A program made the translations under genes and the position numbers. The notes under the pieces were generated by a model, which was given only the letters and a program-made list of their open reading frames with translations, had not been told where the DNA came from and searched no databases. DNA of 64,000 nt from Opitutaceae bacterium. GTDB taxonomy: Bacteria; Verrucomicrobiota; Verrucomicrobiia; Opitutales; Coraliomargaritaceae. Shown here piece after piece: positions 1 through 64,000 of this stretch. The stretch spans positions 10,675-74,674 of the forward strand of contig JBPOFY010000012.1 in assembly GCA_051252375.1 (NCBI GenBank), in the 5' to 3' direction. The stretch's first letter is position 1; each line of letters starts with the position of its first letter.

Positions 1-701
1 GTGAGCAGTGACTTTACGAAAGTGTCGTAGGGGACGTTGTTACGTATCTGCTCTTTGATCCAGGGGACATAATAAATGCCGCCGTGTTGGGAGCCGTCAC
101 GACCGATCGATCGCGCGCGTAGGACGTCTGCCCATAGGTTGAAATTGTGGCTCACATAGCCGGGAGAATCGAGGAGCTTGTCGACGAGCTGGGTGCGCTT
201 GTAGGGGTTCTCGTCGTTCAAGAAATGCACGGCTTCCGCATGTGTGGGGATGCGCCCGATGATTTTTAAATAGCTGCGGCGTAGATAGGTGGCGTCGTCA
301 ATGAATGGTTTCGGTTCAACACCTTTTTCCTTCCAGTAGTTAGCTAGTATACTATCGATTCGTGTGCTCGCATTGAAGTGCTTTGGATCCTTCTCTACCG
401 GGGCAATCGAAGTCGCTTCTTCGATGCCGAGGTATTTATATTTGGTGAGTCGACCTGCGGCGCTCTCTGCCAGAATGAATTTTTGGTCCTTCTTTGAGAA
501 GGCTTTGAGCTCTAATGGGTAGAGCTTCTTGTCAACGTGACGGCGAATCGTAATCGTGTCGCCGTCCATGGAGTGTAGGTCGGCGTCTAATGTTACCCCC
601 TCTGCATTTGTAAAGACCCGTGCCTGAGCAGAGCTGCACAATAGGATGGAGGTTACTAGGAAGATGCTTCGCTTGATAAAGGATCGGATTTGGTCGCTCA
701 T
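1..701 (-). CDS. DUF1549 (PSCyt2)-type domain protein, N-terminal part; 3' end lies beyond the window start
   Basis: Truncated, so absent from the ORF track. Manual reverse translation from the ATG (complement of 699-701) gives a signal-like MSDQIRSFIKRSIFLVTSILLCSSAQA and stays open to base 1. It ends ...LWADVLRARSIGRDGSQHGGIYYVPWIKEQIRNNVPYDTFVKSLL, which resembles the start of DUF1549 domains common in Planctomycetes/Verrucomicrobia. Confidence 0.6.
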   Translation of the reverse strand, partial: MSDQIRSFIKRSIFLVTSILLCSSAQARVFTNAEGVTLDADLHSMDGDTITIRRHVDKKLYPLELKAFSKKDQKFILAESAAGRLTKYKYLGIEEATSIAPVEKDPKHFNASTRIDSILANYWKEKGVEPKPFIDDATYLRRSYLKIIGRIPTHAEAVHFLNDENPYKRTQLVDKLLDSPGYVSHNFNLWADVLRARSIGRDGSQHGGIYYVPWIKEQIRNNVPYDTFVKSLL

Positions 702-912
702 GATCATCTTTGGGTGGGGTGGTTTGAGAACAGTAGATGGTTGTGTAATATTATCCGAAAATCGCCGGATTTAATATCCCGTATTTGCGGCATCATAGAA
801 AGGATATCGTTGATTATATGCTATTGTTTCGCAAACATTTGTAAATGTTCGGGAGCAGATTTGGCAGGCTGCTTACAAATATGACTAAGATGCGGAATTG
901 GTTGGTTGATTT

Positions 913-1305
913 ATGATGAGTGAGGACGATATTCCAGATTTGGCCCCCTATGAGGATGAGTGGACGCCGCGCATACAGCGGATTGAGAAACTTGCGGAGT
1001 TGCTGGATTCGAAATTCACGATCCCAGGCACGACGATCAAGTTTGGCTGGGATGCCATCATTGGATTGATTCCGGTGGCGGGCGATACGCTGACTGTGTT
1101 GCCCCAGTGCTATTTGCTGTATGAAGCAATTCGCTTGAAGGTGGGTTACAAGGTCCTAGCTCGGATGCTTCTCAACGTATTGATCGACTGGTTGATCGGT
1201 GCGATTCCTGTGCTTGGTGATGTGTTGGACGTGGCTTTTAAGAGCAATGTGATGAATGCCAAATTGGTGGCGGAGGCGATGCGAGAGAAGCGTGCGGATC
1301 TGTGA
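913..1305 (+). CDS. DUF4112-like small membrane protein
   Basis: 130-aa ORF. The duplicated motif FGWDAIIGLIPVAGD ... DWLIGAIPVLGD is typical of DUF4112. Confidence 0.65.
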   Translation: MMSEDDIPDLAPYEDEWTPRIQRIEKLAELLDSKFTIPGTTIKFGWDAIIGLIPVAGDTLTVLPQCYLLYEAIRLKVGYKVLARMLLNVLIDWLIGAIPVLGDVLDVAFKSNVMNAKLVAEAMREKRADL

Positions 1306-1464
1306 TTTTTGAGTGGGGTGATTTTAAGACAGAATAATTAGGGACAGAATTATTGGGAGAATAGTGGCAACGTGGGCGGATCTTTGAGTGGCGGAGTTGG
1401 TTGTGGAGTTGGTTGTGGGTAATCTGGCTTGCGGGGCGCGGCAGATGCTTTCAGCTTTGTGGGT

Positions 1465-2253
1465 ATGCCGAAGATTTTATTTCTTGGAGACATTGTTGGA
1501 CGACCGGGGCGTGCTTTTGTAAAAGAGCGCTTGGCTTCGCTGCGTGAAGAAACAGGAGCGGACTTCGTGATCGCGAATGCGGAGAACTCGGCGGGTGGCG
1601 CGGGCATCACTAAAAAGATTGCCGACGAGCTCACGGCTGCAGGTGTGGATGCGATTACATTAGGTGACCACGTTTGGGATCAAAAGAATTTTGAAAATGA
1701 GATCGGTGAACTGGAGACGGTTTGTCGACCTGCGAATTTACCGGAGCAAAACCCTGGACGCACGCATGTGGTGATTGAGAAAGACGGTTTTCGCGTCGGC
1801 GTGTTTACTGTGCTGGGGCGTAACTATCTGACTTTAAAATCGAGCTGCCCGTTTCAGATGGCGGATGCGAAGCTTGCGGAGTTAGCCGATCAATGTGACG
1901 CGGTTTTTGTGGAGTCACACATGGAAGCGACTTCTGAGAAGATTGCATTAGGTTGGCATCTGGATGGGCGTGCTGCGGCGGTGGTGGGCACGCATACGCA
2001 TGTGCCGACGGCCGATGGTCGAGTGCTGCCAAATGGCACAGCCTATTTGAGTGATGCCGGTATGTGTGGACCTTACGAAGGTGTGCTTGGGCGAGATTAC
2101 AGCCAAGTGATCGCGAGTTTTCTAGATGGTATGAAACGTCGTTTCCCTGTGGCGGAAGGCGATGTGCGTATATGCGGTTGTTTGATCGATGTCGATCCAG
2201 CGACCGGATTGGCGCTCAGTTTTGAGCGGATCGAAGTCGCGCAGATGTCTTAA
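1465..2253 (+). CDS. ymdB: YmdB-like metallophosphoesterase (TIGR00282 type)
   Basis: [16 protein letters not shown]..., [28 protein letters not shown]. The track ORF starts at a TTG (1429); the ATG at 1465 fits the family N-terminus. Confidence 0.85.
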
Positions 2254-2254
2254 A

Positions 2255-4984
2255 TTATTGCTCGATCGTGGCTTGTAGTCGTAGCCCGTCGTCTTCGAAG
2301 TGAAGGTTTGCTTTAGCGCGTTTCCAGATGGGATTCATTATGGGCATGGCGGTTTCACCTCTTGGTTCTAAGGGAGAACCGAATGCGACGGACTCCATCG
2401 TTTTTAAGGTTTCATTCCATTGGTAGCCTTGCCCTCCGGGGCAAACGATTTGTTGGTGGAAGGAAGTCGCGTGGACCTCGACTGGATTTTGGCCTGGGAA
2501 GCGCATGTGCCATTCGTTGAGGATTGGTAGGGCACTCCAACTGACTGCTTGTTGTTTGCGCAATGGGCTCTCGCCGCTCCACTGCGGTAAATCTTTTAGG
2601 AAATCAAGTTGTGCAAAACCAAAGATGTGTTGAGGGGCGAGCTCTTCGGCAGGTTCTTCAGGAGCTTCCTTTGCCGCTGCTGCTCGATCCATCGCGCGGT
2701 GCAGCACTTTTTCATCTAGTGAGAGAATTAGGGCATCTTTTTGTGCGGCGTAGTAGAGTGCAATTTCGAGTTCACCAGTGATTGAATCGTCGCCGTTTAT
2801 GACGACGTATGGCTTTTCATTATGTTCGCGTGTTTCCCATCGGAGTAGTCCGGGGGCGGCTTGTTCTGAGAAGCTGCGCAGCCCTGTTAGGAAGATTGCC
2901 AATCGCGCGGTGCTTCGTGATGCGATGCGTATACCGACTGGGAATTTACCGAGGTTGTCTTCGATGTAGTCTTCGGGGTCTTCGGCAGCTTGGACGTCTT
3001 TCCAAAATGGTGTGGCATCGATGAAGATCGAGATTGATTGCCCGATCCATGCCAGAGGGTTGGCTTGAAAGCCTGGCACCATGGATTGGCTAAAGCTATT
3101 TGCCTGCATGAAGGGTGCGCTCTCGGGATCGACCGCAAAGGAGGTGAAGATCAATGCTTCGGGGTGTGCTTTGCGGGCGGGGGCGTCGAGTGTGGCGTCG
3201 CCGGCAAGTTCGATCCAGTCGTCGTATTCGCTGCCAAGGGTTAATGGGATGACGGACAGATCAACGGCATAGCTGGTTTCTGTGATTTTCAGGCTCAATG
3301 CAATGGGGTCGAAGACTCGCCAGCCGTTTTCATAGCCACGTCGCCAGCGTAGGTATCCGTCTTGTTCGACCTTGGTGACGGTCTCGATGTTCAATTCTGA
3401 ATTGGGGGTGAGGAAGGCGAGTGTGTTGTAGTGTTCGCTTTGCGCGGTTTTGCCGTCGGCTTCTATTGTGCCGACGAGTGCTTTGTAGTCATCACCGAGA
3501 GGTTGATCGTCGATAAGTCTGGCAGTTGACTCTGCGAGGACGGCTGCGGCTCGGGTGCGGCGCGATGCTCCGATGCGGACCGCGGGGCTGCCCCAGCGGC
3601 GAATGGTGGCGTCGGATAGAAAGAGAAAGGCGCTGGCGTCGTTCGCGAGTGGATAGCGTTGGCGAAAGTATTTAAATTCATCCGTGCTGGCGAGTGAGGG
3701 GCTGTCTCCCTTAGTCACGGCGGAAAGGTGTTTTAGTTGCGCAGGTGAATTGGCGACCGCGACATAGTGTTCACTTTGAAAAATGTAAGCCGAGAAGCTG
3801 CGATCTGCGGTGGTATATGCGACGGAGCCTTTGCTGAGTTTTTCAGTCGTCGCTCCGACTGCGTTGGCTTGTAGCCCGACGAAGCTAGAGATCGCGGCGA
3901 AGAGTGCCTCGGGTTGAGCGCTTTCAAAGACAACAGCGACGTCGGTTCCGGACGGGAAGAACGGATCGCCGCCTGTAATGGCGACACTCTTGATTGGCAT
4001 TTTCTCGGAGATCACATTCGGGATGCGTAGTCCCATTTGTCCTTCGTAGCGGTCGATGAGTTTCCGGTAAGGATTCGTGGTGCTGCGTGCCTCAAGTGCG
4101 GGCGCACTTTCGCTGTCGAGCGCGTCCATTGTTTGATTGAGTGCCTTGATTGAAGGAAAGAAGACCGCGTGTTGATCTTCGGGGAGGTGTGTCGCTAGTG
4201 GGTCGAGTGGCACTTCTTTAGAATGTAAGCGCTCAGACCAGTCGATGGCGCGGACAGTAATACCTTGAATGGATTTGAGTGGGATGGGGGCCTTGTCTTC
4301 TTCTTTTTCGGACTCGGCTAGTATGATGGCGCGATCGAGTGCTAGATTTTCAGCAATGGCTCGGTGCCCGCTGAATAAATTAAAGGTTTGGTTGAGATGG
4401 CTTTCTCGGCTGTTTGTAAACGGGTCGATTGGGTTTTCTGTGAGCGCCGGATCAGAAGGGTCTCCTGAAATATGGCGAAACCAGGCTGAACCTGGTATAG
4501 CAGCCTTCGATAGGCGGATATAATTGCTTTTGCGGACAGCTTCAAAAGCTTCGCGAGTGGTGGGTTCTACCGTTGTTGGGTCGAACTTGAAGGGTATGCC
4601 TCGCAATTGCGGTGTGCCAGGAGATCGCAGTATGGCCGAACCTGTGATGGTCGCTTCATTTTCCAGTCGTATGCCAACCAGTAATGAGCCTTGCCGCATC
4701 CACCAACGATTGTTGGCCTCGTCTTCATCTGGCAGTGGGAAGCCAATATATGCTTCCGCATCTGCCTGCTCGATTTGCAGGTATGGGAATTGGGCTAGAC
4801 CCAGTCCGCGCCGAGATTGCCGTTGGATTGATTGGCTGTATATCCGATCGAGGCTTGTGTCGCCCTCGACTTCAAATTGCAGGTTTCGCACTTCGACCAC
4901 GTAGTAACTTTCCGCCTGAGCGGTGCCACCAAGTGCGCATAGCGCGATTAAAACAAGAGGGGGTATACAATCACGCAGCTTCAT
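2255..4984 (-). CDS. Hypothetical secreted protein (909 aa)
   Basis: Long uninterrupted ORF with an ATG start and a signal-like N-terminus (MKLRDCIPPLVLIALCALGGTAQA). No domain recognised by eye. Confidence 0.6.
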   Translation of the reverse strand: MKLRDCIPPLVLIALCALGGTAQAESYYVVEVRNLQFEVEGDTSLDRIYSQSIQRQSRRGLGLAQFPYLQIEQADAEAYIGFPLPDEDEANNRWWMRQGSLLVGIRLENEATITGSAILRSPGTPQLRGIPFKFDPTTVEPTTREAFEAVRKSNYIRLSKAAIPGSAWFRHISGDPSDPALTENPIDPFTNSRESHLNQTFNLFSGHRAIAENLALDRAIILAESEKEEDKAPIPLKSIQGITVRAIDWSERLHSKEVPLDPLATHLPEDQHAVFFPSIKALNQTMDALDSESAPALEARSTTNPYRKLIDRYEGQMGLRIPNVISEKMPIKSVAITGGDPFFPSGTDVAVVFESAQPEALFAAISSFVGLQANAVGATTEKLSKGSVAYTTADRSFSAYIFQSEHYVAVANSPAQLKHLSAVTKGDSPSLASTDEFKYFRQRYPLANDASAFLFLSDATIRRWGSPAVRIGASRRTRAAAVLAESTARLIDDQPLGDDYKALVGTIEADGKTAQSEHYNTLAFLTPNSELNIETVTKVEQDGYLRWRRGYENGWRVFDPIALSLKITETSYAVDLSVIPLTLGSEYDDWIELAGDATLDAPARKAHPEALIFTSFAVDPESAPFMQANSFSQSMVPGFQANPLAWIGQSISIFIDATPFWKDVQAAEDPEDYIEDNLGKFPVGIRIASRSTARLAIFLTGLRSFSEQAAPGLLRWETREHNEKPYVVINGDDSITGELEIALYYAAQKDALILSLDEKVLHRAMDRAAAAKEAPEEPAEELAPQHIFGFAQLDFLKDLPQWSGESPLRKQQAVSWSALPILNEWHMRFPGQNPVEVHATSFHQQIVCPGGQGYQWNETLKTMESVAFGSPLEPRGETAMPIMNPIWKRAKANLHFEDDGLRLQATIEQ

Positions 4985-5061
4985 ACGCTTAACATGAACG
5001 AAGCGGTGGCTTTTTGAAATGTATTTTTCGCGGCCTCAGGCTGAATGTCTCTCGGTGAGGG

Positions 5062-5829
5062 TCATTGGCGTTTGGGCTTAATCGTGATCGCATCCTGACC
5101 TGCTTTCCATTCCATTTGATAGTCCTCGCAGATGCTGTCCAAGATCTGAGTGAAAGATCGATTTCTGAAGGAGTAGGAGCGTTTTTCCGGGTATGACTTC
5201 GGATTGAATAGGGGGACTAGGTTGAGGCCCTTGCCGTTATCGAGACCCTCAGTCACGGTCGCTTCAGATAGCATCTCAATGATTTTAGTTAAAGTTGCTT
5301 CATCGACCGAAAACTCGGTGATGAAAGCGTTGTCGAGGATCTCTTTTTTACGCTTTGTTTCCAAGTCTCTAAGCCTGCGGGTTTCGGTTCGGATTTGTTG
5401 GTCGATTGCGAATTTGCGCTCAAACACCTTTTGGTAGGATGGATTTAGTTCGCTAGGAGATTGGAATATGACCACTCGACCATCTTGATAGATCCAATGT
5501 GCTCCAATTTGATTGGTCGCATAGGTGAGTATCTGATTCAGACTCAAGTTACGTAGACTGATATTTAGGTGACTGTCTTGGACTGATTTGGAGGCGACGA
5601 CCTCAACACCATGCCCTTGCATGGTTTCTATAAATGCGGGGATGGGGGTCTTATCGAACTTGATCGATGGGATTATTTTTGAGCCTAGCTCTACCGGAAG
5701 CACATAGGGTTCCATTTGAGCTTGTAGCCGTTCGAGTTCAGGTGATGTGACTTGCGCACCTAGTGTGGGCAGGCTTGCGAGTATCCATACTAGCAGGCTG
5801 AAGCTTAGGATGGATAACTTCCGGTGCAT
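5062..5829 (-). CDS. Hypothetical secreted protein with two STN-like (secretin/TonB N-terminal-like) repeats
   Basis: Signal-like N-terminus. Two similar units (...LSLNQILTYATNQIGAHWIYQDGRVVI / ...RSFTQILDSICEDYQMEWKAGQDAITI). The domain call is by eye only. Confidence 0.55.
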   Translation of the reverse strand: MHRKLSILSFSLLVWILASLPTLGAQVTSPELERLQAQMEPYVLPVELGSKIIPSIKFDKTPIPAFIETMQGHGVEVVASKSVQDSHLNISLRNLSLNQILTYATNQIGAHWIYQDGRVVIFQSPSELNPSYQKVFERKFAIDQQIRTETRRLRDLETKRKKEILDNAFITEFSVDEATLTKIIEMLSEATVTEGLDNGKGLNLVPLFNPKSYPEKRSYSFRNRSFTQILDSICEDYQMEWKAGQDAITIKPKRQ

Positions 5830-5841
5830 TATCTGAATTTG

Positions 5842-6102
5842 TTACACGTCAATCGTGACGTCGGCGTCGCCCTTTGGCTGGCAGCAGCAAAGTAGGGCGT
5901 GACCTTCGTCCGGCTCACCAGTGTGGCCGTTCGGGTATTCGACTTCGCCGGAAGTGACCTTTTGTTGGCAAGCCGTGCAGTTGCCCATGCGGCATCCGTA
6001 GTCGAGGTCGAGGTCGTTGGCCTCAGCTAGTTCTAGGATGCTTTCTTCGTCGCCTGTCCACTCGAAAGAGGCGCCTGATTTTTTAAAAATGATTTTTGCC
6101 AT
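5842..6102 (-). CDS. 2Fe-2S ferredoxin (plant/adrenodoxin-like fold)
   Basis: Cys pattern [10 protein letters not shown] ... LLCCC. The likely start is MAKIIFKK (6102) rather than the track start at 6117. It lies 12 nt upstream of the next minus-strand gene. Confidence 0.7.
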
Positions 6103-6167
6103 ATAGCAGAGAGGCAATTGTTGAATGGGAGGAATGCAAACTGATTGTGCAAAACTCGCGTTTTTCA

Positions 6168-6289
6168 GGAGTTAGAAGAAAGGGGGTAGAATTTGGAAGA
6201 AGGAGCGGGTTGTGATTAAAAGTCAGATTTGTGGATGCGATGGCTGTATTAACTTCTAACTTCTTCTTTCTTCCTTCTAACTTCTTTCC
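6168..6289. repeat. Purine/pyrimidine-rich palindromic element with 7-nt periodic arms (divergent relative of family A)
   Basis: The left arm GGAGTTAGAAGAAAGGGGGTAGAATTTGGAAGAAGGAG is partly complementary to the right arm TTAACTTCTAACTTCTTCTTTCTTCCTTCTAACTTCTTTCC. The right arm has a 7-nt period (AACTTCT/TCTTTCT/TCCTTCT). Confidence 0.4.
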
Positions 6290-6290
6290 C

Positions 6291-6521
6291 ATGTCCAAGA
6301 TACGCCAAATTGATTATACCACTCCGCGCACACTGGTTTCCTACAGTGGGAAGCGCACGATTCGGATGACGGGGGAGGAGAATCGCTATAAATTCTCGGG
6401 AATCTTGATCGCTGGAGAGGAGGACGAATTCGCTAAAATCGGTGAGGAGCGCAAAGATTGGCAGAAAAGCGCGTTTCCACTACCTTGGACAGATTCACCC
6501 GATGTGGTGCGACCTGATTAG
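6291..6521 (+). CDS. Hypothetical small protein (76 aa)
   Basis: The ATG at 6291 lies directly after the repeat arm. The upstream part of track ORF 6231..6521 (SNFFFLPSNFF) is a translated repeat. No homology recognised. Confidence 0.3.
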   Translation: MSKIRQIDYTTPRTLVSYSGKRTIRMTGEENRYKFSGILIAGEEDEFAKIGEERKDWQKSAFPLPWTDSPDVVRPD

Positions 6522-6624
6522 AAATTCTGCTTCTCCGCGCTTGACAGTCGGGTGAAGAGTCCCTTTTTTCCTCCCTTTTCCAAAATCCGGCCCTAGGCCC
6601 TGACATCTATAGAAACTTTTCATT

Positions 6625-6945
6625 ATGGCACTTAAAATCCGTCTCCAACGTCATGGCGCAAGCCACCGTCCTTTTTACCGCATGGTTGTTACCGAAGCAC
6701 TTGCTCGTCGTGACGGCCGTTTCGTCGAAGTGCTTGGCACTTACGAGCCTCAAGCTAAACGCTCTGAGGACGAAGTGAAGATCAAGCTTGATCGCGTTGA
6801 TTACTGGAAGTCTGTAGGTGCCAAGGCAACTGACACAGCTGCCAGCCTTATCCGTAAGGCACGTCGTGAAGCTCCAGCAGAAGTTGAAGCAGAAGCCGCT
6901 CCAGCAGCAGCCGAAGCTCCAGCAGCAGCTGAAGCCGAAGCGTAA
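6625..6945 (+). CDS. rpsP: 30S ribosomal protein S16 with an Ala/Glu-rich C-terminal tail
   Basis: MALKIRLQRHGASHRPFYRMVV...DGRFVEVLGTYEP is the canonical S16 N-terminus. Confidence 0.95.
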   Translation: MALKIRLQRHGASHRPFYRMVVTEALARRDGRFVEVLGTYEPQAKRSEDEVKIKLDRVDYWKSVGAKATDTAASLIRKARREAPAEVEAEAAPAAAEAPAAAEAEA

Positions 6946-6985
6946 ATCATTTTTCCCGAGTTCGGGAACTCGACCGATTGCTCTG

Positions 6986-7671
<686 letters not shown>

Positions 7672-7675
<4 letters not shown>

Positions 7676-8043
7676 GCCAAGCAATCCTAGAAGAAATTAC
7701 ACAAGATCAATTGAAGAGCGATCGTGCAGACTTTAAAGTCGGCGACGGCGTTCGCGTTCACCTTAAGGTTAAAGAAGGTGACAAGACACGTATCCAGATT
7801 TTTGCTGGTATCGTTATCGCTCGTAAGGGTGGTAGTCTTCAAGAAACTTTCACGGTTCGCCGTATCGCATCCGGTGTGGGTGTTGAGAAGGTGTTCCCTG
7901 TGCACAGCCCAACAATCGAGAAGGTTGAAATCGATCGCGAGTCGGTCACTATGCGTGCTCGTATGTATTACATGCGCGACCGTATCGGTAAGGCTGCTAA
8001 CTTGGTTAAAGAAAAGCGCTTGTTTGAAGCGAAAAGAAAATAA
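7672..8043 (+). CDS. rplS: 50S ribosomal protein L19
   Basis: FKVGDGVRVHLKVKEGDKTRIQIFAGIVIARKG...FTVRRI...GVEKVFPVHSP. It overlaps the trmD stop by 4 nt. Confidence 0.95.
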
Positions 8044-8064
8044 CCTGCGCTTAACTGCATTTTT

Positions 8065-8096
8065 AAAAGGTCGTCCGAGAGGGCGGCCTTTTTTGT
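8065..8096 (+). terminator. Rho-independent terminator of rpsP-trmD-rplS
   Basis: AAAAGGTCGTCCGAGAGGGCGGCCTTTTTTGT: GC-rich stem (with G-U pairs) followed by a T6 run, 25 nt after the rplS stop. Confidence 0.6.
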
Positions 8097-8190
8097 GTTT
8101 GGAGATTTGCGTGTGATGCGAAACTTGACCTGATTCGTTTAACTGAGCTTAATGCGGTCATTCTACGAATGTAACTTAACGCACTATAAA

Positions 8191-8874
8191 ATGGATTGGT
8201 ATTACTCAGACGGTCAAAAGCAACAGGGTCCGATATCGGAAACAGAATTTAACGCTTTAGTGGAAGCGGGCTTGGTCCAACCATCTACGATGGTGTGGCA
8301 TGAAGGCCTCGGGGATTGGCAAACACACGGCTCGCTTACCGGAGTGAGTGAGCCGGCGAAAGTGCCATCGTTGAGTGAGTCGATTTCGGTGACGAGGACT
8401 CAAGATATTCGCAGAGAGGGCTCAGTCCTAGTCATGGCGAAGGGTGCGCAGTTGCCGCATCGCTGTGTAAAATGCAATAAGCCCGCTGAAGGCGAGCCTT
8501 GGACAAAGAAGCTATCCTATAATCATCCAGCGATCTACTTATTACTGCTGATTAACATTCTCGTCCTTTTAGTTGTGGCTGCATTAACCTCGAAAAAAGC
8601 GACGGTGGATGTGCCAGTCTGTGAATTTCACCGAGCTAAGGTTAAAGGTGCGATTAAGCTTTCTTGGGCATTGTGCCTCAGTGCGATTGTATTGATCGTT
8701 TGCGCGATCGGAATGGAGTCCGGCGGGCTCGGGCTGTTTGGTTTTGTTACTTTATTAGTGGGAATCTTTGTCGGCATCGGCCGCGGGCGTCTCGTGTATG
8801 CGAGTAAGATCGACCAAGACCATGTGTGGATGAAGGGTGTTTGCCCTGAATACCTCGACGAGTTGTCGAGGTAG
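8191..8874 (+). CDS. GYF_2 (DUF4339)-domain membrane protein
   Basis: MDWYYSDGQKQQGPISETEFNALVEAGLVQPSTMVWHEGLGDWQ is a typical GYF_2 domain, followed by three hydrophobic segments. ATG 8191 is preferred over 8152. Confidence 0.7.
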   Translation: MDWYYSDGQKQQGPISETEFNALVEAGLVQPSTMVWHEGLGDWQTHGSLTGVSEPAKVPSLSESISVTRTQDIRREGSVLVMAKGAQLPHRCVKCNKPAEGEPWTKKLSYNHPAIYLLLLINILVLLVVAALTSKKATVDVPVCEFHRAKVKGAIKLSWALCLSAIVLIVCAIGMESGGLGLFGFVTLLVGIFVGIGRGRLVYASKIDQDHVWMKGVCPEYLDELSR

Positions 8875-8929
8875 TAAAATTGGAGGCGCATAGTTATTTA
8901 CTAAGGGAGGTTGCATAGCCGGTATTCTT

Positions 8930-9027
8930 GGAGGGCAATGCTCCGTCATTGCCGTTCGTGGGCGGCGCTCGAACTTCTCTCTCTCTGCAGGTCATACGTG
9001 CGGAAACGACGGAGCGTTTCCCTCCAG
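8930..9027. repeat. Family C palindromic element, copy 1 (outer GGAGGG/CCCTCC stem plus two inner hairpins)
   Basis: GGAGGGCAATGCTCCGTCATTGCCG ... GCGGAAACGACGGAGCGTTTCCCTCC. Each arm is itself a hairpin (GGCAATG/CATTGCC; GGAAACG/CGTTTCC). A second copy lies at 50114-50196. Confidence 0.6.
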
Positions 9028-9141
9028 TGCCTCAACGATTAATTCTTTAAACCTCGATTTAATGAAGGCGTTTTCGGCGGATCGCTATCGAACCAGTAAA
9101 ATATGAGACGTGCACAAGCTGAGGGAAATAGCCCTAGCTGT

Positions 9142-10326
9142 TTACGCTTTCACCAGTGCGGCTGCGTAAAATCCATCATAGCCAGTGACTGCGGGCGAGA
9201 CGATGCATTCTTCGACGAGGCTGAAATTACCTCCTGCGATGAGTTGATCCACTGCGGCGCGATTCTCAGATGGCAGGACGGAGCATGTGGCATAGACCAA
9301 TCGTCCGCCAGGTTTCAACATCTGGGTGTAGCTTGCGAGGAGCTCGGCTTGAGTCGCACGCACTTTCTGCAATTGATCGGCGGTGAGACGCCACTTGAGA
9401 TCGGGTTGTCGCTTTAATGTGCCGAGACCGGAGCAGGGGGAATCGATCAAAAGACCGTCTGCGGCTTCGCGGTATGTCTCTATCGTGTCAGGTGTGATGA
9501 CTTGTGTTTCGATACACTTGGAGGCTCTGGCGCGTTGCGCGCGTCGCTCTAGCTCTTGTAACTTCCGTGGATGGATATCCATGGCAATGATGCGCCCCTC
9601 GTTTTGCATCAGTGCTGCGAGATGCAGTGTCTTGCCGCCGGCGCCTGCGCACGTATCGATAATAAAGTCACCGGTTTGCGGTTTGAGTAGCGGCGCAATC
9701 ATTTGTGATCCGGCGTCCTGTATCTCGACGCGACCATCCATACGAACTGATTTGGGAATGGTTTTACCCGGCAACAGAGCCAAGGTGTGAGGTAGCCCTT
9801 CGACAGCTTCGGCGGTGATGTGATACTCCGATGCCAGCCATTCGATCGCTGCCGACGGGCTGGTCTTCAAGGTGTTGACGCGCAGGTAGACGCGGGTGCG
9901 TTGATTGAGCGCGGTGATCTCGTTGTCCCATGTTTCACCGAGCTCTGCTTGCCCAAGGGCATCCAACCAATCAGGGATAGATTCGCGAATGGTGCGGGGT
10001 TGCTCGGCGAGTAAGCCCTCTCGTGTGCGCATCTCGTCGGAGGTGGCACCGGGATGCTCCCACCAGTCTGGTAGTTCAAAGCCCATACGCACCCATTGAG
10101 CAGCGCAGAGCGCAGGGACCTCTTCGCTCTCGACCAAAAATTGGAGGGTCCGTCGCCAGCGGATCACTTCAAAGACTGTTTCAGCGATAAAGCTGCGGTC
10201 GCGCTTGCCCCATTTCGGGTGTGACTCGAATGCCTTGGCTAGCGCATGATCCACCACTTTGCCTTCGTTCAGGGCAGACTGAATAATTTCGGCGGCGGCG
10301 TTGGCCAAGATGCGGTGCATTCTCAT
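9142..10326 (-). CDS. rsmB: RsmB/Sun-family 16S rRNA m5C methyltransferase
   Basis: NusB-like N-terminal part, SAM motif DTCAGAGGKTLHLAALM, catalytic IDSPCSGLGTLKRQPDLKWR and VYATCS. Start uncertain (TTG 10362, ATG 10326 or 10320). Confidence 0.75.
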   Translation of the reverse strand: MRMHRILANAAAEIIQSALNEGKVVDHALAKAFESHPKWGKRDRSFIAETVFEVIRWRRTLQFLVESEEVPALCAAQWVRMGFELPDWWEHPGATSDEMRTREGLLAEQPRTIRESIPDWLDALGQAELGETWDNEITALNQRTRVYLRVNTLKTSPSAAIEWLASEYHITAEAVEGLPHTLALLPGKTIPKSVRMDGRVEIQDAGSQMIAPLLKPQTGDFIIDTCAGAGGKTLHLAALMQNEGRIIAMDIHPRKLQELERRAQRARASKCIETQVITPDTIETYREAADGLLIDSPCSGLGTLKRQPDLKWRLTADQLQKVRATQAELLASYTQMLKPGGRLVYATCSVLPSENRAAVDQLIAGGNFSLVEECIVSPAVTGYDGFYAAALVKA

Positions 10327-10456
10327 AGGTCGTGATTTTTCTGAAAGTGGAGCGCATTGCAATTGTAAGGGGGCGCTAATTTTCTCGTGTTACGTATATA
10401 TCAGCTTCTGATTTGAAGATTGAAACTTTTTGCTGTAGTTAACCATTAGATTAATT

Positions 10457-11377
10457 ATGCGCACTCTAACTTGTATTGCTCTATTTCTCGGCTGTTGGTT
10501 TAGCGGTCTATCGGCGGCATCTGTATTACTCGATGTTAAAGGTGAGTCTTATCCGATCCCGGTAAAAGTATACTTGCCGACCGATTTAGCAGAGCCCGCA
10601 CCTGTGGTGTTCTTTTCGCATGGCCTCGGTGGCTCGCGAGAGGGGAATGTCTATTTAGGAGAGCATTGGTCGGATGCCGGCTATGTGGTGGTCTTTGTGC
10701 AACACCCCGGCAGTGACAAATCGGTTTGGGAGGACGCACCGCTTTTCAAGCGTGGTCAAGCGCTTAAGAGTGGAGCCTCAGCGGAGCAGTTTTTTAAGCG
10801 TATAAACGATGTGAAGCGGGTATTGGATCATCTGGAAGATTCTGAAACTGAGCTGGGGCGTTTACTTGAAGGAAAAGTGAATACAGAGCGTATGGCGATG
10901 ACAGGGCACAGTTTCGGTGCAGTGACGTCGCAGGCTTTGATGGGGCAGCGGTTTGAGAAGTTTGGTGTCCTTAGTTATCTAGAAGAGCGCTTTGATTGCT
11001 TTATTCTAATGAGCCCATCGCAAAGCACGAAATTGGACGACGCGAAGGCTTTTGCCGGAGTCAAGGCACCGGTGCTCTGTATGACAGGCACTAAAGATAC
11101 GAGTCCGATCCGGAAAGAAGTGACAGCGGAAAGCCGTCAACTAGTCTATGCCAACATAGGATCGGCAGAGGCTTACCAAGTGGTTTTTGATAAAGGTGCC
11201 CATTCGATCTTCGGCGACTATCGAAAGAATGATGCGCGTTATCATAAAGCGATTCTTCCGCTCACCACTGCTTTTCTCGATACGTATCTGAAAGACGACA
11301 CTGCTGCCCGTGGATGGTTGCGTGGCGAAGAAGTGCGTGAAGTGCTCGTGCCTAAAGATCTGTGGCAAGTGCGCTAA
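10457..11377 (+). CDS. Secreted alpha/beta hydrolase (dienelactone hydrolase / PAF-acetylhydrolase-like)
   Basis: Signal-like N-terminus, VVFFSHGLGGSREG, nucleophile elbow GHSFGA. Confidence 0.65.
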   Translation: MRTLTCIALFLGCWFSGLSAASVLLDVKGESYPIPVKVYLPTDLAEPAPVVFFSHGLGGSREGNVYLGEHWSDAGYVVVFVQHPGSDKSVWEDAPLFKRGQALKSGASAEQFFKRINDVKRVLDHLEDSETELGRLLEGKVNTERMAMTGHSFGAVTSQALMGQRFEKFGVLSYLEERFDCFILMSPSQSTKLDDAKAFAGVKAPVLCMTGTKDTSPIRKEVTAESRQLVYANIGSAEAYQVVFDKGAHSIFGDYRKNDARYHKAILPLTTAFLDTYLKDDTAARGWLRGEEVREVLVPKDLWQVR

Positions 11378-11418
11378 GGCTGTTTATGACGACAGACAGG
11401 AATGTCTGTCTCACGAGT

Positions 11419-12117
11419 TTATATCTGACAGTTCTCCAGTGCGTGCTGTAGCGCACTGAGCAGCGTCTTCTCGATCTCGGTTTGGCTCTGCTTGGCTTGG
11501 GTTTCTTTGGTGGCGAGCCAGGTAGTGGTGAGCGCGGCGATGACGTTGCCATTGGCGCCTTTAACCGGGATGCCTAAATCGTAAACACCAGCGTAGAGGT
11601 TACTTTCCATTTTTTCGAAGCCATTGCTTCGTATGGCTTCGAGGCGTTCGTGTAACCAAGTTAACTTTTTTGGGCTCAGCGAATTTCTTTGGAGGAAGCT
11701 GTTGAGCTCATCTTTGGGTAGACCTGAAAGTAGGATGCGACCCGAGACGGTTTCGACAGGATCTTGATGTTGTCCAATCTGGAGACTGATACGTGCGAGC
11801 TTTGGGCTCTCGACTTGAGCGATCACCACCATTTGGCTTTCTTGGAGGAGGCTGAGGTGCACAGACTCTTGGGTGGCATCGACAAAGGCATACATCGCGG
11901 GGCGTAGGACTATTTCCAAGTCGCGATAGGGTGGGTAGCGTAGCGCCATCCTATACAGTTTGCTGCTTAAGGAGTAGCCGCCCTGCGCGCTGCGGATCAA
12001 GTAGCCCGAATTATGTAGCACCGTGACCATGCGCTGGATCTCGGACACGCTTCTACCCATCTCATTCGCTAGCTGCGAGAGGGTGAGTGGCTCAGGTTGA
12101 TTGCTGAGACATTCCAA
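11419..12117 (-). CDS. IclR-family transcriptional regulator
   Basis: wHTH LTLSQLANEMGRSVSEIQRMVTVLHNSGYL plus an IclR effector domain. The frame stays open upstream and encodes APALEKGLLI (IclR helix-1-like) with no ATG/GTG/TTG, so the true start is unclear. Confidence 0.75.
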   Translation of the reverse strand: MECLSNQPEPLTLSQLANEMGRSVSEIQRMVTVLHNSGYLIRSAQGGYSLSSKLYRMALRYPPYRDLEIVLRPAMYAFVDATQESVHLSLLQESQMVVIAQVESPKLARISLQIGQHQDPVETVSGRILLSGLPKDELNSFLQRNSLSPKKLTWLHERLEAIRSNGFEKMESNLYAGVYDLGIPVKGANGNVIAALTTTWLATKETQAKQSQTEIEKTLLSALQHALENCQI

Positions 12118-12347
12118 GATCAGTAAGCCCTTTTCCAGGGCGGGCGCTTGGCTCTTTTCGTTTGACTTATTGTTTTTGATAATAGTTTTTATATTTAGAT
12201 TAATCGTTAGGGGTGTGTCGACTTTATTGTATATAATAATGCAGTTGTGGGAGGCTTCTCAAGCTCGATTAAACAGACAATCTGATTGTTGCGACGTTGC
12301 CTAGGGTCGTAGCATGACTACCACTCAGACCGCCTACCTACCCCCGC
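12118..12347. promoter_or_regulatory. Divergent AT-rich control region between the IclR gene and the symporter operon
   Basis: AT-rich tract with a TATAAT hexamer at 12232-12237 (+ strand). No convincing -35 was found, and the operator is not identified. Confidence 0.3.
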
Positions 12348-14027
12348 ATGGAAAATCCAAATACTGCCATTACTTCCGTGAGTTCCGAGATCGGAGCGAT
12401 CGACGTTTCAATTATCATTTTATACATTCTGGGCATTGTTGCTTTGGGCTGTTGGGCAGGCATCCGCAACAAGAAGGCGCATGCCGCAACCAAGGCGAAC
12501 GACTATTTCCTCGCCGGTAGTTCTCTTAAATGGCCGGTGATCGGTCTTGCGCTTTTTGCGACGAATATCTCGACCGTGCACTTGGTCAGTTTGGCGCAAA
12601 GTGGTTTCGACTTTGGTCTAGCCTACGGCAACTTCGAATGGATGGCGGTCTTCACGCTGTTGATCTTGGCACTCTTTTTCGCGCCGTTTTTTGTTCGTGC
12701 AAAGGTGGCGACACTGCCGGACTTTTTGGAGAAGCGCTATAGTCGTCCCAGTCGCGACATGTTGACCGTGCTATCGATTGTATCCGCAATCTTCATACAC
12801 ATTGGTTTCGCGCTCTTTACCGGGGCAGTTGTCCTGAAGGGTATGTTTGGTTTTCCGTTGGAGGCTAGTATCATTGGTGTAGCCTTATTGACAGGTCTCT
12901 ACACTGTGGTGGGTGGCTTAATGGCAGTGGTGATTACCGAGTCGATTCAGACGATAATCCTACTGCTGGGCGCGATCATTTTGACTGCGATCTCATGGTT
13001 TAAGGTCGGGGGTTGGGATGGTATGGCGATGTCGGTTGATCCGGTGCACCTGACGATGCTGCGCCCGACTGGAGATAGTTCGGGTTTGCCGTGGTATTCT
13101 GTGCTACTTGGTTTTCCTGTGCTGGGTATTTGGTATTGGTGCACCGACCAGACGATTGTGCAGCGTGTGTTGGCAGCAAAAGATGAGAATCAAGCGCGCT
13201 TAGGTGCGATCTTCGCAGGCTTCATCAAAATTTTACCGGTCTTCATTTTTATTCTTCCAGGTCTCATGTGCTCGGCCATGTTGGAGCAGGGCATTCTCGA
13301 TGTGAGCCAGTTTCCCATGAAGTTGGTGGATGGCGAAATGGTGAAAGACACGAGTGGCACGTATGCCTTCATGGTGCGTGAACTTTTGCCTGTGGGCGTG
13401 AAGGGGATCGTGGCGGCGGCTCTGTTGTCCGCTTTGATGAGCACGGTTTCGGGTGCTTTGAATTCGATCTCCACGCTCTTCAGCTATGATCTACTCAAGC
13501 GTGTGCGTCCGGATACTTCGGATAAAACGCTCGTTCTCGCCGGACGTATTGTCGCAGTGTTGGCGATGTTTGTCGCGATCTTGTGGTCGACCAATATCGA
13601 TCGCTTTGGGAATTTGATGGAAGGGTTTAACTCGGTCATCGGCAATGTGGCGCCACCGATTACGACCGTTTTCCTGTTTGGTGTCTTTTGGAAGCGTGCC
13701 TCGGCCTTCGCAGCACAGTGGACGCTCTACATCGGCACAGCAATGGGCGGCACCGTCTTCGCATGTGATATGGTCGGCTATAAAATCTTTGGTAACACTC
13801 CGTTCCTTATGGTGCCGTTTTATCTTTTCGTGATCTGCAGTGTGGTGATGACAGTGTTGAGCTATTGGAAGCCGCATGTTCACACGGAGGAGAGTTCGGT
13901 CTTGTTTTGGAAGACTCCACTAGAGCCGCTCATGCTTTCGGGGGGAGGTTCGGGTTTGAAAGATTATAGGGTCTTGAGCATTATTTTATTCGTCACCATG
14001 GTGGGGCTCTTCTATACGTTCCGCTAG
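12348..14027 (+). CDS. Sodium:solute symporter (SSF) family transporter
   Basis: 559 aa with about 13 hydrophobic helices; motifs DYFLAGSSL, GLALFATNIS, TDQTIVQRVLAAK. Confidence 0.85.
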   Translation: MENPNTAITSVSSEIGAIDVSIIILYILGIVALGCWAGIRNKKAHAATKANDYFLAGSSLKWPVIGLALFATNISTVHLVSLAQSGFDFGLAYGNFEWMAVFTLLILALFFAPFFVRAKVATLPDFLEKRYSRPSRDMLTVLSIVSAIFIHIGFALFTGAVVLKGMFGFPLEASIIGVALLTGLYTVVGGLMAVVITESIQTIILLLGAIILTAISWFKVGGWDGMAMSVDPVHLTMLRPTGDSSGLPWYSVLLGFPVLGIWYWCTDQTIVQRVLAAKDENQARLGAIFAGFIKILPVFIFILPGLMCSAMLEQGILDVSQFPMKLVDGEMVKDTSGTYAFMVRELLPVGVKGIVAAALLSALMSTVSGALNSISTLFSYDLLKRVRPDTSDKTLVLAGRIVAVLAMFVAILWSTNIDRFGNLMEGFNSVIGNVAPPITTVFLFGVFWKRASAFAAQWTLYIGTAMGGTVFACDMVGYKIFGNTPFLMVPFYLFVICSVVMTVLSYWKPHVHTEESSVLFWKTPLEPLMLSGGGSGLKDYRVLSIILFVTMVGLFYTFR

Positions 14028-14080
14028 TTCACCGAATTTATCTTTCATCTAAACGCGACTTCTCGACTTAGAGTATACCC

Positions 14081-15097
14081 ATGAGACCTATCCAAGGCAT
14101 TTACGTTCCGACAGCGGTTCCTTACCTCGATAATCAGAAGATTAACGAGGGCGAGTTGCGCAAAATTGTATCTTGGCTCATCGACAAAGGAGTGAGCGGT
14201 ATTTACCCGAATGGTAGTATCGGAGAGTTTATTCGCCTGAGCTTTGAGGAGCGCAAGCGTGTCGTATCGATCATTGCCGACGAAGCGAGAGGGCGGGTGC
14301 CTATTCTTGCAGGAGCCGCAGAGCCCAATGTCGATGCTGTGATTGAGATGTGCAACTACTCTGCGGATCTTGGTTGTGAGGCAGTTTCGATTACCGGTCC
14401 GTATTACTATCAAGTTAGCCAAGAGAGCATCGAGGCTTACTTCCGTGAGATCGCAGCGCGTTCGCCGATCGATATCGTGATTTACAATATTCCGGCTTTC
14501 GCCAATGAAATTTCCGTTCCTGTGCTCAAGCGTCTTGCGCTGGATTGCCCGCGTATTGTTGGCACCAAAGACAGCAGTAAGGACATGTGTCGTTTCATTC
14601 ACGTTTTGAATGAGATCAAACCACAGCGACCTGAGTTTTCCGCTTTGGTTGGGTGGGAAGAGTTGCTCGTCCCCACCATGATGATGGGCGGCGATGGTGG
14701 CACGCTCTCCACTGCAGGTGTCGCTCCCGAAGTGATCATGAAGCTCTACGAAACCGCTAAGGCGAAAGACTGGGAGAAGGCAAAGGAGTTGCAGTTTAAA
14801 ATTCTCGAATTGTTCAATGCGATGATTACGGCTCCTAACTTTCCTTCAGGTTTCCGAGCTGGTTATGAGATGCGTGGCTTTTCGATCGGTCCTGCACGTT
14901 ATCCGCTATCAAGTGCTGAAGCTGAACAAATGCAGGAAGTCCGTAATCACGTGGCCTGCTTGTTGACCGATTGCGGGTTCTCTGAAGCAGCCGCTTCTTG
15001 TAAGACTCGGAACTGCACATCGAACGTCATCTCCGGTGCTCCTATCGATGTCGAAGCCATCGTGAAGTCCGTGATGGACAGTCTGAATCAGAAATAA
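14081..15097 (+). CDS. DapA/NAL-family (dihydrodipicolinate synthase-like) aldolase with a ~45-aa C-terminal extension
   Basis: GIYVPTAVPY, GIYPNGSIGEF, YNIPAFA, VGTKDSS are typical of the class I aldolase DapA family. Substrate unknown. Confidence 0.8.
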   Translation: MRPIQGIYVPTAVPYLDNQKINEGELRKIVSWLIDKGVSGIYPNGSIGEFIRLSFEERKRVVSIIADEARGRVPILAGAAEPNVDAVIEMCNYSADLGCEAVSITGPYYYQVSQESIEAYFREIAARSPIDIVIYNIPAFANEISVPVLKRLALDCPRIVGTKDSSKDMCRFIHVLNEIKPQRPEFSALVGWEELLVPTMMMGGDGGTLSTAGVAPEVIMKLYETAKAKDWEKAKELQFKILELFNAMITAPNFPSGFRAGYEMRGFSIGPARYPLSSAEAEQMQEVRNHVACLLTDCGFSEAAASCKTRNCTSNVISGAPIDVEAIVKSVMDSLNQK

Positions 15098-15149
15098 TTT
15101 TGGTTGTAGTTACATCCGTTACTCCAAGTGGGAGTCTTCGATACCCACC

Positions 15150-15174
15150 AACATCTCATTTGCCCTGAGATGTT
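15150..15174 (+). terminator. Perfect 9-bp hairpin between the DapA-like and beta-propeller genes (weak terminator/attenuator candidate)
   Basis: AACATCTCA-TTTGCCC-TGAGATGTT; no clear T-run follows. Confidence 0.3.
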
Positions 15175-15234
15175 TGATTGCCCCTGACTTGAATACACGA
15201 AGCGGTATGCCGCGAAGCTATATCATATACTATC

Positions 15235-16821
15235 ATGAAACCTCTCCCCATTCTCACCTTAGGCTTAGGTCTCCTTCTTAATATCTCCTGTGCGCATAAC
15301 TGGCCGCAAGCTTCTGGTGCGAACGGTGATTGGACAGCGAAGACCGGAGGTAATGCCCCCACTAAGTTCAACGTCGCGACCGGAGAGAATGTGCTCTGGA
15401 CGAAGCCTTTGCTTGAGGGCGGTCAGAGCGGTATCGCAGTTTGGGAGGATCGAATCTTTCTCACGATTATGAAGCCCTTCGGGCTCGATGGGCAAGACAC
15501 GCCCAAAGGTGCCACCATTCACGCACTTTGTATCGACGCGAAGACGCAAAAAACTCTTTGGCAGTATGAGGTCGTAGGCAGCGCGCCGAGTATGTATATG
15601 TATGGTTTCAGCGATTCGTCCACGCCGACGCCGATTACAGATGGCGAGCTTGTGTGGTTCACCAATGCTAGTGGCAAAGTCGTCTGCTTAAATATGGAGG
15701 GCGATCTTGTTTGGGAGCGTAGTTGGCGCTCCGACAACGAAGTGCTTAACCCGAAGAGGAAGTTCCCCTTCAATAAACAGTTCGAGCCCTTCCTCGTCGG
15801 CGACACCTTTGTTAATATGGAGCCTTACGATAGTGACGACGGCGTGCGCGAGCTTGGTTGGCATTATCTCTACGGACTCGATAGTAAAACAGGTGAGCTT
15901 AAGTGGATATCCGAGGACGGCTTGACGCACTACAACACGCCATGCTTTTCAACCGATGCCCTTGGCAAGCCAACTGCGATGGTCGGTCGGGGAGGGCACC
16001 ACGGCGTCCCAGAGAAACCTACGGGTTACTCAATGATCGATCTCAGCGATGGATCGCTTATCTGGCAGCAGCAGTATCCGCAGATCAAAGGCTCCGCCCT
16101 CTACAACGCCGCCTTCACTAAAGACTATGCCGTCTGGATTTCTGAAACGGACAGCGCTGTCGTTCTTCTCGATCCAAAGACAGGTGAAGCGATTAAGAAG
16201 ATCGACCTACGCAAGCAAGTTGACTTGCGCACCTTCGACCAAGGGAAAGGAGTCTATGTTTTGCAAAAAGACTTTGATCTCAGTCAGACCGAAAACCCTA
16301 ATGTCTTTCCTGCGTGGTATACCAATATCATCGTAGGTGATCACCTTTACTTCATGTGTTTCAAGGATGAGTTTGTGGCACCGATGTTTAAAAAGAAGAT
16401 GCAACTTTCGCCTCGTTATGCATTCGGTCGGGTGAACTTAAAAACCGACAAAATTGAATATCTTGAAGTGCCCGTCCATATCGACGACGAGGGCAGGTAT
16501 CTCTGGCAAGAAGAGCTCAAGACCAGCGCGGAAAACTCCAGAGGTCTTTCGCCTACGCCCGACATACGTTCCAAGCGAGATGGCTGGTGGTGGTGTTTTA
16601 ATGCCAATCCCATGCGTGTGAACGACACACTATATTTTACCACCATGATCGGCAACTGCTACACATTCGATACAACTGCTGAGGTCTTCGACCGGTCAGC
16701 TTTTATTGCGCTCAATCCACTCGGTAAGCGCAGCGAAAGCTGGTCCTTGAGCACGCCGACATACGCCAACGGTAAGCTTTACCACCGCACGATGAAAGAG
16801 CTCATCTGTGTGGGCGAGTAG
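15235..16821 (+). CDS. Secreted PQQ-like/BamB-like beta-propeller repeat protein
   Basis: Signal-like N-terminus; repeated W/G-rich blades (LWTKPL..., LWQYEV..., LVWERSW..., LKWISE..., LIWQQQY...). Confidence 0.6.
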   Translation: MKPLPILTLGLGLLLNISCAHNWPQASGANGDWTAKTGGNAPTKFNVATGENVLWTKPLLEGGQSGIAVWEDRIFLTIMKPFGLDGQDTPKGATIHALCIDAKTQKTLWQYEVVGSAPSMYMYGFSDSSTPTPITDGELVWFTNASGKVVCLNMEGDLVWERSWRSDNEVLNPKRKFPFNKQFEPFLVGDTFVNMEPYDSDDGVRELGWHYLYGLDSKTGELKWISEDGLTHYNTPCFSTDALGKPTAMVGRGGHHGVPEKPTGYSMIDLSDGSLIWQQQYPQIKGSALYNAAFTKDYAVWISETDSAVVLLDPKTGEAIKKIDLRKQVDLRTFDQGKGVYVLQKDFDLSQTENPNVFPAWYTNIIVGDHLYFMCFKDEFVAPMFKKKMQLSPRYAFGRVNLKTDKIEYLEVPVHIDDEGRYLWQEELKTSAENSRGLSPTPDIRSKRDGWWWCFNANPMRVNDTLYFTTMIGNCYTFDTTAEVFDRSAFIALNPLGKRSESWSLSTPTYANGKLYHRTMKELICVGE

Positions 16822-16825
16822 GTAG

Positions 16826-16847
16826 GGTTCGTTATCCTTAACGAACC
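16826..16847 (+). terminator. Hairpin after the beta-propeller gene
   Basis: GGTTCGTTA-TCC-TTAACGAACC, starting 5 nt after the stop. Confidence 0.4.
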
Positions 16848-16867
16848 GTTTGCATAGCTCTCGCTCG

Positions 16868-16887
16868 GCGCGATAAGGATATCGCGC
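16868..16887 (-). terminator. Hairpin abutting the stop of the DUF1501 gene
   Basis: GCGCGATA-AGGA-TATCGCGC, immediately 3' of the minus-strand stop at 16888-16890. Confidence 0.4.
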
Positions 16888-18240
16888 TTACCCCAACCCT
16901 TGAATCGTCATACTGCCCACCTTGTTAAAGTGTTCGTCTTCGATGCCGAACTTCTGAGCTAGAGTGAGGTGGAGATCCGCCAGTGGCTGGTTGCGGACAT
17001 TGATATGGCGCCCCGGCTTGATCGTGCCCTTGCCTTTACCGGCAATGAGGATTGGAAGATTGTTCTTCTTGTGACCGTTGCCGTCTTTCATGCCGGAGCC
17101 GTAGAGAACGATCGAGTTATCCAATAGGCTGGAGCCATCCTCGTCGATCGACTTCATGCGCTCGAGGAAGTATTTGAATTGCTCGATATACCAGGTGCTG
17201 ACTGTGGTGTATTGATCGACTGATTTCTTCTGCTCCTTGTGGTGAGAGATACCGTGGTGGTCTCCGGTTACGCCTTCGATAAAACTGAAGTTCTGACGAC
17301 TGAAGCCGTGCGCGGTCATCAAAGTGCTAACGCGTGTGGTGTCGGTCCAAAGTGAGAGGATCATAATGTCCATCATGAGACGTAAGTGATCGGCACGACT
17401 GCGGGGGATGCCCGGTTCGGGTCGGAAAAAGTCCGACTCGCTTGGACTCGTCGGTGGGATCCAGCTACGTTCGGGCGGCAAGATGGTGCGGTCCAGTTGT
17501 GTTTCCACAGAGCGGACGCTGTCGAGGTATTCGTCGAGCTTGTGCTGGTCGAGGTAGCTGGCCTTGCGTTTCAGGCTCTTGGCATCTTCGAGCACGATAT
17601 CGACAACACTCTTTTTTAGTTCGGCGCTCCGTTTTGCCTCGGGTCCAGAGTTGTCGCGAAAGAGACGATCGAAGGCGACACGAGGATTGATCTCGGGTGA
17701 GATACGGGTGGTCGGCGAGCTCCAGGAGACAGTGTTGGCCATGGATATTGGCTGACCGGCCCGACCCTGGCGTGGCGGCTCGGTGCCGAGAACGAGAGAC
17801 TCAAAAGCGGTGTCGGTGCCGATTTGTTGCGCTATCTTCTGGTCGAGCGATGTTTCCGAACGCCCATTCATCACCGCATGTCCGGAGAGGAAGGCACTGG
17901 TCATGCCGACGTGGCCACCACCGGCGGTATTGTTGAGACCCGATACGACGAGTAGATCGTCGCGCATGCTTTCGAGTGGCTTGAGGATAGGGGAGAATTC
18001 GTAGTTGGTTCCTTCGCCGATTACGTCCCATGCTTTGGGATAAACACCGTTGGGCTGGAAAATACTAATGAAGCGAAGCGGTGCGCCGAGCGTGGATGCT
18101 GCGCTGACGCGGGCGGCTCCAGCTTTTGCGACCGTGGCGGCCTCTTCTGCCATGGCCATGATCTCTAGCTTTGGTAGGGCGAGCATGGCACCCATACCCC
18201 TAAGCATGGTGCGGCGAGAGATGTTCCATGATTTCCTCAT
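16888..18240 (-). CDS. DUF1501 (sulfatase-fold) protein with a Tat-like signal
   Basis: RRTMLRGMGAMLALP twin-arginine-like N-terminus and conserved GGHVG / HHGISHH-type motifs. Its start overlaps the upstream gene stop (ATGA). Confidence 0.85.
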   Translation of the reverse strand: MRKSWNISRRTMLRGMGAMLALPKLEIMAMAEEAATVAKAGAARVSAASTLGAPLRFISIFQPNGVYPKAWDVIGEGTNYEFSPILKPLESMRDDLLVVSGLNNTAGGGHVGMTSAFLSGHAVMNGRSETSLDQKIAQQIGTDTAFESLVLGTEPPRQGRAGQPISMANTVSWSSPTTRISPEINPRVAFDRLFRDNSGPEAKRSAELKKSVVDIVLEDAKSLKRKASYLDQHKLDEYLDSVRSVETQLDRTILPPERSWIPPTSPSESDFFRPEPGIPRSRADHLRLMMDIMILSLWTDTTRVSTLMTAHGFSRQNFSFIEGVTGDHHGISHHKEQKKSVDQYTTVSTWYIEQFKYFLERMKSIDEDGSSLLDNSIVLYGSGMKDGNGHKKNNLPILIAGKGKGTIKPGRHINVRNQPLADLHLTLAQKFGIEDEHFNKVGSMTIQGLG

Positions 18241-20579
18241 AAGTCGGCGAGCTCCGGTTGTTCGTTATTCTGGTGCAAGAAGGGGTAGCTGAGAACGATC
18301 TCCTCAATCAAAGTTAATGTGCCATAGTCGTTTCTTGCAAGTGCGCCTTGTATTTTCAGCAGGGCTGCTTGATCGAAGGTCTCTAGGTCGCGACCGAGTG
18401 CGAAGGCTAACATGCGGCGTGTCATGTTATCTATAAAGGCGTCTTTACGCTCGGCGATGAGCCATGCTTTGAGTTCAGCGATCCCGCTGAATTGGAAGCC
18501 CTGAACGATCCCGGTATTATCGATGGGCTTGCCGTTAACTTTCTGACGGAAGCGACCGATAGCGTCGAAATTTTCCAAGCCGAAACCAATCGGGTCGATT
18601 CGCTCGTGGCAACTACGGCAGTCGGGGTTATCGCGGTGGATGAGGAGTTCCTCGCGCAGGGTCTTGCCTTTGTTGCGGCCCGCATCGGCGCTGAGCTCTC
18701 CGGCGTCAGCGGGAGGCTCGGGGATATGCTCGCCGAGGAGTGTTTCCAATACCCACTTGCCACGCAGAACAGGGCTGGAACGGGTCTGACTTGAGGTAGC
18801 AGTGAGCACACTTGCCATGCCGAGGAGTCCGCCACGATTGGGATCACGAATCGTGACGGGGCGCATGTGTTCACCTTCGACGCCTTCGATTTTGTAGTGT
18901 TTGGCGAGACGGTCATTAATGAAGGTGGCGTTTGTATTCAGTAGATGGAGGACGTTGTAGTTATTTTTAACTAGGTGTTCAAAGGTGAGAATAGTTTCAT
19001 CTTTCATCGCCGTCGCCAGTGCTTGGTCGAACTCGGGAAAGATCTTAGCATCCGGAATTACCGATTCGCCCACGGATTGGTAGCCCAGCCATTCCCCTAG
19101 AAAGGCGGACGTAAAGCTGCGGGACTTGGGGTCGAGCACCATGCGCCGCACTTGCGCGCGCAACACATTCTGGTTGCGTAGTTTGCCCTCAGTAGCGAGC
19201 GCGAAGAGCTCTTCGTCGGGCATAGACATCCATAGGAAGTAGGAAAGCCGCGAAGCAATTTGGAAATCATCGAGCGCAAACTCGCCGGCAGTGTTACTCG
19301 GCGCGAATTCGTGTCGGAAGAGGAATTTGGGCGAAATCAGCACGGCGGAAAGTGCGAGCTTTATTGAAGGCGTAAAGGTTTCGCCCTGCTCGATGGCGCT
19401 TTGATAAATCGAGTAGTATCGTAATACATCGACTCGATCCACTGGACGACGGAACGCCCGCTTAGTAAAGCGTTCGATAATCTGGTATGCTGCCTCATCG
19501 GGAGTGATGTCGTTGCTCGGTTTGACGAAGAAGACCGGTGATTGCTTCGGGGCATTTTCACTTCGAACAGGACCTGTCACTTGAACCCAGTCAACGATGG
19601 TAGAACCGACTTTGTTGGCTCGCTGGTATTTACGAGCAATCTGTGGCGGCAATAGAGATTTCTCGAAATTAAATGATATCTGATGCGTGCCTTTGTTTAC
19701 ATAGGTCCACACAGATTGAGTGGAGACTCCAGTGCCTTCAAAGGTGTAGTCGCCGCTGGGTTCGTCATCGATACGGAGGCGCAGTGCACCTATTTCACCG
19801 ACAGTCGACAGTCCCTTGATCGAAAATTGATAGAGACCGTCGTAAGGAAAATCGACAGACTCGTAGAGCGTCATCTGACCGCGGTTGATTTCGTAGCCCT
19901 TCAGTCCGCCGATGGTTTTGACGGGGTCACTCTCGGTCATGAACATGTCTTCTGACTCGAGACGTTTGGACATCGGTGGAGCCTCTAGAGCAATTGTCGC
20001 TTCAAGCGCACGGTCGGCAGCTCGAAAGTATTTCTCCATATCGGAGGCAGTGATGAACAAATTGTCTCGATCGGTAGTGAACCCGCTCTGTCCCTCTCCG
20101 TCTTTTGAAAATGTCGACGCTGCATTGGTTTCCACACCCAGTAGATCGCGCAGCGTGTTTTTATACTCAGTGTTATTGAGCCGTGGAATTGTCACACGCC
20201 CCGCCTCGCGCACCTGCGACCAGTCAATGTCGTTGAGACGCGCATCAATCCACTCGACCATTAAAGCGCGCTCTTCAGATGTCGGTAGGGGTTCCTCGGT
20301 CGGCATTTCTTCGGTCTCGATTTGTTCGAGCACGTAGAGCCATGTGTCGCGTTCGGTAAAAATATGATCGCCAGTCTTGTAAGGAGTTAGGTCGATATCG
20401 CCCTTGATCTTATCGCCCTCACCATGGCAGCTATAACAATACTGCTGGATGAGTGGCTGGATATGTTGCTCAAATGAATGCGTCTCTAGGATGTTCTTAG
20501 AGAACAACGCAGCGGGTAGTGCGACACTAAATACTAGTGTTCGAGCAATGCCATAGATTACTTGTGGGGATAATCTCAA
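18237..20579 (-). CDS. PSD-family protein (DUF1587/1592/1595/1588/1585 type) with an N-terminal CxxCH heme motif
   Basis: CYSCHGEGDKIKGDIDL near the N-terminus. The domain order and the partner DUF1501 gene are typical of Planctomycetes/Verrucomicrobia. TTG start in the track. Confidence 0.8.
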   Translation of the reverse strand: MRLSPQVIYGIARTLVFSVALPAALFSKNILETHSFEQHIQPLIQQYCYSCHGEGDKIKGDIDLTPYKTGDHIFTERDTWLYVLEQIETEEMPTEEPLPTSEERALMVEWIDARLNDIDWSQVREAGRVTIPRLNNTEYKNTLRDLLGVETNAASTFSKDGEGQSGFTTDRDNLFITASDMEKYFRAADRALEATIALEAPPMSKRLESEDMFMTESDPVKTIGGLKGYEINRGQMTLYESVDFPYDGLYQFSIKGLSTVGEIGALRLRIDDEPSGDYTFEGTGVSTQSVWTYVNKGTHQISFNFEKSLLPPQIARKYQRANKVGSTIVDWVQVTGPVRSENAPKQSPVFFVKPSNDITPDEAAYQIIERFTKRAFRRPVDRVDVLRYYSIYQSAIEQGETFTPSIKLALSAVLISPKFLFRHEFAPSNTAGEFALDDFQIASRLSYFLWMSMPDEELFALATEGKLRNQNVLRAQVRRMVLDPKSRSFTSAFLGEWLGYQSVGESVIPDAKIFPEFDQALATAMKDETILTFEHLVKNNYNVLHLLNTNATFINDRLAKHYKIEGVEGEHMRPVTIRDPNRGGLLGMASVLTATSSQTRSSPVLRGKWVLETLLGEHIPEPPADAGELSADAGRNKGKTLREELLIHRDNPDCRSCHERIDPIGFGLENFDAIGRFRQKVNGKPIDNTGIVQGFQFSGIAELKAWLIAERKDAFIDNMTRRMLAFALGRDLETFDQAALLKIQGALARNDYGTLTLIEEIVLSYPFLHQNNEQPELADL

Positions 20580-20762
20580 GTTGAGGTAGGTAGGTGTTGG
20601 TAGCGCTTGGTGATGACCTGAGCAGCTATAATACCAGAATGGCAGTCCCTATCTATCCCGTAAATTAGTTACTACCAAGCCCCTCGATTGTTGAAGGCCG
20701 CTTGCCTGTTACGCTGTTTTACGTATCGACGTCACCTGTGCTCATTGAGCAGCGAAGAACTA

Positions 20763-22700
20763 TTATTTCACCGACTTTAGCAGTTTCGTTTTCTCTTGGT
20801 CGGAAAGATCGCTTGAATTTATGAGTTTTTTTGCCTCATCCGGATCCTTTTTCTTCAATTGATTGATCACGCGAGCGGTGTTGCTTTTACGCAGTTTCTC
20901 GTTGTCCATGGTGGCTGCCCAAATGAAAGCGGAAGAGGGGTCTGAGCGATTCACTTTATTGACCAGGTTTTCAATTGCTTGATCGCGTCCTTCGCCGGAT
21001 TCCAGTTCAGATATCCAGACCGAAGCTGCTTCTGTGTCATGGTCGAGCCATTCGTTTGAAACGCGTTCAATCGCGTCTTTTTGCGCAGAAGTATCTTCTA
21101 ATTGCTCCGCCCATGCAGCAGCACCATTGAGGTCCTCTCTGGCCCAGCTCGATGCGATGTTGGATGCGTTTTTGTTAATGGTGTCGGTGTCGTTGCTGGA
21201 AAGTAAGTAGTCGACTGCGTCTGACGGATTTTTGCCAATCCAAGTGTTGATGGCGCTTTGATAAGCAGTTTTTGACAAGGTTTCATCGCTTAGACTTTTT
21301 GACCAAGTAATAGCAGCGCTTGGGTTTTCATTCGCAAGTGTTTGGCTGATGCCGGAGGCGAGATCTTTGCGTTCTTTGTCATCTTGGACTTGCAGTAGGT
21401 ATGTCTTGGCTTCTTCGGTTTTGTTGCTGGCGAAACTATTGAGCACATTTCGTAGGGCGTCCTGTTTTTCTTGGCTTTCTTCCATGCCACGCGCCCAAGC
21501 CAAGGCTGCCATCGGATCTTTTTTTCCCCAGCTTCTCGCGACATTGGAAATAGTATTCGCATAAACGCGTCCGTAGGGCAGCTCTGCGAGCATAGAAGCG
21601 GCCTTCTCCGGATCATCATTTGCCATGTTCCTGAGCACATTGCTGACAGCGTCATCGCGTGCCCGACCAGTCATGCTGGAGTTGACGAACTCCAGCGCCT
21701 TATCTGGGTCTTGCTGCGAGATCGACCACATCGCGCTGCGGACGATGTCATTTTTGCTTTTCCCGTCTTCCATATTTCTAAGGAAGTCAATGGCGCCATC
21801 AATATCCTGCTGTATCCAAGTATACATGATCGACTGGATTGATTGATTACGCTCCTCTTCAGTGTTTAAGGACATGGCCATTTCTGCCGCACGGTTGATA
21901 TCCTTTTGGGCGATGCCGCTAATGAGGCCTGAAAGTGCAAAGGTGCGGTTTTCGCCCGTTTCCATAGTATTAATTTTTGCCATCGCTTTATCAGCATTTT
22001 GTCCGCCCCAAAGCATGAAGACGGTTGAAAGCTGGTAGGGTTTCATGTCGTCTTGACCGATGATCAGGTCGAATGCCGCTTCCGGATCTTTCCCTGCTAC
22101 CGACATTGCGATCGCAGCAATAGCTTGGCTTCTTTCGTTTGCATTCTCGATGGCTTGCGCTGCGACGATGGCTCCGTCCGGATCGCGACTGCCCCATGCG
22201 GCAAACAAAGACTGCGCGAACATTTGTTTCTGCATCGGGTTCGATTCGTTCTGGTAGAAGCTAAAGGCGCTTTCCGGATTTTTATCCACCCATGCTTGGA
22301 AGATGTAATAAGGCACGAAAAAATCGTTCATGCTCCCCATGCCTTTTTTTGACGAGTCTGCTAGTAACTTTTGAAGCTCACTCTCCGACATCGTCGTCAG
22401 CAGAGTCAGCATTTCAATGGTGCCAGTAATGGAGCTGGTGTCCTTTAAGCGATCAATCCGTGCGGCTTTTTGCTCGATAGTGAGCGCTTGCATATCAGCT
22501 GATGCCAATGAGGCTGGGGCTTCAATATCGATGGCATCGCCGGATTGGGCTACGTTGGTCGCTGGTTGCTTGCTCAGCGCTGCTTGCTCAGAGGGAGTAT
22601 TGGCATCCTGGGGCGAAGTTTTCGGGATATAGTAGCCGATAACTATTCCAGCGACTATGGAGAGACCGCAAAAGAGAAGGGGTAGGCTTTTGTTTTTCAT
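20763..22700 (-). CDS. Membrane-anchored alpha-solenoid repeat protein (about 13 tandem ~37-aa W..DP..A..W repeats)
   Basis: One N-terminal TM helix, then repeats such as SWGKKDPMAALAWARGM, TWIGKNPSDAVDYLL, SWAREDLNGAAAWAEQL, EWLDHDTEAASVWISEL. ATG 22700 is preferred over TTG 22739. Confidence 0.6.
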   Translation of the reverse strand: MKNKSLPLLFCGLSIVAGIVIGYYIPKTSPQDANTPSEQAALSKQPATNVAQSGDAIDIEAPASLASADMQALTIEQKAARIDRLKDTSSITGTIEMLTLLTTMSESELQKLLADSSKKGMGSMNDFFVPYYIFQAWVDKNPESAFSFYQNESNPMQKQMFAQSLFAAWGSRDPDGAIVAAQAIENANERSQAIAAIAMSVAGKDPEAAFDLIIGQDDMKPYQLSTVFMLWGGQNADKAMAKINTMETGENRTFALSGLISGIAQKDINRAAEMAMSLNTEEERNQSIQSIMYTWIQQDIDGAIDFLRNMEDGKSKNDIVRSAMWSISQQDPDKALEFVNSSMTGRARDDAVSNVLRNMANDDPEKAASMLAELPYGRVYANTISNVARSWGKKDPMAALAWARGMEESQEKQDALRNVLNSFASNKTEEAKTYLLQVQDDKERKDLASGISQTLANENPSAAITWSKSLSDETLSKTAYQSAINTWIGKNPSDAVDYLLSSNDTDTINKNASNIASSWAREDLNGAAAWAEQLEDTSAQKDAIERVSNEWLDHDTEAASVWISELESGEGRDQAIENLVNKVNRSDPSSAFIWAATMDNEKLRKSNTARVINQLKKKDPDEAKKLINSSDLSDQEKTKLLKSVK

Positions 22701-22827
22701 AGGTTCTTTATGGGGTTGAGACTGTCGGTGTGCAACCAATAGAAAGGACTTCTATCTGATAAAATCTAACGATATGGAAATAATTATATTGTTTGCCTTT
22801 AATTATGAGATTTTGGCAGTAGTGGTC

Positions 22828-23373
<546 letters not shown>

Positions 23374-23416
23374 ATTTGTGGTTAGTTGGAGGACTCCAGT
23401 TTCGTTGTCGCTTTAT

Positions 23417-23770
23417 CTATTTTTTATAATCTGGGTGGATGTATACACCTTTGACGTTTTTGAGGCTCCACTGAGCCATTGAATGCATGATCGGTTCAAA
23501 GCCTTTACCGCGCTCTGTTAAACTGTAAATCACTTTGCGGCCATCTTCAGGGTCTGGGCTACGTTCAGTAAGTCCGTTATCGGTCAGCCAGCGCAGGCGC
23601 TGTGACAGGATGTTTGTAGCTATGCCTTCGGGTGATTTTAAGAATTCGTCGAAGCGTTGTTTACCAAAGATTAAATCACGAATGACGAGTAGCGTCCAAC
23701 GATCGCCGACGATATCGAGTGCGCCGGCGACAGGGCATGGGGAGCGCAGCTTTTTTAAGTTTTTTTCCAT
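23417..23770 (-). CDS. HxlR-family transcriptional regulator
   Basis: CPVAGALDIVGDRWTLLVIRDL... is the HxlR signature. It is divergent from the cupin gene. Confidence 0.85.
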   Translation of the reverse strand: MEKNLKKLRSPCPVAGALDIVGDRWTLLVIRDLIFGKQRFDEFLKSPEGIATNILSQRLRWLTDNGLTERSPDPEDGRKVIYSLTERGKGFEPIMHSMAQWSLKNVKGVYIHPDYKK

Positions 23771-23869
23771 AATTCGATAAACTTACTTGCAAAATGAAAG
23801 TAATCAAGTTCTTTGCGAGTCATCTTACTTGCTCTTTGCAAGTTATATTAACCCGAACATAAAAAAAAC

Positions 23870-24334
23870 ATGACAGCAACGATCAAAGAACTGACTGCTA
23901 CGAATTATAAGAATGCGAGTGTGCTCCATACGGGTGCGCTAGATAAATGGAAGTATTTCAATATCGCCTTACCTCAGACAGGTGATGTGTATCCGGGGAA
24001 GTTTTGGCTCAAGGAGCTATTGCAACTCAGTGGCACTGAAGTCTCGTTTGGCTCAATGCCTAAAGGGGGAAGCGTCCCTTACAATCATATCCATAAGCAA
24101 AATGAAGAACTCTATATTTTTCTTTCTGGTCAGGGGCAGATGCTTCTCGACGGTGAGCAGATTGATGTTTCGGCTGGCACAGTCGTTCGAGTCGATCCGC
24201 AAGCCGTGCGCTGTTGGCGTAATACTGGCACGGAAGATCTCGTGCACATTGTCATCCAATCGAAAGCAGGTTCATTAGAAGAATGGACGGTGGTCGATGG
24301 TGAGAAGACTCCAGGCGCACCAATTTGGGAGTAG
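23870..24334 (+). CDS. Cupin-domain protein
   Basis: The pattern HIHKQNEELYIFLSGQG...G...V resembles cupin motifs 1 and 2. Confidence 0.65.
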   Translation: MTATIKELTATNYKNASVLHTGALDKWKYFNIALPQTGDVYPGKFWLKELLQLSGTEVSFGSMPKGGSVPYNHIHKQNEELYIFLSGQGQMLLDGEQIDVSAGTVVRVDPQAVRCWRNTGTEDLVHIVIQSKAGSLEEWTVVDGEKTPGAPIWE

Positions 24335-24346
24335 TTCTTATTGGCT

Positions 24347-30145
<5,799 letters not shown>

Positions 30146-30195
30146 AGATAAAGAAGGGAATAGGAACTGAGATAAATGCGAGTAACAGGTGAAGT

Positions 30196-32511
30196 TTACT
30201 CGGCTGAATTTACTTCAGCGGCTTTTCTTAGGCGTGCTTGTAGGTGTGTGCGGCGGACTTGTTGCTCATTATTGCGAATGGCCATTGCGTAGGCGTCAAC
30301 GGAGCCGACGAGGTAGACTTTGCTTCGTGCGCGGGTGATACCTGTGTAGACTAGGTTGCGCTGGAGCATCATGAAGTGCTGCTTGAGTAGGGGGATGACG
30401 ACGACGGGGTATTCGCTGCCTTGGCTTTTGTGGATACTGATGGCGTAAGCCAGTTGGATCTCGGAGAGCTCACCTTTAGTGAATTCGACGGATTCGCCTG
30501 AAAAATTAACGGTTATGCCAGAGCTGTCTGGTGCGATGCCTCGAATGATGCCGGTGTCGCCGTTGAAGATGTTTTTGTCGTAGTTGTTTCGTGTCTGGAT
30601 GACTTTGTCACCGATGCGGAAGGTCGTTGTGCCGTAGGCCAGCTCTGCGGGTAGTGGCTTGCGCGTCTTTTCGCGGAAGTGGGATTGTTTTGCAGGCGTG
30701 TAGTCAGGATCTGATCGTAGGCGAGAGAGCGCCTTTTCTTTGCTGTTTAAACTATCTTGTAGGGCAAGGTTGAGCGCGGTGATGCCTCCTGTGCCACGAT
30801 GCATGGGGGAGAGAATTTGCAGGTCTTTGATAGGGTCGATATTGTGCGCTTTTGGAATGTATTCGCGGGCCAAATACGTAATGGCTTTGGCGCATTGCTC
30901 GGCATCGTCTGCTTCGATGAAGGTGAAGTCGCTGGTGGCGTCGAGCTCGCGTAGGCTTTTTATGGTTTTCCCGGGATGCGATTCACCTTTGAGGATAGAG
31001 TGGGCTGTTATGATGATGCCGCTGGTTTCGCCTTGGCGAAAGATCGTATCAAGACGAGTGACTTGTGCGGGCGGAGCGGTCATCAGATCGCCAAGGATAT
31101 TTCCAGCACCGACGGAAGGGAGCTGGTCGGAGTCGCCGACGAGTAAGAGGTGGGCGGTGCTAGGAATGGCTTGAAAGAGGCTATCTGCGAGGCGGGTGTC
31201 GAGCATACTGGCTTCGTCGACGATGAGGAGATCGCAGGGTAGTGGGTTGTCTTCGTTGTAGGCGAATTCTCGGGTGGCACCGTCGTATTTTAATAGGCGG
31301 TGTATGGTGCTGGCCTCGGCGCCTGAGGCTTCGGCAAGGCGTTGAGCGGCTCGGCCAGTGGGAGAGGCTAGTAGGATGCGTGCACGTTTGGCGCGGAGGA
31401 TGTCGACGATGGCGCGGAGGATGGTGGTCTTTCCGGTGCCTGGTCCACCAGTGATGATGGCGACCTTTGAACTGAGTGCTTTTTTGAGCGCAGCGGCTTG
31501 TTGGTCGGCGAACTGAAAGCCTGCTTTGTCCTGTGCCCAGGCGATGGCGGCATCTAGCTTTATTGGCGGTATGGTGGATGCGGTTTGATCGATCCGATGC
31601 AGTGAGTCGGCGATGCGCTTTTCGGCTCCAGCTAGTTTCGGGCGTTGGCAGGCGGGACCGAGGGCTTCTTGTTTTTCGTTGTAGGCGGTGACCGAGAAGA
31701 GGCGCTCGTTTTCAATCAGCGCGCGTATACGATCTTGGATTAGAAGTGGCTCGACGCCTAGTAATTTGAGCGCGTGTTCGGTGATCGCTTGTTGAGTGCC
31801 TAAGGTGTGCCCTTCGTCCTCGAGGTTTTGCATCGTGTGTAAGATGCCTGCGTCAACGCGTTCTTTAGAGTTGGTGGGGAACCCGAGGTTGAGTGCGAGC
31901 TTGTCGGCTGTCTTGAAACCGATCCGTTCAATGTCTTCAGCGAGTCGGTAGGGTTCGTCTTGCAGGATGCGTTTTGCGCCGCTGCCGTATTTTTTGACGA
32001 GGCGCACACATTGGGAGGGGGTGACGCCATAGGTTTGCAGAAACATCATGACGTCGCGCACGGCGGCTTGTTCATCCCATGCCGCTTTGATTGATTTTGC
32101 ACGCGTTTTGCCAATGCCTGGCACTTCATGTAGACGACCGGAATCTTCACTGATTACTTTGAGCGTGTCGGCTCCAAAGTGATCGACGATTTTTTTTGCG
32201 TAGGATTTGCCGATGCCATGCACCATGCCGCTGCCAAGGTATTTGCGTATGCCATGGATCGAGGCGGGTAACTGAGACTTGAAGTTGGCTATTTTGAATT
32301 GGTCACCGTGCGTGGCGTGGCGTGTCCATTCACCGTTTAGCTTCAGGGTCTCACCGCATTGCACACCAGGCAGGTTGCCGAGCACGGTGACGGGTTGCTT
32401 GCCTTCTGCGATTTGGACTTCGGCGACACAGTAAGCATTCTCTTCGTTGAAGAAAATTATTCGCTCAAGGACTCCGGTAATAGTCTGATCGCTTTGGGGT
32501 GTGTTCGCCAT
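30196..32511 (-). CDS. recD2: RecD2-like SF1B ATP-dependent DNA helicase
   Basis: N-terminal HhH-type region, then ITGGPGTGKTT, DEASMLD, LLLVGDSDQLPSVGAG, SIHKSQGSE and YTGITRAR. It ends 50 nt upstream of the UvrA-UvrA start on the same strand. Confidence 0.9.
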   Translation of the reverse strand: MANTPQSDQTITGVLERIIFFNEENAYCVAEVQIAEGKQPVTVLGNLPGVQCGETLKLNGEWTRHATHGDQFKIANFKSQLPASIHGIRKYLGSGMVHGIGKSYAKKIVDHFGADTLKVISEDSGRLHEVPGIGKTRAKSIKAAWDEQAAVRDVMMFLQTYGVTPSQCVRLVKKYGSGAKRILQDEPYRLAEDIERIGFKTADKLALNLGFPTNSKERVDAGILHTMQNLEDEGHTLGTQQAITEHALKLLGVEPLLIQDRIRALIENERLFSVTAYNEKQEALGPACQRPKLAGAEKRIADSLHRIDQTASTIPPIKLDAAIAWAQDKAGFQFADQQAAALKKALSSKVAIITGGPGTGKTTILRAIVDILRAKRARILLASPTGRAAQRLAEASGAEASTIHRLLKYDGATREFAYNEDNPLPCDLLIVDEASMLDTRLADSLFQAIPSTAHLLLVGDSDQLPSVGAGNILGDLMTAPPAQVTRLDTIFRQGETSGIIITAHSILKGESHPGKTIKSLRELDATSDFTFIEADDAEQCAKAITYLAREYIPKAHNIDPIKDLQILSPMHRGTGGITALNLALQDSLNSKEKALSRLRSDPDYTPAKQSHFREKTRKPLPAELAYGTTTFRIGDKVIQTRNNYDKNIFNGDTGIIRGIAPDSSGITVNFSGESVEFTKGELSEIQLAYAISIHKSQGSEYPVVVIPLLKQHFMMLQRNLVYTGITRARSKVYLVGSVDAYAMAIRNNEQQVRRTHLQARLRKAAEVNSAE

Positions 32512-32571
32512 GTTTGAACTATAGCTAATTGGCTGAGCGTGAAGGTCAACCCGTGCGTCAATCTAGACACG

Positions 32572-32601
32572 AAAAAGCCCCCGTCGTGAACGGGGGCTTT
32601 T
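32572..32601 (-). terminator. Rho-independent (bidirectional-looking) terminator
   Basis: AAAAAGCCCCCG-TCGTGAA-CGGGGGCTTTT, directly downstream of the minus-strand gene that ends at 32610. Confidence 0.7.
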
Positions 32602-32609
32602 GAAATGTG

Positions 32610-34004
32610 TTATTCAGAGATCACTGGAGGGTCATCTGGTGGATCCTCTGGTGGACCACCTGGTTGGCCATCTTCGCTCTCCAATGTGAAGATAAGGTCG
32701 TCGAATTCGACATCACCAAGGACTCCGATTTGACTAAAAATGACACTAGAGCCGGCTTGTGCACGTTGCACTGTTAGTGTGTCAGTGCCTGGGCGATAGA
32801 CGGCAGTTTGGATATTGTTATCGGCGGCCACTTGGTCAGGCACGAAGCGAAAGATCGCGAAGCGGCGCTCAAGATCGTCGAAGATTTGAAGGTGACGATC
32901 TTGATCTGCAGTGACATGTGTTTGGTAGGAGTCTTCAATTTCCAAGAAGTAGCTTTCAGGGACATGGACAATCTCACGTGCCTTTTGGGCTGCCATGAAG
33001 GTTTCGAAGCCGTTGCCTGTAGATGCGAGTTCAGCGCGGGCGACACTGCCATTAGCGCGGTCGATCGTGGCTACATTCGTCGCTTCAGATTCTTCGAAAT
33101 AATTCGGTAGGTGGTCGATTAGGTAGACTTGAATTGTCCCAGGGACTTCCACCGTGTATTGAGCGGTGAGCGTGCGCATTTGAGTCTCCTTACGTAGGTC
33201 GACGATGATGATACATTCTTCATTATCAGGGAATGCATATGTAGTGGTCGGGTCTTCATCGACTAGGTTGTAGATTTGGTCAAGTGGACCACCGCTGACG
33301 TAGGCGATGCGAGTGCCTGTGTAGGTTGACGCAAAGTCGTAATCAATAATAGGTGATTGTGCTTTGGTGACTTCGTCTGGATCTTCGCCTTTACCTAGCG
33401 TGAACTCAGCTTGTGTGATATTGAGTGGGCCAGTGGCTCCAAAATTACCAATGAGTCCGGCCTTATCGATGTTGAAGCGAATTAAGATGTAGCGAGTTTC
33501 GATTTCTGGAAATGTGATCGAAGGGATGACTCCGCGGTTGAAATTAACCGCTTGTGTGAGTGTGGCCCATTTGCCGCTTTCGACTTCTTCCAGTGTGTCG
33601 GAAGAGTAGAGTGCGAAGTTGCCTCCCGCGCTTTGGTTATTCAGGAAAAAGCGCGACACACGCATGAATTGACCCAGATCAATGATGTAGTTGTGTGCGC
33701 CTTCGGCGATCTTGTAGGTTAACGCCGAGTTGTCGCTGAGGAATACAGACTCTTCGAAGTAGCCGACGTCAGGCACCTGTATACGTTGAAGCTGCTCGTC
33801 TTTCACTAAAACGAGGGTCGCTCCCATATGCCAACGAGCTAAGTTTTTTGGAATACGCTCTAAGTCTCGTTTAGTGGGCTCTTGTATGCGGTATAAATCG
33901 ACGGTGTCTTTGGACGCCGCGTGAGTTGCCGTGCTTGAGAGGGCAACTCCGGCAATAAATAACCCGAGGGGTATTGTGCGTAGTGTTTTGATTAGTGTCT
34001 TCAT
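32610..34004 (-). CDS. Hypothetical secreted protein (possible galactose-binding-like domains), Pro/Asp-rich C-terminus
   Basis: The start is taken at MKTLIKTLRTIPLGLFIAGVALSS (34004). The C-terminus is GQPGGPPEDPPDDPPVISE. The domain guess is by eye only. Confidence 0.55.
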   Translation of the reverse strand: MKTLIKTLRTIPLGLFIAGVALSSTATHAASKDTVDLYRIQEPTKRDLERIPKNLARWHMGATLVLVKDEQLQRIQVPDVGYFEESVFLSDNSALTYKIAEGAHNYIIDLGQFMRVSRFFLNNQSAGGNFALYSSDTLEEVESGKWATLTQAVNFNRGVIPSITFPEIETRYILIRFNIDKAGLIGNFGATGPLNITQAEFTLGKGEDPDEVTKAQSPIIDYDFASTYTGTRIAYVSGGPLDQIYNLVDEDPTTTYAFPDNEECIIIVDLRKETQMRTLTAQYTVEVPGTIQVYLIDHLPNYFEESEATNVATIDRANGSVARAELASTGNGFETFMAAQKAREIVHVPESYFLEIEDSYQTHVTADQDRHLQIFDDLERRFAIFRFVPDQVAADNNIQTAVYRPGTDTLTVQRAQAGSSVIFSQIGVLGDVEFDDLIFTLESEDGQPGGPPEDPPDDPPVISE

Positions 34005-34221
34005 CCTATATTTGGTTAGGTTGCTACGGTAGCAGTCTCGATATTCATTATCTAGACAAGTGCAAATCTGGCATGAATGCAATCACCTATTTTTTTATAG
34101 ATTTTAACCCAGATATTAAGCTTTACTACATATTTACATATGAGTTACTATCCACCGCTAACTATCTAACCGCCAATGCTCTTAATTATTGGCTAACTGC
34201 TATCAAACAAATCTATTTGTC

Positions 34222-35529
34222 ATGATGTACATGAACATAACTAGTCGTCGAGTTACGGCTTCTATCTTTGCTTGTGCACTTGCTTTGATGGTAATTGCGC
34301 CGTCAAAAGCTCTGTCGCAGGTTGATAAGACTCCCGATTTCGCGCCATTTTTGCTGGATAAGCGAGTGGAGCGTGAGGACTATAATTTTCGCCTCGGTCC
34401 CGTCCTTGTTGATGTGATCGGAACGTTTGGAATCGAATATAACGATAACATCAATACTTCGGAGGTGAATCCGATCAAAGATTTCATCCTGCAACCGGGG
34501 GTTTCCTTTGGCTTAAAGTGGCAGGTCAATGAAAGCAATGAATTGGACTTAAACCTAGGTCTTGAATACTGGCACTATCTTGACAACAGCGCGCTTAACA
34601 ATGGCGCCAATCAGATCGGGATCACGCCCAATACCGAAGTTTCATTCCGAGTTTTGGTAGGTGATGTCATTTTTCGCGTCTATGACCGTATCCAGTATTC
34701 TTTCGATTCTGCGGATTCTGTATTTATCGACAACCTGGGGAACGTCATTCAGCAAGATCCGACGGAATATACTCGTTTTCGTAATGTAGCGGGTATCCAG
34801 AGTGAATGGTTTATCGGAGAAACGGTATTTAGCGGGCAATTGAGCCGTGAGGACATCTGGTCTACTGGCGATGAGTTCACTTATGTGGATCGTGGCGAGA
34901 ATAAGATCGCGTTGAATGTAGAGCGTGCCTTGGCCGCGAATTTTACAATAGGTGGCGGTGCTTCCTATTCAGTCTTCGATTTTGAGGAAGATGTGAATAA
35001 TGACGGTTCCGTGTTCACGATAGGTCCTTGGTTTGAGTGGAAAATTACTGAACTGGTTGGTTTGTTTGCAGGTATTGCCTACAATGATCGTGATTACGAT
35101 CAAGGCGCGTTGACTGATTCTGCTGCTTTCTTTGGGGATGAGAGTCAATTTGATGACTACACCTGGATGGTTCGCCTGAGCCATGTGGCTAATGAGGTAT
35201 TTAATCATCAATTGGAGTGGTATCGCTCGATCAGCACAAGTAACACTGCAAATGCGAATACATTGGATGGTATTCGCTACACAGTTGCTTACAATATAAC
35301 ACCTCGTGTGCGTATTGATGGGGCAATTGGATATGAAGAAAACGAAAGTTCGGGTGGTCTTCTCAATGATGATTATGGTCGCTGGATTGGCGGTCTCTCC
35401 ACCGAATTGATTTTGGGACCTCGTTTGACGGCAGATGTGGGTTATCGCTACATTGATAAGAAATCAGATGCGCTTTTCCAAAGTTATGAACAAAATCAGT
35501 TTCGCATTTTCTTTAAATACGACTTTTAA
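34222..35529 (+). CDS. Outer-membrane beta-barrel protein of the polysaccharide export locus
   Basis: Signal-like N-terminus, alternating beta-strand pattern and a C-terminal ...FRIFFKYDF (terminal aromatic OMP signature). ATG 34222 is preferred over TTG 34189. Confidence 0.6.
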   Translation: MMYMNITSRRVTASIFACALALMVIAPSKALSQVDKTPDFAPFLLDKRVEREDYNFRLGPVLVDVIGTFGIEYNDNINTSEVNPIKDFILQPGVSFGLKWQVNESNELDLNLGLEYWHYLDNSALNNGANQIGITPNTEVSFRVLVGDVIFRVYDRIQYSFDSADSVFIDNLGNVIQQDPTEYTRFRNVAGIQSEWFIGETVFSGQLSREDIWSTGDEFTYVDRGENKIALNVERALAANFTIGGGASYSVFDFEEDVNNDGSVFTIGPWFEWKITELVGLFAGIAYNDRDYDQGALTDSAAFFGDESQFDDYTWMVRLSHVANEVFNHQLEWYRSISTSNTANANTLDGIRYTVAYNITPRVRIDGAIGYEENESSGGLLNDDYGRWIGGLSTELILGPRLTADVGYRYIDKKSDALFQSYEQNQFRIFFKYDF

Positions 35530-35546
35530 AGAGCTAATACGAAACT

Positions 35547-36488
35547 ATGACAGCGATTTTTCATAAATTTTCAACGGCCTTGCTTGTATGCTTGATGTGT
35601 GCGTCCAGCGTATGTGCACAAGTTGAGACGAGCGCAGTAGCCGCGAAATCGGTCGATTTAGCAGCTGCGCCTTCTCAAATGTCTTTGTTGGACGATGACT
35701 GGGAACTGCAGATCGGTGATCGTTTGATATACGAAGTGCTAGAAGAGCGCGCTGAAGAGCCCCTTTTGCTTTCTATTAACGGAAATGGGGAACTGCTTTT
35801 ACCGTTGGTCGGCTCGTTTCCTGCGGAAGGTAAAACCAGTAAAGAGCTGGCACATGAAATTAAAGTGAAGCTAGAGCAGGAGTTTTTTCATCGCGCGACC
35901 GTTGTGATCATGCAGCGAGAAGAAGACCGCAATCGCGGTCGAGTGACTGTGATCGGCGAAGTGAAGCGTCAAGGAGAACAGTTGATACCTGTCGATTCGC
36001 CACTCACGCTGAGCCAAGCAATTATGCAGAGCGGTGGATTTACCCTCTATGCAGACCAAGGGAAAGTCAGCGTGGTGGGCGCCGGTCAGGATGAAGCGCG
36101 TATCGAAATCGATATAGGGACGATGCTTTCGCAAGGAAATCTTTCGCAAGACCCAGTCTTGCTGTCTGGAGATTCGGTTATAGTGCCTCGCGCAGACCAA
36201 GCCAACAGTCAGGTATATGTCCTCGGTGCAGTGAATTCTCCTGGATTATATTCAATTCTGGGCAGTAAGTTTACACTGAGCCAAGTAATTCTCATGGCCG
36301 ATGGGTTTACCCGCTTTGCAAGAAAGACGAAGGTTCGCTTAATTACTACCGACGAGTCTGGCGAGAAAAAGGAAATCGAAGTCAATGTTGGTAAGATTCT
36401 TGATGGTGGTGACCGAGCCGAAGACCCTGTGATTAAACCAGGTGATATGGTGATAGTGGAAGAGAAGATGATCAGCTTTAGTGGCTAG
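35547..36488 (+). CDS. Polysaccharide export protein (Wza-like, Poly_export + SLBB domains)
   Basis: IGDRLIYEV..., LPLVGSFPAEGKTSKELAHEIKVKL, VTVIGEVKRQG, VYVLGAVNSPGLY. Confidence 0.85.
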   Translation: MTAIFHKFSTALLVCLMCASSVCAQVETSAVAAKSVDLAAAPSQMSLLDDDWELQIGDRLIYEVLEERAEEPLLLSINGNGELLLPLVGSFPAEGKTSKELAHEIKVKLEQEFFHRATVVIMQREEDRNRGRVTVIGEVKRQGEQLIPVDSPLTLSQAIMQSGGFTLYADQGKVSVVGAGQDEARIEIDIGTMLSQGNLSQDPVLLSGDSVIVPRADQANSQVYVLGAVNSPGLYSILGSKFTLSQVILMADGFTRFARKTKVRLITTDESGEKKEIEVNVGKILDGGDRAEDPVIKPGDMVIVEEKMISFSG

Positions 36489-36526
36489 GCAGTGCTTGGG
36501 GCTGGTAGCAAGAATACGGAATTAAT

Positions 36527-38689
36527 ATGGACGACTTATTTCAAGAAGGGGGACAATCAAAGGTGACTGACTATACCGAGTTAGCGCATAAGATACTCTA
36601 TCGAACTAAGATTGTGCTGAAGCGCTATTGGTGGATTATTCCCACTGCGATTGCTGCAGGGATTGCGCTAAAGTCGATCCAAGCGTTTCTGCAAGATCCC
36701 AGTTACGTCTCAAAGTCTCAAATGATCGTAAGTGGTCGGATCGCTTTACCTGAGAACGATGTCTATGCTGAAGAGCGTGATAATTTCGAAGGCACTCAAA
36801 TTGAATTAATGGAGAGTCGGCAAGTTTCCGCACGTGCCGTCGAACGTCTAAAAATCACACACCCAGAATTACATGCGGCTATGACCGCTACAGAGGCTTA
36901 TGCGAGCATCGGCATAGCGAGTCTATCTATCGCTGCCGAAGTGAAACGCGACACTTCGATCTTTCGTCTCGAAGCAACTGCTCCTCATCAGGAATATGCA
37001 CGAGTGTATTTGGATGCAGTGATGGATGAGTATATAAATCGTCGCACTGAGATGCGCTCGAAGACTTCAGAAAAGACCTATGACGCTATCACCAGGCAAT
37101 TAGCAGATTTGGTAAAAGAAATTGATAGCGGTGAAGATGCGATTGTTCATTTTCAAGAGCAGAACAATATCGTGTTCATCCAGGAGCAAGGTTCATCCGC
37201 TGGAGCGTATCTTTCGGAATTAAAGCGTCGTTTAGCAGAGTTAAACACTGAGAGCCGCACTTTGGCTTCATTGGGTAGTAATGCGGATTCAGTCGATGAA
37301 GATTTGCTCGCTGAGCATATACAAGGTACGGCGACGGCATCTACAGCAGACGTCGATGTGGTTGGGACGGCTGAAGATAATGAGAAGTTCTTATTTAGTA
37401 AGAATCAGTTGGAACTGTTGGAAGCAGATTTAGAGGAGTTCTCGATCTATTTGAAGCCGAAGCACCCTAAAATTATCAATTTGAAGAATCAAATCGAACG
37501 GACCGAGAATCAATTAAAGATACAGCGGCGTCAGGCGATGGAGCGTATTCGCGAGCGTGCTGTAGTCCTCGAGAGTAAAATCAAGAATTTGAATCAAGAA
37601 ATTGAGATTTGGGAGCAAAGTGCGTTGGAAAATGGAACGCTGATTGCCGAGTTCGAGCGCTTACAATCACGCTTAGCTCGTTCCAAAGCTGCCTATGAGC
37701 GTAATCAAGATGCCTTGCGTGCGATCGATACCGACAAGAACTTAAGCCAAGAAACAGTATCTGTTTTGGAAGATGCATTACTCGCAAAGCCTGCGGGTAA
37801 GCGTATGCTGGTTCGTTTTGCTCAAGGCGGTGCATACGGATTAATTCTAGCCTGTGGTATTCTTTTTCTACTGGGGTCTTTAGACAATCGCATCCTGACC
37901 GCGAGTGAGCTGAGTGCCACATTTAGTGAGCCGCTGATTGGGGCCATCCCATTTGAGAAAATGAAGCCGGGCGAAGAGGCCTCTGTGCTCTTGCGCAAGA
38001 ATGATGACCGCTATGTCTTTGCGGAGGCGTGTCGCAATATGCGCACCTCAGTCTTCTTCCTTGGCGACAATGAAGTGAAACCAAGTGTCTTTGCGATCAC
38101 TAGTGCGATCCCGTCTGAGGGTAAGTCCACCGTTTCAGCCAATCTTGCTGTAGCCTTGTCCTTTTCTCATTCGAAGGTGCTTTTGATTGATGCGGATTTA
38201 CGTCGCGGTCGCCTGCATCACCTATTTAAGGCAAGACGCGATAAAGGGCTCTCTGACATTCTCGAAGGTAAGATGTCGTTGGATGAGGCGATTCAAAACA
38301 CTAGTTATGATCACCTCGATTTTATTTCGATTGGTCATTATCCGGATCATCCTGGTGAACTACTACTGAGTGATCGGATCGATACGATTATCGCGGAAGC
38401 TCGCGAACGGTATGATTTCGTTATTTTCGACACGGCCCCGATACTAGCGACCGATGATACCACCAGTTTTGCTGGCAAGATGGATTCTGTGCTTTTTACC
38501 ATTCGGTGTGCACACACACAGGTGCGTCAGGTAAAGCCAGCAATGGCGCGCTTGCGGGAACGGCAAATCAATATTACTGGTTTGATTCTCAATTATGTCG
38601 ATGTCTCCCAACCTGGTTATTATTATTACCGCTATTCTGAGTATTACACGGATCCTAAGCGTAACGAAGAGAGCGCGACGAGTGCTTAG
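36527..38689 (+). CDS. Polysaccharide co-polymerase / tyrosine autokinase (Wzc/GumC-like)
   Basis: Two TM helices flanking a long coiled-coil, Walker A ITSAIPSEGKSTVSANLA, FDTAPILATDD, C-terminal Tyr cluster PGYYYYRYSEYY. Confidence 0.85.
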   Translation: MDDLFQEGGQSKVTDYTELAHKILYRTKIVLKRYWWIIPTAIAAGIALKSIQAFLQDPSYVSKSQMIVSGRIALPENDVYAEERDNFEGTQIELMESRQVSARAVERLKITHPELHAAMTATEAYASIGIASLSIAAEVKRDTSIFRLEATAPHQEYARVYLDAVMDEYINRRTEMRSKTSEKTYDAITRQLADLVKEIDSGEDAIVHFQEQNNIVFIQEQGSSAGAYLSELKRRLAELNTESRTLASLGSNADSVDEDLLAEHIQGTATASTADVDVVGTAEDNEKFLFSKNQLELLEADLEEFSIYLKPKHPKIINLKNQIERTENQLKIQRRQAMERIRERAVVLESKIKNLNQEIEIWEQSALENGTLIAEFERLQSRLARSKAAYERNQDALRAIDTDKNLSQETVSVLEDALLAKPAGKRMLVRFAQGGAYGLILACGILFLLGSLDNRILTASELSATFSEPLIGAIPFEKMKPGEEASVLLRKNDDRYVFAEACRNMRTSVFFLGDNEVKPSVFAITSAIPSEGKSTVSANLAVALSFSHSKVLLIDADLRRGRLHHLFKARRDKGLSDILEGKMSLDEAIQNTSYDHLDFISIGHYPDHPGELLLSDRIDTIIAEARERYDFVIFDTAPILATDDTTSFAGKMDSVLFTIRCAHTQVRQVKPAMARLRERQINITGLILNYVDVSQPGYYYYRYSEYYTDPKRNEESATSA

Positions 38690-38713
38690 CGCCTAAGTAC
38701 AAGTATCGTTATT

Positions 38714-41239
38714 ATGAATTTTGGCTTTGGTAAGCGTCGTCGTCGGACATCTAGTTCAAGCAGCAGTCGCAAGCGCTCGAAGAGTTCTTCGAGGAAATCG
38801 AAGTCCAGCGGCAGAGTTAGCCGTTCGAGCTCGAAGAGCTCATCGATTACGGCCACACCATTGCCTTCTCGGGCGGCTGTGCGTTTCCCTGAGCCTAAGT
38901 TTGGTGCAGTAGTATGGTATGGTTACCTGTTTGGGCTGCTGGGAGTGTGTTTGTTGATTTTATTGGGTGGTAGTCATCATCCATTTACACTTGGTTTTGC
39001 GTTAATACTGCCTGCCGTGACTTTACTCATCAGTCCGCCCAAGGTAAGTCTTGGCAAGTGGATTGATATCGGCGTGGTTGGCTTGTTGGGCAGTATGCTG
39101 TTGGCTTTTGTGCCTCAGTTTTACTGGCCGAAAATGGATTGGCGACGAGTAGCAGAAGTCGATATGGGTATTGATTTGCCCTCGGTATTGAGTGTGCAGC
39201 CGCTTTTGAGCATGGAGGCTTGGTTTATGGCTTTGGCTGGCTTTGCTTGGTTTTATGCGGCCTCGAATTGGCGGATCAATGCACCGGGGCGGAAGCATTT
39301 TCACGTTGCATTGTCCTTGGTGAGTCTCGGATTTGCCGCTGTGGTGATTTGGGGGAATTTTTACGGCATCCGATACCCGGGGGCGGAAGACTCTCAGGTC
39401 TTTAGTTTTTTCCCAAACCGCAATCAAACCGCTAATTTTTTAGCGCTAGCAGGTGTGGTGAGTTTTGCATTTTCAATCGAGGGCTTGAAGGTACGTAAGC
39501 TGATTTACTTGGTAGGCGTGTTGGCTAGTGTGACCTGCTTAGCGGCTTTGACTTTATGCGCCTGCCGAGCGGGTGTATTGCTTTATTTCTTTGGTATAGG
39601 ACTTTGGTTTATCTGCCGCCTTCGTGCGCGCTCGATTCCTTCTATATTTAAGATTGGTTTTCCGCTGTTACTGCTCGCATTCAGTTTTGTCATTTCGAGT
39701 AACAATAAAGCTGTTGAACGGATTGTGGAATTTGTGAGTGCGCCCATGGCTTGGGGTGATGAGTCGCGTGCGGCTATTTTCAATGATGCGTTTGATATGA
39801 TCAGCGAGGCGCCTGTTGCCGGAGTTGGACTGGGGAATTTCTCGGCGGTTTTTCCTCAGTATCGGGACGATTCTCGGAGTTTTCAGGTAGCGTTACACCC
39901 TGAGAGCGATCTGTTGTGGTTTTTAGCCGAAGTTGGCTTTCTTGGTTTGGCGTTTTTGATAGTTTTCGTTTGGGGCTTTCGGGTGAGTATACGCGATTTC
40001 ACCCTTGGTAGAGGGGGGCCGTATCGAGTGATTGCGATGATCGCGGTGGTGATCTTTGTTTTACATAGTTTGGTGGACGTGCCTGCTCACCGCCCAGGCA
40101 CCGTGTATTTTGCGATATTATTTGCTGCTTTGGCGATGCCACGAATCGAGGAGCAGAAGCCGACTATGCGGCCGATTTATTGGCGTTTGATTGGGCTATG
40201 CCTAGCGCTGGTCGGTTGCTTGTGGATGCTGTCTGGGGTCACAGGAGCGCCATTTCATTCAAAAACGGCGGTTCCTGTGCATGAAAGAAGAGCTGCTGAC
40301 GAAAGTGGAACCGGAGATTATGCAGCAGCGATTCAAAGTATTGAGAAGGTTTTAAAATGGAGACCGATGGATTGGCGTGGGTATTTCCAGCGGGCGCAGT
40401 TGACACTCTCGTTGAGTGGGCATCGCGGCGACGCTGCAGCCGATTTTCGCCGCGCACGCTATCTTGAGCCGGTTTTAGGTGACTTGAGTCTACGTGAAGG
40501 TTATGTGTGGCTGCCTTATGATGTCGGTCGAGCCGTATCCGCTTGGCATAAAACCTTGTTCCGAGAATTGGAGGACAAGGATAAGGCTTATCAGTTAATG
40601 TTGGAGGCGGGACGAAAGGATCCAAAGCTGATGGAGGCGATGATCATAATGTCTAAGGTTGATCATCACTATAGAACGATGATGTTGTGTTCGTTGTCTG
40701 AGCCGTTGTTGATGCCTGAGATATATGCGGATTTAGAAGATAATCCGTCCTTAGGGCAGTTTGATCTAAAGCAACGTACGCGTATTCTATCACGTTGGAT
40801 CAGGAAGGGTGATGTCGATGCGGCAGAAGCTTATTTAGATACTCACGGCAAAGGTTTTAAAGATGCTTGGTTGCTTTGGTCTTTATTGCGTAAAGAACAG
40901 GCCAAATTTCCTGAAGCGGTGGCATATATTCGAGAAAATGTCGATGCGGCTAAAATACCTTTCGTTAAGGTGGATGATCGATCCTTGGCACGTCTGTCAC
41001 GAGAGTTCGCGGTCATGCCTGAGGATATTGTTAAGGGGACAGCGTTACTACGTGCCTATATTGAGCAAGGCGAGTTGATGAAGGCGCTGACGGTGACCGA
41101 TGCCATCTTGAAGACACGCAATCCGCCTGCTTACGTGTATTATTGGCGTGCAGAGATCTTTTATCTAATGAATGATTTGATAGAGAGTTGGTATGCTTAT
41201 AATGATTACCTACGTCTGGTTCGTGATGATATAGAATGA
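38714..41239 (+). CDS. O-antigen ligase (Wzy_C)-like polytopic membrane protein with a Ser/Arg-rich N-terminus and a TPR-like C-terminal region
   Basis: About 10 hydrophobic helices, Wzy_C-like loop (GVGLGNFSAVFPQYR...HPESDLLWFLAEVG) and a soluble helical C-terminal ~300 aa. Confidence 0.7.
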   Translation: MNFGFGKRRRRTSSSSSSRKRSKSSSRKSKSSGRVSRSSSKSSSITATPLPSRAAVRFPEPKFGAVVWYGYLFGLLGVCLLILLGGSHHPFTLGFALILPAVTLLISPPKVSLGKWIDIGVVGLLGSMLLAFVPQFYWPKMDWRRVAEVDMGIDLPSVLSVQPLLSMEAWFMALAGFAWFYAASNWRINAPGRKHFHVALSLVSLGFAAVVIWGNFYGIRYPGAEDSQVFSFFPNRNQTANFLALAGVVSFAFSIEGLKVRKLIYLVGVLASVTCLAALTLCACRAGVLLYFFGIGLWFICRLRARSIPSIFKIGFPLLLLAFSFVISSNNKAVERIVEFVSAPMAWGDESRAAIFNDAFDMISEAPVAGVGLGNFSAVFPQYRDDSRSFQVALHPESDLLWFLAEVGFLGLAFLIVFVWGFRVSIRDFTLGRGGPYRVIAMIAVVIFVLHSLVDVPAHRPGTVYFAILFAALAMPRIEEQKPTMRPIYWRLIGLCLALVGCLWMLSGVTGAPFHSKTAVPVHERRAADESGTGDYAAAIQSIEKVLKWRPMDWRGYFQRAQLTLSLSGHRGDAAADFRRARYLEPVLGDLSLREGYVWLPYDVGRAVSAWHKTLFRELEDKDKAYQLMLEAGRKDPKLMEAMIIMSKVDHHYRTMMLCSLSEPLLMPEIYADLEDNPSLGQFDLKQRTRILSRWIRKGDVDAAEAYLDTHGKGFKDAWLLWSLLRKEQAKFPEAVAYIRENVDAAKIPFVKVDDRSLARLSREFAVMPEDIVKGTALLRAYIEQGELMKALTVTDAILKTRNPPAYVYYWRAEIFYLMNDLIESWYAYNDYLRLVRDDIE

Positions 41240-41240
41240 C

Positions 41241-41810
41241 ATGAAAATTTTAATAGCCGAAGATGATCGAATTTCGCGTAAGTTGTTGGCGACGACACTC
41301 AAGCAATTTGGGCACGAGGTCGCCATATTTGAGAATGGCACGGACGCATGGGAAGCCTTTGACGCGGCACCAGTCCGGGTGATCGTCAGTGACTGGTTGA
41401 TGCCGGGCATGGATGGCTTGGACTTTTGTCGCAAGGTGCGTACGCGTAAATCTACGGAGTATACTTACTTTATTTTGCTTACGGCGAACGTGCAGGGCAA
41501 AGACACCTACATGGAGGCGATGAATGCCGGGATTGACGACTTTCTAGCAAAGCCGCTGGATCGTGATCAGATTTGGATGCGCCTTAAAGTGGCCGAACGT
41601 ATCTTACATTATGCCACTGCTATCAAGCAGTTGGAAAGCATGCTCCCGATTTGCTCATATTGTAAAAAAGTGCGCGATGATAATAACTACTGGCAGCAGG
41701 TAGAGACATACATTTCGAACCACACCGGGACCAGCTTTAGCCATAGTATCTGCCCGACTTGCTATACTAAGCAGGTGAAGCCGGAAATGGATGGTCTGCG
41801 CAAAGGTTAA
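41241..41810 (+). CDS. Response regulator (REC) with a C-terminal CxxC...CxxC module
   Basis: MKILIAEDD..., DWLMPGMDG and KP are REC signatures. The C-terminus is PICSYCKKVRDDNNYWQQVETYISNHTGTSFSHSICPTCY. Its start lies 1 nt after the upstream stop. Confidence 0.85.
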   Translation: MKILIAEDDRISRKLLATTLKQFGHEVAIFENGTDAWEAFDAAPVRVIVSDWLMPGMDGLDFCRKVRTRKSTEYTYFILLTANVQGKDTYMEAMNAGIDDFLAKPLDRDQIWMRLKVAERILHYATAIKQLESMLPICSYCKKVRDDNNYWQQVETYISNHTGTSFSHSICPTCYTKQVKPEMDGLRKG

Positions 41811-41818
41811 TGCCCCAA

Positions 41819-42121
41819 TTATCGGCTTAACATTGCGATCGCGTTGAGACTTTCGTAAACCAGCCAGCAGAGCCCCGATAGCATCGCTACAGCAAAGAGA
41901 AATTGAAGCCCTCGCCTGCGTTTATTCGGTAGGTCGAAGCGGTCAAAGGTTCTGCCCCGAACTGAAGTTTGATTCAGGTAACTGCCCAATGTGATGCGAT
42001 TGTTGCCGACAATGCCACCCGCCTTGGGGAGCTTGAAGGAACCGGCTCTTTGTGCGCGTTGATAGCGCCATTTGTAGAAAAGCTTTAGCATGGAATCGAG
42101 AGACTTCGATGTTTGAATCAA
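41819..42121 (-). CDS. Hypothetical small membrane protein
   Basis: 100-aa ORF with one C-terminal hydrophobic helix. No homology recognised; may be spurious. Confidence 0.3.
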   Translation of the reverse strand: MIQTSKSLDSMLKLFYKWRYQRAQRAGSFKLPKAGGIVGNNRITLGSYLNQTSVRGRTFDRFDLPNKRRRGLQFLFAVAMLSGLCWLVYESLNAIAMLSR

Positions 42122-42199
42122 GACTAAGAGTTGTCAAAACCGCGAAGGTCTCACAGATTCATTCCATCTATTTCATTTTTCAATTCTAATTCACTAATT

Positions 42200-42976
42200 G
42201 TGAGAATAACTACACAAACAATTTCCCGGTTAAAAGGTGAGCGTCCAATTGTCGCTGTCACTGCCTACGATGCTGTCATGGCTGGCTATGCGGATGCAGC
42301 AGGGGTCGACCTTATCCTAGTCGGTGACTCGGTCGGCACGACGCAGTTGGGCTACGACAGCACGGTGCCTGTGACGCTGGACATGATGGTGCATCACACC
42401 GCAGCAGTGGCGCGGGCTAAGCCCAAAGCCTTAGTCGTGGCTGATATTCCTTTTGCGATCGCTCACGATGATTTTTCGGCGCTATTGAGTGCCTGTCGTC
42501 GCCTTATGCAAGAGGCTGGGGCGGAGGCGGTTAAAATTGAGGGAGATGCTTCGATGGCACCTACCATTGCGCGCCTAACCAAAGCGGGGATTCCCGTGTG
42601 GGGGCACATTGGGCTCCTGCCGCAGAATTTCCATCAGCTCGGCGGTTATCGCAAGTTTGGGCGTAACCAAGCAGAGAAGTCGTCCTTGTTGGCTGATGCA
42701 CTGGCCTTCCAGGAGGCAAATTGCTTTGCGGTCTTGTGTGAGATGGTGAATCCAAAAGTAACTGCGGCGATTACCGAGGAGCTGAAAGTGCCTTTAATTG
42801 GGATCGGCAGCGGAGTTGACTGTGATGGGCAAATTCTGGTCAGTAATGACATGCTTGGTTTAAACAGTGGTTACATCCCGTCCTTTGTGAAGCAATACGC
42901 CAAACTCGGAGATCAGGCACGCAAGGCGTTTGCTGCTTACGCCGACGATGTGCGCAACCGAAAGTTCCCATCATGA
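42200..42976 (+). CDS. panB: 3-methyl-2-oxobutanoate hydroxymethyltransferase
   Basis: [42 protein letters not shown]. The in-frame GTG at 42200 gives a family-typical length; the track start is TTG 42131. Confidence 0.85.
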
Positions 42977-43971
42977 ACTGTTGTATTCTTGGAGCCGGTG
43001 CCTGGGGCACTGCCATGGCCCTTCATTTAGACCGCTGCGGTCATTCTGTCACATTGGTCCCTCGACGTATGGAGCATGCGCTCGCGATTGCCTCCTCGCG
43101 CGAGAATGTCGATTATCTGCCCGGTTATAAGCTGCCGCATCGCATTCAAGTCGGTTGCGAAGTTGCACCGGTGCTGATGGAAGCCGAGGTCGTGTTTCTC
43201 GCCTGTCCGTCGAAGGCATTGCGAGCGCTCTGCGAGAGCTTGCGCGAAGGTGTGGCCCAGGCATGGCAATTGAAGTTATTTGTCATCATGTGCAAAGGGC
43301 TTGAATTGGAGACTTTCAAAACACCGGCTGAGATTGTGAATGAGATATTTCCTGAGGTCGCATGCGGCGTTTTGTCCGGCCCGACTTTCGCAGGTGAGGT
43401 CGCTGCAGGTAAGCCTACAGCTGCCGCGTTGGCGGTGGATGCAGGATTTGCGGAAGCCGAGCGCTATCAACAGGCGATTAGCAGTGCGTCATTTCGCGCA
43501 TATTTATCACGCGACGTGCGAGGCACTGAACTCGGTGGCACATTAAAAAATATCTACGCGATCGCTTCCGGTCTTTGTGACGGATTACAGCTTGGGGATA
43601 ACGCGAAGGCAGCCTTATTGACCCGTAGCATGAATGAAATGATTCGCTTGGGTGAACTATTGGGAGGTCAGTCCGAGACGTTTTACGGCCTAAGTGGCTT
43701 TGGTGATCTGGTGGCGACTTGTTCGGGTAGTTGGAGCCGTAACCGCACCTTTGGTGAGCGGGTAGGCAAAGGGGAAGCACCCGCCGAAGTGGTCGCGAAC
43801 CAGAAGAGTGTAGTGGAAGGCTATCGAGCGACTGAGTGCATGAAACGGCTTTGCGAAGAAAAAGCTGTGGATGCTCCGATTCTATCGCAAATCTATGCGA
43901 TTCTCTATGAAAGCAAAGTGCCACTAGAGGCTTTGCAGTCGCTTATGAGCCGCGACCTGCGAAGTGAGTGA
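42973..43971 (+). CDS. gpsA: NAD(P)H-dependent glycerol-3-phosphate dehydrogenase
   Basis: [42 protein letters not shown]. It overlaps the panB stop by 4 nt. Confidence 0.9.
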
Positions 43972-43989
43972 TTTTTTTAACTAAACATT

Positions 43990-44832
43990 ATGTCTGACCT
44001 TCTAAAAGTATCTGATCTCCGTATCGCGTTTCATTCACGCGGTGAGTCGAATGAAGTCGTTAAAGGCATTAACTTTTCAATTGCTGAAGGCGGCAAAACC
44101 GTGGCGATACTTGGTGAAAGTGGCAGTGGCAAGAGTGTGACCTGCCTATCGTTGACTCGACTGTTGCCCGAGCCACCGACTTGCACGGTTGAAGGGAAGA
44201 TCGAATTTGAAGGGAAGGACATTCTTTCGATGGATGCCAAAGCCATACGTGGAGTCCGCGGTAATGGCATTGCTTATGTCTTTCAAGAGGCCTCGGCTTC
44301 TTTGAACCCAGTTTTCACAGTTGGGTATCAAATAGCTGAAGCTGTGCGCTTGCATCGCCCGGATATCGAAGATGTGAAGGGACGTGTGGTTGAGTTGCTT
44401 GAGCTGGTCGGTATTCGCGATGCGGCAAAGCGTTATAAAGCATATCCGCATGAGATGAGTGGCGGCATGCAGCAACGCGTCATGATTGCCATGGCACTGG
44501 CCTGTGAGCCCAAGCTTCTCGTTGCAGACGAGCCAACTACCGCCCTCGACGTCACGATCCAAGCACAGATCATGGATCTGCTCCGCGATTTACGCGAACG
44601 CCTTGGTATGAGTATCGCACTGATCACTCATAATTTTGGCATTGTTAAAGGTTTCGCCGATGAAGTCATTGTCATGTATCGCGGAGAAATCGTCGAGCAA
44701 GGTCCGGTTGAGGAGGTTTTGAATAATCCTCAGCACCCCTATACGAAAGCACTCATCGCCTGTATTCCAAAGTTGGGTGTGAAACAGCGCCGCTTGACTA
44801 CGATCGAGAAAGAAATGGCTGCGGTGGAATGA
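43990..44832 (+). CDS. ABC transporter ATP-binding protein (DppD/OppD-like), with no permease gene adjacent
   Basis: GESGSGKS, MSGGMQQRVMIA, LLVADEPTTALD, ITHNFG. Confidence 0.85.
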   Translation: MSDLLKVSDLRIAFHSRGESNEVVKGINFSIAEGGKTVAILGESGSGKSVTCLSLTRLLPEPPTCTVEGKIEFEGKDILSMDAKAIRGVRGNGIAYVFQEASASLNPVFTVGYQIAEAVRLHRPDIEDVKGRVVELLELVGIRDAAKRYKAYPHEMSGGMQQRVMIAMALACEPKLLVADEPTTALDVTIQAQIMDLLRDLRERLGMSIALITHNFGIVKGFADEVIVMYRGEIVEQGPVEEVLNNPQHPYTKALIACIPKLGVKQRRLTTIEKEMAAVE

Positions 44833-44837
44833 ATTGA

Positions 44838-44866
44838 TCTCACAAAGGCACTAAGACACAAAGATG
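44838..44866. repeat. Left inverted repeat bracketing the GxxExxY gene
   Basis: TCTCACAAAGGCACTAAGACACAAAGATG. It is the reverse complement (28/29) of 45256-45284 and its last 3 nt are the gene's ATG. Confidence 0.8.
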
Positions 44867-45244
44867 GATGAGAATGAAATAGGCCGGATTCTTGTGGATG
44901 CGGCTATTTATATACATCGTAGCCTAGGACCCGGGCTGATGGAGTCTGTATATGAAGCGGTTTTGGCGCGTGAATTGACAAAACGCGGACTCGATATCGA
45001 GCGGCAGGTTCAAGTCCCTATAAAATTTGATGGGGAATTGTATGAAGAAGGTTTTCGGGCGGACTTAATCATTAATAAAAAAGTTATTGTTGAATTGAAG
45101 TCTGTGGAAAAAGTGAATGCATCACATAAAAAACAGACGCTCACTTATCTACGATTAACTGGGATGAAGCTTGGGTTTCTGCTCAATTTCGGTGAAGCCC
45201 TAATGAAAGACGGAATTACACGGACGATTAATGGTCAGCTCTAA
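44864..45244 (+). CDS. GxxExxY protein (PD-(D/E)XK nuclease-fold family)
   Basis: GPGLMESVYEAVL (GxxExxY), ...ADLIINKKVIVELKSVEKV... and TYLRLTGMKLGFLLNFG are typical of this family. Confidence 0.85.
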   Translation: MDENEIGRILVDAAIYIHRSLGPGLMESVYEAVLARELTKRGLDIERQVQVPIKFDGELYEEGFRADLIINKKVIVELKSVEKVNASHKKQTLTYLRLTGMKLGFLLNFGEALMKDGITRTINGQL

Positions 45245-45255
45245 CAGTTACCCCG

Positions 45256-45284
45256 ATCTTAGTGTCTTAGTGCCTTTGTGAGAA
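45256..45284. repeat. Right inverted repeat bracketing the GxxExxY gene
   Basis: GATCTTAGTGTCTTAGTGCCTTTGTGAGA, starting 12 nt after the stop codon. Confidence 0.8.
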
Positions 45285-45299
45285 CCCCTCCCGTCCTCA

Positions 45300-45488
45300 T
45301 CACCTAAACTTCTTTTGTTCGGGCATGTAGTCGTAACCACCCGTTGCGAGGTGTGCGACGAGACCGTCTTGTTCTACGTCGTGCGTGCGGCAAAGATCTT
45401 CGAGGGAGTCGCTGTGGTTGCGTAGCTCCGTATTGACGAGTCCGACGAGTAGGTGCGGATCCATTGTAGCGTATTGACTCCAGTCCAT
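45300..45488 (-). CDS. DUF4250-like small protein
   Basis: MDPHLLVGLVNTELRNHSDSLEDLCRTHDV...GYDYMPEQKKFR matches my recollection of the DUF4250 pattern. Confidence 0.65.
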   Translation of the reverse strand: MDWSQYATMDPHLLVGLVNTELRNHSDSLEDLCRTHDVEQDGLVAHLATGGYDYMPEQKKFR

Positions 45489-45490
45489 AG

Positions 45491-46033
45491 CTACTGTGAT
45501 AGCGTTGCTGGGACGTGGTTCAAGACGTCTTTCCAGAGTTTGGCTTCGTTTCGGTGTCCGTGTTTTTGGAGTAGTGACTCGATGTCTTCTACCTCGGGTG
45601 CAGTGAATACTTGTTCGTGGTCTGCAGGTAGTTGCGGGCGGACTTTACAGATGATTGCCCAGACAGCCCAAGCACGTGCGCGGCGTAGGTCTTGTCGCTC
45701 GCCGCGTAGCCTTGTGGCTTGATGTTGAAAACTGATACGTGGGTTGCCGGGGAAGTCGTCGCTTTGGTGCTCGGCGATCATCCAAGCCAATGCGGCATAG
45801 GGCAGTGGCCATTTAGCTAGCACCAGATCGTCTTCCCGGATGTCAGCATAGAGTGCTCGGGTGATGGCGAGAATCGCTCGCCCAGCATGACCTTTATGCC
45901 AAAGCGTGTGCCCGTATCGGAGAGCGGTGGTGTAAAACAAGGCAGGCTCTGCCGTGGCGTCTAACTCAGTTAGACAACGATGTGTCATCTCCAAATCCGG
46001 AGCAGGTAGGTGCGGGCATTTTGTCTTAATCAT
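45491..46033 (-). CDS. Hypothetical protein (180 aa)
   Basis: ATG with an AGGA 4 nt upstream. It ends 2 nt before the DUF4250 start. No domain recognised. Confidence 0.5.
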   Translation of the reverse strand: MIKTKCPHLPAPDLEMTHRCLTELDATAEPALFYTTALRYGHTLWHKGHAGRAILAITRALYADIREDDLVLAKWPLPYAALAWMIAEHQSDDFPGNPRISFQHQATRLRGERQDLRRARAWAVWAIICKVRPQLPADHEQVFTAPEVEDIESLLQKHGHRNEAKLWKDVLNHVPATLSQ

Positions 46034-46107
46034 AATCCTAATCGATTCATCTGGGTGGAGACTCGAGGGCGTATGCTCTGTTGGAAGATTAAGATTATGA
46101 TTAGGAG
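46024..46107 (-). promoter_or_regulatory. Candidate translational-control helix sequestering the SD and AUG of gene 45491..46033
   Basis: Minus-strand RNA: 5' UCCUAAUCAUAAUCUUAAUC ...43 nt... GAUUAGGAUUAUGAUUAAGA 3'. Of 20 positions, 18 are Watson-Crick pairs, one is G-U and one is a C-A mismatch. The 3' arm contains AGGA and the AUG. Confidence 0.35.
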
Positions 46108-46134
46108 CAAGATTGAGCCGCTAGCCGCTTGCGG

Positions 46135-47460
46135 CTAAGGGAAAACGCCGCGCATTTTATAGACTTTATCGAGGTGCTCAATCGCGGAGGCGTAGGAGGC
46201 GACGCGCATACTGCATTTGAGTCGGTCGGCCATTTCGAGGACGCGTTTGGCGGAGCCTACCATGACTTTTCGTAGGCGCTCATCGACCACCTCTTCGTCC
46301 CATGTCTCCGACTGACGGTTTTGTTTCCATTCGAAGTAGCTTACAGTGACGCCACCCGCGTTGCAGAGGATTGCGGGCAAGATTGCCACGCCCTTATCGA
46401 GTAGATATTGTTCTGCGTGTGGCGTGGTCGGTGCGTTGGCCGCTTCGACTAGCACTTTACAACTGATGAGTTTGGCGTGTTCCAAATCGACCATTTGTTC
46501 CAGCGCAGCTGGGATGAAGAGATCTACCGGTGTGCTATAGAATGTTTCGTTGGAGATGGCTTCTGCGTCGGCGTAGCCTGCAACGCCGCCTGTGACTTTC
46601 ACGTGTTCGGCCAATTTCTGCGCGTCGATTCCGGTTTCGTGGAAAATAGCGCCAGTGTGGTCCATCACTGTTTTTAAGATGGAGCCTCGCTGTTGCAGTA
46701 GGCGAGCAGTCCAAGAACCGACATTTCCATAACCGATTAGGCTGTAAGAGAGTTTGCCGATCTCCATACCCATTCCCGGGAGGAGCTCGTCGAGCACATA
46801 GACAAGGCCTTGCCCTGTGGCTTTTTCACGACCAGCGGAGCCGCCAAACTCTAAAGGTTTACCAGTGACCACACCACGTGCGGTGACTTTGGTGGAAGAC
46901 TCCGCGAAATTAATATAGGTGTCGGCCATCCAAGCCATGATTTGACAATTGGTGCCTACGTCGGGTGCTGGGATGTCGTAGTCGGGGCCGATATTGTTGC
47001 CTAGTGCAGCAGTCAGACGGCGGGTCACGCGTTGTAGCTCGGCACGACTCACGGCACGCGGATCGATCTTAAGTGCGCCTTTAGCGCCGCCATAGGGCAG
47101 GCGAGCGAGGGCGCATTTCATCGTCATCAGTAGGGCGAGTGTCTTCACCTCATCGAGTTTAACTTCGGGGTGGTAGCGGATGCCACCTTTGTAGGGACCG
47201 AGCACATTGTTGTGCTGCACGCGGTAGCCTTTAAAAAGTTGCCATGTGCCGTCGTCCATCTGCACGGGGCAGTGAAACATGATCTCATTTTTTGGCTGGC
47301 TGAGAATCAGTTTGAGGCGGTGGGGCACCTCAAGCGCATTGGCGGCTTCGAGCACCGAACTGACGGTTTGGAAGTAGAGGTTATGGTCGTCGTAATAGTC
47401 TTCGAGTTCGTGGAAGATATCGCGGGCGGACTGACATGCGGGGGTATTGCAGGATTCCAT
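46135..47460 (-). CDS. Glutamate dehydrogenase (Glu/Leu/Phe/Val dehydrogenase family)
   Basis: GPYKGGIRYHP, KCALARLPYGGAKG, PAPDVGT, GYGNVG. Confidence 0.9.
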   Translation of the reverse strand: MESCNTPACQSARDIFHELEDYYDDHNLYFQTVSSVLEAANALEVPHRLKLILSQPKNEIMFHCPVQMDDGTWQLFKGYRVQHNNVLGPYKGGIRYHPEVKLDEVKTLALLMTMKCALARLPYGGAKGALKIDPRAVSRAELQRVTRRLTAALGNNIGPDYDIPAPDVGTNCQIMAWMADTYINFAESSTKVTARGVVTGKPLEFGGSAGREKATGQGLVYVLDELLPGMGMEIGKLSYSLIGYGNVGSWTARLLQQRGSILKTVMDHTGAIFHETGIDAQKLAEHVKVTGGVAGYADAEAISNETFYSTPVDLFIPAALEQMVDLEHAKLISCKVLVEAANAPTTPHAEQYLLDKGVAILPAILCNAGGVTVSYFEWKQNRQSETWDEEVVDERLRKVMVGSAKRVLEMADRLKCSMRVASYASAIEHLDKVYKMRGVFP

Positions 47461-47535
47461 ACCAGTAGGCTGTCACTGTTTAAGTTAAAGACAAGCCAGT
47501 GTCGTTTAAAAGATGCAGGTTAAGCGTGCTGCGGA

Positions 47536-47979
47536 TTATAAATCCGGGCCAATTAACTTTTCGATATCACGGCGATCCTTTTTGGTGGGGCGTCCGGTGC
47601 CCTTGTGGCTGAAAAGCTTGGCGTTGGCTTGCTTCTCACGGGCAGCCTCGAATTCGGACTCTGGAGTGCGGTCTTCGAAGTATTGGGGTAGCGCCGCTGC
47701 GCCGACTCGTTTCTCAGTCAGACCGACGACATGGAGTGTCTTGGTGATGGCTTTGGTGCGTGCGATCACAGTGTCTCCGATGTGGACTTTGCCAGATGGC
47801 TTGGCGATGACGTTATTGATGCGCACTGCTGAACCACGGCAAGCTTCAGCGGCATCAGTGCGCGTCTTATATACGCGCACCGCCCAAAGCCATTTGTCTA
47901 AACGAACGGAAGGAACGCTGGGAACGTCGAACGTCGAACGTCCAACGTTCAATTTTGAATGCGATTGCTCTGGGTTCAT
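47536..47979 (-). CDS. S4-domain RNA-binding protein (Hsp15/HslR-like); its N-terminus is encoded by a repeat element
   Basis: VRLDKWLWAVRVYKTRTDAAEACRGSAVRINN is the S4/Hsp15 signature. Residues 1-24 (MNPEQSHSKLNVGRSTFDVPSVPS) are read from family A element A4. Confidence 0.7.
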   Translation of the reverse strand: MNPEQSHSKLNVGRSTFDVPSVPSVRLDKWLWAVRVYKTRTDAAEACRGSAVRINNVIAKPSGKVHIGDTVIARTKAITKTLHVVGLTEKRVGAAALPQYFEDRTPESEFEAAREKQANAKLFSHKGTGRPTKKDRRDIEKLIGPDL

Positions 47980-48051
47980 TTAGTGGGAAGTGGAGAGTGT
48001 CCTTTCTGGAATTCAACATTGGGCGTTCGAAGTTGGACGTTCGAAGTTCCC
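47912..48051. repeat. Family A heptamer-arm palindromic element, copy A4
   Basis: Left arm GGAACGCTGGGAACGTCGAACGTCGAACGTCCAACGTTCAATTTTGAAT (47912-47960); right arm ATTCAACATTGGGCGTTCGAAGTTGGACGTTCGAAGTTCCC (48011-48051). Confidence 0.75.
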
Positions 48052-48059
48052 ATGACTCC

Positions 48060-49217
48060 TTAGCGCTGTTTCAGCGCGCTAGTCATTTTCTCGAGGCCTT
48101 CGATGAGGCGGCTTTGTGGGCAACCGAAATTGAGGCGCACGTGTTGATGTCCGTCGAAAGGAACACCATCGGAGAGACCGACACCGTGGTCTTCGAAAAA
48201 CTTGACTGGGTTGTCGAGCCCGAGCTTCGCGACGTCAAACCATGCCAGATAGGTTGATTGCATCGGGCGGAAAGTAATCTCGGGTATCTGCTCGTTGATG
48301 AACTTATAGAGCAGCTCGTAGTTGCCGCGTAGATACTTAATGAGCTCTAGGCGCCATGGTTCACCGTGGTTATAAGCCGCTTCGCATCCCGCGTAGCCGA
48401 AGCAGTTCACTTCGGTGATGATTCCGCGGATTGTTTTTTGAAATTGCAGGCGTAGCTCCTGATTCTCGATTACGGAAAAAGCACATGCGAGGCCAGGCAA
48501 GTTGTAGGTCTTACTAGGAGCCATCAGTGTGACTGTGCGGGCGGCGATGGTATCGTTGAGGGTCGATGTGACGATGTGCTTGGTCTGCTCATCGAATACG
48601 AGATCGCAGTGGATTTCGTCGGAGATCAGAATGAGGTCGTGGCGCTCGCAGAAGTCCGCGATGCCTGTGAGCTCTTCGCGTGAGAAGACCCGACCGACTG
48701 GATTGTGCGGGCTGCAAAGCACGAAAATCTTGGTCTTCGGTGTGACGGCAGCTTCCATTGCGTCGATGTCGAGCGTCCATTGGTCGGCAGCATTGAGGCA
48801 GAGGGGCACTTTGATCAGTTCACGACCAGCATAGTCGGGAGCAGAGAGGAATGGAGGGTAAACCGGCGTCGCCGTCATTACCGAGTCGCCGGGTTCGGTG
48901 AAGGCGTGGCAACAGAGGTTGATCGCCGGCACGAGACCAGGCAGGAAATTGAGCCAATGTGCTTTGGCGCTATAGCCATGTGCCCGATCTAGGTAGTTCA
49001 CGACCGCTTCGGTGGGTGCATCGAAAGGGATGGTGTAGCCGAAAATACCATGGTCGAGGCGTTGCTGGAGGCCTGCCATGATCTCGGGAGCGGTCTCGAA
49101 GTCCATATCCGCGACCCAGAGTGGTAGGATGTCGCGACCTTTGTATTTGTCCCATTTGAGGCTGCCATAGCCAGTGCGGTCCGGGCAGGTGTCGAAATTG
49201 TAGCTGTGTGCTGTCAT
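48060..49217 (-). CDS. PatB/MalY-family PLP-dependent C-S lyase (cystathionine beta-lyase-like)
   Basis: NFDTCPDRTGYGSLKWD is the typical N-terminus. Class I/II aminotransferase fold (SPHNPVGRVF, APSKTYNLPG). Confidence 0.85.
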   Translation of the reverse strand: MTAHSYNFDTCPDRTGYGSLKWDKYKGRDILPLWVADMDFETAPEIMAGLQQRLDHGIFGYTIPFDAPTEAVVNYLDRAHGYSAKAHWLNFLPGLVPAINLCCHAFTEPGDSVMTATPVYPPFLSAPDYAGRELIKVPLCLNAADQWTLDIDAMEAAVTPKTKIFVLCSPHNPVGRVFSREELTGIADFCERHDLILISDEIHCDLVFDEQTKHIVTSTLNDTIAARTVTLMAPSKTYNLPGLACAFSVIENQELRLQFQKTIRGIITEVNCFGYAGCEAAYNHGEPWRLELIKYLRGNYELLYKFINEQIPEITFRPMQSTYLAWFDVAKLGLDNPVKFFEDHGVGLSDGVPFDGHQHVRLNFGCPQSRLIEGLEKMTSALKQR

Positions 49218-49338
49218 GTGGGGAAGACGATCAACTCGACAGCGCTTTCCTGCAAATCATTTTGCGGGATTGTTATTCACAGAGAAGTCTGAGGCTTTTC
49301 GATTGCCAAAGTCTATTGCGATCTACGAGGTCATAGGC

Positions 49339-50058
49339 ATGAAACCTAAAACCAAATTAGCTGAAGCGCCTATCGTGGGTGGTGCTGTCATGGCTCTGTA
49401 TGAGCATGATGGTAGTTTTTCGATGAGTGTGAACGGGCAAGAGCTGATGCACTCGGAGGCTTGTGCTTCGGAGCGGCTGATGGGGAGTCTCGGGATCGAG
49501 CGTGTGCCGCTAGAGGAAATTCCACGTATCTTGATCGGCGGGCTGGGGCTTGGGTTCACTTTGCGCAGTGTGATCGATGCAGTCGGTCCGGATGCATTGA
49601 TCGATGTGGCTGAGCTCGTGCCGGAAGTAATTGAATGGAATAAGACTTTTTTGAAGGACCTGAATGGCGAGCTGATAGAGAACGCTGGGGTCGATGTGTT
49701 TGTCGACGATGTGGTCGAGGTGATCAAAAAAGCCAAGGCGCTCTATGACACGATTATCGTGGATGTGGATAATGGTCCTTTTGCGATGGTGGCTGATTCG
49801 AATGTTTCGCTATATTCCAATACGGGTTTGAAACGTATCTGGGGCGCGTTGAAGCCGGAAGGTCGCGCTGTTTTTTGGTCGGCGAAGCAGGATGTTTCAT
49901 TTGAACAGCGGCTGAAGCGGGTCGGCTTTAAGGTGCAGGCTGTGCCGGCTAAAGTGCATGCGCGTGCGAAGCGGGCGGCTTACATGCTCTATGTCGCAGA
50001 TCGCCGCACAGGCACGGCTGGTGCCGAAGAGGAGCCTGTGGAGTATGTCGTGACTTAG
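49339..50058 (+). CDS. Spermidine synthase-like / class I SAM-dependent methyltransferase-fold protein
   Basis: ILIGGLGLGFTLRSV (motif I-like) and IIVDVDNGP. ATG 49339 is preferred over 49216, which overlaps the divergent gene start. Confidence 0.6.
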   Translation: MKPKTKLAEAPIVGGAVMALYEHDGSFSMSVNGQELMHSEACASERLMGSLGIERVPLEEIPRILIGGLGLGFTLRSVIDAVGPDALIDVAELVPEVIEWNKTFLKDLNGELIENAGVDVFVDDVVEVIKKAKALYDTIIVDVDNGPFAMVADSNVSLYSNTGLKRIWGALKPEGRAVFWSAKQDVSFEQRLKRVGFKVQAVPAKVHARAKRAAYMLYVADRRTGTAGAEEEPVEYVVT

Positions 50059-50061
50059 CGT

Positions 50062-50232
50062 GAATGGCGCTAACTTAAGCAACTTTATCGAGATGAGATC
50101 TGTAACTTTATTTGGAGGGCAATGCTCCGCTCATTGCCGCAGAAACGCCTAAACGCTTCAAACTATCGGCGGTTGCGACGGAGCGCAACCCTCCAGCTTT
50201 TCACCAAACATCTTCTTAAGTTAGCGCCATTC
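50062..50232. mobile_element. 171-bp MITE-like element with perfect 18-bp TIRs and a 10-bp target-site duplication; interior contains family C copy 2 (50114-50196)
   Basis: TIRs GAATGGCGCTAACTTAAG (50062-50079) and CTTAAGTTAGCGCCATTC (50215-50232). Flanking direct repeat GACTTAGCGT at 50052-50061 and 50233-50242. Confidence 0.75.
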
Positions 50233-50252
50233 GACTTAGCGTAATACTTAAC

Positions 50253-51650
50253 CTAAAATCCGATGATGTAGATCGAGCCTTGAGAGACTTGCTCGGCTAG
50301 TTCGGCTGAGATCCAACGCTCCTGATAAGATGGTCCCCACGAGTCGCTGACTGCGATTTCGTTGGTGTCTTTGTTGTAGCCAATAATCATGCAGGCGTGC
50401 GCGGTATTGTAGTCTTTTTGTAATTCAATGCCGCGGGTTTCGGATTTGATTTGATCGGTCCATTGCTCCCAGTCGGTCACATCGCGGCGGTCCTTGGTGC
50501 GTTGATTGGCGAGGTCGTTGTATTCTTTTGTTGAGAATAGTGTCCAGATAATGGGGAGGCCCTTATCGATATGCTTTTGAATATTTCGAACTTTAATTTC
50601 TTGGCGTTCCTGTTTCATCGACCGGCTTTGAGAGGCGATGTAGCCATCGATCGAACTGATGATGGCGCTGAGGCTGGTGCCGCCGCCGACGCTGGTTTGC
50701 CCTGCCATCGCGAGGATATACATGTCTGCGGGGATCTGCATATAGCGGAGGTAGCGTTCGAAGGTGGCGGGGACGCAGTAGCCTTTAGGACCTTGATTGA
50801 CCATCGGAATATTGCCGACCAAGACGTCACCGTTGGGACGGGTGATGATGTTCTCGGTGGTGAGCCCGCGCAGTGCGGCGTCGGATAGTTTTGCGGCGCG
50901 GCCTTTGTTGTCGGCTGCTTCGGCGGTCATGATCTTAAGGCTGACGTATTCGCCGTCCTGCGAGGCGAGGAGGAAGGCGTGTCCTTTCCAGTCCCAGCGT
51001 TCGATCAATTGTTTGATGCCACGACCTGCGCCGAATTGTTGGCGGTCGGGCGAGCCGAGTGTTTTACTGAGGAGCGATTCGATGCGTTTGGCGTCGTCAT
51101 CGATGGCGGACTCCATGGCTCGGATTTCACTTTCGGTGGGTGTCTCGCTGAATTTGAAGTCACCTTTGTTGGCAAAGACGATACTTAGATGTTGGGCGCG
51201 GTCATTCTCGCCGTAGAGCACAGCAGAGTAGGGGCGGCTGGAAAGTATGCGGTAATCCGGCTTGGGGTATGTGCGGTAGCTGGATTGGCTGTCGGTTTTC
51301 GATTCTAGGCGCCAGCCGAGTCTTTCAGCGACTGCATTAGCAGTGTCGTCCCAGAGTTGACTGTCGTTGAAAAGTGGGATGCCTAGCAGCTCGTTGATGG
51401 CACGGTATTGATCACGTTCGGCGTCTTCCTGTTGAGCGATGGTTGCTTGGCTCTCAGTTGAGAGGAGCGCGCGGTCATACCAGATAGCTTGTCCGTTTGC
51501 TAAACGGATTTTAATTTGAGCCGATTGAATTTCCAGTAGTTCGACTTCGATGACGCGGCCGTCTTTATTGGATAAGGAAATACCAAACCCCGTTGCTTGG
51601 ATGAGGGCGCATAGAGCGCATGTGAGCGTCAGTTTTTTGAACCACTGCAT
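50253..51650 (-). CDS. Secreted protein with a C-terminal papain-fold (C39-like) cysteine peptidase domain
   Basis: Signal-like N-terminus; candidate catalytic Cys in GPKGYCVPATFERYL and His in NTAHACMIIGYN...SDSWG. By eye only. Confidence 0.55.
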   Translation of the reverse strand: MQWFKKLTLTCALCALIQATGFGISLSNKDGRVIEVELLEIQSAQIKIRLANGQAIWYDRALLSTESQATIAQQEDAERDQYRAINELLGIPLFNDSQLWDDTANAVAERLGWRLESKTDSQSSYRTYPKPDYRILSSRPYSAVLYGENDRAQHLSIVFANKGDFKFSETPTESEIRAMESAIDDDAKRIESLLSKTLGSPDRQQFGAGRGIKQLIERWDWKGHAFLLASQDGEYVSLKIMTAEAADNKGRAAKLSDAALRGLTTENIITRPNGDVLVGNIPMVNQGPKGYCVPATFERYLRYMQIPADMYILAMAGQTSVGGGTSLSAIISSIDGYIASQSRSMKQERQEIKVRNIQKHIDKGLPIIWTLFSTKEYNDLANQRTKDRRDVTDWEQWTDQIKSETRGIELQKDYNTAHACMIIGYNKDTNEIAVSDSWGPSYQERWISAELAEQVSQGSIYIIGF

Positions 51651-51668
51651 CTTGCTGGAGTTTTTAAC

Positions 51669-52649
51669 TTAAGCAGCCAGTTCTTTTAGTGGCACGAGTT
51701 TTTGTTTATCGCCGTCCCATACTTTCAAATGGAGGCAACGGAGCACTTCAATCGGGTTGAGTGTCGTCGTCTTGGCATCCTGTAGTTCCGGCATTTTGGA
51801 GTAAACTTCCGGCAGGCGGTAAAAGGGGATCTTTGAATTCAGGTGATGGATATGGTGATAGCCGATGTTGCCAGTGAAGTAGTGCATGATCGGGCTCATC
51901 TTGCAAAAGCTGGAAGATTCGAGTGCAGCACCTTCGTAGGTCCAGCCGTTGTTTTCTTTGAAGACGACTGTTGGGAAATTATGCTGCGCATAGAAGAGGT
52001 AGGAGCCCATAGCGCAGGCGATAAAGTAGGGGATGAAGATGGCGAAGAGCGCCGTGGCCCATCCAAAGGTAGTCACCACAAATGCGTAGAGCGCGATATG
52101 CAGGATCAATGAGAGGGCGGAGTCTTTGTGATCTTTGGTGTCGGTAAGCGCGGGCACGATGCACATGCCAACCAGAAAAATGGAAAAGTAGCCGAAGAGT
52201 ATAGTGAGCGGGTGGCGCATCGCGAGGTATTGGATGCGTTCTTTGCGAGAGGCGCGTAGATAGCGCTCTTTGGTCATCACCGGGTAGGAGCCGATGTGGG
52301 CGCTGCGCAGTTTAGAATTGTGGTTGTGGTGGTGGTTGTGCGAGTGCGTCCAGATGCTGGTAGGTGTGATCGCGATGATGCCCCAAGCCTGCATAAACAC
52401 TTTTGCAGCTTTGGATTTCGTCAAAATCGCATTGTGCTGATGATCGTGGTAGATGACGAACAAGCGCACCATGAGTAGCCCGAGTAGAATCGAGCAGGCG
52501 AATTGAGCGATCCAGTGGATATTGTAAAGCGTGCCACCTGCGACGAGCAGGATGAGTAGTGTGGTTGAGAGAACGGCCCACCAGCTTTTCGCTGTGTTGT
52601 CCTTCGCATATTCTTTAGTGGCTAAAATTAGTTCTTTACCGGTTCTCAT
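51669..52649 (-). CDS. Membrane fatty-acid desaturase family protein
   Basis: Three His boxes (HDHQH, HNHHHNH, HHIHH) with TM helices in the expected positions. Confidence 0.85.
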   Translation of the reverse strand: MRTGKELILATKEYAKDNTAKSWWAVLSTTLLILLVAGGTLYNIHWIAQFACSILLGLLMVRLFVIYHDHQHNAILTKSKAAKVFMQAWGIIAITPTSIWTHSHNHHHNHNSKLRSAHIGSYPVMTKERYLRASRKERIQYLAMRHPLTILFGYFSIFLVGMCIVPALTDTKDHKDSALSLILHIALYAFVVTTFGWATALFAIFIPYFIACAMGSYLFYAQHNFPTVVFKENNGWTYEGAALESSSFCKMSPIMHYFTGNIGYHHIHHLNSKIPFYRLPEVYSKMPELQDAKTTTLNPIEVLRCLHLKVWDGDKQKLVPLKELAA

Positions 52650-52859
52650 GTGATTTCAATTGGAGTTCGGGACTTAAATTCGTTCAAAATGGATTCTCTA
52701 TAGTTATATGCACGTGGCGAGGCCTATGTCACACACGTGTGAACTGACTCGATATGCCTATTAAAGCAATGCCCGATTGTTGGTTAGGGGCATGTAGCAG
52801 GAAAGTAGCAGGTATGAAAGAGCTTGCGCACAGCGCGTCTAATCGACGAGGTCTATTGG

Positions 52860-53840
52860 ATGCATCCCGAAGAAGCACCCGAAGAAAAAACATTGTTGGA
52901 ATGGGCGGTGCGCCTGTGTCCCGATTCCCCGCGCAAGCGGATCAAAGAGTGGTTCGTGGCTGGGCGCTTTTGCCTAGATGGTGCCGTTGTGACAAAAGCG
53001 GGCCTCCGTATGGCCGATCCCGGCGATCGTTTCACGATGGGTGCGCCTGATAAAGCACCGAGTAATTGGGGGCATCGTAAGCGCATTCATCCAAAAGTAG
53101 TGTTGGTGCATTTAGATGCATCACTCGCAATTATCGACAAAGAAGCTGGCCTTTTATCTGTTCCGAGTGATGGGCAAGATGGTATTTCTGCGATAGAAGT
53201 GTTGGCGAATTATTTGAACGACCCGCGTGGTGAGGCGACTCGTCGCAGCTTTTTTGGTAAGGCTGACAAGGTGAAACCGCTGCCAGTCCACCGTCTCGAC
53301 CAATATACCAGCGGTCTACTGTGTATCGCAATGAATGACACTGCGCGTCACTCCTTGATTCAGCAGCTTCGCAGTCACGATTTCCTTCGTGAATACATTG
53401 CCTATGCTGACGGCGACGCACCCACACCTGAAGGCACTTGGCGCAACCACATGCTGCTCGATGAATCCGGTTATAATCAAACCATCGTCGAGCCCGGCAC
53501 TGAGCGAGCCGTCGAAGCCGTTACTCACTACGCAGTGGAGCAGGTTTTTGAGCGTCACCACGTCAGTAAGCTGCGTATTCGCCTTGAAACCGGTTTGAAG
53601 CACCAGATCCGCATTCAAGCAGCTGCACATGACATGGCGCTGCTCGGAGATCGTTCTTATCACGAGGGCACGCAAAAAGCGGTGAAGAAAAAGGGCGCGA
53701 AATTGCCGTATCAGTTTAAGCGCCAAGCGCTTCATGCGGCGACGATTGGCATCAAGCACCCCGATGATGGACGTTATATTCGCTTCGAGTCACGTATCCC
53801 AGGTGATATGCAGGATCTCGAAGTGCGCTTGAGTAGTTGA
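52860..53840 (+). CDS. RluA-family pseudouridine synthase with an S4-like N-terminal domain
   Basis: Catalytic HRLDQYTSGLLCIA and KHQIRIQ. ATG 52860 is preferred over TTG 52824. Confidence 0.85.
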   Translation: MHPEEAPEEKTLLEWAVRLCPDSPRKRIKEWFVAGRFCLDGAVVTKAGLRMADPGDRFTMGAPDKAPSNWGHRKRIHPKVVLVHLDASLAIIDKEAGLLSVPSDGQDGISAIEVLANYLNDPRGEATRRSFFGKADKVKPLPVHRLDQYTSGLLCIAMNDTARHSLIQQLRSHDFLREYIAYADGDAPTPEGTWRNHMLLDESGYNQTIVEPGTERAVEAVTHYAVEQVFERHHVSKLRIRLETGLKHQIRIQAAAHDMALLGDRSYHEGTQKAVKKKGAKLPYQFKRQALHAATIGIKHPDDGRYIRFESRIPGDMQDLEVRLSS

Positions 53841-53936
53841 CCTCAGCGGCGTATAGACGTCTTTATTTAGAGAGTTTTAGCTTTCTTTTACAGCACTAGG
53901 GGTCGACTTGTAGTCGCTTTTCCGCATGCTGGCGGG

Positions 53937-56900
53937 ATGCCTCGTTTACGCTCTATACTACTCGCGAGCACAGTTGCCCTGCTGATTGCTTTTTTGGTTA
54001 CCAATCAACTGGAGAATGTGGACTCGTCGTCCAGCCCGCAGGCACCTGTTGAAGTCGCGCGGCTTGCTCCGGTCGAGGATTTTGACGCCGCAGATGTCGT
54101 CGATTTTCGAGAATGGCAGACCGCCTATCGAGATGCACCTAAAGCTTCTCAGTCGAGCATGTTGCGACATGGCATCGCATCGGCAAAAGCACGTTCGGAG
54201 CAGATGAGGGAACTGATAATGACTGACCCTGCCGCGGCACTCGAACAAGTCGTATCACTTGCAGAGTATGCTCAACTGCCAGAAGAGTTGCTACCTTATG
54301 TCGAGCAACCAGTCAGTGGCTATGGCGATATTGATTTAGAGTGGGCGACGCATGTGGGCACGGATCGCAGTCTGCAATGTGCACATCAAAATAGATTATA
54401 CTTTAGTGGGGAGCAGTATGCCCTCTATGGCCCAGACTATCGTGCGGATCAACAGCCCAGCCTCGACGTTCCAATAGTGGCTTATTTGTTGGATGATTTG
54501 GCATTGATGCCTGCTGCTTCGCTCTTACCGGTCAGCGGAGTCGATATTGAGGCGGCTAAGGCCATATTTGGCGCCGCGGAACAGGACGGGCTTGATCCTA
54601 TCACTCAACAACCGATTGATACTGAGGTCGCCGCAGTGATTGGTGGTAAGGTGTATCAGTTTTCCAGTCGTGAGATTTTGGATACAGTTGCCGCTGAGTT
54701 GGAGGCGGCTGAACGCGCCACTGCCGAGACGAAACAATATACGGTGAAATCACCCTATGCGTGGCTTGCCGGTGATTCCGGGGGTGATGAGCAGGGCATT
54801 ACGGAGAGTAGTTATTTTGCCGACGACAACATCACAGTGCTGTTCATTCGTTGTGATTTTTCCGATTTTCCAGGATCTCCTGTGAGTAAACTCGATTTAG
54901 AAACCGATTTAGCAACGATCAGTGGGCACCTCAATACGATGTCCTATGGGGCGGCTTCGATTACTGCATCGGTGACAACAACTTTATATCGAGCGACTGG
55001 TTCTACTTATACAACTGGTGTCGGATATGCACAAGCAGGTGCTAATTCTGCTCTGTATGATGATGTCGTCGCGGCATACGATGCTGCGGCTGATTTTTCC
55101 GCCAGTTCCGCATATGACGTGGTGGCGATCTATTTCCCTAAATTAACTAGTGTTTCAGGCTCACAAATCACCTACGGTGGTCTCGCGTCAGTTGGCGGTT
55201 CGCGCCATTGGATTAATGGTCTAACTACCAGTTCCGGACGCACCGAAGTGATTACTCACGAGTTCGGTCATAATTATGGTCTCTATCATGCAAATTATTG
55301 GCATCCAGAACAAGAGCTTGGGGGCAGTTACAAAGATCCCAACGGCAATAGCCTAGAGTATGGCGATATCTTCGATACCATGGGTAATGGGAACCTTGCA
55401 GAGTCACACTTCAGCCAATACCAGAAAAACAAAATTGATTGGATCGATGATTCCAAGGTTCAAGACGTTTCTGTAGGCGGCACCTATAAGGTGTATCGTT
55501 TCGACCATATCGATGCGGATGATAATCCATTGCTCGCACTGCGTGTGCCATTACAAGACGATGTGCATTATTGGGTCGGTTTTCGTCAGCTCTATACCAG
55601 CAATGCAAATGCTTTTAGCGGCGCGTATGTCGTGGGAGAGGGACTTTATACAAACCGCCCGAACTTAATTGACATGACACCAGAGTCGGAAATCGCAGAG
55701 AGCTCGGATCGTTTTGATGCCTGCTTGCCGGTAGGGAGTAATTATTATGATGCCGATTCAGGTGTGACTTTGACCGCGGTCTCGAAGGGCACCGATGGTG
55801 CTGGGGATGAATGGCTCAATGTGACGGTCGATTTCGAAAGCCGCTTTGGTATTGTTCAAGACCCTTACGAGGCGCTTGAAAACGCTGGCACGGTCAGTGT
55901 CACTGTGCGTCGCCTATATCCGGAAGGCGCGATTACTGTCGGGTATATGACCTCCAATGGCTCTGCGACTGCAGGACTCGATTACGTCGCCGACAGTGGC
56001 ACCTTATTTTGGGGAATCGGTGATACTTCTACGCGTCAGATCACGATCACATTGAATGAAGATTCTGAGATTGAAGGCACTGAAGATTTTACCATCACCC
56101 TCTCTGATCCCACTCCAGGGGTGCTGATCAATGGCGAAGAATCAGTCACGGTTTCGATTCTCGATTACGTCAGCGAAGTCGGGCTCGTTTCGGATTTCTA
56201 TGAATACGATGAAGCCGCAGGTGTGGCTTATGTTTCTGTTGAACGATTGGTTTCAGATAGCGGATCGGTCTCCGTCGACTATGCGACGAGTGACGACAGC
56301 GCGACCGCTGGTTCTGACTATAACGCCACCACTGGAACTGTGACTTGGGCAGATGGTGATTCCACAGGCAAGAAAATCGCCATCAGTATCAAACCAGACA
56401 CAGCAGTAGAAGGCATTGAAGACTTTACGCTGACTTTGAGTAATCCAGTTTCAGGGATTCTCGCTTCTGGGCAAACTACCGAGACGGTATCGATCCTAGA
56501 TCCTGGGCAACGTTATCCATCATTTACGCCGGATTTCTTTAATAACTCAGTTCGTGCCATAGGGTTCCAGTCCGATGGTCGAGCGATTATTGGTGGCACT
56601 ATCAGCCACACGAGCGGCGATTTTTCCGGTGCAGGCAATATCGTGCGATTGAACTCACTAGGCGATGTAGATCCAGGCTTTAATTCGGGAGGCGTGGGGT
56701 TCAATAGCGACGTTGATCAAATTATTGTGCAGTCGGACGATTCCATTTTAGTTCGTGGCAGCTTCACAGCTTATAATGGCACCACAGTTCCTGGCTTAGC
56801 GCTGTTAGATTCAGAAGGTGTGCTCGATGCCACCTTTAACACGAACCTAGGAACTGCAGCAAATGCATCGGTCTACACCATCGCATTGGAAGGGGATGGT

Positions 56901-58043
56901 CACATTTTAGTCGGAGGCAGTTTTACTGATTTTAATGGAACGACTACCGAGGGTTTGATTCGTTTAAATTCGAATGGCACGGTTGATGATTCACTGATCT
57001 TACCTTTTGTCACTTCATGGACTACTCGAGTGCGCGGAATTTACGTTGAGCCTGATGGTAAATTAACGGTTGTCGGAGGCTTTTACCTCGGCGGTGGTGC
57101 GGATGGCTTCCGTTCAGGTATTGCTCGTCTGAATGCAGACGGCACTCGTGATGCTAGCTTTGATCCAGATGCTGGCTTACATTCGGATGGTGCCACATCG
57201 ACCTTGAGCAGTGGCTATACTATAGCGCAGTTACCAGATGGCGATTACTTGGTTAGTGGTTTCTTTAGTGCGTATGATGAAAACGCAGTAGATGACTTTG
57301 TTCGCGTCAATAATGATGGGACATTTGATCGTGCTTATGGCACAGCATTTGATGATTATGTTCCTGTGATGTTAATTGAGCCCTTCGGTGCGGCTCTAGT
57401 CGGTGGATATTTTAATACACCAGTGACGGATTTTTTAAGGATTAAAGAAGATTGGACAGAGGATGTAGATTTTCAATCTAGCGGAGGTCCTAGTAGCACG
57501 GTATATGCATTGGCGTATGCACCCGATGGATCGTTCTGGGTGGGCGGTAACTTCTTTAACTACAACGGCAGCTCATCGCGCCCCATCGTTCGCCTAGCGA
57601 GTGGGGTGTCACCCTACGATTTCTGGGCGCAGGATAATTTCACCTTAGCTCAGATTGCTTCCGGTGATGCGGATCCTGATCAGGATCCAGATGGAGATGG
57701 CATTGTGAATCTCGGAGAGATGGCATTGGGCACGGATCCTGATGTTGCCGATGCGAGCTCCGTCTTCGGTTCGGGTAATCTGAGTGGCTTATCGCTCGTG
57801 GATGTGTCTGGTAGCAACTACCTCCAAATGACGCTCGATAAGAGCGCCTTGAGCGGTGGTGTCTGGTATTGTGTGCAAGTGTCATCAGATCTGAGCACAT
57901 GGAGCCCAGATCCAGCAGTTCCCGGGGATGAAACGGCGTTTGAGATTTTAGAAGACAGTGCCAGCCGCCTGATCATTCGTGATAAGACTCCGATCTCTGC
58001 GGGGAGTCCACGGTTCGTTCGAGTTGTGCTGAAAACACCTTAA
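53937..58043 (+). CDS. Large secreted metzincin-like zinc protease with Calx-beta repeats, delta-60-repeat region and a C-terminal DxDGDG module
   Basis: HEFGHNYGLYH (HExxHxxGxxH). Calx-beta-like units (GSATAGLDYVADSGTL...EGTEDFTITLS, repeated). Delta-60-like repeats (G.F..YNGT...L..L.S.G..D..FN). C-terminal DPDGDGIVNLGEMALGTDP. Confidence 0.8.
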   Translation: MPRLRSILLASTVALLIAFLVTNQLENVDSSSSPQAPVEVARLAPVEDFDAADVVDFREWQTAYRDAPKASQSSMLRHGIASAKARSEQMRELIMTDPAAALEQVVSLAEYAQLPEELLPYVEQPVSGYGDIDLEWATHVGTDRSLQCAHQNRLYFSGEQYALYGPDYRADQQPSLDVPIVAYLLDDLALMPAASLLPVSGVDIEAAKAIFGAAEQDGLDPITQQPIDTEVAAVIGGKVYQFSSREILDTVAAELEAAERATAETKQYTVKSPYAWLAGDSGGDEQGITESSYFADDNITVLFIRCDFSDFPGSPVSKLDLETDLATISGHLNTMSYGAASITASVTTTLYRATGSTYTTGVGYAQAGANSALYDDVVAAYDAAADFSASSAYDVVAIYFPKLTSVSGSQITYGGLASVGGSRHWINGLTTSSGRTEVITHEFGHNYGLYHANYWHPEQELGGSYKDPNGNSLEYGDIFDTMGNGNLAESHFSQYQKNKIDWIDDSKVQDVSVGGTYKVYRFDHIDADDNPLLALRVPLQDDVHYWVGFRQLYTSNANAFSGAYVVGEGLYTNRPNLIDMTPESEIAESSDRFDACLPVGSNYYDADSGVTLTAVSKGTDGAGDEWLNVTVDFESRFGIVQDPYEALENAGTVSVTVRRLYPEGAITVGYMTSNGSATAGLDYVADSGTLFWGIGDTSTRQITITLNEDSEIEGTEDFTITLSDPTPGVLINGEESVTVSILDYVSEVGLVSDFYEYDEAAGVAYVSVERLVSDSGSVSVDYATSDDSATAGSDYNATTGTVTWADGDSTGKKIAISIKPDTAVEGIEDFTLTLSNPVSGILASGQTTETVSILDPGQRYPSFTPDFFNNSVRAIGFQSDGRAIIGGTISHTSGDFSGAGNIVRLNSLGDVDPGFNSGGVGFNSDVDQIIVQSDDSILVRGSFTAYNGTTVPGLALLDSEGVLDATFNTNLGTAANASVYTIALEGDGHILVGGSFTDFNGTTTEGLIRLNSNGTVDDSLILPFVTSWTTRVRGIYVEPDGKLTVVGGFYLGGGADGFRSGIARLNADGTRDASFDPDAGLHSDGATSTLSSGYTIAQLPDGDYLVSGFFSAYDENAVDDFVRVNNDGTFDRAYGTAFDDYVPVMLIEPFGAALVGGYFNTPVTDFLRIKEDWTEDVDFQSSGGPSSTVYALAYAPDGSFWVGGNFFNYNGSSSRPIVRLASGVSPYDFWAQDNFTLAQIASGDADPDQDPDGDGIVNLGEMALGTDPDVADASSVFGSGNLSGLSLVDVSGSNYLQMTLDKSALSGGVWYCVQVSSDLSTWSPDPAVPGDETAFEILEDSASRLIIRDKTPISAGSPRFVRVVLKTP

Positions 58044-58092
58044 GCAGCTTCGGTCAGGTGTAACTGTTTGAGCACCGCGGCGATTGATTCAC
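58039..58092. repeat. 54-bp direct repeat, copy A (duplicate of the 3' end of the monooxygenase gene)
   Basis: CTTAAGCAGCTTCGGTCAGGTGTAACTGTTTGAGCACCGCGGCGATTGATTCAC matches 60518-60571 at 53/54 positions. Confidence 0.85.
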
Positions 58093-60417
58093 TTACTTCG
58101 TTTGCACGCGGCAACGGAGGAAGTGTTTGTCTGCTCCCCCTTGCGCTAGCGCTAGGCGCACGACGACATTCCCAGCACTATTGGTGTTTCGGGAAAGATG
58201 TAGGTCTTCGGTATCCCAGCTGTTGAGGTCATCGCAGGCTTCAAAAATGAGTTCTAGATCGTCGGGAATGAGGCTTGGGTTGTAAGTCGCTTGAATGAAT
58301 TGTTGGCCTTCGCTGTCCTCGTAGAGCTTGTAGTCTGGGGCATTGCCTCGACTGACGCGTGAAGTTGAAAGCCCGAATGCGCGCTCGACCAAGTCCGCTA
58401 TCCCGTCTCCATCATGATCGGCGGTATTGGCACCGTCGCCTATTTCGATGTGAACGATGCCAAGGTTAGAGTCTGTGCGGTTATCCATCGCGCAGTAGGT
58501 GAAAAGGTCGGTGCCGACAAAGCCAGGGTTTGGAGTGTAGGCGATTAGCGCTCCGGAGATGGCGAGTGTGCCGTGGCTCGGTGGGCTGATGATGCGGTAG
58601 CTCAAGTCCGCGGTGTCGGCATCTGTCCCGAGTAGCGTGGCGCCGGCAGTTGTATCCGCAGCGGTGAGTAAACTAAAGTTTTGGACCGTGGGTTTGGCTT
58701 GTCGGAAGTGGTCGCTCTCGTTCGGCCCCGCGTGGCAGTCGTAGCAACTCACACGTTGCCCTTGCCAATAAGTGATGGTTGGGCCGCCTTTTTGGGTGTT
58801 GAGTGTGCGTGGTCCGAGTGCTTGCGAGAGCACGCCACCAGTGAGACCTAGTCCATGGCATGCTTTGCATTGGGTGGCGTCGCGGCTATCATTGTTTTCC
58901 GGTATCACATCGTGGTGTTCCTCCACCCACCAGTTGCCGATGCCATGCATACCATGGGGGCCCCCATCGATGGTTCGAGTGCGGGCGGTGTCGTTCTGGT
59001 GGCAAGACGAGCAGTCTCCGATCGTGCCGATATGCCCTTGGATGGCGAGTGACTGTAAATTGTCGTTTCGTTCCGAAGTGGGGTAGATCGCGTGGGGCGA
59101 ACCGTGGCAGGCGGAGCATTTCATATCTCCATGCCCTTTTGAAAAACGGAAGAGTGAGATGCCTGGAGCAGGCGTGTCCGGGTTGGTGGCAAAGCGCGCA
59201 TCGGCTGGCACTCGCTCGTTACCTTCGTTGTCGAATGAGCTGGTGAAGCGAACTGCTCCGGAGTGGTTGGTATAAGTGCCGGTGTGGCAGCTTTGACAGT
59301 TTGGTTCATCAAACCAACCAGTGCGCGTGTTGGCGCCGACAGTTTCCATGTTACCGTGGCAACTCTGGCAGGACATCAACGGCTGTCCGAAAGCATCGGA
59401 GGTGCGGCCCATCGCTCCACGTAAGCAGCGGGTTTCTTTGCCCGGATGGCATTGGTAGCAACTCGTGCGGTTCTCCGATGCATTCATTAATAGGCCAGTT
59501 ATCGGGTCGGCCACATCGCTGTGTCCGGCGTGCATGGCTTGGGTGAGGGGAGGGACACCATCACTGCCATTCGTTGAGAGTGCGTTGCTGGCATGGCATG
59601 ATGCGCAAAGAATGGCTCGGCTGTCGTTGGTGACGGTGTGGGCGAGTCCACTCAAGTTGTAGCCATGCTCAGCAAGGGCATCGAGGTAAACGGTCTCGGT
59701 TAGATGCTTACTGTCATGTAGGCGCAGAATGTTCATTCTATAATCCCGCACCGGATCGGGGTCGTTCTGCCATCCACTCGTAGGCATTGCAGCAGCACTC
59801 GCATTTGAGGCATGGCAACTCACGCAGTTCATTTCAGCAGAGACGGGTGCAGTTACGACAGTTTCGGCGAGCAGTGTGCCGTCGATTTGGCGGGCGGTGA
59901 CGCGGATAAGTGGGTATGCTTGTGTATCGCCCCATTTATCCGTTGGAATAATGGGGATGCCTTCGGCGGTCCACCATTCGTGGGTGTCATTCCAATGCAT
60001 GGGTTGGGGGTTGTTATTCACACCTGGCATCTTGTTGGCAAACAGCCCTGTGTCGTTCGCCATAGTGGCACCAAAAAGCTCATCCGCATGCTCCCAGAAA
60101 TTGGTGCCGGTTGAGGAGGTCTTGGTTTCTGAACCATCCGGATCGGTCGCCGCTTGATAGAAAAGTTCTATACCTGCGGTGCCCGTGATGCGGTTGCCAT
60201 TCCGGTCGATCAATTGCGCATTGAGTGTATTGAAAGGCGGTAGGATCGCAAATACGGCAAAATCTTCATCCATGCAGTGCATGCCGAGGTCATTCCAAGT
60301 CATCAAAGTCCAACCGGAATTGATTTCAGGCTCAGAAGCAGTCTCCAGTCCCCACGCATAGCTACATGCCAATGCGATGACAACTGTTGCCCCTAAGGGC
60401 TGTATCCATCGTTTCAT
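58093..60417 (-). CDS. Secreted multiheme c-type cytochrome (nine CxxCH) with an Ig/cadherin-like domain and a C-terminal DxDGDG module
   Basis: CVSCH, CASCH, CYQCH, CQSCH, CQSCH, CSACH, CSSCH, CKACH, CYDCH. Start taken at MKRWIQPLGATVVIALA (ATG 60417; the track uses TTG 60456). Confidence 0.8.
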   Translation of the reverse strand: MKRWIQPLGATVVIALACSYAWGLETASEPEINSGWTLMTWNDLGMHCMDEDFAVFAILPPFNTLNAQLIDRNGNRITGTAGIELFYQAATDPDGSETKTSSTGTNFWEHADELFGATMANDTGLFANKMPGVNNNPQPMHWNDTHEWWTAEGIPIIPTDKWGDTQAYPLIRVTARQIDGTLLAETVVTAPVSAEMNCVSCHASNASAAAMPTSGWQNDPDPVRDYRMNILRLHDSKHLTETVYLDALAEHGYNLSGLAHTVTNDSRAILCASCHASNALSTNGSDGVPPLTQAMHAGHSDVADPITGLLMNASENRTSCYQCHPGKETRCLRGAMGRTSDAFGQPLMSCQSCHGNMETVGANTRTGWFDEPNCQSCHTGTYTNHSGAVRFTSSFDNEGNERVPADARFATNPDTPAPGISLFRFSKGHGDMKCSACHGSPHAIYPTSERNDNLQSLAIQGHIGTIGDCSSCHQNDTARTRTIDGGPHGMHGIGNWWVEEHHDVIPENNDSRDATQCKACHGLGLTGGVLSQALGPRTLNTQKGGPTITYWQGQRVSCYDCHAGPNESDHFRQAKPTVQNFSLLTAADTTAGATLLGTDADTADLSYRIISPPSHGTLAISGALIAYTPNPGFVGTDLFTYCAMDNRTDSNLGIVHIEIGDGANTADHDGDGIADLVERAFGLSTSRVSRGNAPDYKLYEDSEGQQFIQATYNPSLIPDDLELIFEACDDLNSWDTEDLHLSRNTNSAGNVVVRLALAQGGADKHFLRCRVQTK

Positions 60418-60517
60418 TGCAGGCTGGAATATAGCTTTTCGATCGAGTCGCGGCAAGGTCGCGCTCGCGCGTAAGGTGCGATATTAGAATGAGGAATGAG
60501 GTGTCTTAGTAATCGTG

Positions 60518-60571
60518 CTTAAGCAGCTTCGGTCAGGTGTAACTGTTTGAGCACCGCGGCGAGTGATTCAC
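60518..60571. repeat. 54-bp direct repeat, copy B (functional 3' end of the monooxygenase CDS)
   Basis: Encodes the C-terminal ...GESLAAVLKQLHLTEAA* on the minus strand. Confidence 0.85.
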
Positions 60572-61784
60572 CTGAAGCGGGGATATTCCCGATGACATTC
60601 TCTCGGTGTTCGAGTAGCCAAGCGGCGGTGGCATCGTGTCCTATAATATGATGGTTCATGTCGAGCAGGCGCTGCCATTCACCCATCCGATCAGCATTGT
60701 AGGCGTGTAGGCGGAACTGGCGCACGTCGTCGCTATCGTCAGTGCACAAGCGTTTGGCTAGATCGGCGGCTTCGTGCATGCCGACATTCATGCTGAGAAT
60801 ACCTGCGGGAGGTGCCATGTGGGCGGCGTCGCCAGCGAGCCAAATACGATCCTTGCCGAACTGATCCGCGAGGTGTTTTTCGAAGTGCACCATGGCCCGC
60901 CATTTCACGTCGTCTGAAGAGCCGATAAACCAAGGGGCGTGTTTTTCTAATAAGTGATCGAGGTGCAGGTTGCTTAGTTCCGGCGCATGTTGCGCTTTGT
61001 GGTCGATCAACTCATGGTCCTTATTCAGTGACGCATTTTCTGCAAACCCCGGTTCCATTTGGAAACTGAAACGACACCGACCATCACCCAGTGGCCAGTA
61101 GATGTGCGTTTTGTTGGCCTCCACGATCATCCGCATTTCCGTCAATAACCGTGCATTGGTCTCAAACTCAAAAATCGCGTAGTCCATGCTGCGTGCGATT
61201 TCTGGGTAGATGATCCCCGCGGCACGGCGTGCCATCGAATTGTAACCATCTGCGGCAATGAGGTAGTTCGCTTTGTATTCGAAGATCTTGTCGATCTCCG
61301 TTTCCATATGAGCGACGGCATAGCCAGTCATGCCCTCAGTCAATCGGTCGACGGTGAATGCGACATGGTCTGGGTTCGGTTCGATACAGCGGGCGCGGTG
61401 CCTCCATAGAGGGTGGTGACCTTTATCTGCCAAGGTTTTGACCAAGATGTCTTCCAATTCGTTTTGCCCAATCACCGCAAGGAACGGATATTTTACAGGC
61501 AACTCACCGTAGTCGATGACTGCACGTTGCTTCTGTGTCTCGTCAAAAATTGTCGACCGTCGAATGCGGTGCGCATTTTTCAAGATCGGATCGATGATGC
61601 CGAGCGTATCGAGTAGTTCCAGTGTCTCGGGGTGCAGAGCCAATGCGTAGCTGTGAATATTCGCTCTTTTTTCTCGGTCGAGGAGAACAAAATCCATGCC
61701 TTCATCGGCAAGGGTATGAGCGGCAGTTAGTCCGACGGGGCCAGCGCCAAGGACTGCGATATCGACTGATTTGTGATTAAACAT
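60519..61784 (-). CDS. FAD-dependent monooxygenase (aromatic-ring hydroxylase-like)
   Basis: N-terminal Rossmann motif VDIAVLGAGPVGLTAA and the later GDAAHMAPPAG motif. Confidence 0.85.
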   Translation of the reverse strand: MFNHKSVDIAVLGAGPVGLTAAHTLADEGMDFVLLDREKRANIHSYALALHPETLELLDTLGIIDPILKNAHRIRRSTIFDETQKQRAVIDYGELPVKYPFLAVIGQNELEDILVKTLADKGHHPLWRHRARCIEPNPDHVAFTVDRLTEGMTGYAVAHMETEIDKIFEYKANYLIAADGYNSMARRAAGIIYPEIARSMDYAIFEFETNARLLTEMRMIVEANKTHIYWPLGDGRCRFSFQMEPGFAENASLNKDHELIDHKAQHAPELSNLHLDHLLEKHAPWFIGSSDDVKWRAMVHFEKHLADQFGKDRIWLAGDAAHMAPPAGILSMNVGMHEAADLAKRLCTDDSDDVRQFRLHAYNADRMGEWQRLLDMNHHIIGHDATAAWLLEHRENVIGNIPASGESLAAVLKQLHLTEAA

Positions 61785-61964
61785 GACATCTGGGGTTCGG
61801 GGTGAGTGGATACTTCAGTGCTTTGCTTTCGCGCTGAAGCTATCCTAAGAAAAACCGTTCCGAAGGTCAATCGTGATTTCGGCGAAAACGCCGCTATTAG
61901 CCCGAACCGCGGGTCTATCGTGGTCGCCTAATTTAGGCGGCTATACTCGCTGGGCAGCGAGAAG

Positions 61965-62255
61965 TCACTCTGTCACGTCCCGATTTCGAATCAGCACTTT
62001 TCCTTCGTAAATCCAGCGATACGGGCGTGTGCTGCCGCGTGTGATCTGGATACGACTGAACTCCACCGCCTTTTGTTTTTCATCTACCATGACTGGGCAG
62101 AGAAAAGTATCTTCCGGCCAGATTTCTGGATCGGGTAGTTCCTTCGCAGCGGTGTTGATTTGGGTCAAATTAGGGATGAATTTGGCGCTGGAGGACCGGC
62201 TAGATTTGGTTCGTGAGCTAGAGCTACGGCTAGAGCGTGAGGATTTTGAAGTCAT
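61965..62255 (-). CDS. Hypothetical small protein with a Ser/Arg-rich N-terminus
   Basis: MTSKSSRSSRSSSSRTKSSRSSSAKF... followed by a non-repetitive 70-aa part. No homology recognised. Confidence 0.4.
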   Translation of the reverse strand: MTSKSSRSSRSSSSRTKSSRSSSAKFIPNLTQINTAAKELPDPEIWPEDTFLCPVMVDEKQKAVEFSRIQITRGSTRPYRWIYEGKVLIRNRDVTE

Positions 62256-62456
62256 GTCGGATTGGCAATGATGTTAGGTGCATGAAACTTGCAGAGAATG
62301 GTGGGCAAATAAATCAAAAACTCACTCAAGCCATGCTCTGTAGTCGATTTGAATGCATCAGAGAAGGCTGGGGTGGCGCATATTACTTTCGGAATGATGA
62401 ATTTTCACTTGATTTCAGGCGCTTCCTGCAATTACTTGCGCCATTGTTATTTACAA

Positions 62457-62530
<74 letters not shown>

Positions 62531-62536
62531 CTTTTT

Positions 62537-62571
62537 AAAACCGTCTCAGAGCATCTCTGGGGCGGTTTTTT
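62537..62571 (+). terminator. Rho-independent terminator after tRNA-Cys
   Basis: AAAACCGTCTCAGAG-CAT-CTCTGGGGCGGTTTTTT. Confidence 0.6.
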
Positions 62572-62653
62572 ACTTTCTTCCAAAGTTGTAGTTAGAAACC
62601 AATCTTCGCTTGACTTGCCGTTTGGTAACCTTTTCCTACGCTCTTTCTTATTT

Positions 62654-62728
<75 letters not shown>

Positions 62729-62740
62729 TTTTTTAGATTA

Positions 62741-62770
62741 AAGCCTTCCGGACTTTCGGGAGGCTTTTTT
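62741..62770 (+). terminator. Rho-independent terminator after tRNA-CAU
   Basis: AAGCCTTCCG-GACTTT-CGGGAGGCTTTTTT. Confidence 0.6.
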
Positions 62771-62958
62771 CGTTTTGAAGCCGCATGGAGGGCAGCTTTG
62801 AACTGCTGGAAGTGGTCCGGTCCGTTTCACGTCTGGTCATGTCGTCGCTTCGCTCCTCGGAATTGGCACCATTTTTCAAAGATTGGTTTAGTCTTGCGAA
62901 TAAGGCAGACACTCAGCCCTTGACCTATACATTTGTTCACTGATATGCTCTCCCAATC

Positions 62959-63840
62959 ATGAGCAAAAAAAATATCAAACCTTTTGGTGGGGCATGGTCG
63001 GACGCAAAGCTTATAGCCCTTAGCGCATACCTTGAAGCTTACACCCATGCTCTCAAGAACAAGCCCTTCAAGCTCGCCTACATCGATGCATTTGCAGGAG
63101 CAGGGCTAAGAGACGTCAAGGAAGCCCAAGAAGGTTGGTTTAATGATGAATTCATCGAAGAAGATAAGCAGTATCGACATGGTTCCCCGTTGATAGCCCT
63201 TTCAAATAAGCCAAAGTTCCAAACACTCATATTTATAGAAAAAGATGCGGTCTCGCTTAACAAACTACAGGAGCAGATAGAAACGCTCCCCGAAGCCAAA
63301 GAACGAGACATCCACTTCCTGCAAGGAGACGCTAATACACAACTCCAAGCCCTAATGAAACGAAATTGGTCAGGGAGGCGAGCTGTCGCATTCCTAGACC
63401 CCTTCGCCCTGGAGGTGAACTGGGACACCATCGAGCATATCGCCAAAACAGAAGCAGTTGACATGTGGCTCCTATTCCCAGCAATGGCTGTAAATCGCAT
63501 GTTGCCAAAATCTGGAAAAATACCACCGCAATGGACAGAGCGGCTAAACCGCCTGTTCGGAACAAACGATTGGCAAGAAATATTCTACACAAAAGACCAA
63601 CCAGATTTGTTCGGCGACGAGCAAATAAGTAAGACCCCTAAAGTATTTGAGCTATTAAGCGAATATGTCACACAACGTCTCAAGAGCGTTTTTGCAGGAA
63701 CACACAAGTCCCCTCTCATTCTGAGGAACAGCTCAGGTGCGCCACTATTCCTACTCTGCTTTGCAAGCGGAAACCCCAGAGGCGCACCAATTGCGACTCG
63801 CATAGCACAGCATATTATTAATTCTACTCTCAATGGCTAA
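62959..63840 (+). CDS. tcmP: TcmP-like protein (three-Cys-motif partner protein), methyltransferase-like fold
   Basis: The N-terminal W.D.KL..L..YL..Y and YIDAFAGAG fit my recollection of the TcmP family. GSP, FIEKD, QGDAN and FLDPF look like Rossmann MTase motifs. Confidence 0.65.
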
Positions 63841-64000
63841 AAATTCCAAAATCGAATGGACTCACCACACGTTCAACCCTTGGTGGGGCTGTGCGAAAGT
63901 TTCCCCGGCATGCACCAACTGCTACGCCGAAACATGGGCGAAAAGAACAGGTAATCAGGTCTGGGGAGGCTCAGCACCTCGCCGGTTCTTCACAGACAGA
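63833..64000 (+). CDS. Gp37/Gp68 (DUF5131) family protein, N-terminal 56 codons (truncated by the window end)
   Basis: Manual translation: [38 protein letters not shown]... (IEWT..T.NPW.GC...S.GC.NCYA signature). It overlaps the tcmP stop by 8 nt. Confidence 0.7.

Follow-up and report, generated by a model that had tools for sequence, protein, structure and literature searches.

Evidence that a dispersed palindromic repeat has replaced the translation start of an Hsp15-like gene in Opitutales

In the 64-kb stretch of DNA analyzed here (the window), which comes from a marine Opitutales genome, an imperfect palindrome of 140-150 nt, built from SSAACGT heptamer units, lies between two housekeeping genes, one for a PatB-family C-S lyase and one that is Hsp15-like, both of which are on the minus strand. 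We refer to the repeat as family A. In the direction of transcription, the locus reads as follows.

48060..49217, minus strand: PatB-family C-S lyase gene, 385 aa, the upstream neighbor, with its stop codon TAA at 48062-48060
48011..48051, minus strand: distal (upstream) arm of the family-A palindrome, non-coding here; the minus strand reads gggaacttcgaacgtccaacttcgaacgcccaatgttgaatt and carries the signature AACGTCCAACTTCGAA
47962..48010, minus strand: locus-specific spacer, the predicted hairpin loop, holding an in-frame TAA (47982-47980) and an ATG
47977..47979, minus strand: this ATG, the sole ATG of the ORF and most likely where translation of the Hsp15-like gene starts
47920..47961, minus strand: proximal arm of the palindrome, translated as residues 7-20 (HSKLNVGRSTFDVP)
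47950..47952, minus strand: TTG inside the proximal arm, the sole alternative canonical start
47905..47922, minus strand: junction, an imperfect 9-nt tandem duplication (cccagcgtt / ccttccgtt) covering residues P20-V25
47536..47904, minus strand: conserved core of the Hsp15-like gene from R26 to the stop, with S4 domain and C-terminal helix

The upstream gene scores 438 bits against the PatB family model TIGR04350 (cut-off 340) over residues 8-383 of 385, and PF00155 also matches. The order of spermine-synthase-like, PatB, Hsp15, and GDH genes is kept in relatives. The downstream ORF (47536-47979, minus strand) encodes 147 aa, with an S4 domain at residues 25-71 (PF01479, 36.8 bits against a cut-off of 22.8). 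Its AF2 model (mean pLDDT 81.6; 89-95 for residues 21-110) has the Hsp15 fold, and the top Foldseek matches are the solved Hsp15 structures 5Z81, 1DM9, and 8AP4, with E values of 1e-9 to 2e-7 and target-normalized TM scores of 0.74-0.81. We use the name Hsp15-like, and not Hsp15 equivalog, because the protein reaches only 65 bits against the NCBIfam equivalog model NF007673, the cut-off of which is 148. Thousands of relatives were found in a protein search, and those closest came from Lentimonas/Coraliomargarita-type Opitutales; the exact sequence of the window's protein is not on record. Residues 1-20, which form a tail ahead of the conserved domain, are modeled as coil with no secondary structure (pLDDT 49-58). 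This added tail is predicted to be disordered, and we infer that it is functionally neutral.

The palindrome was recovered in a repeat search as two 51-nt arms that are 78% complementary (47910-47960 and 48011-48061), with a core of 33 nt that is 85% complementary (47922-47954 and 48010-48042); it is by weak pairing that the distal arm reaches 48061. When the minus strand from 48065 to 47900 is folded as RNA, the predicted energy is -53.4 kcal/mol (z = -4.43), a value that 0 of 200 shuffled sequences equaled. Each arm can also fold on itself, with a 13-nt stem that is 85% paired and a 3-nt loop, and CGTC recurs within the heptamers. An earlier note on this DNA, made from the letters alone, had described the distal arm as non-coding and 9 nt from the stop of the PatB-like gene. 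The former holds, and the distance is 8 nt, as the arm ends at 48051. In the source metagenome, the spacer is single copy and the arms are multi-copy. Specifically, the 42-nt stretch of the proximal arm (47920..47961) matches dozens of other contigs at a depth of 9230 compared with 85, an excess of about 100-fold.

Family A occurs at further places in the window, all of them within a tandem-UvrA ORF on the minus strand (24347-30145).

27104..27250, minus strand: second family-A copy, translated in frame as part of the linker that joins the two UvrA units of the 1932-aa ORF
26065..26086, minus strand: half copy consisting of one short arm, in frame in uvrA
25168..25272, minus strand: third family-A copy, in the reading frame of the second UvrA unit, where it adds about 40 residues compared with the solved UvrA 2R6F

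The 20-mer CGAACGTCGAACGTCCAACG, allowing up to three mismatches, has 11 matches at three places in the window where 0.00 are expected, and the 16-mer signature AACGTCCAACTTCGAA is common to all three copies. Occurring in three complete copies and a half copy within 64 kb, the repeat is a dispersed, multi-copy palindrome of about 100-150 nt, as RPEs are. The tandem-UvrA ORF runs through the copies, which share one orientation and one reading frame (ER.TSN...STSN ... SKLDVG.STF). They stand in a conserved gene and are missing from its orthologues; the linker that holds the second copy is short or different in homologues, where the copy is absent or partial. In-frame copies of this kind support a repeat that acts at the level of DNA. 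The earlier note had proposed a DNA-level origin on the grounds that the same element type is seen both coding and non-coding, a view that is borne out by the uvrA copies and by the excess depth of the arm. None of the six frames of idealized heptamer arrays has a stop codon, and so copies survive in coding DNA. The spacers of the three copies are unrelated and measure about 24, 49, and 70 nt. Family A is a dispersed, stop-codon-poor palindromic repeat, composed of two inverted SSAACGT arrays around a variable spacer, that behaves like REP/RPE. We also considered whether the element had fused two separate uvrA genes. Tandem UvrA with a contiguous junction is widespread in many phyla, so the fusion was not created by the element, which is an insertion into an existing linker. 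A second family of palindromes (GGTAGGGAC...GTCCCTACC) is represented twice in the same ORF, at 27523-27592 and 28774-28843; its translation is GRDACPQAS..., and it looks like a GTAG-type REP dimer, of the sort described from the uvrA genes of Opitutus terrae.

Beyond the window, a strict search for family-A arrays in about 1.1 Mb of relatives' flanking DNA gave matches only at the Hsp15 locus. The 16-mer signature is found in no fewer than 120 metagenome contigs, which come from soils, sediments, and waters, and many or most of them have full inverted heptamer arrays. These signature-bearing loci are numbered L090-L169, for example L117 (5527), L116 (1566), L156 (3803), L100 (2648), L108 (8708), and L113 (6414). 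A large subclass has a conserved interior (TTCGAATAAGGTATTCTGTCGATTTTGA ... GACGGAGCGAAGCGATCTCCACATTCGA) along with conserved flanks, and whole elements form tandem arrays at L129, L138, L118, and L146. It is unusual for REP-like elements that a repeat should be common to such different bacteria. This hints, if only faintly, that heptamer-array palindromes may be a cross-phylum element class with an undescribed mobilizing or binding protein.

We compared the PatB–Hsp15 locus across 34 species-representative Opitutales genomes and several metagenome contigs. The N-termini of the orthologues fall into two classes, a SHORT form (M-[DE]-S-V-RLDKWLW) and a LONG form (M..EQSH-SKLNVGRSTFDV.S-VRLDKWLW). 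In 24 of the 34 representatives, the start is an ATG four codons before the arginine of the invariant RLDKWLW (M-[DE]-S-V-R). The earlier note had suggested comparing orthologous N-termini and looking for relatives with an empty site. Both were found: unfused orthologues start in the SHORT manner and have none of the element's peptide, and in distant Opitutales the PatB stop is followed by 1-36 nt and then the ATG, with no repeat. Codon 22 in the window (47916-47914) aligns with this ancestral ATG and reads GTT; the corresponding codon is ATT in L003-5, GCT in L008 and L010, and CCC in L009. Since the window has GTT CCT where relatives read ATG GAT, no start is left outside the element.

The gene has nevertheless remained under selection. 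Over 114 codons from R26, the median dN/dS of the core is 0.104 among LONG alleles and 0.102 among SHORT alleles; between the window and L003 it is 0.045 at a dS of 1.8. R26, D28, W30, L31, and W32 are invariant. This equal constraint indicates that the gene is alive and expressed, and because RLDKWLW and the core are under purifying selection in fused lineages, translation must begin 5' of R26. The in-frame starts available there are just two, the ATG (25 codons before R) and the TTG (16 codons before R); the next GTG is codon 34, within the invariant S4 motif. The earlier note had read the locus in the same way, with the only ATG of the ORF in the palindrome spacer, the proximal arm translated as SKLNVGRSTFDVPSVPS directly before VRLDKWLW, and no start between the arm and the S4 domain apart from the TTG inside the arm. 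Each of these readings stands: the ATG encodes the single methionine of the 147-aa protein, and the note's larger claim, that the element supplies the start of the S4/Hsp15-like gene, is supported by the lost ancestral start and the constrained core. The LONG architecture recurs in at least 10 other assemblies (L003-5, L086, L087/88, L089, L007, L008, L009, and L010), and the sole start of these alleles always lies within a family-A element or its remnant. In most it is the spacer ATG, and in L009 and L089 it is an ATG of the distal arm (ccaATGtcgaa). Taken together, the comparisons support the view that a dispersed palindromic repeat has replaced the original start of the Hsp15-like gene and that the element is now obligatory for its translation. 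We put the probability that the start lies somewhere within the element at about 0.9, a figure that rests on sequence comparison.

Several other readings of the locus can be set against this one. The element may supply the start through the TTG at 47952-47950, which would give a protein of 138 aa with a 15-residue tail. The TTG is a canonical bacterial start in frame, it is present in the window, L003-5, and L007, and, as part of K-L-D/N-V, it belongs to the arm consensus of the uvrA copies. We nonetheless consider it an unlikely start. The codon has become TCG in L008 and L010, where only the ATG remains, and the UUG is predicted to lie in the stem, with a probability of being unpaired of 0.30 compared with 0.67 for the AUG in the hairpin loop. 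Unlike the TTG, the spacer ATG is conserved across LONG alleles, being kept at the same place in the window, L086, L003-5, L087, L007, L008, and L010. The spacer ATG is thus probably the start codon, although a ribosome that used it would have to melt a -53 kcal/mol hairpin right after initiation. Loss of the ancestral ATG would also be expected if nothing were translated from the element, that is, if the gene were a decaying pseudogene or began at a non-canonical codon near the S4 domain. This is very improbable, given that the dN/dS of the core (0.04-0.10) is as low as in SHORT lineages, on which ground we reject a pseudogene, that at least 10 independent LONG assemblies retain an intact ORF, and that in the window the codons from the arm to R26 include no ATT, ATC, ATA, or CTG. 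A further concern is that the arrangement could have arisen when contigs were joined across a repeated arm, and Logan contigs of the source run do break inside the arm (47932-47958). Contigs about 95.5% identical, from two other runs, extend over 47543-48357 and 47543-48145 in colinear form and without gaps, and the same architecture appears in the unrelated assemblies L003-5, L086, and L087. These observations rule out misassembly, which we regard as scarcely credible.

A different kind of alternative, and one compatible with an element-borne start, is that the palindrome is kept mainly as a functional nucleic-acid structure and that the coded tail is a by-product. Such a structure might be an mRNA hairpin that affects the stability of the PatB message or the rate of Hsp15 translation, or it might be a protein-binding array. 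From the PatB stop to R26, LONG lineages are 81-91% identical at aligned positions, including the single-copy spacer, when third codon positions are only 45-55% identical; such conservation, the strong predicted fold, an RNA contig of a relative that reads through the element, and the presence of related heptamer palindromes in very different bacteria would all be in keeping with selection on structure. Yet other copies have spacers that resemble this one in neither sequence nor length, other lineages have quite different repeats or none at the same spot, and in L008 the distal arm has decayed where the coding arm persists. Furthermore, the predicted accessibility of the AUG is flat from 15 to 45 C, which led us to drop an RNA thermometer as an explanation. 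Rfam found only two tRNAs in the window, with no family at the element, and nothing in 15 metagenome loci with related palindromes. On balance, we see conservation for structure as possible but doubtful.

If translation does begin at the spacer ATG, the Hsp15-like protein would probably gain a floppy tail of about 20-24 residues, as the model of the protein suggests, from the spacer and the proximal arm. An in-frame TAA (47982-47980) stands directly 5' of this ATG. A Shine-Dalgarno-like motif lies 6-16 nt before the start in only 1 of 30 gene starts of long ORFs in the window, and the genome apparently initiates translation largely without such pairing. Because Shine-Dalgarno sites are hardly used, the absence of one before the ATG is normal. 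Scans of 47400-48400 found no sigma-70-like promoter 5' of the ATG, and the sole terminator-like match in an arm sits on the opposite strand. A sigma-32-like promoter noticed by eye in the window (TTGAAT-N15-CTCCACTT) was discarded, as a 7-nt insertion in L003-5 breaks its spacing. The RNA contig mentioned above is a metatranscriptome contig of 467 nt at depth 6, from a relative with a SHORT allele. It runs from the 3' end of PatB across 116 nt into the Hsp15 gene, and its middle piece fits the allele of L006 exactly. The contig could be DNA carry-over; if it is truly RNA, PatB and Hsp15 are co-transcribed and the palindrome is no efficient terminator. Elsewhere in the window, the 285-aa TrmD-like ORF at 6818-7675 (plus strand) has a Pfam domain that begins at residue 84, and so either its listed start is too far upstream or it, too, has an N-terminal extension.

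Comparison with the sister of the window, L006, suggests how the replacement may have come about. The two genomes have GDH proteins that are 98.9% and PatB proteins that are 96.4% identical at the amino acid level, and their DNA is 95-100% identical up to the edges of the element. L006 has a family-A palindrome at the same site directly after the PatB stop, with a shorter and different spacer. The element is followed by gttcccatttcaaagaaATGGATAGCGTTCGT, and L006 keeps ATGGATAGC downstream, with the ancestral start intact 11 nt after the proximal arm; the much more distant L023 and L034 have the same junction. The window reads gttcccagcgttccttccGTTCGT, which, compared with L006, is without tttcaaagaaATGGATa and with the imperfect 9-nt tandem duplication. 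Its junction (47905..47922) stands where the ancestral ...atttcaaagaaATGGATAGC was in alignments with L006, L003, and L086. L086 (P0001) has a simple form, gttccagctgtgcgc, with no duplication.

From these alleles, we propose that an ancestor of this Opitutales clade carried a family-A copy in the very short PatB–Hsp15 gap, 5' of the original start (ATG GAT/GAA AGC GTT CGT). In the window allele, about 17 nt (tttcaaagaaATGGATa) would then have been lost at the gene-proximal edge of the element, a deletion route that rests on alignment through repetitive sequence. The loss would have joined the proximal arm in frame to the S/V-R26 codons. Translation would now start inside the element, most likely at the hairpin-loop ATG (47979-47977), and yield an otherwise normal Hsp15-like S4 protein with a disordered N-terminal tail, with the distal arm remaining untranslated after the PatB stop. 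The element was thus probably not inserted into the gene; it would already have been intergenic and become fused to the gene by a small deletion at its edge.

The distribution of alleles adds a historical question. LONG alleles are scattered on a neighbor-joining tree of three flanking proteins, a pattern that would require either polymorphism of long standing or recombination between lineages. Genomes whose flanks are 95-100% identical carry different alleles, one fused and the other unfused, and the window allele is not derived directly from an L006-like allele because the two spacers differ. The spacer is nearly identical in L003-5 despite saturated synonymous divergence. At this locus, the difference between the window and L006 is confined to the segment from the PatB stop to R26. 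Exchange of that segment between lineages could account for the pattern, as could the maintenance of two old alleles or constraint on the nucleotides themselves. One could go further and view the element-borne start region as a selected, exchangeable "start cassette" rather than a passive accident. This has as its premise that LONG and SHORT alleles are both older than the near-identical lineages that now carry them, and we give it little credence. The conserved start segment and the coexisting alleles would fit either a balanced polymorphism kept over long periods or a hairpin, tuning the expression of a ribosome-rescue factor, that has been passed repeatedly between lineages by recombination.

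The region around the Hsp15-like gene is variable in other respects. The short PatB–Hsp15 gap is also a hot spot in relatives, where repeats of quite different kinds precede the Hsp15 start, including a CACAGAT-type palindrome in L001/2 (2900-3000), CTCAAGTCTC-type direct repeats in L011/16/19/25, a GTAGGGGCGC palindrome in L015, CCACTCAA repeats in L017, and GCATCCC repeats in L012. In L009 (about 9985-10048), the distal arm contains both the PatB stop TGA and, 14 nt further on, the Hsp15 ATG, such that one element supplies both the end of the PatB gene and the start of the Hsp15 gene. In L087/L088 (about 2045-2075), a 27-nt segment, tgctccgccatctccggcagacctccg (CSAISGRPP), is nested in frame inside the LONG coding arm. 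L014 and P0037 are tied to the same motif, and CDAISGRPT occurs in other Hsp15 N-termini; the segment is probably a third small repeat family. Two intergenic stretches of the window have been replaced or have strongly diverged relative to relatives that are otherwise 95-99% identical, with nearly identical genes on either side. One lies between GDH and a 180-aa ORF (46048-46118). The other lies between Hsp15 and GDH (47461-47543), where 81 nt are missing from contigs of runs X5 and X6 and 88 different letters stand in their place.

The locus has implications for both annotation and evolution. An N-terminal extension that overlaps a repeat is usually taken for an error and trimmed; at this locus, such trimming would strip the gene of any start codon. 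More generally, a selfish or structural repeat can take over a translation start, and in this case a near-isogenic unfused allele is available for comparison. The conditions for such a takeover would be that the repeat is close to the start, that it is free of stop codons, and that translation in the genome does not depend on Shine-Dalgarno sites. Fused and unfused alleles offer a natural comparison for examining how a tail or a 5' hairpin affects an Hsp15-type ribosome-rescue factor.

Family A can be placed alongside several kinds of small bacterial repeat. Neisseria Correia elements and other bacterial MITEs are small inverted repeats near genes that can alter gene ends, promoters, and transcript processing, and MITEs have a conserved interior and target-site duplications. 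In contrast, the three family-A copies in the window, with their unrelated spacers, have no flanking direct repeats and no conserved interior. The STRR sequences of cyanobacteria are described as direct arrays of 7-nt tandem units in intergenic DNA. Family A differs from them in having two inverted arrays that form a long hairpin, as well as in unit sequence and taxa.

REP, BIME, and REPIN elements, like family A, are short palindromic repeats, often inverted dimers, situated just after stop codons. A REP unit is a stem-loop of 20-40 nt with a conserved terminal GTAG/CGTC and a single 8-9 bp stem with a 4-5 nt loop, whereas family-A arms are about 42 nt of heptamer units without a single terminal tag. 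Furthermore, none of the 25 ORFs scanned with Pfam in the window, which covers 64 kb of the genome, encodes the Y1 (RAYT) transposase associated with REP and REPIN elements. Di Nocera et al. (2013) catalogued REPs inside ORFs, including both Opitutus terrae uvrA genes and annotated N-termini, and argued that most N-terminal REPs are probably extragenic or annotation artifacts with the real start downstream (PMC3733652). Unlike those cases, the gene described here has no downstream start. According to a passage in the same source, Rickettsia conorii proteins with an RPE-1-decorated N-terminus have been reported to be expressed (PMC3733652). Like RPE-1, family A consists of dispersed palindromes of about 100-150 nt that are found both in intergenic DNA and in frame inside conserved genes, where they add short, tolerated peptides. 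It differs in its host, the Opitutales of the unrelated phylum Verrucomicrobiota, in the tandem heptamers of its arms, and in a spacer that varies in length and sequence. The likeness is one of shared behavior, which in itself does not make family A a member of the RPEs. The RPE comparison also parts ways in that the ancestral start has demonstrably been lost here, which makes the element obligatory for translation. Our search of the literature for heptamer palindromes and REP-derived start codons found nothing specific beyond PMC3733652. REP and RPE sequences translated as parts of proteins have already been described, and the value of this locus is that of a well-documented instance, not of a new mechanism. 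It is set apart by heptamer arrays with a variable spacer, by the loss of the ancestral start, and by an unfused allele in a near-identical genome.
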